Origin: Escherichia phage Murica
Length of the DNA: 64,000 nt
Sequence record: NC_041871.1
Direction: 5' to 3' (one strand)
Part shown: in pieces, positions 1 through 64,000 of the stretch
How the letters are laid out: every line of letters begins with the position of its first letter
How positions within the stretch are numbered: the first letter of the stretch is position 1
The notes under the pieces: generated by a model
Databases searched by the model: none
What the model saw: only the letters and a program-made list of their open reading frames with translations
Told to the model about the DNA's origin: nothing
Position numbers and translations under genes: made by a program

Positions 1-1
1 G

Positions 2-556
2 AGGATCATAGCATTTTTTACCAACCTTGACAAGTGTAACGTTTGGCAACCCAAAAGGAAACTTGTTAGGGTCAAACCTGAAGCTGGCACGTAGCCAACT
101 GATCCCTCTACCTATCATGTCGGGTGACCATGATGGGCAGTGTGTACCCATGAAAGGATCAGATGTTTTTCTGTCGTTATGTAGCTCCCACGATACCAGA
201 TCTCCATACGAGGAAATAGGATTACCGTCGATAAGTATATCTTCTATACCTTCCAGAGGGTGATTGGCAAGAACAATAGCACAATGGAGGGTTCTGTCGC
301 TATCCTGCTCCAAAAACGCAAGCAATCCGGATGTGCGTGTCTTCCCATACACTACAGAGCAGGGTGCAGCAGAAGATCTGAGAAGCTTTTGTCTATCTTG
401 CTGACTTCTGTAAGATTTGTTGCCCTCAAAAATCTTATCCAGAGTTCTGGTGGTAACAGTGTTCAGGCTGTCAGCCAGAGCTGCCTTGGATGCGTTCCAG
501 TCATAACTTGAAGATCTTGCAGAAGCAACGATGTTATCAATCATTGCAATTGGCAT
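2..556 (-). CDS. tail protein, N-terminal part; gene runs off the window start (3' end missing)
   Basis: ATG at 554-556 overlaps the upstream stop (TAATG coupling); reverse frame has no stop from 556 down to position 2; the ORF track omits it because no stop lies in the window. Confidence 0.5.
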   Translation of the reverse strand, partial: MPIAMIDNIVASARSSSYDWNASKAALADSLNTVTTRTLDKIFEGNKSYRSQQDRQKLLRSSAAPCSVVYGKTRTSGLLAFLEQDSDRTLHCAIVLANHPLEGIEDILIDGNPISSYGDLVSWELHNDRKTSDPFMGTHCPSWSPDMIGRGISWLRASFRFDPNKFPFGLPNVTLVKVGKKCYDP

Positions 557-981
557 TAATACCTCCAGACATCAACAACTATAGAATCTTTCATGTCGAA
601 CATAAAGACCCCTTTATCACCTTTCGCCAAAATCTGGTTGTTCCAGAACACACCAGCGGTGAGCCCGTTCAGACCTTCGAAGATAACAATATCGCCACGC
701 TGAACCTGTTTAGGAGTATCTAGTCGAGTCATAAAGAGATCAAAAACAGTAGGCAGGTGTGTGGTTTTGAAACGGAGCATGCACCATCTTTTGCTTTCCA
801 ACTCTGTTTTATACGTTCCTTCGAAGTTAGAAAGAAAATCTGTTCCGTATTGGGCATCAACACACTTAGCTGCAAAGGTGCAGCAATCGTGGAATCCCCA
901 TTCAAAAGGTATGGTGGCCTCTTCGTCAAACACTTTCCACAATCTTTCTTGCCAATCCACTAAACGAGGGTGTGTGCTCAT
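556..981 (-). CDS. hypothetical tail-associated protein (possible Cys peptidase-like FHDCC motif)
   Basis: ORF track 556..993 trimmed to the ATG at 979-981, which has a GGGAGG RBS and TAATG coupling with the upstream gene. Confidence 0.5.
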   Translation of the reverse strand: MSTHPRLVDWQERLWKVFDEEATIPFEWGFHDCCTFAAKCVDAQYGTDFLSNFEGTYKTELESKRWCMLRFKTTHLPTVFDLFMTRLDTPKQVQRGDIVIFEGLNGLTAGVFWNNQILAKGDKGVFMFDMKDSIVVDVWRY

Positions 982-1532
982 TAAACCTCCCAAATGATCG
1001 GGCGGCTCGCCACCTGATCCACATATTTAAAAAATCTGTCATTATCGTTTCTTGAGCTGTGGCTTTCCTCCGTGTACCGATAAGGAAAACCTCTTAACCA
1101 ACTGTTGAAGATGGAAGAAATGGATATGGACAAAGCACTATTCTCACCCGTCTGAATAGCCATATCTGTTATAAGGCCGTCAAACAAGCCATTGGTTGTA
1201 ACAGGCAGACCATTCTCCATAGCGGTAATGTACAACGTGGCACGACACCCAGAATACTCCGTCTTCAGCAGATCACCCACATACTTAGGATCAAACCCGT
1301 TCAATGTCGCTACCACAGATCCGAAGTTGGTGGCATCTTTCTCAGACACAGCAGTTAATGTTGCTGATCCACCTATCCCTATAAAATGTTGCCCCTCAAT
1401 TACTACAACACCAGTGCCTGAGCACACCCTGACAGTTCCTGTCGGTAGCTCCAGCTTTGCAGCAATTAAGATCTCAACACCATCAAGCTCCAGCTTTTCA
1501 AGAAATAAATTATCTAATGGCGCTCTAATCAT
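981..1532 (-). CDS. hypothetical tail protein
   Basis: ORF track 981..1547 trimmed to ATG at 1530-1532 (GAGGA RBS); lies in the tail gene block. Confidence 0.5.
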   Translation of the reverse strand: MIRAPLDNLFLEKLELDGVEILIAAKLELPTGTVRVCSGTGVVVIEGQHFIGIGGSATLTAVSEKDATNFGSVVATLNGFDPKYVGDLLKTEYSGCRATLYITAMENGLPVTTNGLFDGLITDMAIQTGENSALSISISSIFNSWLRGFPYRYTEESHSSRNDNDRFFKYVDQVASRPIIWEV

Positions 1533-1533
1533 C

Positions 1534-2124
1534 TTAGAAATCCTCAAAGAAGTTGATAACTATATTATCACCTTTTTGCATAGCATCGACTTTTTGCTTA
1601 ATTTTATAAATATCTCTGATATGAAACCTACCCTTTGGGGATTGAGTTATTATCTCCATAGTATCCCCTGCGGCAATAGGTTTTCTAAGTCTTGGAGATA
1701 TGCTTATAACAGCAGACCCAACACCATCGCTACGCACTGGAGCGGTTACCACTTTCAATTCATCATTGACAGATATTTTATCCCCAGCTCTAGCTATGTC
1801 TCTGTTTGGCTCCCACCCAACCGTCTTCAAAAAATCGTCGTTACCAGTAGGCCCAAGGGCGATTGGCTCATTAGCTGTAACTGAGTGACCGTAAGTTTTA
1901 ATAAGAAAGATGTTTCCATCTTTATACACCTGATCAACAAAGCTCTTAAGCTCTAGCAACTGTGACTCGCTGATATTGGAAACCGTCAAAGTGCCTTTCC
2001 AGTTAGGTGTGGCATAGGTTACTTTTTGCGTTTTACCTGTAAACGGACTTTTAAACGTAACAATATCTGCCAGCAGCTCCAATCTAATATCTGGAAGGTA
2101 TCTAGGCCTTTCCCATAAAAACAT
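1534..2124 (-). CDS. hypothetical tail protein
   Basis: 196-aa ORF with GGAGG RBS upstream of ATG; position downstream of the long fibre gene. Confidence 0.5.
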   Translation of the reverse strand: MFLWERPRYLPDIRLELLADIVTFKSPFTGKTQKVTYATPNWKGTLTVSNISESQLLELKSFVDQVYKDGNIFLIKTYGHSVTANEPIALGPTGNDDFLKTVGWEPNRDIARAGDKISVNDELKVVTAPVRSDGVGSAVISISPRLRKPIAAGDTMEIITQSPKGRFHIRDIYKIKQKVDAMQKGDNIVINFFEDF

Positions 2125-2223
2125 TGTGCCTCCAGGTTAAACAATCATGATAGTTATTTTACCAGATTTTAAGTTAATACGCAATACAAACAAAAAGCCC
2201 CCGCCGAAGCGAGGGCAAAACAG

Positions 2224-5200
2224 TTACTTCAGTTTCTCTTGCAACCCAGTAACAACCTCTGTCAATTTTTTAACCTGCTCCTCAAGGGCGGTTATTTTAT
2301 CGTCCTGTTCCCTGCAAACCTGGACAAGCAAGCCTGTTACAGCTGCGTAGTCAACGTTATAGAACCTTTCTTCTGTTATCAAAGGAGTTCCATCTTGATC
2401 AGGATTTGGGATTTCCTTCCTTTTCACGAAAGACCCTACTGCCTCTGGCAATGCTTCCATGACCTCTTGAGCAATTACCCCCGCGTGAGGCATACCATTC
2501 TCTTTTAAAGTGTAGGTATAGCCCTTCATCTTACGGATAGCTTCCAGCGCGTTAGGAATAACCTCTATATTGTCCTTCAGGTCTCTATCAGAGCTCTGGC
2601 TCACAGTGGTGCACTCTACTACACCGTTGACAGCAAAATATCTTGACTTAGCCTCGTCTGACCTAGTGCCACAGTGGAATACCCAGCTAGCAGATGCAGC
2701 GTTGTCGTTTACCTGAAACTCAAGCACGTTCTTCCTGTCTGCGTTACCCCAATAGAACATTCTACCTGTATTGGTAGGTAAGTTATCGGCGTTGCTAGAA
2801 AGACTATTAGCACCGACATGAATTTCCAGTTGATTACTGGTTTCACCAAAAGTGTAATTAGGTCTTAACTGAATGCCTTTACCAGCATCGTGTCTCCATT
2901 CTTCCCAAGTAAAGACATCGCCAACGTAGTTACCAGCACGAGTATATCTGTCACCAAAATAGGTGATATATTCCTGCACACAACCTTGAGGTCTGTTAGC
3001 TGTGTTTTTGTAAACAAGCAGTGTACCAGCGTACGGAGCAGGGTAGTGGCGATCTATTACAAGTGCGTCAGCGTTTGAACCTTGGTGATAGAAACCTTCA
3101 CGGCTACCATCGTAGGCATTAAGGTCTTCTGTCCCCAGACCTTGACCACGGTGCTGAATAACTTTGTTCCACGCCCTGTGGTTACCACCCTCAATAGATC
3201 TGGTGTATAACTGATCAAGGCGACCAGCCATTTGGAAAGCATAGTTTCCAGAAAACGCCACAGACAGTCCACCAACAACCATCGAACCTTCCGGTCCGTT
3301 GACATTGCCAGCCATTATCTTGGAGGGGTTTGTATTACCAAACTGATTGTTCCAGTCAGCACCTGTCTGGCAAACATAGCCTCCAGGAGGGAAAAATGTG
3401 CCGTCTTTGTTGAAATTGTAGAACTTATGAGCTGTACCTACAACATCGCGAACGATAACTTGACCAGCTTCCGGAGTAGATCTGAACTCTGCCTGGCCTT
3501 GCAGTCTTGCACCATTACCACATTTAGAGGTAAAGGTGTTGTTGATCAGATCCTCTGTTCCTTCCGATGCAGCTTGGAACCCTGCGTTAGAGAACAGTGC
3601 TTTTCTAGTGGTCTGACTACCAGGACAAATGTAGTCAATACCGTCTGCCCAAAGCTCGACTTTAGGCATGTTCATTTTGCTCATCACTGCATAGCGTTCA
3701 GGAGTCCCCAGGTAGTGCCACATAGTTCCACCACCAGTGTAGAAACCTGATGTTCCTTTGAACTCAACCAGAGGTCTGGTGTTTGTTACATCATCACCTT
3801 TGATTGCAAGACTCAAATCTGCAGATTCCAGAGGAGCACAGAACTTGACACCATCTTGGTTACCTGTCACGTTGCCTACCTGCCAATCAGCCTCCCTGGT
3901 TGACACTTCTATTACAGTAGCGCCAGCATATACCGTAACAGGGAATGCACGTGCCTCTACATAGAATGCAACATACTCCTGCTTACCTCTGGTTGGAGAT
4001 ACACATCCGAGGATTGCTCTCTCGTTTTGGTAGAAATTAATAACCCCTTGGAAAGAATCACCTCTGTCTGTCCAGCCACCAGTTCTGTAGTGACACTGTA
4101 GTGTAGCACAGTTCATTGGGTCGCCGCCAGAAGAAGATCTGGTGACAATGGTTAAATCTGTCCCGATAGTTGCTGCAAAGTTGGGGTCAGTTCTGACGAT
4201 AATAGGATAATACTTACCGTCCTGCATAGCTGCAGTTCTAGGCAGGTTTACATATGGTCTAGCACCTGCTGCCAGAGGGATTCTGAATTGTGCTTGAGCA
4301 TCCCCTACAGTCCTGGCACTGGTACCACCACAAGCTATCGGTAGTGGTTCCCATTTGGCTTTCCGGTTGTTATAAACACCCCACTCAAGCGTTCCTTCAC
4401 CTTGCTCGTCCATACCGCCATCCCAAATGACCATCTTGGCGGCTTTCTTAGATCCCCAGAAACCTCTTTCTGCTCCTGAACTGCGGATCCATTCTCCAAG
4501 TCCCCAGTTTGTCAGCTGACCAGTAAGATCCCCAACCTGCATATATTTAGGGCAGTCTAATACGCCGTCTTCGCGGAAACCTAAATATTTATGAGTTTCA
4601 GATCCTTTTGCACCTTTGTGCAGGTGGATTGTCAGCCAAGCCTTATTGTCGTTTCTTACCTCAGAGTAGATCCTATATCCATGCTCAAGAACACCATCGG
4701 TGTTATATTTATCTCCATGGAGAATACCTGAGGCCGATTTAACATCTCCAGAGTATTGAGCTAAGTAAAGGTGCCCAAAGGCTGGCGAGTTGTTTTTACC
4801 AAGGCCAATATGAGATCTGAAGGTATCATCGTTACGAGGTCTGACCATCGGCTGCCATGCAGTCCACTGATTTGTGTTGGCCTGATAGGTTCTCAAATAC
4901 CAAACATCTACGTTAGAGAATGGATAGTATTCCTGACGACAACCTGTACCTCCGTTAGCATTGTTCTGCCAAACAATCAAGTGACCAGCACCAGAACCTG
5001 CAGGGTAACCATTTGCCTCGGTTGCATAAGCAGTCATCGGCTGGTAGTATACACCATCCTGATTACCAGTCAAGTTATTGATATTGAAATTTGACTCAAG
5101 AGCTGCACGTTGCTTATAGAAAGCCCCTAAGTTAATGCGTGCACCTGCGGCATCTCTGGCCCCCGTACCGCCTTGCTCTATAGCAAGAGGCTGCCACGAG

Positions 5201-6036
5201 GCTGTTTGTTGGTTCCACATGCCCCAACGGCCTGTTGCGTCAAGCTGCAAGTACCCTGCCGTGTTTAAATCATCTCCAGCACGGATAACTGTTCTTGTTG
5301 GGTTGTTTGCCTCCAGGCGTTTAAATTCATCACGAAGTGCTATTCTTTTTGTTGTTGCTACACCGTTGGTTACTGCGATGGTATACATGGCTCCGGATGT
5401 AGCGCCACGGAAAATACCATCAACAGTTGTAGTATCACGACGAGATACCACACCGTTCAGAAATTTTTCACCAGCTGCTACAGAAGGGTAGTTGGTGGTT
5501 CTTCCCTCTTCAATAACTGCAGGACCCACAAAGTTATCAAGGTGAATAACATCACCTACAGTGTGCACCGTACCAAAATCTACACGCTGTGCAAGTGCTT
5601 TAGCATCGTTAGCTGTCTGAACAGTAACATCCATTACATCCTGGACAGACTGCCCTTCGGCTGTCATGATCATAGATGCGCCAATGGTAGATTCCAGCTC
5701 CTCCCTTAGGGACGGGTCAGTATATACCATCCATGCAGCGTCAGTAATCCCACCATCGGAGTACGGTGAAGATAGTGCAGGAACAGTGTGTGGAAATTCG
5801 CCTTTCCAACGCAGGTAGAGATCTTCCTCTTCGAAATAGGCAAAATCCATTGGGCCGTTTAACTTACCACCTTCCTTAAAGGAGATTACATGAGAAACAG
5901 TCCCATCCACATGGACAACATCGCCAATTTTTACACGACGGGTCAGGTCTGGTTGTTGAACAACCAGGTAATCATCCTCTGTCACTGCGGTAGTGGCAGG
6001 AAGAGATTCAATTCTGACAACTTTAATATCAGCCAT
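2224..6036 (-). CDS. long tail fibre protein with C-terminal intramolecular chaperone (peptidase S74-like) domain
   Basis: 1270 aa; N-terminal motif shared with the 8671..9339 protein; C-terminus carries an SDRDLKDNIE...GYTY motif typical of autoproteolytic fibre chaperone domains, followed by a coiled coil. Confidence 0.75.
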   Translation of the reverse strand: MADIKVVRIESLPATTAVTEDDYLVVQQPDLTRRVKIGDVVHVDGTVSHVISFKEGGKLNGPMDFAYFEEEDLYLRWKGEFPHTVPALSSPYSDGGITDAAWMVYTDPSLREELESTIGASMIMTAEGQSVQDVMDVTVQTANDAKALAQRVDFGTVHTVGDVIHLDNFVGPAVIEEGRTTNYPSVAAGEKFLNGVVSRRDTTTVDGIFRGATSGAMYTIAVTNGVATTKRIALRDEFKRLEANNPTRTVIRAGDDLNTAGYLQLDATGRWGMWNQQTASWQPLAIEQGGTGARDAAGARINLGAFYKQRAALESNFNINNLTGNQDGVYYQPMTAYATEANGYPAGSGAGHLIVWQNNANGGTGCRQEYYPFSNVDVWYLRTYQANTNQWTAWQPMVRPRNDDTFRSHIGLGKNNSPAFGHLYLAQYSGDVKSASGILHGDKYNTDGVLEHGYRIYSEVRNDNKAWLTIHLHKGAKGSETHKYLGFREDGVLDCPKYMQVGDLTGQLTNWGLGEWIRSSGAERGFWGSKKAAKMVIWDGGMDEQGEGTLEWGVYNNRKAKWEPLPIACGGTSARTVGDAQAQFRIPLAAGARPYVNLPRTAAMQDGKYYPIIVRTDPNFAATIGTDLTIVTRSSSGGDPMNCATLQCHYRTGGWTDRGDSFQGVINFYQNERAILGCVSPTRGKQEYVAFYVEARAFPVTVYAGATVIEVSTREADWQVGNVTGNQDGVKFCAPLESADLSLAIKGDDVTNTRPLVEFKGTSGFYTGGGTMWHYLGTPERYAVMSKMNMPKVELWADGIDYICPGSQTTRKALFSNAGFQAASEGTEDLINNTFTSKCGNGARLQGQAEFRSTPEAGQVIVRDVVGTAHKFYNFNKDGTFFPPGGYVCQTGADWNNQFGNTNPSKIMAGNVNGPEGSMVVGGLSVAFSGNYAFQMAGRLDQLYTRSIEGGNHRAWNKVIQHRGQGLGTEDLNAYDGSREGFYHQGSNADALVIDRHYPAPYAGTLLVYKNTANRPQGCVQEYITYFGDRYTRAGNYVGDVFTWEEWRHDAGKGIQLRPNYTFGETSNQLEIHVGANSLSSNADNLPTNTGRMFYWGNADRKNVLEFQVNDNAASASWVFHCGTRSDEAKSRYFAVNGVVECTTVSQSSDRDLKDNIEVIPNALEAIRKMKGYTYTLKENGMPHAGVIAQEVMEALPEAVGSFVKRKEIPNPDQDGTPLITEERFYNVDYAAVTGLLVQVCREQDDKITALEEQVKKLTEVVTGLQEKLK

Positions 6037-6071
6037 TCTTTCTCCTGAAAGGGGGCAAACAGCCCCCTATG

Positions 6072-8669
6072 TTAAAGGTACAATCCACGGTATTGAGCAT
6101 AAAGGCCCAGACCGCGAAGGATTTCGCCAGAGTGATAGCCCACCGGATCAGAAACTGCCCAGCAGCCGTTTAAAACATTATCCCCATTGATGAAGTGGTG
6201 CTTTTGCAGTAGCTTCATACAGGCTTCTACAACAATGTCTATTTGAGGTATTGTCTCTGAATACCCGCACAGACCTAGCCAGCAGCAACCTGCAAGCCAT
6301 TCACCTACCACCCACATCCTGTCCCCTCTGTCTTGATAAGAATATCCCCCAGAGGTGTTAAAGTCTGTAGGCAGATTTCCTGAATGAGATGACTGGAATC
6401 TGTTGAGGAACCATGCCCATTTCTGGCAGAACAGGAATAATCTTTCATCAACAGGTTCTTTATGTTTCTTGAGCTCATAGATTGTGCGGCACGCAGCAAC
6501 AAAAGATCTTGACTGGAGCTTAGAGTTATCTACCATCTCCCACCAACCAGTCAGCCCTTCATTACCTCTCTGCCATACATAACGCGAGGCAACTGGACCC
6601 TCTGTCTTAAATGTATTATTATACCAGACTTGAGCGTCATACAGAAAGCCTATTGTATTTGACAATCTATGGCGATCTATGTTTTCTGCACCCATGCAGT
6701 ATACTGCTGGGTATTGCATGCCAGGGTAGGGCCAATTTGGCTTTTCCTCTAAGAGATAGTTTTCCTTATCTATCACCTTTCCGGCAGGGAACACACCTGG
6801 TGTGTGCCTGTATGCACCTTGCTTGTAGTTTCTGACATAGCAATCACCAACCTTAGCGGTTGATTCTGTCTTGCTTGCCATCCATACGCTAAACCATATT
6901 AGATAAGCATCCCTATCTGCAATATAGAACTGCGGCAGCGTGTTTACGCAGTACAGATCAAACAAGCCATTACCTATCTGCCTGTCGCTTAGGCTGAAAT
7001 CTACAGAGGTGAGCCCCTTAGGATTAGCAAAGAAAGGTTTAATCTCTTCTTCGGTGTGATGAGGTTGTGTCGGATCTAGTTTGAAATCTCCTAGAGTAAG
7101 AGTTTCTGTTATCCATTGTCCATTAGTGGCATATAGATCAGCATACCATAACCACCTATCTTTGTCAAGAAATTTGACCCTTACCATCTCATCATCTGAT
7201 CGATAAGTTACTGAGTTTAAAGAAATCTCTCTACCAAAATTGAAAGTTACTTTACCTCTTGCTATATTACAACGGGTGAAGTTGTCAGAGTGGTTGTAAA
7301 TGTCGGTATCATACTGCATACTAACACTAGCGCCACCGCTTACGACAATGTTTTCCTCTTTAGGTAAGAGATACGGATTACCGTCTTTACCAACTACCTC
7401 TACGAAATCAGTAACCTTGGCAACTATTTCTGTTACCTCTGCCCCTCCAAAAGGAACCCCTATCCTGTACTGTTTTTTGTTATTGTTGCCATCATTAAGG
7501 ATGAAATGTGGCTGGAACAGAACCCCTTCTCCTCCGAAATTCATAACAATTTCAGCATCTCTGCCTATTTTGTATGTAGTCCCTTTTTGAATTATTTCGC
7601 AAGGCTGGCGTGCGTTCATTCTAAAATTGATATACCCGTCACTGTCCCTGCTCATGGCAGGAACTGTTCCTGCAACAAGGCAAGTACCATCTGTAAACGG
7701 TGCCTTAATCAACGTGGTCTTCCTAAACAGTTTGTCGTAGGCGTTTATATCACTGAAATTAAGCAATTTGTTGTAAGACTGTTTAAACGCGGTGTAATAC
7801 TTTTCCTCACCTGTCAAGGTGTAGAGTTGATAACAAGCGTCACACCACATTTCTTCCCCGTCCAACTCTGGGGCCTGATTATCTGCAACCACGTTTATAG
7901 GATTTACAATTACAGGGGATCCTGCAGGTATCACCGATCCGCCCTGCTCTTGAGGTAATCTTACACAATAGGTCACCTTGTGGCTGCCTGTAACACCCTT
8001 ATCTTGTAATTGGATTGTGCCGAACTCTACAGACGTATGACCACTGTCGGCTATGCTACCGTTAGCCCAATAGCGGTTACCATCCCATGCTATGTACCAC
8101 TCAACCCACCAACTTAATCCGGATGTTGTCCAATCTGGGTTAGCATCTGTGCCACCGTAAACATCAGAGTCTACAGTGTTTCTTCCTAACACACCGTTAT
8201 ACGCTTGGAATGCCTTGTCAAGGTATTCCCCCCATGTCGGAGATCCAGCTGGGATTTTTCCTCTACCGTTGGTAAAAGACACCACCACATCTTTAAACCC
8301 ACCATGTGATGGAACCCCATCTGTGGATAGAGGGTAGTGGGACAATCTTTGCATTTTACTTTCTACTGCATATGTACCCAGAAGATGGCTATTGTAAGCT
8401 TCCCAAGCATCTTTTGCCCTATCCAGATAGAAATCGCTTTTCGATGCCCTGTATGCTTCAATGTATCCCAGAATCAACACAGCTTGGGACTCATGCATTG
8501 CCCAATCATTATTTATCTTATTACCTGCCCACCCTGCAGCTATAAGACCATCAGGGTTTACTAGCTTATTTTGTGTAGAGGTGTTGGTAATACCTGTGTT
8601 GTTATCGAGGCACTTCCTGTGCCCCTCAATCATCTGAAATACGTTATCAATGTTATGTTGAATACGCAT
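6072..8669 (-). CDS. tail-associated protein, putative polysaccharide-degrading enzyme (depolymerase-like)
   Basis: 865-aa ORF immediately after the short anchor-domain protein; Trp/Tyr/Asp-rich sequence suggestive of a carbohydrate-active fold; no anchor domain of its own. Confidence 0.45.
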   Translation of the reverse strand: MRIQHNIDNVFQMIEGHRKCLDNNTGITNTSTQNKLVNPDGLIAAGWAGNKINNDWAMHESQAVLILGYIEAYRASKSDFYLDRAKDAWEAYNSHLLGTYAVESKMQRLSHYPLSTDGVPSHGGFKDVVVSFTNGRGKIPAGSPTWGEYLDKAFQAYNGVLGRNTVDSDVYGGTDANPDWTTSGLSWWVEWYIAWDGNRYWANGSIADSGHTSVEFGTIQLQDKGVTGSHKVTYCVRLPQEQGGSVIPAGSPVIVNPINVVADNQAPELDGEEMWCDACYQLYTLTGEEKYYTAFKQSYNKLLNFSDINAYDKLFRKTTLIKAPFTDGTCLVAGTVPAMSRDSDGYINFRMNARQPCEIIQKGTTYKIGRDAEIVMNFGGEGVLFQPHFILNDGNNNKKQYRIGVPFGGAEVTEIVAKVTDFVEVVGKDGNPYLLPKEENIVVSGGASVSMQYDTDIYNHSDNFTRCNIARGKVTFNFGREISLNSVTYRSDDEMVRVKFLDKDRWLWYADLYATNGQWITETLTLGDFKLDPTQPHHTEEEIKPFFANPKGLTSVDFSLSDRQIGNGLFDLYCVNTLPQFYIADRDAYLIWFSVWMASKTESTAKVGDCYVRNYKQGAYRHTPGVFPAGKVIDKENYLLEEKPNWPYPGMQYPAVYCMGAENIDRHRLSNTIGFLYDAQVWYNNTFKTEGPVASRYVWQRGNEGLTGWWEMVDNSKLQSRSFVAACRTIYELKKHKEPVDERLFLFCQKWAWFLNRFQSSHSGNLPTDFNTSGGYSYQDRGDRMWVVGEWLAGCCWLGLCGYSETIPQIDIVVEACMKLLQKHHFINGDNVLNGCWAVSDPVGYHSGEILRGLGLYAQYRGLYL

Positions 8670-8670
8670 C

Positions 8671-9339
8671 TTAGATAGCTCCTGCGATAATCAGTGCCCC
8701 GTACCAAGTTAACCCGTTGTCGTAGGTTTCCAACTTGAAAATATCTGTTGCACCAGCTGTAAATGTTAGGATAGGATCTCTTCCGTAGGACCATTTAACA
8801 TTACCAGGCCAATAGACTTTGTTGCCGCCAGAGGTCTGAGTAATGCATACGGTTATAGTTCTCGCCACCCCTTCAAGACCTTCTGTTTGATTTTCAAAAG
8901 AGATTGTGGTATTTGAAGTTAGTCGAACCTTAAAGGTATCCGCAACTTCAAGATCCATATCAAGCTGACCACCGATAGATCCGTAATCAACTATTCTGCC
9001 AGAAGAAGTTGCAGCAAGCTCACCAAAAACAGACCAGGCATTTGCAGACACGCCCCCAGCACCCTCTACGGTGGAGTCTGGGAGGATTATTTTAGGATAA
9101 TCCCCGTTCCACGTGTAGTAGCGCTTAGTCTCTGGGTCATAAGCAAAGTCCTTCTTGCTCTTAAGATAACCACCCTCTGTGAAATAGACTATCTTAGTAA
9201 TACTAAGATCGTTGACAACATCGTCAATCTTAGCCTTTCTTGTCCCATCAGTCTGGTTGACAACCAAGAAGTCATCACTCAGGACTGTTTCTGCATCTTC
9301 AAGATCTGGAATTGGTATTGTAGGATAAGCTACAGCCAT
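8671..9339 (-). CDS. tail fibre-like adaptor protein (N-terminal anchor domain)
   Basis: 222 aa; its N-terminal 100 aa share a conserved pattern with the N-terminus of the 1270-aa fibre. Confidence 0.55.
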   Translation of the reverse strand: MAVAYPTIPIPDLEDAETVLSDDFLVVNQTDGTRKAKIDDVVNDLSITKIVYFTEGGYLKSKKDFAYDPETKRYYTWNGDYPKIILPDSTVEGAGGVSANAWSVFGELAATSSGRIVDYGSIGGQLDMDLEVADTFKVRLTSNTTISFENQTEGLEGVARTITVCITQTSGGNKVYWPGNVKWSYGRDPILTFTAGATDIFKLETYDNGLTWYGALIIAGAI

Positions 9340-9348
9340 GATTTCTCC

Positions 9349-10065
9349 TTAGTTAACATCAATAGCACGACCAGACTGGTTGGCAATAGCCTCATCATTG
9401 GAGGTAGCAATAACACCAGAGTATTCGCGCTCATCTGGAGCAAGCGTCCAGGTATTGCGGTTAATGGTTTGTTCTGCCTCAGTCATCAGCAGATCTTTAT
9501 CCTGAGTCAACAGAGAGCCTACAGGGATCGGGTTTTCCATCTCAGGGCCAGCATACTGGTTCCACCATGTGGCATCTCCTGTTCTAGGCAATCTGAAGTT
9601 GATCAGATAGTACAGTTTATTAGCCCACTTAATCCAACCCTCATCATCACAGAGAGAGGTTGTCCCAGAATCAGGCTGTGGGTAGGTGAACTGATCAAGA
9701 CCTACGAAAGCCAGCCTTACAATCTCGTTCTCTTTGGTAACAACCTCGAAGAACGCTTGGTATGTTCTCGATCTTCGGTCCATGGTAGACTGGAAGTTTA
9801 TGATGTTTAGCACATCCGGCTCTTGTCTTGCCACTTCCATGATCTTGTTATCAAGAACAGTCTTCATGACCTTCTTGCTGAGAAAGTCCATATAAGGGAA
9901 GCCAAACAGCTCGTCAAAGTACCAGCTCCCCTTCCACGTATTAAACCTCATCCACAAGCGCTGGCGCAGACTTACCTGGTTTGAATCTATCAACTCAAGA
10001 CCTTTGTCTATCGCCAAATCGCCTGTCTGCGGGTCCATCAATATATCACTATAAAGCGTAGCCAT
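9349..10065 (-). CDS. hypothetical baseplate/tail protein
   Basis: 238-aa ORF in the tail block, ATG start. Confidence 0.45.
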   Translation of the reverse strand: MATLYSDILMDPQTGDLAIDKGLELIDSNQVSLRQRLWMRFNTWKGSWYFDELFGFPYMDFLSKKVMKTVLDNKIMEVARQEPDVLNIINFQSTMDRRSRTYQAFFEVVTKENEIVRLAFVGLDQFTYPQPDSGTTSLCDDEGWIKWANKLYYLINFRLPRTGDATWWNQYAGPEMENPIPVGSLLTQDKDLLMTEAEQTINRNTWTLAPDEREYSGVIATSNDEAIANQSGRAIDVN

Positions 10066-10077
10066 GAAAGCCCTCTA

Positions 10078-10755
10078 TTAGTGCGGTCCACTTGTCTCGC
10101 CATCAGGGCAAGAGTGGGTATGACCTTTATATTCTGCATAGAATGAATCCAAATCCACGCCAGCAGCAGTTATAATTCTACCAGATGGGTCTATTGTAGC
10201 ACCATTCATTCTGATATTCCCATCCACAGCAGCTCGCAAATTGGCAGCCCCGTTAGTGAAAGAAAACTCCCCGCTGCTGTCGCACCGTAATGTCCCACCA
10301 GGTGTTTGAAGCTCAAAATCGCCAGAAGGTGTCAGTTTAAAATAAACCCTATCATTCCATAACTCTACGTTATCAGGATCGATCTGTAAGGCGTTTGAGT
10401 CTGAATGAACAGAGGTGATTGCCCACCCTGGAAACAGGCCGTGAGTTTGTTGATCGTCGTTATTGTTTTCATTTCTCTCTGAAAACTGCAATCCTACAAC
10501 ATCTCCAGCCTTAATAGGGAGTGTTAACCTTGCCTTTCCGCTGTTTGCAGACATCACCTGAATTGGAACGTCATAGATAAGAGGGTATCTCTCCACATCT
10601 CCGTCATCAAACGTAGTTTCAGCTATTGGCTGCACGGCTGCAGAAGGTATACTGTAGTCTACACTGACAACTCTGGCCCTGATACTGGTGTGGTAGTCCC
10701 TCATTATTTTTTCTATAAAAGATCTTACAGCAGCATCTTTCCTATTTATTGCCAT
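10078..10755 (-). CDS. putative baseplate central spike / puncturing protein
   Basis: 225 aa; C-terminal GHTHSCPDG (HxH) motif resembling the metal-binding spike tip of gpV/gp5-type proteins; sits between tape measure and fibre genes. Confidence 0.45.
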   Translation of the reverse strand: MAINRKDAAVRSFIEKIMRDYHTSIRARVVSVDYSIPSAAVQPIAETTFDDGDVERYPLIYDVPIQVMSANSGKARLTLPIKAGDVVGLQFSERNENNNDDQQTHGLFPGWAITSVHSDSNALQIDPDNVELWNDRVYFKLTPSGDFELQTPGGTLRCDSSGEFSFTNGAANLRAAVDGNIRMNGATIDPSGRIITAAGVDLDSFYAEYKGHTHSCPDGETSGPH

Positions 10756-11759
10756 TATACCTCCTCAGTTTTGTCAACAACTCCACCCACTGTTTCCCCA
10801 AGGCCAAGCTCTGTAGTGTAATCACCACCTTCTATGGTGCCCTTATGATGCACCGTGATCACCTTATAGAAGCCTGTATATTGCTTGCTTTTAAGATAAA
10901 TAGTGGACTCTGGGAGGATAGCTCCGTTAAGGCATGTGGTTACAGTAAGGCCAACATCCTCTCTCGGGTTTTTCTTTTTCTTTTTAGATGTCGAACCACC
11001 TTTGGCAGCAGCTTTAGCTTTTCGTTTTTTAGCAGGTTCTGGGTTTTTAGGGGTAGGAGATCCGTGCATCCCAGACTCTGCACTTATTTCAAACACAGAG
11101 TCTTTGAACCTTTTTCCAACCTTGGTCCAATACAAAGCCCCATCCTGAACGCTAAATGTTGAGTTGGTCAGCCTTGCAAACCTGCGGAGGTTCTCTGCAG
11201 TGTTTCCAGAGAAAGCCATAGAGTATTGCAAAGTCTGGTTTCCAAAACCAACAACCCTACCTTTTGGCAAGTTCATATCCTTCAGTAGGTCATTAAGCAC
11301 AGAGTTCAGAGGTGTACCTTTCTGATAAGATCTTGTGCTTTGGCACTTAATGATGTTCTCAGTGCCATCCCCAAAGATGAACTTAGTTTTTCTGGTCGGA
11401 CCTTCCCACCTGTCTTCAACAAACTCCACAGTTCCGGAGAATATCAACTGGTTCTCATTATCATAGCCAGCTTCAAACATAACTGCAAGGGCATCAGCCT
11501 GATGCATATCCAGATAGTTAACTGTATCGTCAGACAGGTTGTAAACTGTCACATAACCTTTGTTTGGCTCTTTGGTATTGTCCTTTTGTATGTCAAACTC
11601 TATATTGGCAGCACCAGTGTCCGAGCTAACTTCATAAACTCCGGAATCACTCTCCCCTTTCTTTTCAACAGATTTTGGGATATTGGTTTTTGATTTACCG
11701 CCATGTTCTACAGGACGACCAAACAATAATCGCCATGTTCTACGTCTGTACTCTGCCAT
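10755..11759 (-). CDS. hypothetical tail/baseplate protein with internal Lys-rich low-complexity segment
   Basis: 334-aa ORF, ATG start; KKRKAKAAAKGG..KKKKK tract. Confidence 0.5.
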   Translation of the reverse strand: MAEYRRRTWRLLFGRPVEHGGKSKTNIPKSVEKKGESDSGVYEVSSDTGAANIEFDIQKDNTKEPNKGYVTVYNLSDDTVNYLDMHQADALAVMFEAGYDNENQLIFSGTVEFVEDRWEGPTRKTKFIFGDGTENIIKCQSTRSYQKGTPLNSVLNDLLKDMNLPKGRVVGFGNQTLQYSMAFSGNTAENLRRFARLTNSTFSVQDGALYWTKVGKRFKDSVFEISAESGMHGSPTPKNPEPAKKRKAKAAAKGGSTSKKKKKNPREDVGLTVTTCLNGAILPESTIYLKSKQYTGFYKVITVHHKGTIEGGDYTTELGLGETVGGVVDKTEEV

Positions 11760-12139
11760 TATTCTAACCCTTGCTGTTCCTTGTAAAGATCAACCGGGGT
11801 GCCGTATACAAGTTGTAGCTCAGATCTCGCCCCAAGGTTATATCTTCCAACTCTACCCCAATATTGATCGTCTTTAAACGACAGCACCATCAGTCTTCCT
11901 TTCGGTAAATCATCTCTGTAATGCAGTCCGTCTAAAATATCTTGACAAGCTGTTACTTTTCTGGTTACTAAAGGGCTATCACCTACTGGACCAAGAGATA
12001 ACCACCAGGACTCATCCCTCTCATTCCATTGCATACGCATTTCATACGTTTCATTGTCTAAAACAACACGCATGGTTTGGTCAGGAAAGCCGTCAATGTC
12101 CCACACAAAGGTGATTATGCACCAATCTTTAAGCTCCAT
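11759..12139 (-). CDS. hypothetical tail protein
   Basis: 126-aa ORF, start/stop coupled with neighbours. Confidence 0.45.
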   Translation of the reverse strand: MELKDWCIITFVWDIDGFPDQTMRVVLDNETYEMRMQWNERDESWWLSLGPVGDSPLVTRKVTACQDILDGLHYRDDLPKGRLMVLSFKDDQYWGRVGRYNLGARSELQLVYGTPVDLYKEQQGLE

Positions 12140-12151
12140 TATACGCTCCCC

Positions 12152-13063
12152 TTATTTCCCGTTAACTTTGTTGTAGTTTCCCTGCTCAGATGGGACTATG
12201 GTAGAAGGTCTTCCATATTCCTGATAATACCAATCCGCAGCCGATTGGGTAACACCGTTTTCATCTGTCCACATCATAGATTTGTATGGCTGCCACTCCT
12301 CTGCAGCGTTTGTGGATGCAGTGTCTGCGAATGCTCCTGTGTCCCTCTTGTTACCTACGTTACTACCATTCTTACAGTCGTTGACAGCGCCTTTTTGTTG
12401 GGTCTTGCCTACTTTCTTAGGATTGCTGTATACAGTTGCATTAACAACCTTATTCAAGTAGAATGTGCGGAACTCTGTAAGTTCTACATCAAACACCATT
12501 GCAGCGCCTTCACCAACAGACTTGTTGGCAGAAAGACTGGTTATGATGTAGTTCTCAAGAAGTCTCTCCTCGGTAACCAAAGAAACCAACTGTCGCTTAT
12601 TGATAATCTCAGTCAAAGCCTCCAATGCAGCGCCTGGTCGCATAGATGCTGCAGGGTTTTTAGAGTCAGTATTCCTATCAATGTAGTTTTGCTCATAGAT
12701 TATGTGTGGGGATGTATTTACCCTACCAGTAAAAGAAAATACACCATCTTTAATTACGGCGTGGTCTGACAGGGTAGATTTATCTTCCACCGCAAACCCA
12801 GTCTTATCAACAGAATGTTTGAAAGAGTAATTCTCAACCTGATCGAAGATAATGGCAAGATCGTTAGTAAAGTTTTTACCCTTCATCTCCGTATTGCGAC
12901 CGCCATAGTTAAGACCGCTGACAAACATAGTGTACTTTACATCGCTTTCAGTTTGCTGCTCTGCCTTTTCAGCCTTTGGAGATTTAACCTCTTGAGGCTT
13001 GTACAGGTCTTTTTCATCAACTATATTGCTTGGCATAACCTCTCCAGGACACTCCGATACCAT
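12152..13063 (-). CDS. hypothetical tail protein (distal tail candidate)
   Basis: 303-aa ORF directly downstream of the tape measure gene. Confidence 0.45.
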   Translation of the reverse strand: MVSECPGEVMPSNIVDEKDLYKPQEVKSPKAEKAEQQTESDVKYTMFVSGLNYGGRNTEMKGKNFTNDLAIIFDQVENYSFKHSVDKTGFAVEDKSTLSDHAVIKDGVFSFTGRVNTSPHIIYEQNYIDRNTDSKNPAASMRPGAALEALTEIINKRQLVSLVTEERLLENYIITSLSANKSVGEGAAMVFDVELTEFRTFYLNKVVNATVYSNPKKVGKTQQKGAVNDCKNGSNVGNKRDTGAFADTASTNAAEEWQPYKSMMWTDENGVTQSAADWYYQEYGRPSTIVPSEQGNYNKVNGK

Positions 13064-13102
13064 CTAGATATTGTATCATAAAATAGCCGTTTTTACAACA
13101 CC

Positions 13103-13130
13103 GATAAAATAAAGGGGGCCGGAGCCCCCC
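13103..13130 (-). terminator. rho-independent terminator-like hairpin after the tape measure gene
   Basis: GGGGGC-N4-GCCCCC stem followed on the minus strand by TTTATTTTATC. Confidence 0.5.
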
Positions 13131-13141
13131 TGCACAGTTTA

Positions 13142-15478
13142 TTACCAAAGGTCGGTAGACATGAAGTTGATATCTTTATTGTTCTCCCACTCAAGTTTTG
13201 CATCAAATATTTTGTTAAACTCACCCTCATCTATTGAAATCGTGATTTTCCCATCACTGATCTCTAAAGGTAGCATTTCCATAGTTCTTAACTGAGAAGC
13301 AAAACCAGGGCCACCCGGCAACGGAAGAGTCCCGCCAGGCAAGGTGTCCAAAGGATTAACAAACCCGTTACCTCCCGATATGATATCTTTGCGAATCATA
13401 TCGCTGATAGTATCCAGCTGCTGATTTCTTTCACTTAGTGGGTTGTAACGGTCATTAAATAATTCCCCGGCGCTTAGTATTGTACCGATAATGCCCAGCT
13501 TACCGAGCAGACCAACTTTGCCACCAGGTGTCTTGAGGCCACCTCCACCTTTTCCTGCCGGAGCTCCACCACCAGATCCTTCTGTAGTAGCGGCACCTGC
13601 TGCTCCAGCTGCACCCCTTAGAGAGTTAAGGAATTTAAAGGTTTTTACAAGCATAGATGCCATGACAAAACCTTTTGTTAGGGCGTTGACGACCAGCATG
13701 ATGGCAGCAGCAAACCCTGCCCATTTAGCATAGCTAAAGGTGTCATGAAGCTCTTCAGAATATTCCTTCGTCTTAGCTGTTATGAACCCCCATTTAATCC
13801 CCCATTCAAGGAAAAACATGCGGATCTTGACTATAGTGTTGTTTAGTTCACCAACTACCCAGTTAAGGCCTCTCACAAACCCGCTAACAAAATCACCAGA
13901 GGCATCCCACACAAATTGCAGAGTCTCGCCCGTGCGGATCAGTGTATAATAGAACTCTGTTAGTTCGTCAGACCAACGGGTGAACAGTTTCTGACGAGTC
14001 AGTTCGATGAAGGTTTTCAGTCTGTTTTCTGCCAGCACGTTAGACTTCTGCATTCTTTCATAACCAGCTGCAGATGCCTCGTTCATGTACTTAGCCACAT
14101 ACTTCATGATCTTGGCTGTTTTAACCTCACCTTTCTTCATCATGTCCATGAACTGATCCATGGAGAGTTCAGAAAGACCAAAAGCCTCTTTGGTGGCCTT
14201 GATAAAAGGTTCGTATGCACCAGGCAATGCTTCGGCAAGTTGTTGCTTCAGTTCTTCGGACATTACTTGTCCTTTCCCAAGCATCTGTTGGATTGCCATG
14301 ATACCACGCTGGTATTTTACCTCATCGGCACCATAAGCAGCAGCATACTGGGAGTATGCAGAGAACAGCTCATGAACCTCCTGATTTGTCATCTGGTTTT
14401 TGGCGTTTACCGACATCTGGGCGTAACCTTGAAGACCAGATTTGAGATCAAAACCAAGACGCATAGCCTCTTGCTGGACAAACGCAACCTCACTGTTGGC
14501 TTTGTTTGGATCTCCAGTAACAGCAGTAAGAGCAGCACTTGCCCCCTCCATCATGTGACCGGATCTGTTAACCGCAGCAAATCCAGAAAAAGCTGTATAC
14601 GCAGCTGTTGCATTAATAACAGATCTACGTAAGTCTCTCATGGCATCGCCTAGTGTAAGCGTTTGGCTGGTGGCGCTTTTAAACCCAGACTGCAGCGCTG
14701 ACAGGTGGGCGTTAAAGGTTGACTTCTTCATCTCCCCGCGAGCAAACCTGGACTCTAACTCTGAGTATCCTGGCAAGCTTCCACGGAATCCGGCCCCATA
14801 CTTGGCAGAAAGTCTTATCGCGGAGTTGTAGAGGTGGGTTCTCCTTGCCTCACGATCCGACATAAGCCTATTATCCATACCAGCTTTACTGTCTCTTCTT
14901 AGCTGTCTATGATAACGATTCATAGCGGCTGTCTGAGCTTTCACAAGGTTAGGGTCGGAAGCCACACCACCCATATTAGGGTTACCGGGGATATATTTGA
15001 AAGATTTGGCATTAGCCAAAACTCTTGCCTTAGGTGCCTTATAACCACCGTAAGACACTGGTGCAGATTTGGCAGCCTTTTTGGCCTCTTTAGCTTGCTG
15101 CTGGTAGAACTTACGCATCCTAGCCATTTCTGGATTTTTAGCGGTAAGATTACCTACAGCTTGTTTACGTCTCGCATTCTCCCTACGTTCTATTGCAGCC
15201 CTTACTGCAGCCTCTTTCTTGGCCTGTGCTACGCTCTCTCTGTGCAGTTTAGCATTTGCCTGAGATTGCTGTCTGGCAACCCTCTGCATTGTCTGCTGGG
15301 TTTTAACAGCTACCGCCTGCCATCTACTCATGGGGTTGGCTGAGTTAAAATCCTCGCCCAGTTTCCTGAACTCCCTCCCAATACTGCGAATTTTCTCTAC
15401 AGCTTTTTTGTAGGAGGAGTTCTCTATCTCAAAGCCAATCTTGTTGACTGTTGTGGCAACTATTTTGTTTGTAGCCAT
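13142..15478 (-). CDS. tail tape measure protein
   Basis: 778 aa, alpha-helical/charged N-terminal part, Gly-rich hydrophobic segment, preceded by chaperone genes; GAGGA RBS. Confidence 0.8.
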   Translation of the reverse strand: MATNKIVATTVNKIGFEIENSSYKKAVEKIRSIGREFRKLGEDFNSANPMSRWQAVAVKTQQTMQRVARQQSQANAKLHRESVAQAKKEAAVRAAIERRENARRKQAVGNLTAKNPEMARMRKFYQQQAKEAKKAAKSAPVSYGGYKAPKARVLANAKSFKYIPGNPNMGGVASDPNLVKAQTAAMNRYHRQLRRDSKAGMDNRLMSDREARRTHLYNSAIRLSAKYGAGFRGSLPGYSELESRFARGEMKKSTFNAHLSALQSGFKSATSQTLTLGDAMRDLRRSVINATAAYTAFSGFAAVNRSGHMMEGASAALTAVTGDPNKANSEVAFVQQEAMRLGFDLKSGLQGYAQMSVNAKNQMTNQEVHELFSAYSQYAAAYGADEVKYQRGIMAIQQMLGKGQVMSEELKQQLAEALPGAYEPFIKATKEAFGLSELSMDQFMDMMKKGEVKTAKIMKYVAKYMNEASAAGYERMQKSNVLAENRLKTFIELTRQKLFTRWSDELTEFYYTLIRTGETLQFVWDASGDFVSGFVRGLNWVVGELNNTIVKIRMFFLEWGIKWGFITAKTKEYSEELHDTFSYAKWAGFAAAIMLVVNALTKGFVMASMLVKTFKFLNSLRGAAGAAGAATTEGSGGGAPAGKGGGGLKTPGGKVGLLGKLGIIGTILSAGELFNDRYNPLSERNQQLDTISDMIRKDIISGGNGFVNPLDTLPGGTLPLPGGPGFASQLRTMEMLPLEISDGKITISIDEGEFNKIFDAKLEWENNKDINFMSTDLW

Positions 15479-15487
15479 GGTTTCCTC

Positions 15488-15529
15488 ATAATAAAAAGGG
15501 CCAGATCCCAGAAAAGGAATCCGGCCCTT
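15488..15529 (-). terminator. terminator-like hairpin between chaperone and tape measure genes
   Basis: imperfect GC-rich inverted repeat followed on the minus strand by TTTTTATTAT. Confidence 0.4.
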
Positions 15530-15532
15530 AGA

Positions 15533-15907
15533 TTATCCTCTCCTGCGCTTAGCTTTCGCAGCAGCTGCGGCAGCCTTCTGCTCCCGCTCCATTTCCCTGT
15601 TTTGGACGGTATCTAGGAATTCTTCGATATCAAGATACTCACAGAGCTTCAGGAAATACGCCATATCTGCAAGATTTAGCGATTCAAAATTTTCCCCTTT
15701 GAAATTCTTGAGCACCCTACACCAAAGAAAGTCGAACCAGTTGAGTGAACTGTTCTTGGCTGCCCACTCACTGGCCCTCACAACAACCTTGCTTATTCCT
15801 GCTCTTCCGGAGTCTGATCCAGGTTGTTCACCTGCTGAATCATACCCATCTGCTGTAACATCTCCAGAAGGCTTCCTAAACCGTCTTGTGTGAAAAAACA
15901 GCCGTAG
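15533..15907 (-). CDS. -1 frame extension of the tail assembly chaperone (putative frameshift product C-terminal part)
   Basis: the frame of ORF 15533..15781 is open upstream to 15907 and is the -1 frame relative to the chaperone ORF. Confidence 0.4.
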   Translation of the reverse strand, partial: LRLFFHTRRFRKPSGDVTADGYDSAGEQPGSDSGRAGISKVVVRASEWAAKNSSLNWFDFLWCRVLKNFKGENFESLNLADMAYFLKLCEYLDIEEFLDTVQNREMEREQKAAAAAAKAKRRRG

Positions 15908-16266
15908 TTAACCTCCAGAACCTTACCTGCCAGCTTAATCATCTCCAGCAGATGCCCTGCAAACACAACATCTGGGTTAAGCTTATCCACACCATCTACG
16001 GTAATATCTTCGAACAAGATTTTAAATAACTCTTCAATAGAGCTATCATCAAGTTCTTGGAACAGGTAAGCCAGAGCAGTAGGAAGGACCTCTGCCATAT
16101 TCTGACCACCAGAGATAATAGATCCACCGATAGCACCTAGCGGGACAGCCACAATCTTACCGATTTTAGGCATGTTTTTCATTGCTTTCATCGGTCCCCA
16201 GTGGGTGATCACAAAGTTGTGCCCTGCTAAATCAATCTCTGTTGTAGGTCTAAAGTTTATAGCCAT
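15793..16266 (-). CDS. tail assembly chaperone
   Basis: 157-aa acidic protein immediately upstream of the tape measure gene; AAGGATG RBS. Confidence 0.6.
   Translation of the reverse strand: MAINFRPTTEIDLAGHNFVITHWGPMKAMKNMPKIGKIVAVPLGAIGGSIISGGQNMAEVLPTALAYLFQELDDSSIEELFKILFEDITVDGVDKLNPDVVFAGHLLEMIKLAGKVLEVNYGCFFTQDGLGSLLEMLQQMGMIQQVNNLDQTPEEQE
15892..15898 (-). other. candidate -1 programmed ribosomal frameshift slippery heptamer T_TTT_TTC
   Basis: heptamer in the 0 frame of the chaperone ORF (codons C-F-F-T); the -1 frame stays open to 15533. Confidence 0.45.
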
Positions 16267-16293
16267 TTTATAGCATCCTTATTAGTCATGTTG

Positions 16294-16337
16294 TGCACCA
16301 TATTTGTGTATTTTACCATGATTATGGTGCATTGTCA
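16294..16337 (-). promoter_or_regulatory. minus-strand promoter (TTGACA-17-TAAAAT) overlapped by a 9-bp inverted repeat TGCACCATA/TATGGTGCA
   Basis: -35 at 16332-16337 and -10 at 16309-16314 on the minus strand; inverted repeat arms at 16294-16302 and 16323-16331. Confidence 0.5.
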
Positions 16338-16377
16338 ATTTAACCTTTCAAGCAATTCAAGAACGTGTGTCAAAACC

Positions 16378-16411
16378 ATAAAAGCAAAAAGCCCCACCCG
16401 AAGGTGAGGCT
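16378..16411 (-). terminator. rho-independent terminator after the tail tube/sheath genes
   Basis: AGCCTCACC-TTCG-GGTGGGGCT hairpin followed by TTTTTGCTTT on the minus strand. Confidence 0.6.
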
Positions 16412-16428
16412 TATGCTAAAGTGTGCCC

Positions 16429-16902
16429 TTAGATAATACCTGCAAGACCTGCGAGGCCAGTAAGAGCACCAGTGATGTTATCACGGTTGAGCCATGCATC
16501 CAGAATACCGATATCCCAGTCCAGCTGACCTACTTCGGTTCCGTAAGTCAGGTCAGGCTGTTTCTGGATCCAACCAATTGTGGAAATACCAGGACCCTGG
16601 CTACCTTCCAGCAGAACTGGGAAGAATACCAGACCAGTAATCGATGCCTGTTTCTGCCAGTCAGAAAGGTAAGCGTTCCATACAGAAGTGTTCTGCAAAG
16701 ATACAGTCATAACACCAGATTGGTTACGAGACAGGGCCGCAGACATTTCGCCATCCACACCAACGTGAGGGTAGATGTTGTCTTCGTTTCTTGAAACAAC
16801 GATCTTGGTGTCAGCAGCGAAGCCAGTGACACGCTGCTGCATCAGGTACAGTTTGACCTTTTTAGGGTCATACGCATAAGGAGTTAAAATTTGAGTTTCC
16901 AT
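16429..16902 (-). CDS. putative tail tube protein
   Basis: 157-aa ORF immediately after the major tail protein gene; AAGGAAG RBS. Confidence 0.45.
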   Translation of the reverse strand: METQILTPYAYDPKKVKLYLMQQRVTGFAADTKIVVSRNEDNIYPHVGVDGEMSAALSRNQSGVMTVSLQNTSVWNAYLSDWQKQASITGLVFFPVLLEGSQGPGISTIGWIQKQPDLTYGTEVGQLDWDIGILDAWLNRDNITGALTGLAGLAGII

Positions 16903-16912
16903 CTAGTCTTCC

Positions 16913-18289
16913 TTATTCAGTCATTGCAACAGCATTGGTGGATTTAGAACCAACTTTGTCCAGAAGAACGTTGATCCGGATACGAACGAAGTGCAGGGCG
17001 TTGTTATACACCAGTTCTACTTTCACACCTTCCAGAACACGAGCAGCCAACTGATTGGTTGGGATTTCTGCACGTTTAGGAACTGTGATGATCGGGTCGT
17101 AGAATACATTATTGTCTTCGTCGAAACCTGTCAGGATCGCACCATTCTTAATGCCAGTGTTGATTGGGTTGTTCATCAGGACAGACTTGATAACCGGAAG
17201 ATCATCATCAGACATCTTCATGCTTAAACCCATGTTGGAGCGACGATGCATGTACCCAAACATAGATTCTTCAGATCTGAACTTGATCCAGTGTGCAAAA
17301 CGAATAGCGTCTGCATACTGACCTGAAGCACACTTACCTTCCCAGAAAGCGCCAACACCGTTAATCATTCTGTAGAAGTTAACGTGGTTTTCCCAAATAG
17401 CCATACGCTGAGTTAAAGTCAGAGACGGTGCAATCACACCTGGCATCTGTTTTAAGTGCAAGCTGTCGCCGTAAGACGGATCGTTGGATGCCATAGCACC
17501 TATGATACCACCCTCCGGGAAGTCCTTATCTGCACGAGGATCGTACATGCCGACACTGTCATATTGTGCAGCTTTCAGTTTGGTGGCGATGTTATTATCT
17601 TTACCAGTCACATCTTCTGCAGTAGAGTAGACATGCAGCTTGTAGTTAGCCTGAGCCCACTTAGCACATGCTTCAATGTCGGTGTGGTCTTCATGGCACA
17701 GGAAGTACCAATTGTCACGCTCAGCATTGATCTTATCAACTACTGTAGAAGGTTTTTCAGCATTGGCGATATTTTTGATTGTATAGTTACCAGTATGGTA
17801 ACCAACAGTACAGTCACCAGTGATGGTGATAACACCATCAGCAGCCTCTACAGTGATATCGTCCAAGTTATCATCTGCTTCGATTTTAGTCTTCATTGAC
17901 TCTGCAATCTGAGTTGCAGCTGTTCCACCAGAGATAGGGACTATCAAAGAGGTATTGTAGCTACCTTTTGCAATAGTCATTACGACATCGGTATCAGCTG
18001 CGGCAGCAATACCTTTAAAATCTACAGTGGTCTTTTCTTTGGCCTGTCTGCCGATCATAACGTATTGTGGAGGGAATACACCACCAAAAGCTTTTGCTGC
18101 AAACTCATACGCTGCAGAGCCTTGTGCGAAACCATCTTCCACCATCTGATCCAGCTCTGCATATACGCGAGCTCGCTCAGTAAAGTTGTTGTGGATAGCG
18201 ATGAACAGGGGAGTTTCGAAACCTACAGTGTCAATAGGCTGGGTTCCGAGGTTAACTGTAACATCTACCACTTTATCTAAATATGGCAT
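16913..18289 (-). CDS. major tail protein (sheath-like structural protein)
   Basis: 458-aa ORF with a strong RBS, between head and tube/chaperone genes; by recollection resembles phage sheath-like structural proteins. Confidence 0.5.
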   Translation of the reverse strand: MPYLDKVVDVTVNLGTQPIDTVGFETPLFIAIHNNFTERARVYAELDQMVEDGFAQGSAAYEFAAKAFGGVFPPQYVMIGRQAKEKTTVDFKGIAAAADTDVVMTIAKGSYNTSLIVPISGGTAATQIAESMKTKIEADDNLDDITVEAADGVITITGDCTVGYHTGNYTIKNIANAEKPSTVVDKINAERDNWYFLCHEDHTDIEACAKWAQANYKLHVYSTAEDVTGKDNNIATKLKAAQYDSVGMYDPRADKDFPEGGIIGAMASNDPSYGDSLHLKQMPGVIAPSLTLTQRMAIWENHVNFYRMINGVGAFWEGKCASGQYADAIRFAHWIKFRSEESMFGYMHRRSNMGLSMKMSDDDLPVIKSVLMNNPINTGIKNGAILTGFDEDNNVFYDPIITVPKRAEIPTNQLAARVLEGVKVELVYNNALHFVRIRINVLLDKVGSKSTNAVAMTE

Positions 18290-18329
18290 TTGTTTCCTCT
18301 TAATATCTGTGCACGGATATCAAACACGC

Positions 18330-18346
18330 AGTGTAATCATTACACT
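18330..18346 (-). promoter_or_regulatory. perfect palindrome AGTGTAAT-C-ATTACACT upstream of the major tail gene
   Basis: 8-bp arms around a single centre base, between a TATAAT-like element (minus strand, 18352-18357) and the RBS. Confidence 0.4.
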
Positions 18347-18361
18347 ACACAATTATAACGA

Positions 18362-18913
18362 TTACTGACCACTGTCTGTAACCGCTTTACCAGAATTGGG
18401 TGAAGGGAAGTGTGTGGTTATTTCAGCCTTAATTCCCTGAAGATCCTCAAAAGCCCCAATGTCTGTTTCAACAAACCTTACGTTAAATGTCAGCATCACA
18501 GTGGCTCTATTTTCATACGTCTGCTTATTCAACGGCACTCTTTGAGGTGAGATTGTTGAATTGTTAGAGTAGGCAAAGCACGATCCCAGAGGGAAATACT
18601 TGTCATAAAACATTGGAAGGTTTATTGCTTGCAATACTCTGCTAAGTGCAGCATATGCTCTGCCACGATAAGCTGTTAGCAGATAGGTAACAGTGTAGCT
18701 GTGGGTGACGTAAGCATTACCCTCCGCATCTTGAAACTCATTATCTTCCCAAGTGGTGGGATTGATCGCCAAGGTTTGTAAGAGTACAAACTCACCTTCC
18801 GGCTTCGGTATGGTAGAGCTTTCTGCCAGAACTACAGTTCTTCCTGTGGCAACCTTGACAAGCTTAGCAATGGTTGTTTCAAGATCAGAAAAAACTTTTT
18901 CGAAAGCTTCCAT
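18362..18913 (-). CDS. hypothetical head-tail joining/neck protein
   Basis: 183-aa ORF with AAGGAG RBS. Confidence 0.4.
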   Translation of the reverse strand: MEAFEKVFSDLETTIAKLVKVATGRTVVLAESSTIPKPEGEFVLLQTLAINPTTWEDNEFQDAEGNAYVTHSYTVTYLLTAYRGRAYAALSRVLQAINLPMFYDKYFPLGSCFAYSNNSTISPQRVPLNKQTYENRATVMLTFNVRFVETDIGAFEDLQGIKAEITTHFPSPNSGKAVTDSGQ

Positions 18914-19338
18914 CAGTTTTCTCCTTCAGGCTCTTCTACCACAAAAAATCTATATCTCCCACCACCAGAGGTAACATATGCATCGCATTTTAAAACAGTA
19001 AACCATTTCAAGTCACCACGGATGTCAGGCAGCTGAATTTGGTCAGCCATTGCATATGTTCCTTCGTCCGGACTATACAACTTGGTTGAGGAGTAAACTG
19101 TAAAAGCCTCGTACTGTCTGTCACCTTCAGGGTTTATTTGAGAGGAGTAATCTTTAGCTGCCCTTCCTGTCAACGGCTGCACAACACACTCTAAGACATC
19201 AAACTCTTCATACTCAAGTTCTAACCCCTCGTTGGCAAAAGGGCCACCAACTGTTTTGTTATACACTCTGTGGCGACCTTTGAATGTTTTACGAGGTATT
19301 AGTCTGTTCTTTCCTATCAGCTTATAACCTGCTGCCAC
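18913..19338 (-). CDS. hypothetical head-tail joining protein
   Basis: 141-aa ORF, GTG start preceded by AAGGGGG. Confidence 0.4.
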   Translation of the reverse strand: MAAGYKLIGKNRLIPRKTFKGRHRVYNKTVGGPFANEGLELEYEEFDVLECVVQPLTGRAAKDYSSQINPEGDRQYEAFTVYSSTKLYSPDEGTYAMADQIQLPDIRGDLKWFTVLKCDAYVTSGGGRYRFFVVEEPEGEN

Positions 19339-19354
19339 TCAACCCCCTTATTTT

Positions 19355-19813
19355 TTACTGTCCGATTTTAAAGGTTGCAGATTCAAGCAGCACATCGTAA
19401 TGCCGCATAGCCTCGTTGAAGCCTTTCTCTTGTGCCCACTGCTCGCTAACAGTAGGATTACTAAACTGCCCAGCCTCAATAACAAACTGGATAGCTTTGG
19501 CCCCTGTGTCCCCCATCTGCTTAAGAATAGCCTCTGCACTTGATCCTCTAGCCATAGCTCTCAACAATTTTTCTGTCAAGGTCTGTAGTTGAGTGCTGTG
19601 AAATGCAAAGGCTGTCTCCATGAAATTGCGAACAGGCAGCCCGTTCCAACCGAAGTTGTGAATGGCTGCCAATGTTGCCATATTTAAGCCTGACGGGTGA
19701 GGTTCATCATAAAAGCCGTAGGTTATTGTTTTACTTTCAAGTCTCACAAGTTCTTTGTAGAAGCTATCTAAACGCTTTAGGTTGAACCTTGTTTGACATT
19801 TAACCTTTAGCAT
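19355..19813 (-). CDS. hypothetical protein (head completion candidate)
   Basis: ORF track 19355..19825 trimmed to ATG at 19811-19813 with GAGGG RBS. Confidence 0.4.
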   Translation of the reverse strand: MLKVKCQTRFNLKRLDSFYKELVRLESKTITYGFYDEPHPSGLNMATLAAIHNFGWNGLPVRNFMETAFAFHSTQLQTLTEKLLRAMARGSSAEAILKQMGDTGAKAIQFVIEAGQFSNPTVSEQWAQEKGFNEAMRHYDVLLESATFKIGQ

Positions 19814-19866
19814 TATATCCCTCACTAATGTATTTTACCACAAAGATACATCAAAAGCAACAATTT

Positions 19867-20487
19867 TTAAAAACTGCGTTTGCGTCTTGGGTGGCGGGGA
19901 GGTTGGTTATTTAGACCACTGATAGGTGTAATACCCTGGACATCGAACGGCCCGTTGCTGTTTTCATTAAATTTAACCCGAATTCCTTCATCTACACGAA
20001 CACCACCAATGATAATCATTCTACTGTAAGCATCTAGCTCAGAATCTACATAGTCGGGGTGTGCCAGCAGCCAATCAAGGAAATCTTTCCATTGAGCGTA
20101 GGAAGATCCACCACGAATCTCTATAGTCTCATCACCTATTTTTTCCAGACGGGAAGTTATACTTGCATTACCGCTGGACACTTCCTGCATCATCAGCCAC
20201 CGCACAAGTTGCACAAGCACATTGTACTTAAGCAGAGGTAGCTTATCAGGATCTGCCGGATAATTTAGTTTCAACTTCTCCATGTCAAGGAATGTTTTAA
20301 TTACCTCATCAGGGAGAGTTTCCTCATCAACATTGCCGAGCAACAACCTCATAATATTAATAAGAGGTTGGTCTGGATCAGGTTCCGGAAGTACAGGATC
20401 TTCTTTTGGTGGTTCTTCTGGGGTATCGACTACACCATCATGGTTAGGCGGTGACGGGATAATCTCTTCATCTTCATACCATGCCAT
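19867..20487 (-). CDS. hypothetical acidic protein
   Basis: ORF track 19867..20544 trimmed to ATG at 20485-20487 (RBS GAGGT). Confidence 0.4.
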   Translation of the reverse strand: MAWYEDEEIIPSPPNHDGVVDTPEEPPKEDPVLPEPDPDQPLINIMRLLLGNVDEETLPDEVIKTFLDMEKLKLNYPADPDKLPLLKYNVLVQLVRWLMMQEVSSGNASITSRLEKIGDETIEIRGGSSYAQWKDFLDWLLAHPDYVDSELDAYSRMIIIGGVRVDEGIRVKFNENSNGPFDVQGITPISGLNNQPPRHPRRKRSF

Positions 20488-20546
20488 TTGAAAATACCTC
20501 GTAAAAATAAAGCCCCATTCCTGATTTGGAAGGGGCCTTAACAAAA

Positions 20547-21392
20547 TTATGCCAGTGCAGCCTCAAAATCTTTCATCATATTTTGGAAAGTTTTTGCCTT
20601 ACTTAAGGTAACACCGTGCTCTTTGGCGAAGGTTTGGAGTGCATCTTTTGAACCACTTTTGTCATCTTCGTTGTTAAGAGCTGCGGCCTGCTGCAGTATG
20701 GCATCAATATCACTGCGAGAAGATCTTGATTCTTGTGCCTGTTCAGGATCCTGCTCAGTGCCTCCCGGTGCAGCCGGATCTGGGGATTCTTCACCGTCAC
20801 CACCAGGTTCAGTAGGACCTACAGGCGGCTCCGGTTCTGGTTCAGGCGGTGGAGCTATTGTAGAAACCAGTCCAAGATTTACAACCTGAGAACGTTTCTT
20901 AGGCCACTCAATGGTGAAAGTTTGGGTATCTTCTTCATAAACAATGTTGCATTGCTCATCGTTTATGGTCACTTTTTTAGGCATCCCTACAGGGTCCCAT
21001 AGATGGCCCTCTGCCACGGAAACTTGGAAAGCAGCATCTACCTCTTTAAACACTGACGGGGTGAGTGTGATATTGACATCCCCGCTTTGCAGTGTTAAAG
21101 TGCTTTCATCAAGGTTCTCTGTGAAGAACAGAAGAATAACACCCATACGGATAGTTGAAATACCAGTATCAATTGGCAGGCCTGTATGTTTTGCAATCTT
21201 CTCGAAGAAGTCTACAATCGTTCTGCACGGATAGTGAACACTGCCAATAACGAATTCTGTTGGTGGCAGCAGGGCTGATAAACCAACATTGATTTCTGGG
21301 TTATATTGTGCTAAAAATTGATAAAAACTTAACTGATTGTTGAAAACTCTTAATAGAGGATCATACTCAACTGGATATACGGCTCTCTTCAC
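20547..21392 (-). CDS. hypothetical structural protein with Pro/Glu-rich linker (PPPEPEPEPP)
   Basis: 281-aa ORF, GTG start with AGGAG RBS; low-complexity linker encoded at 20763-20855. Confidence 0.45.
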   Translation of the reverse strand: MKRAVYPVEYDPLLRVFNNQLSFYQFLAQYNPEINVGLSALLPPTEFVIGSVHYPCRTIVDFFEKIAKHTGLPIDTGISTIRMGVILLFFTENLDESTLTLQSGDVNITLTPSVFKEVDAAFQVSVAEGHLWDPVGMPKKVTINDEQCNIVYEEDTQTFTIEWPKKRSQVVNLGLVSTIAPPPEPEPEPPVGPTEPGGDGEESPDPAAPGGTEQDPEQAQESRSSRSDIDAILQQAAALNNEDDKSGSKDALQTFAKEHGVTLSKAKTFQNMMKDFEAALA

Positions 21393-21411
21393 GGGGCACT
21401 CCTGTTAAACC

Positions 21412-21449
21412 CTAATAAATAAAAAGGGGAGGGGGAGAACCCCCTCCCC
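21412..21449 (-). terminator. strong rho-independent terminator after the major capsid gene
   Basis: GGGGAGGGGG-N4-CCCCCTCCCC hairpin followed on the minus strand by TTTTTATTTATT. Confidence 0.7.
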
Positions 21450-21473
21450 ATATGGGATGAATCACCTTAGTGA

Positions 21474-22481
21474 TTAGTCACCTTTCAGAGTTGCTTTAAC
21501 AACCAGCTCTGGGCGGGTGTTAACTGCCAGCATAGAAGTTTCAGATTCAATCTTCTCTTCACGCAGGTATGCAGAGTGTTTATACCACATGTACAGTTCC
21601 TGTGCTGGAGTGTTTGCTTCGTTAACATCGTCTGCCGGAGCAAAGTGCAGCTGGAACATCTGATCAATACCCATCGGCAGGATGCGGGCCTCTTTCTTAG
21701 GAATATTGCCAGAGATATCTTCGATAAAGGTGATACCTTTATGCTCAAACACACGGTATACGCTGTCTTGACCGCCAGCACCCAGACGGCGACGCAGAGG
21801 TTCCTGAGCAGAGCCGTAATAGGTGTATGCCAGTTCTACCAGCGGGTGATGGGTAATAGCACTGAAGAACTCCGGTGAGCACAGGGCTACGATGCGATAG
21901 CCAGCTGCGTTATCGCCAGCCTGCAGTGCAATGTGCAGACGAGCTTCTTCCAGAACCTCCATGGGATCCTGATCTGCTTTTGCAGGGTCAATTTCAACAG
22001 ATTTCTGAGACACACCCCACAGAGTGTAGTAATCATACTGACAGGTGGTGTCACCAGGTGCATAGGATTTACCCAGAATAGCCTGGAACAGCGCTTTCTC
22101 ACGCAGTGCTTCATGAGAAACACGGATACGGCGAACAACGCGGGTTACTACGTCCTGAACAGTTTTCGGAGCATCAGGAGTGAAGTAACGACGGAAGTTC
22201 TGAACATCTGCGGCAGTGATGCCTTTGTCCAGAGGGAAGAACGGGATGTTCAGGTTTTTAACCTGAGCACGTTCACTACCAACGTAGTTACGCTCACCAC
22301 CACGACGGCGTGCCGGAATGTCGGTTACAACTTCATCAACACGTTCGATCTGAGCAATTGTTGAGGTGCCGAGACGAGTTTCGAACAGATCCATACCAGT
22401 AATCAGGCGGAATTGACGCGGAACAAGGTCCAGAGTAGCACCTAAATCAACAATGCCAAATTCATCTTTACGAGTAATCAT
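21474..22481 (-). CDS. major capsid protein (lambda gpE-like)
   Basis: 335 aa; size, position after scaffold/decoration genes and a strong downstream terminator; sequence pattern recalled as lambda E-like. Confidence 0.75.
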   Translation of the reverse strand: MITRKDEFGIVDLGATLDLVPRQFRLITGMDLFETRLGTSTIAQIERVDEVVTDIPARRRGGERNYVGSERAQVKNLNIPFFPLDKGITAADVQNFRRYFTPDAPKTVQDVVTRVVRRIRVSHEALREKALFQAILGKSYAPGDTTCQYDYYTLWGVSQKSVEIDPAKADQDPMEVLEEARLHIALQAGDNAAGYRIVALCSPEFFSAITHHPLVELAYTYYGSAQEPLRRRLGAGGQDSVYRVFEHKGITFIEDISGNIPKKEARILPMGIDQMFQLHFAPADDVNEANTPAQELYMWYKHSAYLREEKIESETSMLAVNTRPELVVKATLKGD

Positions 22482-22529
22482 TTATTTCTCCAAAATAAAA
22501 CTTAAATATTTTCCCGAACAATTTAGGGC

Positions 22530-22919
22530 TTACTCTTCACCAAGAGTCTGGACCTGAACCTTGTTGCCCAGAGCCTCAAGCTTGTCTAACACAGCCTGTT
22601 CTGCTTTAGCGCCACCAGTTGCCAGCAATTTATCCTTGGCAAAAGTAACACCACGCACAGCAACAACCAGTTTATATTTCTTTGTGCCAAGAGGTTCAGC
22701 GATATGTACTTTACCAGCAGCGTCCGGAATTAAAGCACGATCCACCAGAACGCCATAGGCGTCTGAACCGTCCTGATTGGCAATGCTACCATCTTTGGTC
22801 ACAACCGTGCCAGCATGATGGTGCTCTGTCAGTGTAATTTCCATCTCTTTAAAATTGTAGCCAGCATCGCTAGAATCAACTTTGCCGAGCACGATATCAG
22901 AATATTGAGCGGTAATCAT
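22530..22919 (-). CDS. head decoration protein
   Basis: 129-aa ORF immediately upstream of the major capsid gene, Gly/Ala/Val-rich. Confidence 0.55.
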   Translation of the reverse strand: MITAQYSDIVLGKVDSSDAGYNFKEMEITLTEHHHAGTVVTKDGSIANQDGSDAYGVLVDRALIPDAAGKVHIAEPLGTKKYKLVVAVRGVTFAKDKLLATGGAKAEQAVLDKLEALGNKVQVQTLGEE

Positions 22920-22939
22920 TTATTTCCCCCGTTAATGTC

Positions 22940-23917
22940 TTATTTGTTAGATTCTGCACGTGCACGAGCAAGTGCTTTTGCAACGTTTTCAGCAAGAATT
23001 TCTTCTGCGGATTTTGCAATATCATCCACAACAGGTTCGCCATCATTACCATGTTCAGTGGTGGCAAACTCTTCTTTGGTTTTATGCACCTCTGCTTCCA
23101 GCTCTTCAATTTTTGCTTGAGCTTTCTCCAGCATAGCTACGATAGGTTCGTTAGCTTTTTCCAGCATGAAGTCAACCAGGGTTGCATGATCTTCTTCACC
23201 AACAAAGCTTAAAGCTTGAGCCTTAGTCAGCATTTTAGCTTTTTCAACTTCAACCTGGGCCTTGATGATTTCTTCAGCTTTACTCTGGGTTGCTTTCAGC
23301 TCTTCTACTTGCTTCAGCAGATCCAGATACTCTTTAGTTTTGGTTACGTCCACCGGATTCTCCTCGGTATTTGCGGATTTTGCAATATCATCCACCTCGG
23401 TAGTTTTATCCACCTCAGCAGGTTCCTGTACCGCCTTGATCAGGTTCCCTTCTTTATCGAAGAGATCAGCGGTTACTTGTTCAAAAATCTGTTGTGTTTT
23501 TAACAGGCTGTACTGATCTACCACACTAAGCTGCTTGCCTTCTTTTGCAGCCTTATGAATGGTCACGTTATCACAACGCTCTTCCAGCCATGCAATACAA
23601 GACTCTGCGTCAGCTTGCGCCCATTCCCAATCAGGATGCTCTTTAGCCCAAGCCTCCTCTTCAATCTCAAAACCAAGAATGTGTGCAAGTGCTTTAGCAT
23701 CATCATACCACATATCGAAGAAACGACGCAGGTATTCTTCAAAACTAAGCTCCACAGTAACTTGGCGAAGTGCCTTAACAATATCGTCTGTTAACTGCTC
23801 CGGCTTAAGATCACTCTTCATCAAAAGAGATACAGGTCTGTTGTTAGCGCTATAGCCTTGCGCCTTATGGCACAGGGCGATCCCCTTCTCTTTAATAGTA
23901 ATCGTTTTTTCAGACAT
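22940..23917 (-). CDS. scaffolding protein
   Basis: 325 aa, highly acidic, long predicted coiled coil with E/K/A repeats; between portal and capsid. Confidence 0.6.
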   Translation of the reverse strand: MSEKTITIKEKGIALCHKAQGYSANNRPVSLLMKSDLKPEQLTDDIVKALRQVTVELSFEEYLRRFFDMWYDDAKALAHILGFEIEEEAWAKEHPDWEWAQADAESCIAWLEERCDNVTIHKAAKEGKQLSVVDQYSLLKTQQIFEQVTADLFDKEGNLIKAVQEPAEVDKTTEVDDIAKSANTEENPVDVTKTKEYLDLLKQVEELKATQSKAEEIIKAQVEVEKAKMLTKAQALSFVGEEDHATLVDFMLEKANEPIVAMLEKAQAKIEELEAEVHKTKEEFATTEHGNDGEPVVDDIAKSAEEILAENVAKALARARAESNK

Positions 23918-24348
23918 TATTCATTGCCCTCTTCTACAACACTGATCCCGAAGTTTACGTTGGTAATTTCACCAGTTTCTTCATCAACATTACCTGTTGC
24001 CTGAATGCTTAGGCCACCAACAATGCCAGCCTTCTTAGCTTCCCATAATTCAGGATTATTGTATTTAACTTTAGCAACCCAAGAGCCAGCCTTGATGACC
24101 TGCTCAGTGCCAATTACTACAACATCAAACTCTTCTTGAATCCACGTCTTTTCAATAGTGAAAGCATCTGTAGAGGTCAAGTGGAAAAGGTTTTCAGAAA
24201 CTAGGCCTGCGGCGTATGCTGCGTCCCAGTTATCTTTAGCCTTTTTGATGGTGTCTTTACTCATCCACTCACCGTGAGCATCTTTAGTGTCAGGTTCGTA
24301 GATGATTTCGTAGGAAATCATTTCTTCCTGTGGCATCTTATTCCCCAT
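23917..24348 (-). CDS. head morphogenesis protein (possible XkdF-like/protease-associated)
   Basis: ORF track 23917..24492 trimmed to an internal ATG; overlaps the portal 3' end in the longer form; start uncertain. Confidence 0.35.
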   Translation of the reverse strand: MGNKMPQEEMISYEIIYEPDTKDAHGEWMSKDTIKKAKDNWDAAYAAGLVSENLFHLTSTDAFTIEKTWIQEEFDVVVIGTEQVIKAGSWVAKVKYNNPELWEAKKAGIVGGLSIQATGNVDEETGEITNVNFGISVVEEGNE

Positions 24349-24403
24349 GTGGATTATTTTATCACGCCAAAGGAGGTTTTGCAACCCCCTGTGTTGATAA
24401 TTT

Positions 24404-25960
24404 TTAATTTTCCATGTTGGATATGGAATTATCTCTGGTTGATGACATCTTAGAAGTGCCGTTACCAGTGGATCCTGCAGCCATTCCATCACCAGCTCTA
24501 CTGATGTCCTGGCCCAAGAGCTTCATCAGCTCTTCCTGATCCATGTCCTCGTCAAATCTTTCATCAAACCCACCTACTTCAAGAATCTTATTAATTACTG
24601 CAGGAGTTTTTGGCAAGTAACCTACAGCACCGATCCTCTGGACAAACTTGGAGAAGCTCTCCATGTCCACCTCTTCAATCAGACCAGGTTTCAGTTTAGG
24701 CATATCATCATCTTCAAGGATGATACCATTCAATGCCAGAAGTTGTGGAATAAGATCTTTGTTGAAGGCTTCAGTGATAATATCTATATCACGCTGAACA
24801 AAATGACCATGGATAGACTGTTTTGACTCAGACAGAGAGAAGGATCCAACGTTATCGTTACCGAGGTTAATAAAGCCAGCACCGAAACGGTCAAGAATCG
24901 CCTTCTTACGGGCATCAATCAAATCTTTAGTGGAATACTGCTTACCCATACCGTCAACCCCCTTCAGGGTCATGGAGTAAAGCTCTTTACCAGACTTATC
25001 TCTATCAGACGGAAGTATAAAGAAACTTTGCTCACCACTATGGGCGTTTGCTGCGTCAAGCATAAGGTCTGCAACCATTCTCCCCTCCATTGAATTCGGG
25101 TCAATGCTGGCCTTGTTCAAAATATTGGAAGGAATTTTCAGCTCAAGCACACCACCAAGGTCTTTGGAACAGCCAACAACCTCAAGGTTTTCAATCAGAA
25201 CTTTCTCACGGAAAGATCTGTAGCAACCTATCATAGGTGACACACCTGCAGGGTTAGATTCTGTTCCTGACAGGGTCATGAGCATAAGCTTTTTAGCAGG
25301 GATGAAAATTTCAGGCTCATTAAAGCCTTTTGAAGGCATTGCAGCAAGAGGTCCAGCCCAGCGTGCATTCTGAGTGTTTAGAAATGCATTAGGTGACTGA
25401 TAAATACCTGTCAGTGTTCTACTGTTCTTGTCAAAGACAAACGGCTCTGATCTGGACAAACTGGCCTGAGGTCGGAATGCAATTTTATCAATAAGAAGCA
25501 TCCCGGCGTATTTACCTTCTTTCTCTCTGCGGTATACTTTCTCAAACAGTGAAAAACCATACTCGTTAAAGGTAGCTGCGCTTCTTGCAATATCTCGAAG
25601 AGTTTGTTGGTTTGCCAAATTACGCAAAGAATACTCTATAAGCTCTGCAGCTTTCTTAGAGTCTTCACTTTTAACATTATAAAGGATCTTAAAATCATTG
25701 AATGCTTTCGTGATGAAAACATATTTTGTATCTAAGGCAGTAGCAACTGTGGAATCACATTTCATAGTCTCCACTGTAGCAATCAGCTGAGGCCAACGCA
25801 ATTCCTCAACCATCATAGATTGCGATTCTGCCATAATTTGGGAAAGTGCGCCAGAACCGATCTCACTCATACGAACATTATGAGTTGGTGCGCCTGCGTT
25901 CCCAGATTTATTCACAGTTTTGGCTGTGGCGTTGTGTTTCCTGCGGTTCTTTTTGGACAC
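24404..25960 (-). CDS. portal protein
   Basis: 518-aa ORF immediately downstream of the large terminase; GTG start with GAGGGG RBS. Confidence 0.65.
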   Translation of the reverse strand: MSKKNRRKHNATAKTVNKSGNAGAPTHNVRMSEIGSGALSQIMAESQSMMVEELRWPQLIATVETMKCDSTVATALDTKYVFITKAFNDFKILYNVKSEDSKKAAELIEYSLRNLANQQTLRDIARSAATFNEYGFSLFEKVYRREKEGKYAGMLLIDKIAFRPQASLSRSEPFVFDKNSRTLTGIYQSPNAFLNTQNARWAGPLAAMPSKGFNEPEIFIPAKKLMLMTLSGTESNPAGVSPMIGCYRSFREKVLIENLEVVGCSKDLGGVLELKIPSNILNKASIDPNSMEGRMVADLMLDAANAHSGEQSFFILPSDRDKSGKELYSMTLKGVDGMGKQYSTKDLIDARKKAILDRFGAGFINLGNDNVGSFSLSESKQSIHGHFVQRDIDIITEAFNKDLIPQLLALNGIILEDDDMPKLKPGLIEEVDMESFSKFVQRIGAVGYLPKTPAVINKILEVGGFDERFDEDMDQEELMKLLGQDISRAGDGMAAGSTGNGTSKMSSTRDNSISNMEN

Positions 25961-26062
25961 AAGCTTTACCCCTCAAAACAGTATAACAAAATAGCCCTCG
26001 TGTTAGAGGGCTAGTATCTCCGATTACTCTATTCTACCACATCTAATTAAGATTGGCAACAC

Positions 26063-27610
26063 TTAGATAAAACGCTTGAACATAGAAGGTGATGAGATTG
26101 ATGGAATCACACAAGGAAGTGCTACCTCCTCTTTCTCCAGGAAATTAATCGCAGAAGCTACACAGTCTGCCCAGTCGTCTTTTCTGTTAAATGTTGATCT
26201 TTCTCCGTTGAATTTTTCAAGTTCAGTCAGAAATGCTTCCAGAGTATCAGGATGGAAACTGGATTTTACAATCCTCACCATTCCTTGTTGTGCAAGATTG
26301 GCAAAAGGTGAGAACCTTGTCAGTTTAGATTTGTTGGAAGGCATTGGGTCTTCTTCAACCCTGAACCCTTCGGCGAGCAAGGATCTGGATGAGGTTAAGA
26401 ACTCACTCTTACCTGCCTGACCAGGGTCCACAGAGAATACGATTATGCAATCATCACCATCAAACTGCGCCTGTTTCCTGATGATCACATCTCGTTCACC
26501 AGCCTTTTTACAGAACTTGCCTTCCAGACCTGTGGAATACCTCCCGTCATCCACGTTCTCAGGACAATAATCACCGGACAGGTAATAAAAGCCGTCGCTA
26601 TCTTTACTTACCTTAATACTGGCGGTAAAGTCAGGAAATTTATTACCGGAAGTTCTCTCGGTTCCTGCCTTATCCCATGCCCTGCAAGATACTGATCCAA
26701 TGGGTACTCTATCGGCATCACGAAGGAAAGATCTTTGAAAATAGTTTGCACCCTCAGGCTTTGCAAACCAGTTACCATGAAGAAGCTGAGCTTTTTCCAG
26801 TTCCGGCAGACCTTCAAGGAAAGCAAGGTATTCTGGGTTGTCTCTTAAGCAGACAGGATTATCGAATATTGTTGCGCCTATAAACGAGAATGACAACGGT
26901 CTTGGCTTGATCTCTACGCCAAGTCCGTTAACCGTGGTGTATTTCTCTATCAACTCTTCTTTAGAGTCTCCCCAGATAAATTCACCGTCGCGTCGGATAA
27001 AATATCTTTTCTTACCGCATTTCTCCGGATCTGGATACCCTTCATCGTCCAACCACCATCTAACCAGTTTGGCAAGCATGTGTTCTGAATCGGGGTTACA
27101 GCTGATAACCATTCTTGATGGATACTTTGACTGAGATCGCAGACGAGACATCAGATAGTCTATCTGCTCCCATTCGAACTGCGTGCCCTCATCGAAGCAA
27201 ACCATGGTGTACTCAAGCCCCTGATGGTTAAGCTTATCTTGTACATACTCCATATGGCAGTATTTTACAACAGCTCCCTTTTTGCTTCTATCCCACTTAC
27301 CAGTGTTCGGATCAAACCGTGGAAAAATGAACTTATGATCCTTCTCTCTGAACTTTGGCTTAATGTTTTCAGGCAGATCACTGTAAATAGCTACTGCTTT
27401 AGGCCATAGTCCACCCTCACCTTCCAACTGTGGGGTTGTTCTTCGGAACATAACCACAGAGCTGTGGGGGTCATCAATAATTTTAAGTGGCATCAACTGC
27501 AAGAGGAACGACTTGCCAGACCCTGCGGCACCGCCGATTACCAAAATATCTGCATCGTTTTCTAGGATCATCTTCTGCTTTTCAGAACACGGTCCGTAAA
27601 TCTTAGACAT
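26063..27610 (-). CDS. terL: terminase large subunit
   Basis: 515 aa; N-terminal Walker A GGAAGSGKS, ATPase then nuclease-domain organisation; strong RBS. Confidence 0.85.
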   Translation of the reverse strand: MSKIYGPCSEKQKMILENDADILVIGGAAGSGKSFLLQLMPLKIIDDPHSSVVMFRRTTPQLEGEGGLWPKAVAIYSDLPENIKPKFREKDHKFIFPRFDPNTGKWDRSKKGAVVKYCHMEYVQDKLNHQGLEYTMVCFDEGTQFEWEQIDYLMSRLRSQSKYPSRMVISCNPDSEHMLAKLVRWWLDDEGYPDPEKCGKKRYFIRRDGEFIWGDSKEELIEKYTTVNGLGVEIKPRPLSFSFIGATIFDNPVCLRDNPEYLAFLEGLPELEKAQLLHGNWFAKPEGANYFQRSFLRDADRVPIGSVSCRAWDKAGTERTSGNKFPDFTASIKVSKDSDGFYYLSGDYCPENVDDGRYSTGLEGKFCKKAGERDVIIRKQAQFDGDDCIIVFSVDPGQAGKSEFLTSSRSLLAEGFRVEEDPMPSNKSKLTRFSPFANLAQQGMVRIVKSSFHPDTLEAFLTELEKFNGERSTFNRKDDWADCVASAINFLEKEEVALPCVIPSISSPSMFKRFI

Positions 27611-27897
27611 TAACCTCTCTCCTTTGGAAACAGTGTTCTAATATAGTCTTGCAAAATGATCAATTTAGCTCTATCATTGCTACAAGACAGATTATTATCC
27701 CTCATAATGCCAGAATTCACTGCATCTGGCGCACCTTTCTTCAAAGGCATAGCTTTAGCAGGTGGTTTCATGGCACCTTCCGGGGGTTTAACAATCAACC
27801 TTCCTACATCCGGAGGGTCAATCTTGTATTCTCTCTCAACGCTGGTTGCACACCCACATAATAACAAGCACACAATAAACAGTGTAGCAACTCTCAT
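27610..27897 (-). CDS. outer-membrane spanin lipoprotein (Rz1-like)
   Basis: 95 aa; signal peptide with lipobox LLCGC, Pro-rich mature part; coupled to the upstream i-spanin. Confidence 0.6.
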   Translation of the reverse strand: MRVATLFIVCLLLCGCATSVEREYKIDPPDVGRLIVKPPEGAMKPPAKAMPLKKGAPDAVNSGIMRDNNLSCSNDRAKLIILQDYIRTLFPKERG

Positions 27898-28292
27898 CTA
27901 CCCTCCTGATTAATACTCTCATTATAAATATCTATAAGCTGATCAGGAAGTGTTGACTTCTTACCCTCAGGTGACTGGAGGTAAATAATCTGCTTTTCTT
28001 TACCTGCCTTCTCAGCCATATTTAATTTATCCTGTAGATCAGAAAGGGATTTTTCAAGGTTTTTAACCTCCTCTGCGTGGCCCATTTTAATTTTGTCGGC
28101 CTGCTTTTGTTGCTGATCAAGGATCCGTTCCCACTTTAACTCTGTTGCTGACACACCTTCTTGGTAGGCATCATTAAGCTTAGAGTTAAACCAATACACG
28201 GCCCCAAGATAAGCTGTACCTATCGCAGCTGCAAAAACTAAACCTTTTATGATCCCTCTATACCTGCTCAGCCATGTTAAAACTGAAATCAT
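27894..28292 (-). CDS. inner-membrane spanin (Rz-like)
   Basis: 132 aa; N-terminal TM helix then charged coiled-coil region; overlaps the o-spanin start. Confidence 0.6.
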   Translation of the reverse strand: MISVLTWLSRYRGIIKGLVFAAAIGTAYLGAVYWFNSKLNDAYQEGVSATELKWERILDQQQKQADKIKMGHAEEVKNLEKSLSDLQDKLNMAEKAGKEKQIIYLQSPEGKKSTLPDQLIDIYNESINQEGR

Positions 28293-28304
28293 TTTAAGGC
28301 TCCA

Positions 28305-28340
28305 GAAACGAAAAAACCCCGCAGCTATACAGCTAACGGG
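28305..28340 (-). terminator. rho-independent terminator upstream of the spanin genes
   Basis: CCCCGTTAGCT..AGCTGCGGGG hairpin followed by TTTTTTCGTTTC on the minus strand. Confidence 0.5.
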
Positions 28341-28397
28341 GCGGGTTAAAATTGAGTAACCTAAATAGATCGAAACTAACTAAAAGGAGACTAATAC

Positions 28398-28667
28398 TTA
28401 TCGAGGCACTCGGTGGATGATTCTAACAGTAACTGCGTTTTCATTCATCAAGTATGCATCTACATCTCTGTAAATATAAAACTTCTGCTCACTATCAACA
28501 ACACAAGCTACCGCCCCTTCAGAGTTGTCTTCAAAAAAGACCACCACTGCATCGCAGCTGAGTTCATGATATGACTCTCGAAGATTTACAGCCAGAGGAT
28601 TGAAATCGTCACGAAAATCTACGGTATGGGTTGGATTTACACGCTCTACAATTTTAAGTGTATACAT
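28398..28667 (-). CDS. hypothetical protein
   Basis: ORF track 28398..28757 trimmed to ATG at 28665-28667 (AAGGAAC RBS); the longer form would overlap tRNA-Pro. Confidence 0.45.
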   Translation of the reverse strand: MYTLKIVERVNPTHTVDFRDDFNPLAVNLRESYHELSCDAVVVFFEDNSEGAVACVVDSEQKFYIYRDVDAYLMNENAVTVRIIHRVPR

Positions 28668-28713
28668 TTTAAAGGTTCCTTTTGTTTGTATATGTTTAAA
28701 GTATAACTGAAAG

Positions 28714-28790
28714 TGGTCTCCACGGAGTGATTCGAACACTCGACCTCCTGATCCCAAATCAGGCGCTCTACCAAGCTGAGCTACGCGGAG
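28714..28790 (-). tRNA. tRNA-Pro (anticodon UGG)
   Basis: cloverleaf folded by hand: 7-bp acceptor, T-loop TTCGAAT, anticodon loop TTTGGGA, encoded CCA. Confidence 0.8.
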
Positions 28791-28801
28791 TATTTATTAT
28801 T

Positions 28802-28876
28802 TGGTGGCCCTGGGTGGAATTGAACCACCGTCTGGCGATTATGAGTCGCTTGCTTGAACCTTCCAGCTACAGGGCC
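28802..28876 (-). tRNA. tRNA-Met (anticodon CAU; could be lysidine-modified Ile)
   Basis: acceptor GGCCCTG/CAGGGCC, anticodon loop CTCATAA, T-loop TTCAATT, encoded CCA. Confidence 0.75.
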
Positions 28877-28877
28877 T

Positions 28878-28953
28878 TGGTGCTGATGGCAGGACTTGAA
28901 CCTACAACCTATTGATTACAAATCAATTGCACTACCGATTGTGCTACATCAGC
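28878..28953 (-). tRNA. tRNA-Thr (anticodon UGU)
   Basis: acceptor GCTGATG/CATCAGC, anticodon stem ATTGA/TCAAT with loop TTTGTAA, T-loop TTCAAGT, CCA. Confidence 0.8.
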
Positions 28954-28960
28954 AAAAAGG

Positions 28961-29057
28961 TGCTAGGTGATGGAATCGAACCACCTATGTATTCAACGAC
29001 TACCTCGTCTATTTTCAGGATTAAAAATCCTCGCCCTTGCCAAAGGGCTTACCTAGC
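28961..29057 (-). tRNA. atypical 97-nt tRNA-like element (anticodon unresolved, possibly UUU; very long variable region)
   Basis: perfect 7-bp acceptor pairing GCTAGGT/ACCTAGC, canonical T-arm GGTGG-TTCGATT-CCATC and D-arm, but 65 nt between; no encoded CCA. Confidence 0.45.
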
Positions 29058-29155
29058 TCAGTATGTTGACCATGTTGCTAGTCGGCGATGACGACTGTAA
29101 CATTTGATAATCCGGTTCTGCTTCCGGCTTTCGCTTAATTACAAGGTCAACAATG

Positions 29156-29246
29156 TGGCGGAGAGTAATGGAATCGAACCATCATCGAGTCATCCTCAAC
29201 GGGACGGTTTTCAAGACCGCTTGAGCACCATTGCTCCCTACCCTCC
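29156..29246 (-). tRNA. tRNA-Ser (anticodon UGA), type II
   Basis: 91 nt, acceptor GGAGGGT/ACTCTCC, anticodon loop CTTGAAA, long variable arm, T-loop TTCGATT, CCA. Confidence 0.8.
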
Positions 29247-29360
29247 TTTATAAATTATACTGATAATGACACTGATTTTCGAGCAGTTAGTGACTAGTAT
29301 AAACGACGATAAATATCAATGCCATTATCTGTATTATTTATGCATCTAAAAATATAAATT

Positions 29361-29447
29361 TGGTGGGGAGTGGTGGAGTCGAACCACCCGAGTCGCAATG
29401 ACAATAGATTTACAGTCTACACCGCTACCTCTACGGGATAACTCCCC
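29361..29447 (-). tRNA. tRNA-Tyr (anticodon GUA), type II
   Basis: 87 nt, acceptor GGGGAGT/ACTCCCC, anticodon loop CTGTAAA, long variable arm, T-loop TTCGACT, CCA. Confidence 0.8.
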
Positions 29448-29451
29448 AATT

Positions 29452-29526
29452 TGGCACCCCGTACTGGACTCGAACCAGTGTCAACGGCTTAGAAGGCCGC
29501 TGCTTTATCCACTAAGCTAACAGGGC
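29452..29526 (-). tRNA. tRNA-Arg (anticodon UCU)
   Basis: 75 nt, anticodon loop CTTCTAA, T-arm ACTGG-TTCGAGT-CCAGT, acceptor with two G-U pairs, CCA. Confidence 0.75.
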
Positions 29527-29622
29527 ACTGGGTGGCTTTCTTTTACACCTTAGCCGCCAGAAAAGGTGGGAGACCATGTTTACAATATTACACTGTTAAG
29601 CAAAGTTTGTCAAGAAAATATT

Positions 29623-29961
29623 TTAGCTATTGCTAACAGGCTGTATTTCTGTAGTAAATGGCATAAAAGGTGCTGGTTTTTCAGCCTCTTCCACTACCAC
29701 CTCTTCCTCTTCACCAAACATCTCATCATATTCTTCCTGCATTCGGTCTGCCTTATCAAGAACATACTCTGCAATGCTTTGACGAATATTTTGTTTGGTT
29801 TTCGGGTCCAACATCAGCTCTCTTAAAACTTTGTGAGCTTCTGGAACCATCGCTATAAAAGATTCCTTCATATCAAGGATGTTCTTCTCTAGCTGAATGG
29901 CGTTGGACTCCTCTTTCAGAGGTCTGCCTCTACGGCGACGCTTTTTAGTTGTATCCGCCAT
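29623..29961 (-). CDS. small protein with N-terminal AT-hook-like basic motif (KKRRRRGRP) and acidic C-terminus
   Basis: ORF track 29623..30081 trimmed to the ATG at 29959-29961, preceded by GGAGGAAAC. Confidence 0.45.
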   Translation of the reverse strand: MADTTKKRRRRGRPLKEESNAIQLEKNILDMKESFIAMVPEAHKVLRELMLDPKTKQNIRQSIAEYVLDKADRMQEEYDEMFGEEEEVVVEEAEKPAPFMPFTTEIQPVSNS

Positions 29962-30305
29962 GTTTCCTCCATTATCACGTGATAGGTGGATTTTATCATA
30001 GCAAATACTGATTGTCAAGTTCGCCGCAGGGTGGTATTCCCTGCGACTTGTCCAGCGTCCTGGACCAGCAAGACCCAACAAGTGGGTTACCAGAGCCCAT
30101 TACCGCACTTTGGCTCGACCTTATTACAGGTTGGCCGGGGTCACATCGTCATGTGCTGGCTGCCCCTACCATTTTAAGTGTGGTGCACTATCAAGCCCTC
30201 TAAGGGGAACTCAGCCTTCTCCGAACCCTGTTTCAAAGCATCCGGAGATAAAGCCATCAAATTCATCTTTAAATTGGATATTCATCATGATACACGAAAA
30301 CAACC

Positions 30306-30548
30306 TCATTGTAAAGCACAAATAAATAAAACATACTTAATTTGTTTGTTATCAGGCTCAGGGTAGAAGTAGAAGATCTTGCTATCACCGATCTGAACAC
30401 CACCATCCCAACAGCATAGCCCATAACCAGTATTCATACAAGCTAAGTCGTTGGCAAAATCTATTGCATCATCCAGTGCACGAAATTCACCTTCATCTTC
30501 TAAATAATCCTCATTCATGGAACGAAAAACGAGCTTAACCTTAAACAT
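30306..30548 (-). CDS. hypothetical small protein
   Basis: 80-aa ORF, ATG start, weak RBS. Confidence 0.35.
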   Translation of the reverse strand: MFKVKLVFRSMNEDYLEDEGEFRALDDAIDFANDLACMNTGYGLCCWDGGVQIGDSKIFYFYPEPDNKQIKYVLFICALQ

Positions 30549-30624
30549 AGCATTACCTGTAGACCTCGTAAGTTAAAATTGCATCACATCATATTGCAGA
30601 TCTTATCAGGTAACACTATTTTTG

Positions 30625-30834
30625 TCAACAGATTCCGGCCTTATCCTTCCTGTCTGCGTATTCTTTAATCGCAACCTCATCTGCATTAGTGACCAGGTCT
30701 TCAAAGTAACTCTCAAGCTCCTCGTCAATGTCAGGAGACCAGCTCTTTTTCCTGTCAGTGTGAATTGCAGACTTGTTGAACTTATTACAGTTCTTTGCTA
30801 CCGGGTTGTTCATTAAGCGCTCCTCAGCGTTCAT
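30625..30834 (-). CDS. hypothetical small protein
   Basis: 69-aa ORF, coupled to the upstream gene. Confidence 0.35.
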   Translation of the reverse strand: MNAEERLMNNPVAKNCNKFNKSAIHTDRKKSWSPDIDEELESYFEDLVTNADEVAIKEYADRKDKAGIC

Positions 30835-31402
30835 AGTAAATCTTATTTAACATTACCTCATCCTTTGCAGAAAGGATATCAAGATATGCATCACCAAATC
30901 TTCCTGCAACAACCTCTGCATGATACATCACTTCGTTAACATCGTCAAGAGTGATAACCGGATGACCATATCTTTCTGAATATTGTCTCAGGGTGCGATG
31001 TAACGAGTCGTCATCATATGCAGACTTTTTAATATCACAAACACGACGAATAGCCTTGATGTCGAAAAAACCTGTGCGATACCACCCAAGAAAAAGGTTT
31101 CGTGCAGTGTCAACATCTACATTGATACCATCAAGAACCTTATCTACAAGATAGCTGTCATCCTTTGGACCAGCGTCCTTAGTGCGAATGTAGTTGCCAT
31201 CTTTTCCAGGCGACATCTCCTTCTCATCCCCAACATGCATGCCATCATTTGGCGGTGTTAGCCACTTATCCGGATGCTTACGATCACGAGCGTTAGAATG
31301 ATTACGCTGGAAACCTGGCTTCCACTTGAAAGTTTTCTCCATCTGTTCTTCATTCTGATAACGTTTTGCAATCTTTTCACGGTCATCTTTGCGTGGACTC
31401 AT
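30824..31402 (-). CDS. hypothetical protein
   Basis: 192-aa ORF with a strong GAGGAGG RBS. Confidence 0.5.
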   Translation of the reverse strand: MSPRKDDREKIAKRYQNEEQMEKTFKWKPGFQRNHSNARDRKHPDKWLTPPNDGMHVGDEKEMSPGKDGNYIRTKDAGPKDDSYLVDKVLDGINVDVDTARNLFLGWYRTGFFDIKAIRRVCDIKKSAYDDDSLHRTLRQYSERYGHPVITLDDVNEVMYHAEVVAGRFGDAYLDILSAKDEVMLNKIYYER

Positions 31403-31884
31403 AGCTGCCTCCTCTTCAAGTTATAGAAAAACTCGCTGTATCGCTTTGTAACGAGCTTTTCTATCAAACTGGTGCGATTGCCTTACTTGGTATAGTTTAT
31501 ATGGCTGTGGAGCGATTTAGGGGCCTCATTGTCCGTTTCCACACATAAACTTTATCCAAACTCGCGCGGGAGGCTCTCAACCGACTCCTTACGGCGCTGG
31601 CAAGCTTTCGTCGGTGGTCCACATTAGTGCTCGGCCTTTGGCCTGCGCCGCTTCGCTCCCACACATGTTAACAGACCTGCATGTGTGCACTATGGAGGCC
31701 CGGCATCTCGCCCCTCGTAGGCGAGTGCCAATGAAGGGCCGACACTACCTATAGAAAGTAATAAATTTAAAACATGGTACTTAGGATCTAGTATATTCTA
31801 CATAAGTTAAGTATATGTACTTAGTACCATAAGTACTAGATCTTTTATTTTTTATTATTTAGTTATTTTAGTTATATTCTTTAT

Positions 31885-31967
31885 GTGTCCGTATCACGGA
31901 CAGTTAGTGTCCGTATTACGGGCAGATGTGTCCGCGTGACGGACAGTGGTGTCCGTATCACGGACAG
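31885..31967. repeat. four tandem copies of a palindromic 19-bp iteron (GTGTCCGTATCACGGACAG), period 21-22 bp
   Basis: copies at 31885-31903, 31907-31925, 31928-31946 and 31949-31967; each contains inverted half-sites GTCCG-N5-CGGAC. Confidence 0.85.
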
Positions 31968-32041
31968 TTAATAGTTTCTGTTCCATGGTGAACATAAAAC
32001 ATACAAACCCTTATAGTACAGATATTTAAGTTTTTACTGGT

Positions 32042-32392
32042 CTAACCAGTTGTTGACATTCGAATAACTTCTTCTGGTGGCAAAACTTTGGAAAATGTGC
32101 ATCTTTTACCTCTCCCTTGTGTGGATGTTTCAACCACTCCTGCACATTCTAAAGTTTTAACGCACGCTGCTGCTTTTGTTTTCTTTATCCCAACATCTGC
32201 TGCAATTTTCCTTGTGCTTGGTGTGAAGCGGGAATTTCCTCCAAGCTTATACCAGTTGTGCAGGTAGCAGTATACAATCTTGTCATACAAGTCAAGAACA
32301 ACAACCTCCCCAGTTGTGTCATTCAAAACTTTTGACATAGATAGTATTTCAAGGGGGACTTTAAGATATAGCAGCTTATCCCCATCTTTCAT
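32042..32392 (-). CDS. putative helix-turn-helix DNA-binding protein
   Basis: 116 aa with AGGAGAT RBS; HTH-like segment STRKIAADVGIKKTKAAACVKTLECAGVV; lies next to the iteron array. Confidence 0.4.
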   Translation of the reverse strand: MKDGDKLLYLKVPLEILSMSKVLNDTTGEVVVLDLYDKIVYCYLHNWYKLGGNSRFTPSTRKIAADVGIKKTKAAACVKTLECAGVVETSTQGRGKRCTFSKVLPPEEVIRMSTTG

Positions 32393-32439
32393 ATCTCCTG
32401 ATTCTCCTTGTGTGGCAATTTTCTTTAAAATAGCAGGGA

Positions 32440-32994
32440 TTACTCCCTGCTGTCAATATCAAAACTCATTGCAATACGGTATGCCTCTTCTAATGGTAAG
32501 AGTCTCCCCCACACATCCCAACCGACATCAAGCTGCCTGCCAAACAACTGTTGTGTGGTTCCGTGAGCATGACCGAACAGTTGGACTGATCCGTGAGGCT
32601 TTCTGTTCCACTTTGCAAACTGGTAATGGCTCATACAGATCAAATTCTTGTTGTGGCGAAGCTCGTAATAATCTACAACCTCATGACCGAACTCTTTCAT
32701 AATTCTGACAGTCGTCCTTGTGTCATGGTTGCCACGAACAAGAATAATATGTCCGTTCAACATATTTAGAATATCTGGAAGTAAGTTGTTGATATTCTTA
32801 TCATTAGTGCACGCAATATCTCCCAGGTGGAACACAGTGTCTGCAGGTGACACAACGGAGTTCCACTCGGTGATGATTCCCGCATTCATACTGTCAAGAT
32901 TGTGATCATATTGAGATCTGTGTTTTTGACATGAATCAAACTCCATGACCCGCTGGTGGAGAAAGTGCGTATCGCTTGTTACAAAGTATTTCAT
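32440..32994 (-). CDS. calcineurin-like metallophosphoesterase (putative polynucleotide 2',3'-phosphatase)
   Basis: motifs SDTHF, GDIACT and GNHD; ORF track 32440..33099 trimmed to ATG at 32992-32994 with GAGGAA RBS. Confidence 0.65.
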   Translation of the reverse strand: MKYFVTSDTHFLHQRVMEFDSCQKHRSQYDHNLDSMNAGIITEWNSVVSPADTVFHLGDIACTNDKNINNLLPDILNMLNGHIILVRGNHDTRTTVRIMKEFGHEVVDYYELRHNKNLICMSHYQFAKWNRKPHGSVQLFGHAHGTTQQLFGRQLDVGWDVWGRLLPLEEAYRIAMSFDIDSRE

Positions 32995-33001
32995 ACATTC
33001 C

Positions 33002-33412
33002 TCATTTAAGTTTAATGCAGTTTTTAAGCTGGCGTTCCATACGATCCACAACCTTGTCTGGAACATCATGAATGCTTTTATTACCGTGGCGGTTTTCAAC
33101 CACGATTACGGTATAACTATACCCATGACTGATTGCCATGTCAACATATTCCTGCACATGTTTTTCTTTTGTAAACGTATTACTTACCACGATACGGTCG
33201 TATCCCATACGCATCATATCTTCTACGTTATCTTTGCACCATTTTGCTGCGAGTGTTACTTTACTTGCATCCCAGTTGTAATTGCCGTCATCGTCATACC
33301 AAAACATGTCATTCTCAAAATGTGGATACAGACCTTCTAAAGATAGCGCATTTGCCAGTGTTGATTTGCCAGACCCTGGCAGACCACGCACGATATATAG
33401 CATTTTAGACAT
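33002..33412 (-). CDS. P-loop polynucleotide 5'-kinase-like protein
   Basis: Walker A GLPGSGKST at the N-terminus; ORF track 33002..33469 trimmed to ATG at 33410-33412 with GGAGGATTGCT RBS. Confidence 0.6.
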   Translation of the reverse strand: MSKMLYIVRGLPGSGKSTLANALSLEGLYPHFENDMFWYDDDGNYNWDASKVTLAAKWCKDNVEDMMRMGYDRIVVSNTFTKEKHVQEYVDMAISHGYSYTVIVVENRHGNKSIHDVPDKVVDRMERQLKNCIKLK

Positions 33413-33440
33413 AGCAATCCTCCGTTTTAATTTTAATGAT

Positions 33441-33469
33441 AGTATACCTAACTGTTTTGTTAATTTCAA
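33441..33469 (-). promoter_or_regulatory. minus-strand early promoter (TTGAAA-17-TATACT) for the kinase/phosphatase operon
   Basis: -10 TATACT is the complement of 33441-33446, -35 TTGAAA of 33464-33469; RBS and ATG follow. Confidence 0.5.
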
Positions 33470-33472
33470 GTG

Positions 33473-33501
33473 TTGACACTAGGTTATTTGTGTGGCAGGA
33501 T
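33473..33501 (+). promoter_or_regulatory. plus-strand early promoter (TTGACA-17-TGTGG-CAGGAT, extended -10-like)
   Basis: consensus -35 TTGACA at 33473-33478; TG-containing element before a weak -10; back-to-back with the minus promoter. Confidence 0.4.
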
Positions 33502-33530
33502 AGACTGACAAAATGACAAATGAGGAACGT

Positions 33531-34448
33531 ATGATGAAGTATTTTAATGCAGATGACCTAGTAGACAAAGGTCTTGTAACCAGTCGGTATTATCCAGATC
33601 TTGGATTAAAGATCTATAAATATGCCAGAAAAGTATTCTACAACGATCTGTGGCATTTGTCTCCGCGTTTACTGGAGTGCCGAGGTATTGTTGTTGGCAA
33701 TGAGGGGAATGTTGTGGCATGGCCTTTCACAAAAGTATTCAACTTAGGAGAAAACTCCACCAACCTACCGGACAGTAAACTTGTTACTGCGGTAGAGAAA
33801 AAGAACGGATTCCTCGGTGTGGTATCATCTCATAAAGGTGAACTATTGTTCTCAACAACCGGGTCTCTTGATTCCCCATATTGTAACCTCGCAAAAGAAA
33901 CCATCAGGGAGCAATGTGGTAATTTAGATCTTATCAAGAAGGTTATGGGCAATGAAAACATGACATTCATGTTTGAAATTTGCCACCCTTCAGATCCGCA
34001 TATTGTTCAGGAAGATCATGGCGCATATTTGATAGGTTGCAGATATAATGATTCTGGAATAATGCTACCAGAAGCAGCTTTAGATGGGATTGCCAAATAC
34101 CTTGGTGCAAAACGTCCTCACACTGTGCGTGAAATTCCGTTCAGCTATGCAAAAGAATTAGCTGCAGAAACAAGAGGTGAAGGGTATATGATTCGTAAGC
34201 CTTACTACCCTTATGATCTGCAGCTGAAGATCAAGTCTCCATACTATCTGGCACGGAAGGCAGTAATGAGGGGTAAAGCTTGGAAGATTTGGGATGATGA
34301 TATCTTTAAACGTGTTGACGAAGAGTTTTACGGTATGGTAAAATTTATTCGTAGCAACTATACAGAAGATGTGTGGAATTGCTTATTAGAGCAGGAGCGT
34401 CGTGAGATACTGGACTACTATTTCCACAACGAGGACTATATGCAATGA
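33531..34448 (+). CDS. RNA ligase, T4 RnlA (Rnl1)-like
   Basis: N-terminal pattern LLECRGIVV...WPFTKVFNLGEN recalled as matching T4 RNA ligase 1; KxNG nucleotidyl-transferase motif (EKKNGF); start chosen at ATGATG after GAGGAA (track start 33513). Confidence 0.65.
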   Translation: MMKYFNADDLVDKGLVTSRYYPDLGLKIYKYARKVFYNDLWHLSPRLLECRGIVVGNEGNVVAWPFTKVFNLGENSTNLPDSKLVTAVEKKNGFLGVVSSHKGELLFSTTGSLDSPYCNLAKETIREQCGNLDLIKKVMGNENMTFMFEICHPSDPHIVQEDHGAYLIGCRYNDSGIMLPEAALDGIAKYLGAKRPHTVREIPFSYAKELAAETRGEGYMIRKPYYPYDLQLKIKSPYYLARKAVMRGKAWKIWDDDIFKRVDEEFYGMVKFIRSNYTEDVWNCLLEQERREILDYYFHNEDYMQ

Positions 34449-34795
34449 AGAAGTGGATTGTGTGGCTGGATGATTTGAGAGATCCGTCAAATTATGGACT
34501 CCCAGACGCTATTTGGCTGAAGAATTCCTCAGAGTTTATGGATTTTATTAACGATAAGGGAAAGCTCTACAGACGCGTTTCTGAGTGGCATATGGACAAC
34601 GACCTAGGAGAAGTATTCGAAGGATACGATTGCCTATCCATGTTGGAGGAAAAATTTGTATTCGGTAAGCCTCCAGTGATTGACAACGTGAAGATTTTCG
34701 TACATACTTCTAATCCATCGGCAGCTCGTAAATTTATGCTTGCTGCTGACTCATTCAAGAAGTTTGGAATAGAGATTAAACAAAACATCTACTGA
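34445..34795 (+). CDS. hypothetical small protein (possible receiver/flavodoxin-like fold)
   Basis: 116 aa, coupled to the ligase stop; pattern WLDD...D-DLG...HTS loosely resembles a CheY-like receiver domain. Confidence 0.35.
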   Translation: MKKWIVWLDDLRDPSNYGLPDAIWLKNSSEFMDFINDKGKLYRRVSEWHMDNDLGEVFEGYDCLSMLEEKFVFGKPPVIDNVKIFVHTSNPSAARKFMLAADSFKKFGIEIKQNIY

Positions 34796-34803
34796 GGACA
34801 CTT

Positions 34804-35565
34804 ATGCGACGACTGATTATTATCTCCGGTGCTGGTTTGAGCGCTGAATCTGGTATTCCCACTTTCCGATCTGGTAGCACTGCAATGTGGGAGAATTTCA
34901 GCATCGATGAGGTGTGCAACATCCACACCTTTGCCAAGAACTACTATAAGGTGCATGACTTTTACAATGCACGTCGTGTAGCTCTGGGCAGTGTTGATCC
35001 TAACCTTGCACATCTTCGGATCGCTGAGTGGTATTCCCGCTGGTCTGGTCGTGTGATCAACCTTACCACCAATGTAGATGATTTGCTGGAGCGTGCTGGT
35101 GTAAAACATGAAGATATTTTACATGTCCACGGGTATTTGCCTGAAATCACCTACGAAGATGCTGAAGGTAACGATGTAATTAAAAATATCGGATACACGG
35201 AGGTAGATACAGGCAAGTATACCTGGGTTAAGCCTAATGTAGTGTTCTTCGGTGAGGTTGCTCCTAAGTATACAGACATGTATGACCTGTTGACATCTCT
35301 CACAAGCAATGATATGGTGATCCTGGTGGGTTGTTCTAACACAGTTATTAATTTTAACTGGGAATTGTTTCCTGCTACTTGTAAAGGCACAAAACTGCTG
35401 ATTGTAAACAAGTATGACTCGCAGAGTGCAGATGGAAGTGGCATTTCACGTAGCGACCTTTATCAATATGAGGATCGCGGGATCCCTGTATGGTTTAACG
35501 GTGCTGTTGACGCTTTCTCTGATAAAGCATTTATTGAAACTGTAGAAAACTTTATGGAACTTTAA
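34804..35565 (+). CDS. Sir2-family (sirtuin-like) NAD-dependent enzyme lacking a Zn-ribbon
   Basis: GAGLSAESGIPTFR NAD-binding motif, TTNVDDLLERAG and HVHG catalytic His motif; no CxxC pairs. Confidence 0.8.
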   Translation: MRRLIIISGAGLSAESGIPTFRSGSTAMWENFSIDEVCNIHTFAKNYYKVHDFYNARRVALGSVDPNLAHLRIAEWYSRWSGRVINLTTNVDDLLERAGVKHEDILHVHGYLPEITYEDAEGNDVIKNIGYTEVDTGKYTWVKPNVVFFGEVAPKYTDMYDLLTSLTSNDMVILVGCSNTVINFNWELFPATCKGTKLLIVNKYDSQSADGSGISRSDLYQYEDRGIPVWFNGAVDAFSDKAFIETVENFMEL

Positions 35566-35578
35566 AAGGAGACCTTTA

Positions 35579-36292
35579 ATGCTGAATACTAAACTGATCG
35601 ACAACCTGGAAAAACTGTCTCAGCCTGAAAACTACCTTTGGTCTGCCAACTGGGTGGAAAACTGGAACCGTGTGGCAGCTAAAGTGAAAAAATCATACAC
35701 ACCATTCGAATTACAGCTTAGCTTCATTGAGGAAGAGTTCAATGAGGTTTTGGAAGAGCTGGAGAAAGGTGATGGTGGAGATCACCTGTTAAAAGAGGCC
35801 TGCGATCTTCACGTTGTCACAAGTTATGCCGCCTATCTTGTTAATGACAATCACGAAAAGTGGTCAAACCTGTTTGATAATCCACGAGGTCTTAAGTTCA
35901 AGATCGGTGAGTTCTATGATACACTGATCGCTGCGAAAAACACATCCAAGCAAAGAGCGTCAGCTTACCGCTTAGCGGAGTTGTCAACAGCTTTGCTGTT
36001 CCAGCTTCGCGGCGATGTGTGTGGGATGATGCGGAAGGTTCTCAAATCTAATGACAGTAAGTTTGCACGGATCAACCATCTACGGCATTCACACGGTGCC
36101 AGTGCAGATATGCCTGCTGAACAACTCATCGAGTTGGAGATTAAAGATCTTGAGCGTCGTTTTGGTGGTCGCTACGAAGGTTTTGTTGCTAAGGAAGAGT
36201 TCTACAACGGTAATAAAGTTATCATATTCCTTGACAGTAAAGGTAAGATCATGAAGCCTTCGAGCTTCAAGGATGTAACAGAGTATATTTGA
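35579..36292 (+). CDS. putative MazG-like nucleotide pyrophosphohydrolase
   Basis: 237 aa; EEEFNEVLEELEK...D acidic helix pattern typical of all-alpha NTP pyrophosphatases; AAGGAG RBS. Confidence 0.4.
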   Translation: MLNTKLIDNLEKLSQPENYLWSANWVENWNRVAAKVKKSYTPFELQLSFIEEEFNEVLEELEKGDGGDHLLKEACDLHVVTSYAAYLVNDNHEKWSNLFDNPRGLKFKIGEFYDTLIAAKNTSKQRASAYRLAELSTALLFQLRGDVCGMMRKVLKSNDSKFARINHLRHSHGASADMPAEQLIELEIKDLERRFGGRYEGFVAKEEFYNGNKVIIFLDSKGKIMKPSSFKDVTEYI

Positions 36293-36298
36293 CAACAT

Positions 36299-36322
36299 AG
36301 CCGGGTAATCCCGGCTTTACTT
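36299..36322 (+). terminator. terminator-like hairpin AGCCGGG-TAAT-CCCGGCT followed by TTACTTATTAT
   Basis: perfect 7-bp stem directly after the stop codon of the preceding gene. Confidence 0.45.
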
Positions 36323-36354
36323 ATTATGGAAAGTATGCAGCGAGGTAGTTAGTT

Positions 36355-36663
36355 ATGTACAAGCATTCCAGAGATCTTGAAAAAGATGCTGTGTTTGGCG
36401 ACCAGATGAAGGAGCTGATCAAACTTATAGGTAGAATGGAAGATAAGTTTGACACTAAAATCTACATCGATAGCAAGATCTTCAACCACAAAATATGGAC
36501 AAATGTGTGTGTTGGGCTACATGGTGATAAAGATATTGTAAATTTGGTTGTAATAAAGTTCATAGTGTGGCAGAATAAGACTATACGTTATTCCGATCCA
36601 CACTTACTTGTTTATCCTATAAAAGACCTACTACAGAAGGAGGACTGCAATGCCGTTATTTAA
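36355..36663 (+). CDS. hypothetical protein
   Basis: 102-aa ORF with RBS. Confidence 0.4.
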   Translation: MYKHSRDLEKDAVFGDQMKELIKLIGRMEDKFDTKIYIDSKIFNHKIWTNVCVGLHGDKDIVNLVVIKFIVWQNKTIRYSDPHLLVYPIKDLLQKEDCNAVI

Positions 36664-36919
36664 TCTTGCTAAACCTGTAGAAGCCCACCAGTTTGACGGA
36701 AGCTCTTCATCAGTATCTGATCTGCAACGGTGGATTGATACAGGTGTGTTTACATCGTCACCTGTTCGGACCAGAGATCTTCGTCGCATGTGTGAGCTTG
36801 TCGAGCCTTTTGGTAACCTTGTCTTGTACCAGGGAGATTGGCTAGTTGACTTTATGGGAGACTGGTTGGTAATGAGTAAAGAAGAGATGTTTAAAATTTT
36901 TAAGGAAGAGGCCGAGTAA
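36650..36919 (+). CDS. hypothetical protein
   Basis: 89-aa ORF with AAGGAGG RBS. Confidence 0.4.
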   Translation: MPLFNLAKPVEAHQFDGSSSSVSDLQRWIDTGVFTSSPVRTRDLRRMCELVEPFGNLVLYQGDWLVDFMGDWLVMSKEEMFKIFKEEAE

Positions 36920-38202
36920 TGCATCAAATCAAAACAACACTGTACGCACTGAACAAAGATGGCAGCTACCAACAGTGGAAAGTATTCACTGATGGCGAAA
37001 AGGTTATCGTAGAGTTTGGCAAGCTTGACGGTAAATTGCAGTACAAAGAGACGGTATGCACACCTAAGAACGTAGGTCGTGCCAATGAGACTACAGCTGA
37101 GCAACAGGCCGAGCTTGAGGCTATCAGCAAGTGGGAAAAACAAGTCCGTCTGGGGTATGTTGAAAACATGGAAGATTGCGAGCAGGGTGTTGACCTTTTA
37201 CCCATGCTGGTGCATGACTACCTGAAGCGTGGCAAGGCACTTAAATTACCTTGCTGGATCTTGCGTAAGTTAGATGGCCTTCGTCTGCTTGTTGTTTTCC
37301 AAAATGGTGAGCCTAAATTTATTTCCCGTGGTAATAAGTCCTACCCTATTCAAGGAAAGCTTTTAGAGCAACTTCGTTCTTTCCATTCTACCACTGGGAT
37401 TAAACAACTTGATGGGGAACTATACATTCATGGTCTTCCTTTGCAGAAAATAGTGTCTCTTGCTAAACGGTGGCGCACACAGGAAGAGATTCAGGCCGAG
37501 ATCGATAAAGACTATGAGGCAGATAAAAAACGCCGTCATGCCGCAATTAAGGCAGGCTTATCAACATACAAAAACTTCAACAAGGTAGATATTCCTGTCG
37601 ATGTTGAGCCTGTTCGTGATGATTTGCGTTACGGTGGGTACTGTAGCTACGATCTGGAGTATCACATTTTTGATATTCCTAGCGACAAGGTGTGGTGGGA
37701 TCCAGAAACAGAGTCTGGACGCTGCAAGGATCTTATGGATGCAGAGGATACCGTTACCACTCTGATGCTTGATCATATCAAGGTTGTTGACGCAGAGCTT
37801 GCGTACACAGTTGATCATTGCGAAGAATCTGTTGGTATATTCATGTCCGAAGGATATGAAGGTACTATCATGCGTAATTTCTGCGGTAAATACGAGTACG
37901 GTCAGCGAACATCTGAAGCATTGAAATGGAAAAAGTTCAACGACGCAGAGGTGAAAGTTATTGACGTTGAGAAAGATAAGAATGATGAAGGTGTTCTTAT
38001 CTGTGTTGACAAGGAAGGTGTTGTTGTTAAAATGAAGATGAAAGGCACGCACGAGGAGCGTAGCTATGACAGGATGCAGGAAATGATCGGCAAGTTTGTC
38101 ACCTTCAAATACCAAGCAAGGACAGAAGACAACAACTACCAATTCCCTGTCGGTATCTGCGTCCGAAATGTTAACCCAGACACTTGGGAGGTGCTTGAAT
38201 GA
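36919..38202 (+). CDS. ATP-dependent DNA ligase
   Basis: motif I KLDGLR, motif III DGELYI, motif IV EGTIM, motif V LKWKK in correct order. Confidence 0.7.
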   Translation: MHQIKTTLYALNKDGSYQQWKVFTDGEKVIVEFGKLDGKLQYKETVCTPKNVGRANETTAEQQAELEAISKWEKQVRLGYVENMEDCEQGVDLLPMLVHDYLKRGKALKLPCWILRKLDGLRLLVVFQNGEPKFISRGNKSYPIQGKLLEQLRSFHSTTGIKQLDGELYIHGLPLQKIVSLAKRWRTQEEIQAEIDKDYEADKKRRHAAIKAGLSTYKNFNKVDIPVDVEPVRDDLRYGGYCSYDLEYHIFDIPSDKVWWDPETESGRCKDLMDAEDTVTTLMLDHIKVVDAELAYTVDHCEESVGIFMSEGYEGTIMRNFCGKYEYGQRTSEALKWKKFNDAEVKVIDVEKDKNDEGVLICVDKEGVVVKMKMKGTHEERSYDRMQEMIGKFVTFKYQARTEDNNYQFPVGICVRNVNPDTWEVLE

Positions 38203-38325
38203 TGTAGGAAGGTTCAGTAGGTAACGGTAGCCAATTGAATGATGGTTTTCAATCGGCACATACATAACCACACTGTGTAGTGTTGTTGATCGTGTTAGTT
38301 ATGAGTAAACTGGAGAGTATGAAAA

Positions 38326-38796
38326 ATGAAACTTGATAAAAATGTTCAACGAAAAGCTTTCTTGGATATGATCGCATATTCGGAAGGCACAGATAATGGT
38401 AGGCAACCCACTAAGGATCGTGGATACGATGTCATAGTTGGTGGCAAGCTGTTTAGCGATTACAGCAAGCATCCAGGTGTGTACGTTAAGCTAAATGCTA
38501 AACTTACCTCCTCCGCTGCTGGTCGTTACCAGGTTTTGGAGAAGTTTGCTAAACACTACATGGAACAGTTAGGATTGCCAGATTTTGGCCCTGCCAGTCA
38601 GGACAAGATTGCGTTGCAACTGATCCGTGAGTGCAAGGCTCTCGCCGACATTGACGAAGGGCGTATCCACGAGGCTATCCATAAATGCCGTTCCCGCTGG
38701 GCTTCGTTACCTGGTGCTGGATATGGTCAGCATGAACAGAAGATCGAGAAGTTGATCGAGGTGTTTAAAAAGGCAGGCGGTGTTGTCCTTGATTGA
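38326..38796 (+). CDS. endolysin, lambda R-like lytic transglycosylase
   Basis: QRKAFLDMIAYSEGTDNGRQ...YDVIVGG is near-identical in pattern to the lambda R N-terminus, including the catalytic Glu. Confidence 0.85.
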   Translation: MKLDKNVQRKAFLDMIAYSEGTDNGRQPTKDRGYDVIVGGKLFSDYSKHPGVYVKLNAKLTSSAAGRYQVLEKFAKHYMEQLGLPDFGPASQDKIALQLIRECKALADIDEGRIHEAIHKCRSRWASLPGAGYGQHEQKIEKLIEVFKKAGGVVLD

Positions 38797-38799
38797 TCA

Positions 38800-38828
38800 T
38801 TGACATAACCACACGGACGTGGTATTGT
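38800..38828 (+). promoter_or_regulatory. promoter TTGACA-17-TATTGT with CCAC-N6-GTGG palindrome in the spacer
   Basis: -35 at 38800-38805, -10 at 38823-38828, TG-containing extended -10; upstream of the 38860 gene. Confidence 0.5.
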
Positions 38829-38859
38829 TACCTCATAAAATGTTTAGGAGGGCTTAACC

Positions 38860-39066
38860 ATGAAAGATTTTCTGTTGGCAATTTTGTTCATGGCAGCATG
38901 TCTGGCCTGTGGTGTCGTGTTTGCAGGTGAAACAGCGTATCTTGTCGATGTATATCGGGACAATGGTAAACGTATTTGCCTTTATGAGACAAGTCAAGGT
39001 GAGCTCTACGAGCTTGTGAAACAAGGCGAGGCTGGATCTTGTCCTCGCACCCATTTCTTTGAATGA
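38860..39066 (+). CDS. small membrane/secreted protein adjacent to the endolysin (holin or lipoprotein candidate)
   Basis: 68 aa, strong AGGAGG RBS, N-terminal hydrophobic segment LLAILFMAACLACGVVFA. Confidence 0.4.
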   Translation: MKDFLLAILFMAACLACGVVFAGETAYLVDVYRDNGKRICLYETSQGELYELVKQGEAGSCPRTHFFE

Positions 39067-39075
39067 GGAGAATAC

Positions 39076-39540
39076 GTGGAAGACGGACGTTTAATGAAGT
39101 CTGAACGCAGGCTTATTGTGCAACTGATCCCAGAAACAGCTTGGTATAATAACCTCCGAAACGCTGTGAAGAAGAGTGAGTGGGATAAGATCCGTAAGAA
39201 GTGCTACAGAGAAGCCAACTACACTTGCGAGGTGTGCGGAGGTAAAGGCAGCAAACATCCAGTTGAGTGTCATGAACTTTACACTTTCGAAGAAGGAGTG
39301 ATCCGGCTTGTCGGACTGATAGCGTTGTGCCCAGATTGTCACACATCGGTGCATCCTGGGTTAGCAAATATCCGTGGAAAGTATGCTCAGGCAGTTAATC
39401 AGTTGGCTAAGGTGAATAAGATCACCAAGGGTATGGCAGAGGCGTATTACCGAGACTGCTTTGCAGAGTGGCGTGAGCTTAGTAAAGTTCCAGAATGGAA
39501 GACTGACTTTTCGTGGATAGAGGGTTACCTTGATGGCTAA
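39076..39540 (+). CDS. putative HNH-like zinc-binding endonuclease
   Basis: CEVCGG...ECHE...CPDCH arrangement; GTG start after GAGGAG. Confidence 0.4.
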   Translation: MEDGRLMKSERRLIVQLIPETAWYNNLRNAVKKSEWDKIRKKCYREANYTCEVCGGKGSKHPVECHELYTFEEGVIRLVGLIALCPDCHTSVHPGLANIRGKYAQAVNQLAKVNKITKGMAEAYYRDCFAEWRELSKVPEWKTDFSWIEGYLDG

Positions 39541-39823
39541 GAAACCTGTAAAAGAGAAATTTGATAAGACAGCTTTTGTATTCGATACACCTTTGGACGA
39601 TATCATCAGAGGTATGCAAGCCTTGTATCGGAAGTCTGAATCTGAGCAGCTGTCGGAATCAGAGCTTTACTGGTTAGGTTGGTGGGAGCTTAATCTACCT
39701 AAAGCTGAAAGCTCTGATCTAAAAACCGTTAAAACGTGTGCCCAAGAAAATGCTGCACTTGGAATTTACCACAAAAGAAAAAGATCAACAAAAAGCTCTC
39801 CAAGAAAGACTAAAAAGTCTTGA
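39533..39823 (+). CDS. hypothetical basic protein
   Basis: ATG at 39533 after GAGGG; Lys-rich C-terminus. Confidence 0.35.
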   Translation: MAKKPVKEKFDKTAFVFDTPLDDIIRGMQALYRKSESEQLSESELYWLGWWELNLPKAESSDLKTVKTCAQENAALGIYHKRKRSTKSSPRKTKKS

Positions 39824-39849
39824 CAAATGAGTCTCTGATCTGATATTAT
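39820..39849 (+). promoter_or_regulatory. promoter TTGACA-17/18-TATTAT
   Basis: consensus -35 and near-consensus -10 hexamers upstream of the 39883 gene. Confidence 0.55.
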
Positions 39850-39882
39850 CAGTTAACTATTTATTAACTAGGAGAACTAGGT

Positions 39883-40191
39883 ATGCTTAAAATTTTTATT
39901 GTTGAAGATAAAGATATCGTCCAGTTGTATGCAAACGAGAATCACAAAGGTATGATTCTGAAGAAGGCAAAAAACCTTCATGAAAACACAATTCAACCGG
40001 GTGATGTAATTAAGATCTGTGGTTATATGATACCAGACTCCTTGATGAAAATAACCCACCACTGGGGGTCTAATCCGTTCCTTTTTGAAAAGTATTGGGA
40101 TGTTGAGTCACTTATTGCAGAGAGTGATGATGCATTTCATTACAGCATCCAACCATCTTGCAGAATAACTAACAGGAGGGGCTTTGAGTAG
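39883..40191 (+). CDS. hypothetical protein
   Basis: 102-aa ORF with AGGAG RBS. Confidence 0.4.
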   Translation: MLKIFIVEDKDIVQLYANENHKGMILKKAKNLHENTIQPGDVIKICGYMIPDSLMKITHHWGSNPFLFEKYWDVESLIAESDDAFHYSIQPSCRITNRRGFE

Positions 40192-41323
40192 AGAATATCC
40201 ACTTATTGAATCTGTAGATTGTCTTGCTGATCTTCTCGAACCTGACGCTATAGTTTATTATGACTTCGACCAGGTTGCATATCAAGCTGCGGCAAGTTGT
40301 GAAAAAAGGACAATTGAGGTAACACACAAAGCCTCCGGACGTAAGAAGATGTTTAAAACACGAACAGAGTTCTGGGGTCGGCAGAAGAACACCGTTGGTG
40401 GTTGGTTAAAAGCTGAGAATACCAACCGTGAAGCCGCATGTAAAAAGTCTGGTAAGGAGTTTATTCCGTGGACACGTGAAGATTTTGATGTCTTGGATAT
40501 ACAAACACCTGACCCTGTAGAGAACTGCTTGCACACAATAAAATGTAAGGCAAATGCAGTTCTTAACTATCTTGGTATTCCGGAAGAGCGATGCGTCGGG
40601 GTGTTGGGAGGCACAGGTAACTTCAGACTAGATCTTCCAATGCCGGAAAGATACAAAGCCAACCGTAACAATACCCTTCGACCACTGCTGCTTGGAGATG
40701 CAAGACAGTATCTCCAAAAGCAGTATAATGCTCAAGTGATCAACGGTATCGAGGCTGACGACTGGTTAGCTATCCAGCAATTTGAAGGTTGGAACCACTA
40801 CCAAAAAACAGGTAAGTTCAACAAGTTTATTATCTCTATTGATAAGGACCAAAGAACACTACCGGGGCTTGTGTTCGATCCTATGCGAAACGATAAGGGA
40901 GATTTTGTAAGGGAAACCCCTATGCTGATCGATAACGGTATGGGGAACATCTTCATGAAGCCTAATGGAGAGGTTGGTGGTTACGGAATGCTGTTCTTCG
41001 GATACCAAATGCTGTGTGGTGACTCTGCTGACAATATCAAGCCGTATCAAGGACTTATCGGTAAAGGTAAGTTCGGGGATGCCTCAGCATTCTACCTGCT
41101 GTCTCAGTGCAGCACTCCAAAAGAGATGTGGGTGGCTATTATTGATCAGTACAAGAAGTGGTTCCCGAAAGGTGTTGTTAAGTATACTGACTTCAATGGT
41201 ATTGATCGTAGAATTTCCGTAGGTCAATGGATGAGTATAATTTTTGACTGTTTGTATATGAAGCGAACATTCAATGATCAAACAAAACTTGTTAACGTTC
41301 TTAGAAATGTTGGAGCAATTTGA
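40184..41323 (+). CDS. 5'-3' exonuclease / flap endonuclease (FEN/RNase H-like)
   Basis: GIEADDW acidic motif and H3TH motif CGDSADNIKPYQGLIG; TTG start after AGGAGGGG. Confidence 0.65.
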   Translation: MSREYPLIESVDCLADLLEPDAIVYYDFDQVAYQAAASCEKRTIEVTHKASGRKKMFKTRTEFWGRQKNTVGGWLKAENTNREAACKKSGKEFIPWTREDFDVLDIQTPDPVENCLHTIKCKANAVLNYLGIPEERCVGVLGGTGNFRLDLPMPERYKANRNNTLRPLLLGDARQYLQKQYNAQVINGIEADDWLAIQQFEGWNHYQKTGKFNKFIISIDKDQRTLPGLVFDPMRNDKGDFVRETPMLIDNGMGNIFMKPNGEVGGYGMLFFGYQMLCGDSADNIKPYQGLIGKGKFGDASAFYLLSQCSTPKEMWVAIIDQYKKWFPKGVVKYTDFNGIDRRISVGQWMSIIFDCLYMKRTFNDQTKLVNVLRNVGAI

Positions 41324-41646
41324 TGACTAAAAATTCTGTAGATAGTGCAATTATGGAAGCTGTTTTTGAGGATGATCATACAACAGGGACCATTAAAACA
41401 AAAAATACATTTATTGTTGCCACAGGTATGTGGCGGTTGTATGAAGATGACACTATTGCATACATCTTGTATACTGATGATTACGCAGATGATCGTGTAT
41501 GGTCTGCTGTGTTAAAAGAGGATTGTGAGCTGATTGAGGGCGAGCGGCTATGCATGTTTACCAGCGTGGAAACAGACGTTAAGCTTTGCTCTCTTGTGCT
41601 GTTCAAAGACAAAGCTTATTCCCCAGATGAAGAGGAAACAGTATGA
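41320..41646 (+). CDS. hypothetical protein
   Basis: 108-aa ORF coupled to neighbours. Confidence 0.4.
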   Translation: MMTKNSVDSAIMEAVFEDDHTTGTIKTKNTFIVATGMWRLYEDDTIAYILYTDDYADDRVWSAVLKEDCELIEGERLCMFTSVETDVKLCSLVLFKDKAYSPDEEETV

Positions 41647-42272
41647 GAGAAAGACTGCTGTCTATAGATCAGTCTCTTACCCACACAGCCTGCGTTGTAT
41701 GGGACGATGGAAAGCCTGTTCATAAGGTTGTGTTACGAACTCAAAGCTCATCTGCAAAAGAAAAGAAACCAGGGACGGTTTCTTTTGCAACAGCTGCTGA
41801 GCGTATTGACTGGATCTGCAAACAGGTCAGATATTATATCCACACGCACGGAGTTGACACCGTGGTTATGGAAGGGCTTTCCTTTGGATCACGCGGGGAT
41901 GCCACACGTGAACTGGCCGGGTTGTTTTACGGTCTTGAAATTATGCTTTGGGATGCCTTAGCTGATTGTGCAAATGACGGCCTGTTTAAGGTCCACACAG
42001 TGACACCAACAACTGCCAAAAAGTTTGCTCGTAGTCATCTTCCTGAAGAACTTGCTTTTGAGGAGAAGAAAAAGCTTGACAAAAAGACAGGTAAAGAGCA
42101 TACTGTGAAGAAACCTGTTACAATGGATAAAAAGTTGATGGTTAAGGCCTGCGAAGTATCTGAACCTGGGTTCCTAGACGGGATCAATTTGGTACAAGGT
42201 AAGGCCGATCTCGCAGATGCTTATTGGATAGGCAGGGCTCATCTGGAGGGATTATCGCAAAGCGTAAAATAA
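41643..42272 (+). CDS. putative RuvC-like Holliday junction resolvase
   Basis: N-terminal LSIDQSLTHTACVV resembles the RuvC catalytic start IDPGxxxTGxxV. Confidence 0.4.
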   Translation: MRERLLSIDQSLTHTACVVWDDGKPVHKVVLRTQSSSAKEKKPGTVSFATAAERIDWICKQVRYYIHTHGVDTVVMEGLSFGSRGDATRELAGLFYGLEIMLWDALADCANDGLFKVHTVTPTTAKKFARSHLPEELAFEEKKKLDKKTGKEHTVKKPVTMDKKLMVKACEVSEPGFLDGINLVQGKADLADAYWIGRAHLEGLSQSVK

Positions 42273-42829
42273 GAAAGAAAGCTGTCAAAGCCCCAGTTCA
42301 TAACGGGTGGTTAAAAGATTCTAAGGACATAGCCAACTTTCGAAAAGAATTGTCAGAGGAGCAGGATGGTCTTGATCCGATCTTGTGCGAGCCACTTCGT
42401 AAGCCTTGTTTAGATCATGATCATCTGACTGGTCGTTGCAGGGGTGTTTTGTCTCAATGCACTAATACCTTTGAGGGGTATGTGCTTAAATACTGGATGA
42501 AATACTGTAACGAGTATACAGATTGCAGTTTATCAGAGGCGTTGCGCCGGATGGCTGACTATTTGGAGAAAGACTACAGCGACTTCCCACTCCACAAAAA
42601 CTACAGAGATGATATGACAAAGTTCTTGAGGAGATGCTCTAAAGCTACGATTATTGCACGAGCAGAATCAGATCTCAATCTTGTCATTAATCCGGAGTGC
42701 ACCAAGCATGAGGCTATTGAGTTCTACATGCAGGAGTTTATAAAGAAAACTGAGGAGAGAGATTTCTATGGGGATGAAAAAGGTATTCAATCCTTGCGAC
42801 TCAGTCCTGATCAGGATGAAATACCGTAA
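42224..42829 (+). CDS. endonuclease VII-like junction-resolving enzyme (T4 gp49-like)
   Basis: CLDHDHLTGRCRGVLSQCTN matches the endo VII zinc/catalytic motif HLDHDH..G..RGLLC..CN; start codon uncertain (TTG at 42224). Confidence 0.65.
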   Translation: MDRQGSSGGIIAKRKIRKKAVKAPVHNGWLKDSKDIANFRKELSEEQDGLDPILCEPLRKPCLDHDHLTGRCRGVLSQCTNTFEGYVLKYWMKYCNEYTDCSLSEALRRMADYLEKDYSDFPLHKNYRDDMTKFLRRCSKATIIARAESDLNLVINPECTKHEAIEFYMQEFIKKTEERDFYGDEKGIQSLRLSPDQDEIP

Positions 42830-42989
42830 CTGGAAAGGTGTTGTTGCAGATCGCTGCGTTACTGAGCCTAATTTATGGTTTGGCTCTACAGAGTATCATA
42901 AAGAAGAGCAGTGGTTGATGCGTGCCTTCGATGTAGACAAGGGCGAATATCGTGACTTCGCTTTAAAAGACATTCTTCAGTTTTACTAA
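42768..42989 (+). CDS. hypothetical small protein
   Basis: 73-aa ORF. Confidence 0.35.
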   Translation: MGMKKVFNPCDSVLIRMKYRNWKGVVADRCVTEPNLWFGSTEYHKEEQWLMRAFDVDKGEYRDFALKDILQFY

Positions 42990-43001
42990 GGAATCTTAAC
43001 G

Positions 43002-43985
43002 ATGATGACAAAGTTAACTCTTGAGCAAATTTTAACACTAAAGCAACAGGGATACACTAATAGACAAATTGCTCGTGAATTTTTAGGCCGTGAGTCACGT
43101 GAGAGCTGGATCCGACTACAGCTTAAACGTGCACAAGATAATATGTCAGAGATTGTAGGAGAAGCAACGGAGCGCTTCCTTGAAGAGCACAAAGGTGCTA
43201 AAGTTTGGGTGTATGATACAGAGACATCCCCAACAAACGGCTGGTTCTTTGGGCACTATAAGACCAACATTCAAACCTGCGGTATTGAAGTTATGCCCTA
43301 TATGCTAACTTTCGCAGGTAAGTGGTTAGACAGCCCTAGTGTGGTTGACTGCGCTCTTCCAGATTACAAAATGTGGGATGAAGATATTCACAATGATCTC
43401 GAATTGATTCAGGATTTGTGGTATTATCTGGATAAATGCGATGTCGCAGTAGCCCACAATTCAGGTTTTGACTGCGGGTGGGCCAACCAACGATTTGCAT
43501 TTCACGGGTTGCCTCCAACAAGCCCTTACAAAGAGGTTGACACCCTTAAAATGATCAAGAAGGCATTCCGTTTGAATGCAAACACTTTGGAGTATGCATG
43601 CAAATACTTCCAACTGGCCCGACAGAAACTGATTGATCACACATTTGAAATGTGGATCAAGTGTGTCCATGGCGATCTTGAGGCATTTAAACAGATGCGA
43701 GAGTATAATGTTGGTGATATCCTGTCTCTGGAAGGACTGTATTTGCTGGCTCGCCCGTTTGCTAAGCAGCACCCAAACATGTCATTGTACTACCAAGACG
43801 AGGAGCCAAAGGTTCGTTGCCCACGCTGTGGTGGAGAACACTTTCACGAGGAAGAAGCTTTGGCATATACTCAGCTGAGTGCATTTAAAACATACCGCTG
43901 TGAAGGTTGTGGATCTGTTGTTCGTGACCGTAACAACATCCGTACCAGAGAAGAAATGAAAAACACCCTGATTCAGATAATCTAA
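43002..43985 (+). CDS. DEDD-family 3'-5' exonuclease with N-terminal HTH and C-terminal zinc ribbon
   Basis: Exo I VYDTET, Exo II HNSGFD; HTH-like YTNRQIAREF; CPRCGG...CEGCG. Confidence 0.55.
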   Translation: MMTKLTLEQILTLKQQGYTNRQIAREFLGRESRESWIRLQLKRAQDNMSEIVGEATERFLEEHKGAKVWVYDTETSPTNGWFFGHYKTNIQTCGIEVMPYMLTFAGKWLDSPSVVDCALPDYKMWDEDIHNDLELIQDLWYYLDKCDVAVAHNSGFDCGWANQRFAFHGLPPTSPYKEVDTLKMIKKAFRLNANTLEYACKYFQLARQKLIDHTFEMWIKCVHGDLEAFKQMREYNVGDILSLEGLYLLARPFAKQHPNMSLYYQDEEPKVRCPRCGGEHFHEEEALAYTQLSAFKTYRCEGCGSVVRDRNNIRTREEMKNTLIQII

Positions 43986-43993
43986 CAATTATA

Positions 43994-44021
43994 GGGAGGC
44001 TTGCGCCTCCCTTTTCCTTTT
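43994..44021 (+). terminator. rho-independent terminator
   Basis: GGGAGGC-TTGC-GCCTCCC hairpin followed by TTTTCCTTTT. Confidence 0.65.
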
Positions 44022-44030
44022 GGAGGCACT

Positions 44031-44849
44031 TTGAGCAAGAAAGAGTCCAACGACAAATATTACACAAACCCTAAGTATGCAGAATATCTTGTTGGTAAAG
44101 TAAAAGACAAGTATGGGAATTGTGCATACGTTGAGCCTTCTGCTGGAAGGGGTTCTTTTTCAAAACTATTTTCAGAGATACTGTCGTACGATCTAGTACC
44201 AGATCCTGAATTTGAAGGACCAACACAGTGCATTCAGGCAAACTTCTTGGAGGTGCATCCTAAGGCAGATGTCTTCATAGGTAACCCACCATTTGGCAAG
44301 AATTCATCTTTAGCTTGCAAATTCTTTAACCATTGTGCATCATTGCTAGAGCTTGGCGGGGCTATAGCCTTCATCTTGCCACGGACATTTGAAAAAATAT
44401 TTTTTGCAAACAAACTGGACATGTCTATGCACCTTGTCTACAGCGAAAGGTGCCCTAAGAACTCGTTTTTACTTAATGGCAAACCTTACGACGTGCCATG
44501 TGTTTTCCAAATTTGGGAGAAAAAGGCGTGCAATAGGGATCCTGTAGAGATTGGAGAGAATAAGTTATTTTCTTTTAGCACACCGGATGACTACGACTTC
44601 TGTGTAAGACGTGTTGGGTATAACGCTGGAAAAGTATTGGGTGATGATGATCCAAAATCTGAAGAATCTACGTATTTCATAAAATCTTTAGTTGACGGTG
44701 TTGACAGAGTGTTTGCTGAATGCTATTCTTCTTTTCAAGAAGAAGCAGGTAAGACTGCTGGAATGAAGAGTATAGGCAAGAAAGAACTACAATACATTTT
44801 GGAGACCTGGTATGATCAAAAGCATAGACTTGACAAAAGAACTTACTGA
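44031..44849 (+). CDS. N6-adenine DNA methyltransferase (gamma-class, NPPF motif)
   Basis: YYTNP...EPSAGRGSF...IGNPPFG motif order; TTG start after GGAGG (track start 44001 lies inside the terminator hairpin). Confidence 0.6.
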   Translation: MSKKESNDKYYTNPKYAEYLVGKVKDKYGNCAYVEPSAGRGSFSKLFSEILSYDLVPDPEFEGPTQCIQANFLEVHPKADVFIGNPPFGKNSSLACKFFNHCASLLELGGAIAFILPRTFEKIFFANKLDMSMHLVYSERCPKNSFLLNGKPYDVPCVFQIWEKKACNRDPVEIGENKLFSFSTPDDYDFCVRRVGYNAGKVLGDDDPKSEESTYFIKSLVDGVDRVFAECYSSFQEEAGKTAGMKSIGKKELQYILETWYDQKHRLDKRTY

Positions 44850-45270
44850 TGCAAAAGCTTTTGGTGAGACAGCGGTACAAAGAGGCCAGGCGATGGGACT
44901 GGCACTACCTTTCGTCTTAAAAGAGCACTTTACAGATTTTCAACTTATCAAAGGTGATAAGGGAATGCTTATCCTGGAGCATAAGTTGAGTAAGAAACGC
45001 TACAAAGTTGTTTTTAATTCTAAAGCCCCAACAAAACTTGGATTCAGAACTTACAATCTCAACCCATCCTATACTAAGGGTGTTGGAAGGGTAGAACAAC
45101 AGCATTTCAGCGCTAGAGCTTCTTTAGCTCCTTTGATGCTAAATTTCTCAGGGGTGGCTTTAGGATACCTTGATAAGAAAAGAGTTCTTCATGTCCGTTT
45201 CACAGACTTTGTAACGCTTTTAGCTAACAACGAAGTTGATGAAAAGGGACGTGTAAAAACAAACTTCTAA
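44812..45270 (+). CDS. hypothetical protein
   Basis: 152-aa ORF with GGAGAC RBS. Confidence 0.4.
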   Translation: MIKSIDLTKELTDAKAFGETAVQRGQAMGLALPFVLKEHFTDFQLIKGDKGMLILEHKLSKKRYKVVFNSKAPTKLGFRTYNLNPSYTKGVGRVEQQHFSARASLAPLMLNFSGVALGYLDKKRVLHVRFTDFVTLLANNEVDEKGRVKTNF

Positions 45271-45285
45271 TAACGCATAGTATGA

Positions 45286-45489
45286 TTGGAGACTACAATG
45301 ACACTAAAGTTAACAATTCCAGACAGCTTTTCAGAAAACTTTATCCCAGAAATGATGGGTAAGATGCGATCATTGCTTGATCAGATTGAGGAAGCTGTTT
45401 GGGAAGACGATGCTGTAGTGGCTAACGAGCTAGTAGATAAGTGTAAAAGTATTATTGATGCAGTTGAAGAATACCACGGAGGTTTTTGA
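45286..45489 (+). CDS. hypothetical small acidic protein
   Basis: 67-aa ORF. Confidence 0.35.
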   Translation: METTMTLKLTIPDSFSENFIPEMMGKMRSLLDQIEEAVWEDDAVVANELVDKCKSIIDAVEEYHGGF

Positions 45490-46103
45490 TGGATATTATT
45501 GTTCTTAACGCCCCACCCAGCAGTGGTAAGGATCACATTGCAGATCTCTTGTTGGAAGCTATTCCTAACTCACACCACCGTGAGGTTAAGGAGATGCTCT
45601 TCAGTGTGGCAATTAAGGCAGCTGGTGTAACTCCTCAACTCTGGAATGCACTTTATGACCGCCACTACAAAGAAGATCCTTGCCCTTTCTTAATGATAGA
45701 CGGCAAGCATGTTTCTCCGCGAGAGTGGATGATCCATTGTAGTGAAAATCTGATTAAACCTATCTTTGGTGAAGATGCTTTCGGTAAGGCCGCAGTCACA
45801 TCCTTGAAGAAAGATTTCCCTAAAGGTAAAGGGGTTGTTGTTTACTCCGATGGTGGATTCAAAGAGGAGCTGGCATGCCTTAGTGAGTACGCATACAGCA
45901 CAGGTGGAGATCTGTTGTTGTTCCGTATTCACCGTGTAGGATATGACTGGGGAAATGATTCCAGAACCTATCTAAGTCTGGAAAAGAACGGAATAAAAGG
46001 GGTTGAGTTTGATGTTGTAAACCCTGAAGGTGCACCTTGGGAGTGTGCATCGGAGATTGTGTGCAAGTATATTGATGCTAAAGAGGCCCAAGAAGAATGT
46101 TAA
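45486..46103 (+). CDS. putative deoxynucleoside monophosphate kinase
   Basis: N-terminal IVLNAPPSSGKDHIAD resembles the T4 gp1 P-loop LSGVKRSGKDTTAD. Confidence 0.5.
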   Translation: MMDIIVLNAPPSSGKDHIADLLLEAIPNSHHREVKEMLFSVAIKAAGVTPQLWNALYDRHYKEDPCPFLMIDGKHVSPREWMIHCSENLIKPIFGEDAFGKAAVTSLKKDFPKGKGVVVYSDGGFKEELACLSEYAYSTGGDLLLFRIHRVGYDWGNDSRTYLSLEKNGIKGVEFDVVNPEGAPWECASEIVCKYIDAKEAQEEC

Positions 46104-46690
46104 TCGGAATTGATGTAGATCTGACACTGGTAGATTCAGGAACAGCATGGTGGGAGTGGTTGGAGCGTTTGTATGGTCCAGCCAGTAAGACAGTAGCTAA
46201 ACCTTCTAATGGGCTAATGTATTACGATCTGTCAAAGTATTGGCCTGATCGTCCCAAAGAAAACATCATAGGACCTTTTGATTTCTGGAGTGATCCGTTC
46301 CTCTACGACTTCCTTAAGCCTGAAGAGGGGGCTATTGAGGTTATGAAAGATTTGGTGGCTCGTGGTCACAAGCTTGCATTTATCTCGGTATGCAAGAAAG
46401 GTCACCTTGCATCTAAATCAAGGTTCTTAAAGCGTTGGACCAGTGATTTTATGGATCTGGACGATCACACCCAAGGCCACGGCTTCTACGCCACACATTT
46501 CAAAGGGAATGTGGCTGTAGATGTTATAATTGACGACAGGCATGAATACCTGAACCAATTCGCTTCACGACCTGAAGTTATTAAAATCCTAAAAGATACA
46601 CCTTATGAGCAATTCGAGGAGTTAAAGGTCAGTGTTGACTATACCGCTAATAGCTGGTATAAAATAGGAAAATTTTTAGAAGGTATTTGA
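46097..46690 (+). CDS. HAD-family phosphatase (possible 5'-deoxynucleotidase)
   Basis: N-terminal DxDxT motif IGIDVDLTLVD. Confidence 0.45.
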   Translation: MLIGIDVDLTLVDSGTAWWEWLERLYGPASKTVAKPSNGLMYYDLSKYWPDRPKENIIGPFDFWSDPFLYDFLKPEEGAIEVMKDLVARGHKLAFISVCKKGHLASKSRFLKRWTSDFMDLDDHTQGHGFYATHFKGNVAVDVIIDDRHEYLNQFASRPEVIKILKDTPYEQFEELKVSVDYTANSWYKIGKFLEGI

Positions 46691-46691
46691 A

Positions 46692-46892
46692 ATGGGCAGA
46701 TGTTCTAAAGGTGGCGATCCTGTAGTCAGATACGGTGACTGGCTAGAGGTGTATGATCTAGGAGGTAAGCTAGTGTATGCCTCCAGGATCACCCAAGACA
46801 TGTGCTCCGATATGTTCAACAGATACCTTGCATTTAAGGCCAACATAAACCCAGACGAAATTTCCAAAATTAAAACAAGGAGAGCTAAATAA
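46692..46892 (+). CDS. hypothetical small protein
   Basis: 66-aa ORF with RBS. Confidence 0.35.
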   Translation: MGRCSKGGDPVVRYGDWLEVYDLGGKLVYASRITQDMCSDMFNRYLAFKANINPDEISKIKTRRAK

Positions 46893-47875
46893 TGCTAAAA
46901 CTGTGCACTGCAAAGATCATTGCTGACAGCATTTCCGAGAAAGGTAAGCGCATCACCACTTTTGAGCTAGAGTATCCTCGAATTATTCACTCAGAGCTTA
47001 TGACGCACCGAGTGTTCAGCCGAAACGCCATGTCTTCCCGTGCAGTGCCTGTCGGAAAGATGCTGCAACAGATTGTGGAGAATCCGGCAATGCCAGTTCG
47101 CTTCGGTGTAAATAAGCGAGGAATGGAAGATGGTGGGGAACACGATCAAAAGATCCGTGTAGAGTACACTGATATGGAGCTAACTCCGGAAGAGTTTTGG
47201 AAAGAAGCTGCAAAAAACGCCGCTTGGCATGCAGAGAAGTTTGCCCTTGCTGGTTACCATAAGCAAGTATGTAACCGCTTAGTGGAGCCTTTTCAGCGCA
47301 TGAAAACAGTTGTAACAAGCACCGAGTGGAATAATTTTTTCCACCTCCGTTGCTGGCACGATGCGGATCCTACGATTCAGATGTTAGCTAATTGTATGTG
47401 GGAGGCTCTTGTGAATAGCACTCCTGAAATCCTTAAACCGGGTCAATGGCACACTCCATATGTAGAGCACGTTTATTTGGACGGGGAGTTTAACTACGCT
47501 GTACGTGACACAGAAGGAAAGCTCTGCATTCTCGATACTAAAGAAGCTCTGTCTATCAGTGCTAGTTGCTGTGCACAAGTATCTTATCGAAATATTGACA
47601 GCACGTTTGAAAAGGCAGACAGTGTGGCTAAAAAATTGATTGGTGGGGATCGTATTCATGCAAGCCCTTACGAGCACCAGGCAACACCTATGGATCACGA
47701 TAACGCAATGGAACGTTTAAACTACTACCTGTCTTCATGTGAAATCACACAAGACATCAGTACTTGGCAGGAAGGTGTAACCCATCAAGACCGTGATGGT
47801 AAATTCTGGTCTGCCAACTTTTGTGGGTGGGTTCAGCACAGACAACTGCTTAATAACCACTTCGTGAAAGGTTAA
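46892..47875 (+). CDS. thyX: flavin-dependent thymidylate synthase
   Basis: ThyX-like motif ELMTHRVFSRNAMSSRA (HR-x7-S-x-R); sits in the nucleotide-metabolism block. Confidence 0.6.
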   Translation: MLKLCTAKIIADSISEKGKRITTFELEYPRIIHSELMTHRVFSRNAMSSRAVPVGKMLQQIVENPAMPVRFGVNKRGMEDGGEHDQKIRVEYTDMELTPEEFWKEAAKNAAWHAEKFALAGYHKQVCNRLVEPFQRMKTVVTSTEWNNFFHLRCWHDADPTIQMLANCMWEALVNSTPEILKPGQWHTPYVEHVYLDGEFNYAVRDTEGKLCILDTKEALSISASCCAQVSYRNIDSTFEKADSVAKKLIGGDRIHASPYEHQATPMDHDNAMERLNYYLSSCEITQDISTWQEGVTHQDRDGKFWSANFCGWVQHRQLLNNHFVKG

Positions 47876-47904
47876 TCCTATCACAGCGATAGGTAACTTT
47901 TGTG

Positions 47905-47933
47905 TTGACTAATAGTATTAGATAATCTATAAT
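47905..47933 (+). promoter_or_regulatory. promoter TTGACT-17-TATAAT
   Basis: near-consensus hexamers with 17-bp AT-rich spacer; the downstream gene start was moved accordingly. Confidence 0.6.
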
Positions 47934-47973
47934 AATGGCTCACTTTGTTGGTGAGCCAGAAATGGAGACAGAT

Positions 47974-48435
47974 ATGAGTAATGTTATGATTCCTAAAAAG
48001 ACATTTATTTCAGTTACTTTGGATTTCCTATCTACCGTTCCCGGGTTTAACGTTCGCACACGAAACGGTCTCCGAGCTGCACTCTTTGCCGTAGGGTTTG
48101 ATTTAAAAAGTATTGATGTTCTTCGTGGAAAAAACGTTCGATGCAAAAATAAGCCAACACATTATCGAAAGGCAGATGTATTTGCTGGTGTCATGCGTGC
48201 AGACTTTAGATACCCGCAAATGTATAACGGTGTAGATATTTTAGATGTGGATAAAGCACCTGGTGAGGCAATGCTTGTTCAAGATCTTCCGTATGATATT
48301 CCTGTAGAGGATCGTGTTAATGTAAGAAAGTATACAAAACAATCTGAAAAGGCTGAAGATATTCATATTGTTGATGAACCTTTCAATTTTGAAGATCTGC
48401 ATCGCCTGGAAAAATTATTCGGTATTGAAAGCTAA
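47974..48435 (+). CDS. hypothetical protein
   Basis: ORF track 47935..48435 trimmed to the ATG after GGAGACAGAT, downstream of the promoter. Confidence 0.4.
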   Translation: MSNVMIPKKTFISVTLDFLSTVPGFNVRTRNGLRAALFAVGFDLKSIDVLRGKNVRCKNKPTHYRKADVFAGVMRADFRYPQMYNGVDILDVDKAPGEAMLVQDLPYDIPVEDRVNVRKYTKQSEKAEDIHIVDEPFNFEDLHRLEKLFGIES

Positions 48436-48445
48436 GGTGGTGAAG

Positions 48446-48676
48446 ATGAGTCATAACTCCAAGTGGAAGGATCTTGGTTTTGCAAGTCGGTCAGAGTATG
48501 TTGGTTGGCTTTGGTTCAACGGCCTGACAAACGATATTAAAATGTATGATGATGTTTATTATGACGAGTATACAGGCAAAATTATAAATATCTCTGTAGA
48601 AGAGGATACCTTTATCCAGCAAGATACTGATACCTGCCTTGATAAATACGTTGATGAAGTGGAGGAAGCAAATTGA
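48446..48676 (+). CDS. hypothetical small protein
   Basis: ATG after AAGGTGGTGAAG; coupled to the nrdA start. Confidence 0.35.
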   Translation: MSHNSKWKDLGFASRSEYVGWLWFNGLTNDIKMYDDVYYDEYTGKIINISVEEDTFIQQDTDTCLDKYVDEVEEAN

Positions 48677-50988
48677 TCACCAAGGTAATTAAAAGCAACG
48701 GATGTGAAGTGGCATTCGATCCAGAACGTTTAAATAAGGCAGCTATTTTCGGTGACGACGGTAACGGCAATTGGTCACATATTGCACTGGATGCATACAA
48801 ACGACTGTATGATGGATGTACAACCAAAGAAGTTAACCAAGCTATCATAGACTCCTGTGTTAGCCGTAAAGACGAAGCACATTCCCGTATGGCTGGTCGT
48901 GTTCTTATTGGTCAGATTTATAAAGAGGCTTTTGGAGGGTTTACAAAGATCCCTTCCTTACCATCATTTTACAACGACATGGTTGAGAAAGGGTATTGGG
49001 AGGATATGGGATATAGCTTTACCGAGCTAAACACTTTAGACGCTGTTATTGACCACAGTAAAGATCTCGGTTATGGCTATGCAGTCCTTAAACAGTTTCG
49101 CGACAAATACGGGATCAAGGATACTCTTAAAGACACCTTGTTTGAATCTCCCCAGATGATGTTTATGGGGATAGCAATGGCTGTCATGAAGAATATGCCG
49201 AAAGAACGTCGTATCAACGATGTTGTAAAATTATACACTTATCTGTCCGACTTAAAGATCAATGCCCCGACACCGTACTTAAACGGGCTGCGCACAGGTA
49301 AGACAGGGTATGCATCTTGTTGTGTAATAAAAGCTGACGATACAGCAAAATCTATTGGTGTGGCACGTGAAGTTGCGTACACAATGACGGTTAACCAAGC
49401 AGGTATCGGCTACTATTTATCATCAAGATCTGCAGGTGATGGTGTTCGCGGTAACACTATTAAACACATGGGTAAGATTCCATATTATCGAGGTATTGAC
49501 GCTGGGGTTAAGGAGAACAGGCAACAATCACGTGGCGGTTCTGCAACAGTATCATTCCTTGCACTAGACCCGCAGATTGATGAGCTAATCCGCTTGAGAA
49601 ACCCTATGACTGTTGCTTCAAAAAGAATCAACACCATGGACTACTCCATCGGTATTAATAGGTCGTTTATCAACCGTGTGGCTAAGAATTTAGATTGGAT
49701 GCTTGTTTCTTATAAGCACGCTCCTCAACTGCATGAGGGTATCTTCACCATGTCTATGGAGGAGTTTGATGCAGAGGTTGATCGTATTGCTAAAGATGAC
49801 AGTATCCCTAAAACATGGATCCGAGCCAGAGATCTTGCTGTTGAACTGATCACGCAGCGTACTGAGGTGGGAAGGCTGTATGTATACTGGACAGATGAGA
49901 TGAATAGACATACACCTTTTAAAGATGTGATCTATTCAAGTAACCTGTGTGCAGAAATAGCCCTCCCTACAAAAGGCTATTCAGATATGCGTAATATCTT
50001 CAAGTACGATGCTGATGATGGAGAGGTTGCATTGTGCTTCCTGTCATCTCTTGTAGCTGGAAGGGTTACTCCAGAGGAGTATGAGGATGTTGCATACTAC
50101 ACGGTGCTTATGATTGACAATGTTATGGAAATCATGACATATCCGTATGAAAATATGGAAAGCACAGTTAAAAAACGCAGATCCATCGGGGTTGGCCTTA
50201 CCAATGTTGCACATTTTATTGCCAGCCACAAGGTTACTTACGGATCTCCTGAAAGTAAACAGCTTGTTCACGATCTTGCAGAACTTCACAGCTACAGCTT
50301 GCATAAGGCAAGTTTACGGTTGGCAAAAGAGCGTGGTGTCTGCGAGTGGATGCATAAAACAAAATATCCAGAAGGTTGGTTACCAATCGACACCTATAAC
50401 AAAGAGGTCGATAGCGTGGTGAAAGATCCTTCTCTTAAACAGGATTGGGAAGGGTTACGTAAAGAAATTATTGAAAATGGTGGGCTACGTAATAGCGTTC
50501 TTGAAGCATATATGCCTAATGAAAGCTCTTCGCTGGCAACAAACACCACTAACGGGGTTTATCCTGTCCGTGAGCACATTATCTTTAAAAAGTCGCCACA
50601 AGGGCAGGTGCTGTTTATCGTTCCTGACTATGATGAGTTGAAAGAGTATTACACCTCGGCTTGGGACGTTGATACTAACGACATGATCGATATGTATGCT
50701 GTGATTCAAAAATTTACAGGTCAGGCAATCAGCGCGGATTTATACATAGATTACACCAAGTTGAAAGATGGTAAAATTTCAATGAAGGAGCAGCTAGGGT
50801 ACCTTATCCGTGCCACTAAATTCGGGATGAAGACATGGTATTATTTAAACTCCAGGGTTGGTGCTGGTGACTCATTGGCAGAGGAACTTCATGCCAAGAA
50901 ACAGGCTGAAGATGAAACCAGAAAGAACTACCCTTTGATTGCAGATAGTTCGGTTGAAGATCCGTATTGCGAAAGTTGTGCACTATAA
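48673..50988 (+). CDS. nrdA: ribonucleotide reductase class I large subunit
   Basis: N-terminal ATP-cone, NLCAEI active-site region, C-terminal CESCAL tail; TTG start with GGAGGAAG RBS. Confidence 0.9.
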   Translation: MITKVIKSNGCEVAFDPERLNKAAIFGDDGNGNWSHIALDAYKRLYDGCTTKEVNQAIIDSCVSRKDEAHSRMAGRVLIGQIYKEAFGGFTKIPSLPSFYNDMVEKGYWEDMGYSFTELNTLDAVIDHSKDLGYGYAVLKQFRDKYGIKDTLKDTLFESPQMMFMGIAMAVMKNMPKERRINDVVKLYTYLSDLKINAPTPYLNGLRTGKTGYASCCVIKADDTAKSIGVAREVAYTMTVNQAGIGYYLSSRSAGDGVRGNTIKHMGKIPYYRGIDAGVKENRQQSRGGSATVSFLALDPQIDELIRLRNPMTVASKRINTMDYSIGINRSFINRVAKNLDWMLVSYKHAPQLHEGIFTMSMEEFDAEVDRIAKDDSIPKTWIRARDLAVELITQRTEVGRLYVYWTDEMNRHTPFKDVIYSSNLCAEIALPTKGYSDMRNIFKYDADDGEVALCFLSSLVAGRVTPEEYEDVAYYTVLMIDNVMEIMTYPYENMESTVKKRRSIGVGLTNVAHFIASHKVTYGSPESKQLVHDLAELHSYSLHKASLRLAKERGVCEWMHKTKYPEGWLPIDTYNKEVDSVVKDPSLKQDWEGLRKEIIENGGLRNSVLEAYMPNESSSLATNTTNGVYPVREHIIFKKSPQGQVLFIVPDYDELKEYYTSAWDVDTNDMIDMYAVIQKFTGQAISADLYIDYTKLKDGKISMKEQLGYLIRATKFGMKTWYYLNSRVGAGDSLAEELHAKKQAEDETRKNYPLIADSSVEDPYCESCAL

Positions 50989-50995
50989 TTTTAAA

Positions 50996-51014
50996 GGGGC
51001 TTCGGCCCCATTTT
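50996..51014 (+). terminator. terminator-like hairpin after nrdA
   Basis: GGGGC-TTCG-GCCCC followed by ATTTTAG. Confidence 0.5.
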
Positions 51015-51027
51015 AGAGGTTAGAATA

Positions 51028-52116
51028 ATGGCTGTATTTAATGCTGAGAACACCGCTCATAAAACTGGTGACTATCCGCTGTTTCTAGGACAGCAAATGG
51101 GTATGTATGACTCTATCAACAAAAAATATCCACAACTGTTTGAACTATACAAAAAACAAAAAGAGCAAGATTGGGCAGAGGATGAAGTGGATTTGTCGCA
51201 ATCTATTTCAGATTTTGTAACATGCTCCAAGTCAACTTATGACGTGATGGTGCAGACCTTGATGTGGCAATGGGAGGCTGATAGCGTTGCGGCAAGATCG
51301 ATCATCTGCCTCTTTTCACCATTCATCACTAATAGTGAGCTTTTCACTCTATTGATGAAACAGTCAGAGATTGAAGTTCTTCACGCACTAACTTACTCAG
51401 AGATTGTTAGACAATGCCTCCCAAATGCCCGTGAGATTATAGAAGAGATTCAGGAAAACCAAAACGTTCTGAGCAGATCTGGCGTTATTGTCAAATACAT
51501 GCAAGAGCTTGAGGTTATTGGTGCAAAATACCGACTGGATCCTTCTAGTGTTGAAGAAGATATTGTGCGGAAATGCATTCTTAGAGCGCTTTTTGCACTT
51601 TTAGCCCTGGAAAGTATTGAGTTTATTGCAAGTTTTGCATGCACTTTCGCAGTAGCTGAACAGGGTATCTTTGTTCAGGTGGCGCAGCTTGTTCAAAAAA
51701 TCATGCTTGACGAAATGCTGCATTCGAAAGGTGATTTTGCCATCATTGATATCCTGCTTAATGATCCCGCATGGGAGAAAAGCTTCCTTGAGATAAAGGG
51801 GGAGTTAAAAGAGATTCTTGATGAAGTACGAACCAAAGAGTACGGTTGGAGTGACTATATTTTCAGCGAAGGAAGAGCGATTATAGGTCTTAACTCACCG
51901 TTGCTTAAAGAATGGGTTGACTATAACTGCTCACCGATTTATGATTACTACGACATCGACAAAGACTTTGTGCCGCCAACAAAGGACCCGCTACCGTTTA
52001 TGCAGGTGTGGATGAAACCTTCATTGCAACAGACGGCAAACCAAGAAATGTCGAACACTGACTACCGCGTCAACACAACTGTTAATGACGCTGAAGAAGA
52101 AATTTGGGAGTTTTAA
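51028..52116 (+). CDS. nrdB: ribonucleotide reductase class I small subunit
   Basis: N-terminal pattern FN...P.F.G...G.Y....F.EL...Q..DW..DEVDL recalled as T4 NrdB-like. Confidence 0.85.
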   Translation: MAVFNAENTAHKTGDYPLFLGQQMGMYDSINKKYPQLFELYKKQKEQDWAEDEVDLSQSISDFVTCSKSTYDVMVQTLMWQWEADSVAARSIICLFSPFITNSELFTLLMKQSEIEVLHALTYSEIVRQCLPNAREIIEEIQENQNVLSRSGVIVKYMQELEVIGAKYRLDPSSVEEDIVRKCILRALFALLALESIEFIASFACTFAVAEQGIFVQVAQLVQKIMLDEMLHSKGDFAIIDILLNDPAWEKSFLEIKGELKEILDEVRTKEYGWSDYIFSEGRAIIGLNSPLLKEWVDYNCSPIYDYYDIDKDFVPPTKDPLPFMQVWMKPSLQQTANQEMSNTDYRVNTTVNDAEEEIWEF

Positions 52117-52119
52117 TAC

Positions 52120-52398
52120 ATGAGCTGTGAAAAATCTTTTTTCTTTATTATTTACGGTAAAGATAACTGCCCACATTGTGTAAGAGCAAAAGAATTTGCA
52201 GTCAGTAAAGGTCTGCCTTTTGTATATAAGACACTTGGCGAGGGTTACACAAAAGAAGAGCTTATTGAGAAGTGCAGTCCAATCGTACCCAGAACGTTGC
52301 CGCAGATCTTCTTAGAAAGCAATCTTGAAAGTGTCCATATAGGCGGTGCCGACGATTTCATCTCTTTTGTTAAGAATGGTTTTGGAGAGAAAAAGTGA
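52120..52398 (+). CDS. glutaredoxin-like redoxin
   Basis: 92 aa with CPHC active-site motif after a beta strand. Confidence 0.65.
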   Translation: MSCEKSFFFIIYGKDNCPHCVRAKEFAVSKGLPFVYKTLGEGYTKEELIEKCSPIVPRTLPQIFLESNLESVHIGGADDFISFVKNGFGEKK

Positions 52399-54518
52399 AA
52401 GTTGTAAAACGGGACGGTAGAGAAGAGGTCTATAACGGAATTAAGGTGATCAAGGCGGCAGAGTCCGCCTTACTTGAGTCTGGACATACTGAAGAAGAAG
52501 CTTACCGGATCGCTTGTGCGGTTAATGAAGTTGTTGCTAACAATCTACCAACCGACCAGTGCACAATCTCTGTAAAAAATATCCATATCCTTGTTGAAGA
52601 TGCTCTTATGGATATGGGTTTAAAATGTGCAGCCAGAGAATACATCCAGTATAGACAGACAAGAGATAATAACAGAGAGGCAGGTGGAAAACTGCTTGCA
52701 GATATTAGTGGCTTCTTGGATCGAACTTGTGATGAATTTACAAAAGAAAACGCAAATAAGCCTACCAATCATGTACACACTCATCGTGACCTGCTTGCAG
52801 GCATCCTTAGCAAACACCTTGCATCAACACAGATCCTGCCAGACCGTGTCTCAGAAGAGCACAATAAAGGCTTCATCCATGTGCATGATCTTGACTACTT
52901 GATCAGTCCGTTAACAAACTGTTGTTTGGTAAATTATCCAGATATGTTGGAAAACGGATTCAACATTGGTAACGCCCATGTCAGTAAGCCGAAGTCAATA
53001 GGGGTTGCAACAACAATCCTTAGCCAAATCTCTAGTGCGGTAGCTAGTGCTCAATATGGGGGTCAGACTATGAGCCATATTGATCATTATCTGGCACAGT
53101 ATGCTGAGGCGACTTATGAGAAGAACCTTAAATTTTGCCAGGAACATTGGTTGCCAGATGCTGAGACTGTTGCAATGCAGATGACAGATAAAGACGTATT
53201 TGACAGCATGCAGACTTTACTCTATCAAATCAATACGTTAACTTCTGTCAACGGGCAAACCCCATTCATCACATTAAGTTTAGGTCTGGACACCTCAGTC
53301 TTTGGTAGAATGATTACCAAAAACTACTTGAAAGTCCACAAAATGGGTCTTGGTGAAGAACGTATCACACCTGTGTTCCCTAAAGTGTTGTTCTTCCTAG
53401 AAGAGGGTGTCAACATGAACCCTGGAGATCCTAACTATGATTTGAAACGATTAGCTCTGGAATGCTCTGCAGAGCGGATTTATCCTGACTTTGTTTCTGT
53501 TCCACTAAATCGTAAAGTGACAGGCTCGACAGATGGCAAAGTAACGAGCATGGGTTGCCGGAGTTTTCTTAGCAAATACAGTGACTTGGAAACAGGCGAG
53601 GAGAAATATCTTGGCAGATTTAACTTAGGCGTTGTTAGCCTTAACCTACCAATGATTGCGGCAAAAGCTAAGACGGAAGGTGTTGATTTCTTTGCAGTTC
53701 TTGACGAATACTTGGATCTTGCATACGAGGCTCACCTTGTAAGGGTTAACCGTCTAAAAGGAACAAAGGCAGGGCAGAACCCCATCATGTGGTGTGAAGG
53801 AGCTCTTGCTCGCCTGGATCCTGAAGAGAGTGTTGATAAACTCTTCTATGACGGGTACGCTTCCATCAGTATTGGGTATATTGGTGTGTATGAAACCTGT
53901 CAGATTTTGGGTAGAGAGGGTGACAAGGCTTTAGCTCTTGGAATCCTTCAGCACATGAGAGATGCTTGTGAGCGATACAAGAAGGAAAGTAGACTAGCGT
54001 TTAGCTTGTACGGCACTCCTTCTGAGAGTCTATGCTATAAAGCTGCAACCTGTCTGGATCGTGAATATCCGGAAGTGTTGAAGCACGAGCATGAATATCT
54101 CACCAACAGTTTCCATCAGCCAGTATGGATAAATAGCTCTCCTTTTGATAAGTGGGAGTATGAGGAAGGTTTTGCTATGATCTCCTCTGGTGGCAACATC
54201 GGATACGTAGAGACACCTAACCTGAAAAACAACTTGGATGCTTTAGAGGCTCTTGTTGACTTCGGGTATAAACACATTATGTATTTTGGTATTAACCAAC
54301 CTGTGGATAAATGTCTCAAGTGTGGTTTCTCTGGTGAGTTCAGTGCAACAGCTAAAGGGTTCTGCTGCCCTGCGTGCGGATGCCACGATGAACAATATAT
54401 CTCAGTGATCCGAAGAGTGTCTGGATATCTTTCCAGTCCTAACTCCCGTCCTTACAATAAAGGTAAGCAAGCGGAAGTTATCGAGCGAGTTAAGCACTAC
54501 GGAAGTTGTGGTTGCTGA
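52395..54518 (+). CDS. nrdD: anaerobic ribonucleotide reductase class III
   Basis: N-terminal ATP-cone; C-terminal Cys cluster CLKCGF...CCPACGC and glycyl-radical motif RRVSGYL. Confidence 0.85.
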   Translation: MKVVKRDGREEVYNGIKVIKAAESALLESGHTEEEAYRIACAVNEVVANNLPTDQCTISVKNIHILVEDALMDMGLKCAAREYIQYRQTRDNNREAGGKLLADISGFLDRTCDEFTKENANKPTNHVHTHRDLLAGILSKHLASTQILPDRVSEEHNKGFIHVHDLDYLISPLTNCCLVNYPDMLENGFNIGNAHVSKPKSIGVATTILSQISSAVASAQYGGQTMSHIDHYLAQYAEATYEKNLKFCQEHWLPDAETVAMQMTDKDVFDSMQTLLYQINTLTSVNGQTPFITLSLGLDTSVFGRMITKNYLKVHKMGLGEERITPVFPKVLFFLEEGVNMNPGDPNYDLKRLALECSAERIYPDFVSVPLNRKVTGSTDGKVTSMGCRSFLSKYSDLETGEEKYLGRFNLGVVSLNLPMIAAKAKTEGVDFFAVLDEYLDLAYEAHLVRVNRLKGTKAGQNPIMWCEGALARLDPEESVDKLFYDGYASISIGYIGVYETCQILGREGDKALALGILQHMRDACERYKKESRLAFSLYGTPSESLCYKAATCLDREYPEVLKHEHEYLTNSFHQPVWINSSPFDKWEYEEGFAMISSGGNIGYVETPNLKNNLDALEALVDFGYKHIMYFGINQPVDKCLKCGFSGEFSATAKGFCCPACGCHDEQYISVIRRVSGYLSSPNSRPYNKGKQAEVIERVKHYGSCGC

Positions 54519-54521
54519 TTC

Positions 54522-54551
54522 TTGACAAAAGCCACAAGGATGTGGCATATT
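54522..54551 (+). promoter_or_regulatory. promoter TTGACA-18-CATATT with CCACA-N4-TGTGG palindrome in the spacer
   Basis: -35 at 54522-54527; palindrome 54532-54545 ends in a TG-containing extended -10. Confidence 0.45.
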
Positions 54552-54581
54552 ATTGACACACAGTGAGCTAGGAGGTGCAGT

Positions 54582-54698
54582 ATGTCATCAGGTATTTATA
54601 AAATTTGCAAGTGCGGCTGTAGTTGCAATCTTCGTTGGTGCAAGGCACTAGACGATTTTATTTGGCATTGCCCTAAATGTGATGCGGAGTATCTATGA
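54582..54698 (+). CDS. small Cys-rich zinc-ribbon-like protein (38 aa)
   Basis: not in the ORF track (below 60 aa); GGAGG RBS then ATG; CKCGCSC...CPKCD; stop overlaps the nrdG ATG. Confidence 0.35.
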   Translation: MSSGIYKICKCGCSCNLRWCKALDDFIWHCPKCDAEYL

Positions 54699-55168
54699 AC
54701 ATTGTCGGATACGCAGAAATATCTTACACCGAAGGGCCAGGTATTAGAACTGCCTTGTGGGTATCTGGGTGCCCACACGCTTGCCCTGGTTGCTTTAATC
54801 AGGCATTTTGGTCAAAAGATAAGGGGAGGGAGTTCACTGAAGAAGACTTGCAAAAAATCTTGTCAGGTTTAGATAACCCGTCTGTGTGCGGTATCTCTCT
54901 GCTGGGTGGAGAACCCTTAGCATACTATAATGAGCCAGATATTATTAGCCTGATGGAGAAAATTAAGGAAAAATTTGGTGACAAGAAAACTATTCTTGTA
55001 TATACTGGGTTCACATTTGACCATATCTCTAGTGATGTTCTTAAACTGGCTGATATCATCATTGACGGTAAGTATGTAAAAGATTTACCAACCAAGAAAC
55101 CGTTCCGAGGCAGTGATAACCAAAGAATGTTTAAAAAAGTATCAGGCGGTTGGGTTCAGGTAGACTAG
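54695..55168 (+). CDS. nrdG: anaerobic ribonucleotide reductase activating protein (radical SAM)
   Basis: N-terminal Cys cluster GCPHACPGC characteristic of NrdG. Confidence 0.8.
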   Translation: MNIVGYAEISYTEGPGIRTALWVSGCPHACPGCFNQAFWSKDKGREFTEEDLQKILSGLDNPSVCGISLLGGEPLAYYNEPDIISLMEKIKEKFGDKKTILVYTGFTFDHISSDVLKLADIIIDGKYVKDLPTKKPFRGSDNQRMFKKVSGGWVQVD

Positions 55169-55171
55169 TTG

Positions 55172-55201
55172 TTGACAAAGCTTTGTTTAGATAGGTATAA
55201 T
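55172..55201 (+). promoter_or_regulatory. promoter TTGACA-18-TATAAT
   Basis: consensus hexamers immediately after the nrdG stop. Confidence 0.6.
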
Positions 55202-55232
55202 TATCGTAAAATGAAAGCAGAGGAGGTGCCAA

Positions 55233-55346
55233 ATGGCTAAAAAAGCCTTGAAGAAGGCGTACAAGAAAGAGATTGCGCTTGAGCTTAAGAAAAAACACAA
55301 GCGTGAAAAGAAACATCATGAAGATGAAGAGGGGGTGCAACAGTGA
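55233..55346 (+). CDS. small basic protein (37 aa)
   Basis: not in the ORF track; GAGGAGG RBS; Lys-rich MAKKALKKAYKKE... Confidence 0.3.
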   Translation: MAKKALKKAYKKEIALELKKKHKREKKHHEDEEGVQQ

Positions 55347-55693
55347 CACAAGAACGTATCGATTTGGCTAATAAGTTTGTAGATCTCATTTTGCCACGGT
55401 TAGTTACTCAACATGCAGATGCTATTTCTACTAATCTTGATGGCTTACGCCTAATGCTGAATCGCACAGATGACCCTCGTATTCGGGCTGATTTAGAAGC
55501 CTCTGCCAACAAACTGGAAAAGTTCTTGCAAGTAGACACGCAAGAAGCCTTGCACAAGATTATGGTGGAAGGTTTCTCTAAAGAATTTACCATTAAAGAG
55601 CTTAAGGAGCTGATCCACCAAGAAGAGATGAATATCCGAGTTCAGGCTGTTGCAAGCAGCATGGAAGCGGCTATTGAAAAACTGTTGCAGTAA
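55343..55693 (+). CDS. hypothetical protein
   Basis: 116-aa ORF, GTG start. Confidence 0.4.
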   Translation: MTQERIDLANKFVDLILPRLVTQHADAISTNLDGLRLMLNRTDDPRIRADLEASANKLEKFLQVDTQEALHKIMVEGFSKEFTIKELKELIHQEEMNIRVQAVASSMEAAIEKLLQ

Positions 55694-55731
55694 AAGTACT
55701 TGGCACATCTCAATCTGAAAGGAGTCCCAAC

Positions 55732-56520
55732 ATGGGTCGAGCTAAAGAAACAAAACGCATGCGTGATGAAGCTAGAGAGGCTCGCAAATCTGATCGCCTG
55801 CGTAAGGCTGCTGAGAAATTTGCTGACGAAAGAGAGCACACCGCTCCAGCTCTCCGACCAATGAATAAGAAGCAGCAAAAGTATCTTGATTATCTAGGGT
55901 CACGTAAGATTATTATTGTAAACGGTGTGTTTGGATCCGGTAAGACATTCATGGCATCTGCATATGCAGGTGATCTTCTGCGTAAGAACGAGATTGATAA
56001 GATTATTGTTGCACGTCCTTACGTTCAGACAGGAAAGACTTCAGGATTTAAACCTGGAAATGCAATGCAGAAACTGTGGCCCTATCTTCGAAGCATGATG
56101 GACACGATTTGTCGTCGTGTTGGCAAAGGTGCTTTTGCCGCAATGCTGGGAGACGGTCAGAACAGCCGTATCGAGATTTGTGAAGTTGAAAGCATTCGTG
56201 GTCGTAGTTTCGATGAGCGATGCTTTGTCCTGATTGACGAGGCACAGCAAACTAACCCTGAAGAAATGTTGTCAATTATCACAAGGATCTCTGATCAAGC
56301 CACCCTTGTAATTATGGGTGATAATAGCCAACGTGACATCCCTGGTAAATCTGGCCTTGCATGGGTGACGGATTTCTTTACTCGTCATCCAGATCCTGAG
56401 GTTGGAATGATCAGCTTTGATAGTCCAGACGATGTCGTTCGTTCCGGGTTGGGTCGTCAGATCGCACTCAATCTTATTGATGATCGTGCAAATCATATTT
56501 GGACCCCTGTTTCCGAGTAA
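55732..56520 (+). CDS. phoH: PhoH-like ATPase
   Basis: Walker A GVFGSGKTF, Walker B LIDEAQ; AAGGAG RBS. Confidence 0.8.
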   Translation: MGRAKETKRMRDEAREARKSDRLRKAAEKFADEREHTAPALRPMNKKQQKYLDYLGSRKIIIVNGVFGSGKTFMASAYAGDLLRKNEIDKIIVARPYVQTGKTSGFKPGNAMQKLWPYLRSMMDTICRRVGKGAFAAMLGDGQNSRIEICEVESIRGRSFDERCFVLIDEAQQTNPEEMLSIITRISDQATLVIMGDNSQRDIPGKSGLAWVTDFFTRHPDPEVGMISFDSPDDVVRSGLGRQIALNLIDDRANHIWTPVSE

Positions 56521-56525
56521 TACAG

Positions 56526-56546
56526 AAGGGTGGTTATTCCACCCTT
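56526..56546 (+). terminator. hairpin after phoH (no U-tract; weak terminator or RNA processing site)
   Basis: 8-bp stem AAGGGTGG/CCACCCTT with 5-nt loop. Confidence 0.3.
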
Positions 56547-56564
56547 AAATATCTAAAACAGTTG

Positions 56565-56593
56565 TTGACAAATAGGTAAGCTTTAGATATTAT
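56565..56593 (+). promoter_or_regulatory. promoter TTGACA-17-TATTAT
   Basis: consensus -35 and near-consensus -10 upstream of the 56622 gene. Confidence 0.55.
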
Positions 56594-56621
56594 TATCGGA
56601 CAAAACAGAGAGAAGGACAGT

Positions 56622-56933
56622 ATGGCTACAATACAAGAGAAACTGAATAAAATATACTGCCTGTTTGTCTATAACGGCGAGACAATTTTGGCAAATAAGG
56701 GATCCAAGAATGTGTGGACCAAGGACAGCGGTGGTAATATAATTAACTTAGCGTTGCTACGTGAGCGCCGACACAGATTCTTTATCGAGTCTAGAATTAT
56801 TGAAAGCAGCACTTGCTACAGAACAGGCGATAAAGTAATTGTTGACAATGATACGTGGTATGTGGTAGACTGGCAATCATTGAGTTGTGATGCTTCTGAC
56901 AATCGTAAGTATTCCATAGTGATTGCTAAATAA
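56622..56933 (+). CDS. hypothetical protein
   Basis: 103-aa ORF with RBS; contains an internal promoter-like element at 56842-56871. Confidence 0.4.
   Translation: MATIQEKLNKIYCLFVYNGETILANKGSKNVWTKDSGGNIINLALLRERRHRFFIESRIIESSTCYRTGDKVIVDNDTWYVVDWQSLSCDASDNRKYSIVIAK
56842..56871 (+). promoter_or_regulatory. promoter-like TTGACA-18-TGTGG-TAGACT inside the 3' end of the preceding ORF
   Basis: same TTGACA..TGTGG architecture as at 33473 and 38800; about 120 bp upstream of the ClpP-like gene. Confidence 0.35.
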
Positions 56934-56993
56934 AGGTAAATGTGAATCAGGTTTAAATAAATAGCTTTCAACTTCCAATATTAAGGATTTCTC

Positions 56994-58043
56994 ATGAATT
57001 TAACACCTCGCAGAACCATGGTACACGGCATGAAAGAAAAACAGAACGGTTTCGAACCTATGAGTAATAAAATGTTTGGTATGCCGGGCGGTATCATGGA
57101 AACATACAGCTACCCAACACCTGTTGTTGACCACGTTCTTTATATCGACGATTTGGAAGACTTACAAGATCATATGTCTCGCCTGCAGACGATCCGTATG
57201 GCTCAGCCTGAAGAAAGCATTCGAGTGATCATTAACAGCCCTGGTGGTTGCGTGCACATTGCGATGGCTTATCTGCAGGCATTCCGCGAGTCTCAGGCAA
57301 GCGTTGTTGCACATGCTGAAGGAATGTGCTGCTCTGCGGGAACAATCTTATGGCTGGGTTGCAAAGAACGCACTGTGGCTCCGGACACAGAGTTTATGTT
57401 CCACTACTATCAAGGTGGCACTTATGGTAACGGTGTGAACATGAATACTCAGGTCAGCTACTGGAAAAAACGTTTTGAACGCCTGATTGAAAAATACTAC
57501 GGTGGGGTGCTGACAGAAGATGAGATCGCATCCATCACAGCTGGTGGCGAAGTGTGGTTGGACGGAGAAGAGCTGGCAGCACGCACTGGAGCTATTATTC
57601 TGGATGAAGGCAACATACAACGCATCCAGAACGGACAAAAACCGAAAAAGCTTCTGGCAAAAGGTGATGAAGAAGGCGTGTTAGGTGAAGCAGGTCTCCC
57701 GGAGATTCACCAGTGCACATCTTTAGATGAGTTAGTTCATGCTGTTGAATCTGCAAAAGCGGGTGGTTCGAAAGGTGATGTTCACACTGTGTTCCTGAAT
57801 CTGCAGATGGAAAGTGGCGAGACCGTCAGAATTGCCCTGGGTGAGATTACTTCAGAAGATCTGCAGAGATTCTCTGTCGTTGAACTTCAGGATATTCTGT
57901 CTCAATTGAAGACTACTCTGAACGGCGGTGAAGAGGTTAAGGTGAAAGATAAGACTCGCAAGCGTCTGGTGGACAATATTATTAAAACAGCAAAAGAGCT
58001 CAATGAAAAAATCCTGGGTGCAGGAATTGTCGAAGAAGCTTAA
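56994..58043 (+). CDS. ClpP-family serine protease-like protein with C-terminal extension
   Basis: IINSPGG, GMCCSAG (Ser) and MFH (His) motifs in ClpP order within the first 180 aa; about 170 aa of extra charged C-terminal sequence. Confidence 0.6.
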   Translation: MNLTPRRTMVHGMKEKQNGFEPMSNKMFGMPGGIMETYSYPTPVVDHVLYIDDLEDLQDHMSRLQTIRMAQPEESIRVIINSPGGCVHIAMAYLQAFRESQASVVAHAEGMCCSAGTILWLGCKERTVAPDTEFMFHYYQGGTYGNGVNMNTQVSYWKKRFERLIEKYYGGVLTEDEIASITAGGEVWLDGEELAARTGAIILDEGNIQRIQNGQKPKKLLAKGDEEGVLGEAGLPEIHQCTSLDELVHAVESAKAGGSKGDVHTVFLNLQMESGETVRIALGEITSEDLQRFSVVELQDILSQLKTTLNGGEEVKVKDKTRKRLVDNIIKTAKELNEKILGAGIVEEA

Positions 58044-58057
58044 ACATTAATTCTAAA

Positions 58058-58079
58058 GCCCTCTTCGGAGGGCTTTTAT
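58058..58079 (+). terminator. rho-independent terminator
   Basis: AGCCCTC-TTCG-GAGGGCT followed by TTTAT. Confidence 0.6.
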
Positions 58080-58094
58080 GATCTGGAGATTTGC

Positions 58095-58628
58095 ATGACT
58101 TGTGCTAGAAAACCTGATGAACAACGTAACGCCTACGATGAGTATGTGACACCGGAGTGGTGTGCAGAAGGGCTGTATGACCTTATTCAGTTCCCAGAAG
58201 ACTGGACCTACTTAGAGCCTTGCAGGAATAGTGCCTCAGGTGTGTTCTACTCCCGTATGCCGTTAGGATCTGCATGGGGAGAAATACAAGAAGGTGTTGA
58301 CTATCTGAATACAGAATACAACCATGTTGACTGTATTATCACCAACCCACCATACAGCCTGGCTCGTGAGTTTGTAGACAAGGCGTTGAAAGATGCTGAC
58401 GTAGTTATTATGCTTTTGCGTCTTAATTTTCTGGAAAGCAAAGCCAGATTTGAATGGTGGCTTGATAATGCACCTACTACTGTGATCACAATATCTAAGC
58501 GTCCATCATTTCAATCAAACGGCAGAACTGACGGGCAAGCATATGCATATTTTGTGTGGGATAAGAAAAACCGTTTAGACTTGCCGCCGTTTATGTGGTT
58601 GGCACCCCCAGAGGTAGACCTGAAATGA
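58095..58628 (+). CDS. small N6-adenine methyltransferase-like protein (NPPY motif)
   Basis: 177 aa with TNPPY motif IV. Confidence 0.5.
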   Translation: MTCARKPDEQRNAYDEYVTPEWCAEGLYDLIQFPEDWTYLEPCRNSASGVFYSRMPLGSAWGEIQEGVDYLNTEYNHVDCIITNPPYSLAREFVDKALKDADVVIMLLRLNFLESKARFEWWLDNAPTTVITISKRPSFQSNGRTDGQAYAYFVWDKKNRLDLPPFMWLAPPEVDLK

Positions 58629-58909
58629 AAATGAGTGCTAAGGACAAATTACACCATCTAGCGCTAAAACGCCCTGTAACGCTCCCTGACGAACTTAACT
58701 CCATTTATGATGCGATTGTAGGGGAGATACAAAATAAAGCGTTAGCAGGCTTTCTGGGGTGCGGATTTTCGATAAATCTACCCTCGCATCTCTCAGATTA
58801 CTTCCCGCACATTGTTGGAGATTTAAGGGCAGGAGGTCTGCAGGTAGATGTTGTTGGCATCTCCCCAGAGAAAAATAATACGGTTGCCTACTTGACAGTA
58901 ACCTGGTAG
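58625..58909 (+). CDS. hypothetical protein
   Basis: ATG overlapping the preceding stop (ATGA), RBS GAGGTAGACC. Confidence 0.35.
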   Translation: MKMSAKDKLHHLALKRPVTLPDELNSIYDAIVGEIQNKALAGFLGCGFSINLPSHLSDYFPHIVGDLRAGGLQVDVVGISPEKNNTVAYLTVTW

Positions 58910-58945
58910 TTGTGTATTGTTGTTTTCAACAAGAGGGGGTCATTT

Positions 58946-59185
58946 ATGTACAAGTCATTTTCAATCTACTCAAGACAGGCGAAACACTACACAGAGATCC
59001 TGATCACTCAGAAAAAATCTGTGGAAGGTGAGTGGGAATATCACCATAAAATGTTGCGTCCAGACTGGGTTTTTGATAGACTTATTGCTATGATCCCTCT
59101 CGGAGAAGTATACCCTCTGACAGCCCATCGCGATGCTTGGGATTTAATTGATTACATAGATTCATTTAAGGAGCCTAGATTATGA
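58946..59185 (+). CDS. hypothetical protein
   Basis: ATG after AAGAGGGGG (track start 58910 is TTG). Confidence 0.35.
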   Translation: MYKSFSIYSRQAKHYTEILITQKKSVEGEWEYHHKMLRPDWVFDRLIAMIPLGEVYPLTAHRDAWDLIDYIDSFKEPRL

Positions 59186-59580
59186 AGATTGAGATTACTA
59201 AAGAAGGTAAGAAAGTGTCCGGCAACTATGCAACAGTAATTCGGGATTTAATGTTTGAAGCCACCAAGATCGGTACATCTAAAGTTGGTCAAACTGTTAG
59301 TGTGAAAAGTAATATCTCCACAGGAGAGAAGGTATTCATTGTGGTCAAAGGGCAGGATCCCGTGGAAGGAACAGTGGGCCGAGGTGGCTACCTGTGCATT
59401 TCTGAAGAGCCGCGTATGTTAGTGGCTGACGCTACTATGGGTGGGAAACGTGTGTGCGAGGCGGATGAGGTAATGATTATCCAACCTGTTGATCCAGATG
59501 ACCCAGCAACTTGGGTGGTAGGAAATGAAATCTTCTCTTTAGAAGAGTTATCCTTCCCAGCACCGCGCTCTGTTCAGTAA
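59182..59580 (+). CDS. hypothetical protein
   Basis: 132-aa ORF with AAGGAG RBS. Confidence 0.4.
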   Translation: MKIEITKEGKKVSGNYATVIRDLMFEATKIGTSKVGQTVSVKSNISTGEKVFIVVKGQDPVEGTVGRGGYLCISEEPRMLVADATMGGKRVCEADEVMIIQPVDPDDPATWVVGNEIFSLEELSFPAPRSVQ

Positions 59581-59617
59581 TAATTTATCTTACCAGGGAC
59601 GGTAGGTAGGAGGTAGC

Positions 59618-59851
59618 ATGAAAGTTAAATTTCTTACAGATTTAGGGTACCCTTCCTTGGTTGACTGTGTTGGTAAAATTGTGGAAGCAAAACGGCTATC
59701 TGCAAACGAGAATGTTGTCCTGGTTAAAGGGAAGGATTTACTAGCTGCAGGTGCAGAGTCTGGCAGGATCTCTCCTGATTATATGTATTACCTATCTTTA
59801 AGTAATCTGCCAGAGCGAGGCGGTAAAGGCCTTGAAGTTGTGGAGGAGTGA
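59618..59851 (+). CDS. small protein, member of a three-copy paralogous family (MKVK-L...DLLAAGA)
   Basis: 77 aa; shares N-terminal MKVKxL and central G(K/A)DL(I/L)AAGA motif with 63180..63404 and 63394..63648. Confidence 0.45.
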   Translation: MKVKFLTDLGYPSLVDCVGKIVEAKRLSANENVVLVKGKDLLAAGAESGRISPDYMYYLSLSNLPERGGKGLEVVEE

Positions 59852-59856
59852 CAGGT

Positions 59857-60381
59857 ATGCTTCTGATTAACTGGGAAGACCTCTATGGGGACAAAGACCC
59901 TGTTGCGTTTGTTGATCGTAGGTGGAGATACACTGAAGAACAACTGGCGGCAAAAAATTTAACTGCAAAACGCAGAAAGATCATCCAGTGCAAGTACAAA
60001 TACGCACAGTTTGCTGCAAAAGTGTCTCCACAAATCGAGAGCTTTGTGCTTAAATTGTATGACGAGTACCTCAAATTCAAATTGGATTTTGTGCAGGTGT
60101 ACCGTGCACAGGTACGACCAGATACCAACATATGTAGATGGAAGGTTGTTTGTGAAGGTAAAGATTTGCCGCTCAGCTTGACAATTGAGTGGCGTTATGG
60201 GTATCATGAGTGTGGTCTGTATGATATTTGGGATGTCATTGTAGATCCTGCTAAGCATCTGAACACAGAGGAGCTGGAATATATCAATAAGGTTATTCTC
60301 GATATGTTTTTCAGCTACACACATGAAAACTCTGAGAAAGAACGGGATAATTTTCTTGACACCCTCAGCGACCATTTGTAG
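59857..60381 (+). CDS. hypothetical protein
   Basis: ATG after GGAGGAG (track start GTG 59848). Confidence 0.4.
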   Translation: MLLINWEDLYGDKDPVAFVDRRWRYTEEQLAAKNLTAKRRKIIQCKYKYAQFAAKVSPQIESFVLKLYDEYLKFKLDFVQVYRAQVRPDTNICRWKVVCEGKDLPLSLTIEWRYGYHECGLYDIWDVIVDPAKHLNTEELEYINKVILDMFFSYTHENSEKERDNFLDTLSDHL

Positions 60382-60411
60382 TATACAATTTAACCTACAA
60401 AGGGAGGACCA

Positions 60412-60639
60412 ATGAGTATAAATGTTGTGCTAATAGGTTACCTGGTAATGTCCGTTATAACAGCGGTATTCTTGACAGGTGTATGCATCGTGTCCAGACG
60501 AAGGGTGAAGTTTGATGATTTTATCACCATCATCACTGCTGCACCTTTTTGGCCTGTTGTTATCTTCATCGTAATAATGTGCCTAGTTGATTACTACAAG
60601 AATATCAGGAAGGAGAGTAGGGATGGAGACCGCACCTAA
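60412..60639 (+). CDS. small membrane protein (two predicted TM helices)
   Basis: 75 aa with two hydrophobic stretches; RBS AGGGAGG. Confidence 0.4.
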   Translation: MSINVVLIGYLVMSVITAVFLTGVCIVSRRRVKFDDFITIITAAPFWPVVIFIVIMCLVDYYKNIRKESRDGDRT

Positions 60640-60858
60640 AACTATCTATACTGTTCTTAAAGAGATTGCGTTCTACGCAGATCTTAGCCAGGCACCTTTA
60701 TGGGAAAAGAGCATGTATTTAAAATGGTGCGTTAATTTAGGGAGACCTTCCAGTGTTTCAAGCCATGTTTATTGAGATGCTATCTGGGATATTGTTACTA
60801 GTAGCCATCTTAGGTGGTGCAGTTCTGATGTATAACTATCTTGAAAAAGGAGACAGCA

Positions 60859-61044
60859 ATGGTAAAAAATAAATCTTTAGAGCAGGCTGAAAACCTTCTC
60901 CACGAGCTGGTAAAGGAGTGGAAAGTTGAATACTCAGATTTTAATGCACGAGAGGGTGAAGATTATTGGCCTACGGAGCGCTCAGAGGGCGAATGGTATC
61001 AAGATTTTATAGAGTGGTTATATCAGACGTGCGATGAGGGGTGA
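60859..61044 (+). CDS. hypothetical small acidic protein
   Basis: ATG after AAAAGGAGACAGCA (track start TTG 60841). Confidence 0.35.
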   Translation: MVKNKSLEQAENLLHELVKEWKVEYSDFNAREGEDYWPTERSEGEWYQDFIEWLYQTCDEG

Positions 61045-61046
61045 CG

Positions 61047-61511
61047 ATGTTTGTTAAATATGTAAAAACGTGCCTCAACAGTCTTGGCAGAGAGCATTGG
61101 TACACCTTGCTTGAAAAAGGGGAAATTTTAACAAAATCTGGAAAGATAACTTTGATACCTCTTGATAGTAAAGGTAAAGACCCGTCACGACTTGTTATAG
61201 ATGATTACGTTACAGGTGTGACGTTCGAGGTCTCTGTGGAGAGGTTAATACGCAGAGCTGGCGGCCCTTATGACCGAAGAGAGTATGTTTTCGATTCCGT
61301 TACAGAGATGGGGGAGCATCCGTCTTTAATGTTCAGGATGGTAATCAGAGATATGAGGTCATCTATAGATAGGATCGTAAAGGACATTAAGGAACCTTTT
61401 AGAGTAAAAGTTAAGAAGTTTTTCGATTCTAAGATTAACATACTCGCCGTTGCACTAGGTGTAGTTCAACTTCTGTTAATTTTGCACTATTTTGAACTAC
61501 TATTTAAGTAG
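61047..61511 (+). CDS. hypothetical protein with C-terminal hydrophobic helix
   Basis: ATG just after the upstream stop; C-terminal ILAVALGVVQLLLIL. Confidence 0.4.
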   Translation: MFVKYVKTCLNSLGREHWYTLLEKGEILTKSGKITLIPLDSKGKDPSRLVIDDYVTGVTFEVSVERLIRRAGGPYDRREYVFDSVTEMGEHPSLMFRMVIRDMRSSIDRIVKDIKEPFRVKVKKFFDSKINILAVALGVVQLLLILHYFELLFK

Positions 61512-61573
61512 TAGTTGAGATATGGCACAAAGGATGTGCCATAGTGAAATAAACTAAGAAAGAGGTAGAGAGA

Positions 61574-61921
61574 ATGCCAAAGATTAAAACGTTATTACTG
61601 TGGGTAGCTGTTTTAGCTTTTATAGGGTACTGGACTTGGGAAACTGAATTAAAAGATATCGGATATACCAGTCTTGAGAGCAAGGCGTGCATTGGCATAA
61701 CCGATGCGTTCAGGCAAAATGCTATGGATCACGAATGTGTTGATGCAGATATAGATGAGAAACTGTCTAAGGACAAAGATTTTTACCATGGGCATGCTTT
61801 ACTTGATAGTGGTGACACTGTAGAGTTCTGGTCGTGGTTTCGTGAAGATGGAACAATAAAAACAGCAGTAAAGATCTCTAACAAAGAGTTAATGCTGTTG
61901 CAGCAAAAGGAGGCTCAATGA
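61574..61921 (+). CDS. hypothetical secreted/membrane-anchored protein
   Basis: N-terminal hydrophobic segment LLLWVAVLAFIGYW; RBS AAGAGG. Confidence 0.4.
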   Translation: MPKIKTLLLWVAVLAFIGYWTWETELKDIGYTSLESKACIGITDAFRQNAMDHECVDADIDEKLSKDKDFYHGHALLDSGDTVEFWSWFREDGTIKTAVKISNKELMLLQQKEAQ

Positions 61922-62205
61922 TCTGGATATCCTATGCTGATGGCACCATGCTGTATACTGCAGGTACCAGATATGAAGTTCAGGAGAACGATAAAAAATT
62001 TATCGTAAAAACATTTGACAAGGACGACAACCTTTTGCTAGAATTGACTTACAAAGTTGGAGAGGTATCCAATATCCAGTTGGATTGTGGTCATAAAGAT
62101 AATCCACTCAAAAAACCTGGAGTAGGTAAGGCTTCAGAAGAACGTCTGTCTCGTATTGCAGAAAGCGTTTCTCCCCAAAAATCTAAGAAGAGGACTAGAA
62201 AATGA
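61918..62205 (+). CDS. hypothetical protein
   Basis: 95-aa ORF, ATGA coupling, AAGGAGG RBS. Confidence 0.4.
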   Translation: MIWISYADGTMLYTAGTRYEVQENDKKFIVKTFDKDDNLLLELTYKVGEVSNIQLDCGHKDNPLKKPGVGKASEERLSRIAESVSPQKSKKRTRK

Positions 62206-62396
62206 AAAACTTACGTTTTAACACTTATTACTACAACACATTGAATGATTTGTATTATATTGTTCGAAGTAAAAGTCCTGAAACAGTCCTATTCTGCCGC
62301 GAACCTTTCAAAGGGGAGGAAGTAGAGTCTGAGATGAATGTTAGCCAGATCACCTCTTTGTTGCTCTCAGGCGCAATGGAAGAAGCAATATTCTAA
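62202..62396 (+). CDS. hypothetical small protein
   Basis: 64-aa ORF coupled to the upstream gene. Confidence 0.35.
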   Translation: MKNLRFNTYYYNTLNDLYYIVRSKSPETVLFCREPFKGEEVESEMNVSQITSLLLSGAMEEAIF

Positions 62397-62414
62397 ACCA
62401 GGCAGGAGGGTTTT

Positions 62415-62603
62415 ATGAAGCACTATTGCCTGTCTGGTAGAATGGGTGCAGATTGTGATTGGGTTTTCTTAAAACTTGTCAGCATTCGAGAGTTCATCCC
62501 AGAGGAAGAGCAAGAAAGCGAGCTGATGTCATGGATCAACCATTACGGTAACACTTTTCGGCATGTTAAGGTAGAAGAGTTGCCAAGCGAGGCTGAATTA
62601 TGA
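62415..62603 (+). CDS. hypothetical small protein
   Basis: 62-aa ORF with AGGAGGG RBS. Confidence 0.35.
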   Translation: MKHYCLSGRMGADCDWVFLKLVSIREFIPEEEQESELMSWINHYGNTFRHVKVEELPSEAEL

Positions 62604-62896
62604 AACTTTTTGAGTGGTTTAAAAAGTTTAAATATAAAGCTGTAGCCATCGTGCCGTGGTCCATTCAGTGGGTTGATGAAGGTGGTCTACCGATACCTGG
62701 TGACAAAGATACTGGGTACTGGATTATGATGGAGAACGGGTTTGGAAAGCGAAAGTATACGTGCACAAACTCTACTCGATCTGCACTTAATAGAGTGCCC
62801 GGTTACAAACTTATGGTTGTGTGGAAAATGTCAGGCGTGCCTCCAGCCAATGCTCAATTTCTTACTGACAATCCGACCACGGTAGAGGGAGATTGA
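62600..62896 (+). CDS. hypothetical protein
   Basis: 98-aa ORF, ATGA coupling. Confidence 0.35.
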   Translation: MKLFEWFKKFKYKAVAIVPWSIQWVDEGGLPIPGDKDTGYWIMMENGFGKRKYTCTNSTRSALNRVPGYKLMVVWKMSGVPPANAQFLTDNPTTVEGD

Positions 62897-62898
62897 TA

Positions 62899-63180
62899 AT
62901 GAAAAAGATTAACAGTAGTGAAGTAGAGTTTAAACTTGTCGGAAAAGGCACTTACTGGGAAGTTCGTCAAAAGGTATATTTGTTCGGTCTTATTCCCTAC
63001 TGGTCTAAATTCTACTGGGGAGCTAACGAGTTGGGAAGATATGCCACCAAATCAATGGCACTTATTGGTATAGCAGAGTACATTGCAGCCCGAGACAGGG
63101 TTGGAACCACTTATTACTACACTGCTGACGATATTCGTAACAGTGTTTACGTCCCACAACCACCTGATGGAGACCGTTGA
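62899..63180 (+). CDS. hypothetical protein
   Basis: ATG after GAGGGAG (track start TTG 62893). Confidence 0.35.
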   Translation: MKKINSSEVEFKLVGKGTYWEVRQKVYLFGLIPYWSKFYWGANELGRYATKSMALIGIAEYIAARDRVGTTYYYTADDIRNSVYVPQPPDGDR

Positions 63181-63404
63181 TGAAAGTTAAAGTTTTAGAT
63201 TCAAGCTTCTATATTGGTCAGGAGCCTTTAGTAGGAAAAGTGTTTACTGCTGTCCCTAACGAAGATTACCCTGACCTTTTAAAAATAAAAGGAGCAGATC
63301 TTATTGCCGCTGGTGCATCTCAGGAATGCTTTGACAGTCAGTGGACCTATAACTTTGCCCTAGGTGAGGATGTAGAGGTAGTGGAGGACGATCATGAAGG
63401 TTAA
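63180..63404 (+). CDS. small protein, paralogous family member (MKVKVL...DLIAAGA)
   Basis: ATG at 63180; motif shared with 59618..59851 and 63394..63648. Confidence 0.45.
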   Translation: MKVKVLDSSFYIGQEPLVGKVFTAVPNEDYPDLLKIKGADLIAAGASQECFDSQWTYNFALGEDVEVVEDDHEG

Positions 63405-63648
63405 AATTCTTGATTCTAACGTCTACTTGGGGCAATCCTTCCTGAATGGAAAGGTCGTTCCTGCGGTATACTTTGAAGGGTTGCCGTGGGATGATCCTGT
63501 GCGGCAACATCACAATTATGTAGGCCACAACGTGGTGTTTATCTTGGGATCAGACCTGATCACCGCTGGTGCACCTGAATATTATTTCGGGGAAGAGTCC
63601 TACTATGCCTTTGGGGTAGGGTCAGATGCAGATATTGTAGAGCTGTGA
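63394..63648 (+). CDS. small protein, paralogous family member (MKVKIL...DLITAGA)
   Basis: overlaps the previous paralogue by 11 nt; RBS GGAGGACG. Confidence 0.45.
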   Translation: MKVKILDSNVYLGQSFLNGKVVPAVYFEGLPWDDPVRQHHNYVGHNVVFILGSDLITAGAPEYYFGEESYYAFGVGSDADIVEL

Positions 63649-63687
63649 TGGGTAACCGTTGTGAAAAATAAACTGTTTAAAGTTACA

Positions 63688-64000
63688 ATGAAAATTCGCG
63701 GGGCTTGGAGCGTAAAGCAAGGGCGTATTCCAGAATTTGAGAAAGACTTCTACGTAGTCTCCACCTCTGAGGAGGCTGCATGCTGGCAGGCTGGCTATGC
63801 CTATGCAAGAACCTGGTACGAAGGATACCAGACTGGGGGCTATGACGGAGAAATTATCAGCAAGGGTGTAGAAGAAATTAATGTGTTGACAAGTGAAAAA
63901 GTTTTTGTTATAGTGCATCCAGATTCCAGAGTGAAGCATTACTGGAATGCCAGAACAAAAACTTGGACACCGTTTGCAGATTCTGCTACGCCACTTTTAA
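63688..64000 (+). CDS. hypothetical protein, 5' part (open to the window end)
   Basis: ATG at 63688 opens a frame with no stop to position 64000; weak RBS; contains a promoter-like element. Confidence 0.3.
   Translation, partial: MKIRGAWSVKQGRIPEFEKDFYVVSTSEEAACWQAGYAYARTWYEGYQTGGYDGEIISKGVEEINVLTSEKVFVIVHPDSRVKHYWNARTKTWTPFADSATPLL
63886..63914 (+). promoter_or_regulatory. promoter-like TTGACA-17-TATAGT
   Basis: consensus -35 and good -10, but inside the putative ORF at the window end. Confidence 0.35.

Follow-up and report, generated by a model that had tools for sequence, protein, structure and literature searches.

What are the small, similar proteins encoded near the end of this DNA, and does their multiplication reflect an arms race with the host? 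The window (the whole stretch analysed, 64,000 nucleotides of Escherichia phage Murica, sequence record NC_041871.1) belongs to a Vequintavirus (rV5-like) and is 99.9% identical to phage slur16. E. coli O157 biocontrol and phage-therapy cocktails make wide use of the rV5-like phages, and roughly one-third of a Vequintavirus genome consists of small genes without known function. A sequence-only reading of the window singled out three such genes, here termed A, B, and C, as a paralogous family of diversifying, possibly host-directed proteins.

The three open reading frames had been placed exactly, on the + strand (Table 1), and each product begins with the proposed MKVK(F/V/I)L. The proposed central motif, G(K/A)DL(I/L)AAGA, describes A (GKDLLAAGA) and B (GADLIAAGA), but is slightly too strict for C (GSDLITAGA), which has S at position 2 and T in place of A. 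Nor is the likeness confined to the first few residues: it spans the full protein length, with 19 invariant columns in the three-way alignment. BLASTP relates the proteins pairwise (A/B, E 1e-8, 32% identity across 77 aa; B/C, E 4e-16, 40% identity across 83 aa; A/C, E 1e-4), and each matches the PHROG 5009 profile HMM end to end (A, 8.3e-36, residues 1-74 against profile positions 1-74; B, 1.7e-38; C, 3.6e-32). The near-invariant core comprises Y11; G19-K20; G-x-D-L-I/L-x-x-G-A after strand 3; Y57; and a V-E carboxyl terminus. In the alignments, insertions among family members are confined to one loop; C is the same domain as A and B with a 14-residue insertion in this β2-β3 loop, its most variable part. 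The proteins are mostly acidic, with acidic carboxyl-terminal tails (B has a net charge of about −10). Judged by these alignments, A, B, and C are genuine diverged paralogues of one gene, both tandem and dispersed along the rightward arm as first described.

Table 1. Coordinates and identities of the family genes, the X1 gene, and the B/C junction elements.
Feature	Position	Strand	Description
A	59618..59851	+	77 aa; orthologue of rV5 gp122/ORF127; solitary copy
B	63180..63404	+	74 aa; orthologue of rV5 gp135/ORF140; opens B-C-X1 cassette
CCGCTGGTGCA in B	63307..63317	+	AAGA-motif codons; upstream microhomology arm of B::C hybrids
B/C overlap ATGAAGGTTAA	63394..63404	+	11 nt; TAA of B lies inside the Val-Lys codons of C's MKVK start
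C	63394..63648	+	84 aa; orthologue of rV5 gp136/ORF141
CCGCTGGTGCA in C	63563..63573	+	downstream arm of the same microhomology
X1, 5' part	63661..64000	+	132 aa from GTG start; rV5 gp137/ORF142; PHROG 7379; cut by window end
D	about 1.3 kb past window end (with E)		87 aa; rV5 gp142; PHROG 13920
E	about 1.3 kb past window end (with D)		110 aa; rV5 gp143; PHROG 13661

These are real protein-coding genes, given the purifying selection described below and the presence of the family in 116 GenBank records. A is preceded by the Shine-Dalgarno sequence AGGAGG (59608-59613), and the ATG of B shares bases with the stop codon of the upstream gene (TGATG). The idea of a chance or compositional likeness, or of non-coding open reading frames, has only the short length of the frames in its favour; it is already refuted by the significant full-length alignments and PHROG matches, by selection, by the ribosome-binding sites, and by the 70 clusters of relatives that an exhaustive search across 1.84 billion proteins returned at E < 1e-3.

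That only three were counted is due to the window edge. An HMM built from A, B, and C finds no fourth copy inside the window, and an iterated profile search of the whole slur16 genome finds five members; the three noted genes stand, but the membership is five per genome, with D and E lying past the window end. Both join the family by hhalign (86% and 89% probability, E 5e-6 and 2e-6, respectively) and through BLASTP links (A/D, 3e-4; B/E, 6e-5; C/E, 1e-4). PHROG 5009 matches D weakly (1.2e-4) and does not match E. A Foldseek search with the B model retrieved, at TM 0.81, a protein of 87 aa from Shigella phage CM1, also a Vequintavirus; this protein equals D in length and may be its orthologue. 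The gene following D-E outside the window, X2, is a paralogue of X1. B-C-X1 and D-E-X2 stem from the old duplication of one cassette of three genes, barrel-barrel-X, and A through E are five old paralogues per Vequintavirus genome, each a single small barrel domain (74-110 aa). Family genes are packed tightly, as in an operon, their start and stop codons either overlapping or abutting. The association of the cassette with X does not hold everywhere: two distant Vequintavirinae-like contigs keep A, one of them with an X1 homologue, and carry other genes at the B/C position. A is the most widely conserved copy, with syntenic orthologues in distant Vequintavirinae-like contigs at 66% (L045) and 49% (L071) identity.

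The B/C junction repays attention. The 11-nt overlap (ATGAAGGTTAA) is as first reported, and the ribosome-binding site of C, GGAGGA, lies within the acidic carboxyl-terminal codons of B, which implies translational coupling of B and C. The same 11-nt arrangement (ATGAAAGCTAA) is found between two family genes of L063, an unrelated metagenomic phage. A programmed frameshift fusing B to C was considered and rejected: the overlap contains no slippery site, and the TAA lying within the MKVK codons accounts for it. Three independent SRA assemblies (L049, L050, and L051) contain apparent natural B::C hybrids, in which recombination across the two CCGCTGGTGCA arms has removed 256 nt and left one 70-aa gene, with B sequence up to CCGCTGGTGCA and C sequence beyond. 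Two separate B and C chains are therefore not strictly required.

Is the family diversifying? Nei-Gojobori dN/dS values from eight Vequintavirus genomes are 0.088 for A, 0.123 for B, 0.154 for C, 0.069 for D, and 0.081 for E, within the range of 24 neighbouring genes (0.015-0.29); even the most variable loop of C (residues 27-50) reaches just 0.24. The fastest-evolving genes nearby are those at 59857-60381 and 60412-60639 (omega 0.29). Two places matching B, taken as B and C, are present in 114 of the 116 GenBank records, and the B::C hybrid deletions are the sole copy-number variants seen. Neither raised dN/dS (eight genomes) nor variable copy number (116 records), the marks of a diversifying accessory family, was found, which leaves the diversifying interpretation unsupported. 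The family behaves as a set of conserved core genes of the genus, not as a rapidly diversifying arsenal. Because it is conserved and not fast-evolving, a basic step of infection is the more likely role than a strain-specific arms race.

The genomic setting is that of DNA metabolism and small genes. The arm that carries A, B, and C also encodes RNR, ThyX, DNA ligase, exonuclease, a polymerase exonuclease subunit, PhoH, ClpP, and a methyltransferase; around A-C lies a block of about 45 small genes without known function; and the structural module is distant, on the opposite strand. Sigma-70-like promoters are over-represented between 56000 and 64000 (27 found, against 16.5 ± 3.7 expected), a suggestive pointer to early transcription. 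The text of the rV5 genome paper proposes genes 82-163 as a transcription unit, from gene layout alone, and lists gp133 (window 61041-61511) as abundant by virion mass spectrometry (PMC3606486).

Relatives outside Vequintavirus widen the picture. The gp40 protein of phage mEp021 (AXN54159; 75 aa) shares with A 43-46% identity from end to end, as well as the motif and the acidic carboxyl terminus. Unlike the Vequintavirus set, it occurs just once in its genome, that of a temperate phage, and is encoded between the Q antiterminator and holin genes. Its relatives occur in the temperate mEpimmI coliphages, and the genome paper for that group leaves it uncharacterised (PMC11893012). Of 5426 complete E. 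coli genomes, 13 contain a homologue of this type; it lies in the variable stretch from Q to the holin gene, where the adjoining gene is annotated as a virion structural protein. A cassette shared between these prophage neighbourhoods and the window was rejected, as a single gene is common to both. The contigs L052 and L053 contain a putative mEp/Vequintavirus chimeric gene, which may be an assembly artefact. Among metagenomic phages, on short, unclassified contigs, P0036 carries three copies of the domain and P0061, P0097, and P0042 carry two. The domain has been multiplied in tandem repeatedly, either as adjacent genes or as two to three domains per polypeptide. One distant relative is fused to DUF3310, and the carboxyl-terminal extensions of other relatives have no Pfam match. 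The distant member P0039 is found in a replication module, with a Prim-Pol primase gene on one side and AAA_24/DUF669/DEAD helicase genes on the other; across the gene contexts of distant members, mostly short contigs, there is no common neighbour. A narrow-alignment scan of viral contigs added only another Vequintavirinae-like contig.

A Pfam scan of A, B, and C found no family at E <= 1, SH3 and KOW models included; an NCBIfam scan of the three with relatives returned nothing meaningful; and none of A, B, C, mEp021 gp40, and two fusion relatives matched a PADLOC-DB model at E <= 1. In a profile search of PDB sequences nothing fell under E 0.2, the best being an insignificant YgjH (E 0.23), and the fold matches of the B model in BFVD are all uncharacterised proteins. 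A literature search found no paper or functional data on the family, and turned up no time-course study of a Vequintavirus infection.

We tentatively favour a reading in which these proteins are non-enzymatic, multimeric binding modules that act on a host or phage factor. The non-enzymatic part rests on the lack of any enzyme family or motif in Pfam, NCBIfam, and PADLOC; A through E would have no catalytic features and would work as multimers. In the coupled pairs B-C and D-E, two genes would stand in for one tandem-domain chain, and by this analogy the pairs are probably heterodimers. The near-invariant core residues may hold the fold and provide a common contact surface, and the β2-β3 loop, whose insertions distinguish C, D, and E, may set target specificity. 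In canonical SH3 domains this loop borders the ligand groove. The most likely target is either a protein of the host or some part of the phage replication or nucleotide machinery, which would be bound in the pre-late phase. Favouring the binding-module reading are the tandem-domain relatives, the coupled gene starts, the single-loop insertions, and the acidic charge, together with the arm context (RNR, ThyX, and others), the replication context of P0039, and the excess of sigma-70-like promoters; counted against it are the non-universal cassette, the B::C hybrids, and the absence of a common neighbour among distant members. A more specific version, which we consider rather improbable, makes the family a putative undescribed class of multivalent inhibitors or "sponges": hetero-oligomers (B-C, D-E, possibly with X1/X2) would capture an immune protein or a signalling molecule of the host through the invariant, Gly/Ala-rich G-x-D-L-I-x-A-G-A loop and conserved Lys and Tyr residues. 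Five copies with variable β2-β3 loops would then serve different targets, and the single mEp021-type copy would play this part in a prophage.

Other explanations draw on the same observations. That the genes encode diversifying anti-defence or host-takeover inhibitors, whose copies evolve fast and vary in number with host immunity, would suit five paralogues of small acidic proteins lacking enzymatic motifs among some 45 small genes of similar obscurity, the homologue in a variable region of a few E. coli prophages, the DUF3310 fusion, and the changeable copy number seen in the rare hybrids. We hold it unlikely: dN/dS does not exceed that of the neighbours, other nearby genes evolve fastest, nearly all of the 116 records agree in copy number and position, A keeps its synteny as far as the distant members of the subfamily, and the defence library PADLOC-DB contains no match. 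Core-gene behaviour and strong purifying selection are in keeping with a role as accessory subunits in the DNA replication or nucleotide metabolism of the phage itself, for example adaptor- or clamp-like partners, which would not be host-directed; the arm shared with RNR, ThyX, ligase, exonuclease, and the polymerase exonuclease subunit, the position of P0039, and the acidic carboxyl-terminal tails point the same way. This too is doubtful, as the mEp021-type gene sits after Q, apart from replication genes, no replication neighbour is conserved across contexts, and five copies would be unusual for a dedicated replisome subunit.

Phage structural proteins include SH3-like barrels, and a further alternative sees A through E as small proteins of the virion or of its assembly, for instance a decoration or chaperone barrel. 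The virion abundance of nearby gp133 (PMC3606486) and the annotation of the gene beside the mEp021 homologue lend it some colour. It is very improbable: A through E are not among the virion proteins named in the text of the rV5 proteomics paper (PMC3606486), the structural module lies far off on the opposite strand, and these strongly acidic monomers have no structural-protein homologues.

The outcome is sound, if fairly ordinary, and its practical value is that of a well-defined lead, not a discovery. Five Vequintavirus genes without known function are now grouped in one predicted fold family; a duplicated three-gene cassette is defined and tied to a temperate-coliphage gene; and the family offers a compact set of targets for deletion, pull-down, and structural work.

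How does the family compare with known systems? A, B, C, the mEp021-type homologue, and distant metagenomic members all match the 74-position profile of PHROG 5009, an entry without function, fold, literature, the count of five per genome, or the link to D and E. The fused proteins P0036, P0061, P0097, and P0042 repeat the same domain head to tail, in parallel with the adjacent B-C and D-E genes; they differ in carrying the domains in one chain, some with extra carboxyl-terminal regions. AlphaFold predicts B (pLDDT 88) to be a small SH3-like β-barrel, with five antiparallel strands in a closed barrel of about 60-70 residues, superposable in the model on SH3, KOW, or PsaE domains. With SH3 domains, the KOW domains of Spt5/NusG, PsaE, and ribosomal L24, the resemblance is one of predicted fold only, at 4-25% identity. 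Compared with the usual SH3-like barrel, the distal hairpin appears to be replaced by a short helix and the long G-x-D-L-I-x-A-G-A loop.

Three plus-strand genes, A, B and C, had been described in a sequence-only reading as a paralogous family of small proteins in the early region, of a kind often linked to diversifying host-interaction or anti-defence functions. Their positions match the ORF calls exactly, and their paralogy is borne out by pairwise BLASTP (A/B, E 1e-8; B/C, E 4e-16; A/C, E 1e-4), by 19 invariant columns distributed along the full three-way alignment, and by end-to-end matches of all three to PHROG 5009 (E 1e-32 to 1e-38). Significant similarity therefore runs the whole length rather than ending after the first residues. 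The proposed central consensus, G(K/A)DL(I/L)AAGA, fits A and B; C, with GSDLITAGA, falls slightly outside it. In the SH3-like small beta-barrel predicted from the AlphaFold model of B, the motif G-x-D-L-I/L-x-x-G-A takes in a short helix together with the first part of the long loop that follows strand 3. A, B and C are conserved coding genes for paralogous single-domain barrels, packed in coupled operons.

The family has five members, not three. An HMM built from A, B and C finds no fourth inside the window; an iterated profile search of every ORF of slur16, a near-identical Vequintavirus, adds D and E, adjoining genes that start about 1.3 kb past the window end. Several lines of evidence place them in the family: hhalign against the family profile (D, 86% probability, E-value 5e-6; E, 89%, E-value 2e-6); several pairwise BLASTP links to A, B and C; a weak match of D to PHROG 5009; and Foldseek, which aligns the B model (TM 0.81) with a protein from Shigella phage CM1, also a Vequintavirus, that at 87 aa resembles D in length. 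All insertions distinguishing C, D and E lie in the beta2-beta3 loop of the alignments. A is near neutral, and the other four copies carry a strongly acidic net charge of -7 to -10. All-against-all BLASTP finds very few other paralogous pairs in the genome, chiefly tail fibres, so this is the phage's largest small-protein family.

The genes that follow C and E, X1 (rV5 gp137) and X2 (gp144), are themselves paralogues (28-31% identity, E 2e-9 to 5e-9), both in PHROG 7379. Since two barrel genes precede each of them, B-C-X1 and D-E-X2 are two copies of an old three-gene cassette, duplicated long ago. When the N-termini of X1, X2 and a distant homologue are aligned, GTG at 63661 is favored as the most likely X1 start (132 aa) rather than the ATG that slur16 annotates at 63688. 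Between the cassettes, just past the window, slur16 encodes a RaiA/HPF-type ribosome hibernation factor (L001 9453-9773; PF02482, E 4e-15), an unusual host-translation gene for a phage.

Family genes, associated features and their dN/dS values (L001, slur16; L049-L051, SRA assemblies)
Feature	Position	Strand	Description	dN/dS
A	59618-59851	+	77 aa; rV5 gp122; AGGAGG six bases 5' of start	0.088
B	63180-63404	+	74 aa; rV5 gp135; ATG overlaps previous gene's stop (TGATG)	0.123
C	63394-63648	+	84 aa; rV5 gp136; ATG 11 nt within B, GGAGGA before	0.154; insertion loop alone 0.24
D	beyond window		87 aa; rV5 gp142; profile search of slur16 ORFs	0.069
E	beyond window		110 aa; rV5 gp143; profile search of slur16 ORFs	0.081
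X1	63661-64000 (cut by window end); L001 8662-9060	+	follows C	0.055
X2	L001 10872-11267		follows E	0.049
Neighbouring genes				0.015-0.29
Dual-use acidic codon/Shine-Dalgarno sites	59836-59851, 63376-63404; L001 10860-10875		A, B and E junctions	
B::C hybrid	L049 5001-5213; L050 5001-5213; L051 3239-3451		replaces B and C (window 63180-63648)	

The B/C overlap measures 11 nt because the TAA that stops the upstream gene is embedded, one frame over, in ATG AAG GTT AAA, the M-K-V-K codons of the conserved downstream N-terminus. On contig L063 the same arrangement joins a single-domain and a two-domain family gene, again with an 11-nt overlap. At the A, B and E junctions, the Shine-Dalgarno sequence of the following gene is built into the acidic C-terminal codons (GAGGAG or GGAGGA). 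Such sharing of C-terminal codons with a ribosome-binding site suggests that the cassette genes are translated together in fixed proportions.

Nei-Gojobori dN/dS was calculated for 28 scorable regional genes, using slur16 and up to nine other loci, and rerun for the family, X1 and X2 with 8 genomes, hybrid-bearing ones excluded. The barrel family is under ordinary purifying selection. Copy number is nearly fixed: 114 of 116 GenBank records contain two B-matching tblastn places, taken as B and C. The sole variation observed is a B::C hybrid of 70 aa; the three independent SRA assemblies that contain it come from rV5-like phages, and all retain A, X1, D, E and X2. The hybrid's junction lies inside the common CCGCTGGTGCA, which encodes the AAGA motif, and the hybrid arose when 256 nt were deleted between the two CCGCTGGTGCA copies. 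With dN/dS inside the neighbor range and copy number near fixation, the claim that these genes are diversifying is contradicted. Directly after A, the genes at 59857-60381 (174 aa) and 60412-60639 (75 aa; hydrophobic or membrane-like by eye) have the region's top dN/dS, 0.29, and their amino-acid identity within the genus averages only about 81%; as candidate fast-evolving host-interaction genes, these two are preferable to the barrel family.

The interval 59000-64000 is 99.9% identical to slur16 (NC_028248, Vequintavirus), and at least 80% of it is present in 112 phage records, every one rV5-like. Eighteen matching GenBank records (MG0656xx) are named 'Campylobacter phage' with C. jejuni as host; those among the matches listed are unannotated and share 99.6-99.8% identity with this stretch of an E. 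coli Vequintavirus. Their host assignment seems doubtful. GC skew switches sign near 34000, with minus-strand genes left of about that point and plus-strand genes right. The slur16 rightward arm encodes RNA ligase, Sir2, MazG, DNA ligase, exonucleases, ThyX, aerobic and anaerobic ribonucleotide reductases, PhoH, a ClpP-like protease and a DNA methyltransferase; the rest of the arm, up to the genome end, is a block of about 45 small hypothetical genes that includes A, B and C. For rV5, a transcription unit covering genes 82-163 was proposed from gene layout alone (PMC3606486). Sigma-70-like sites are over-represented, which is only suggestive of early expression. Within this non-structural arm, the gene at 61041-61511 (154-156 aa) has two conflicting annotations: rV5, slur16 and FV3 label it 'virion structural protein', but bov10K2, rV5_ev146 and JEP1 label it 'HNH homing endonuclease'. 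Its rV5 product, gp133, was among the predominant proteins in virion mass spectrometry (PMC3606486).

Among 50,697 cultured phage genomes searched by tblastn, the only carriers are Vequintavirus (116-118 records) and seven mEp021-group temperate coliphages. The mEp021 homologue, hypothetical protein gp40, lies between the Q antiterminator and holin; the mEp021-group genome paper is silent on it (PMC11893012), and among 5426 complete E. coli genomes just 13 have the prophage version. The distant Vequintavirinae-like IMG/VR contigs L045 (121 kb) and L071 (136 kb) keep a syntenic A orthologue (66% and 49% identity) and have unrelated genes at the B/C position; A is therefore the oldest and most stable copy. 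Their synteny with Vequintavirus covers ClpP, the methyltransferase, small genes and A. On L045, unrelated 99- and 120-aa ORFs at the B/C position precede an X1 homologue; two ORFs farther downstream (90 and 105 aa), with MKIKLL... and ...VVEE termini, may be very divergent family members. Two ENA metagenome contigs (L052, L053; bases 1-430) carry a 72-aa gene upstream of normal C and X1, its first ~46 residues mEp021-type and last 26 B-type; the preceding 189 nt are 81% identical to FelixO1-like Salmonella phages. Two assemblies contain it, and coverage is very low in one of them; the gene is either a natural mosaic of three sources or a chimera produced in assembly at a 32-nt stretch matching both parents.

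When 1.84 billion representative proteins were searched exhaustively with the profile, 70 clusters (E < 1e-3) emerged, the majority metagenomic proteins of 65-85 aa. Four relatives (P0036, P0061, P0097 and P0042) contain the domain two or three times per chain: tandem multiplication has happened repeatedly, in unrelated phages. A further relative carries a DUF3310 fusion, and a replication module surrounds one.

The barrels would bind rather than catalyse, functioning as multimeric modules. The B-C and D-E pairs would form heterodimers, the counterpart of the fused tandem-domain forms, with a conserved motif face common to the copies and a variable loop that sets specificity. A role internal to the phage is a serious rival, favored by the replication-adjacent contexts and by the family's core-gene behavior. 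The first interpretation holds in part. The anti-defence function it proposed is possible; it draws no specific support from these results, and its diversifying element conflicts with both selection and copy number.

The family was already known as an uncharacterised PHROG, its genes annotated as hypothetical in more than 100 records. The fold assignment, five-copy structure and cassette are new descriptions, though of an ordinary type of phage feature.
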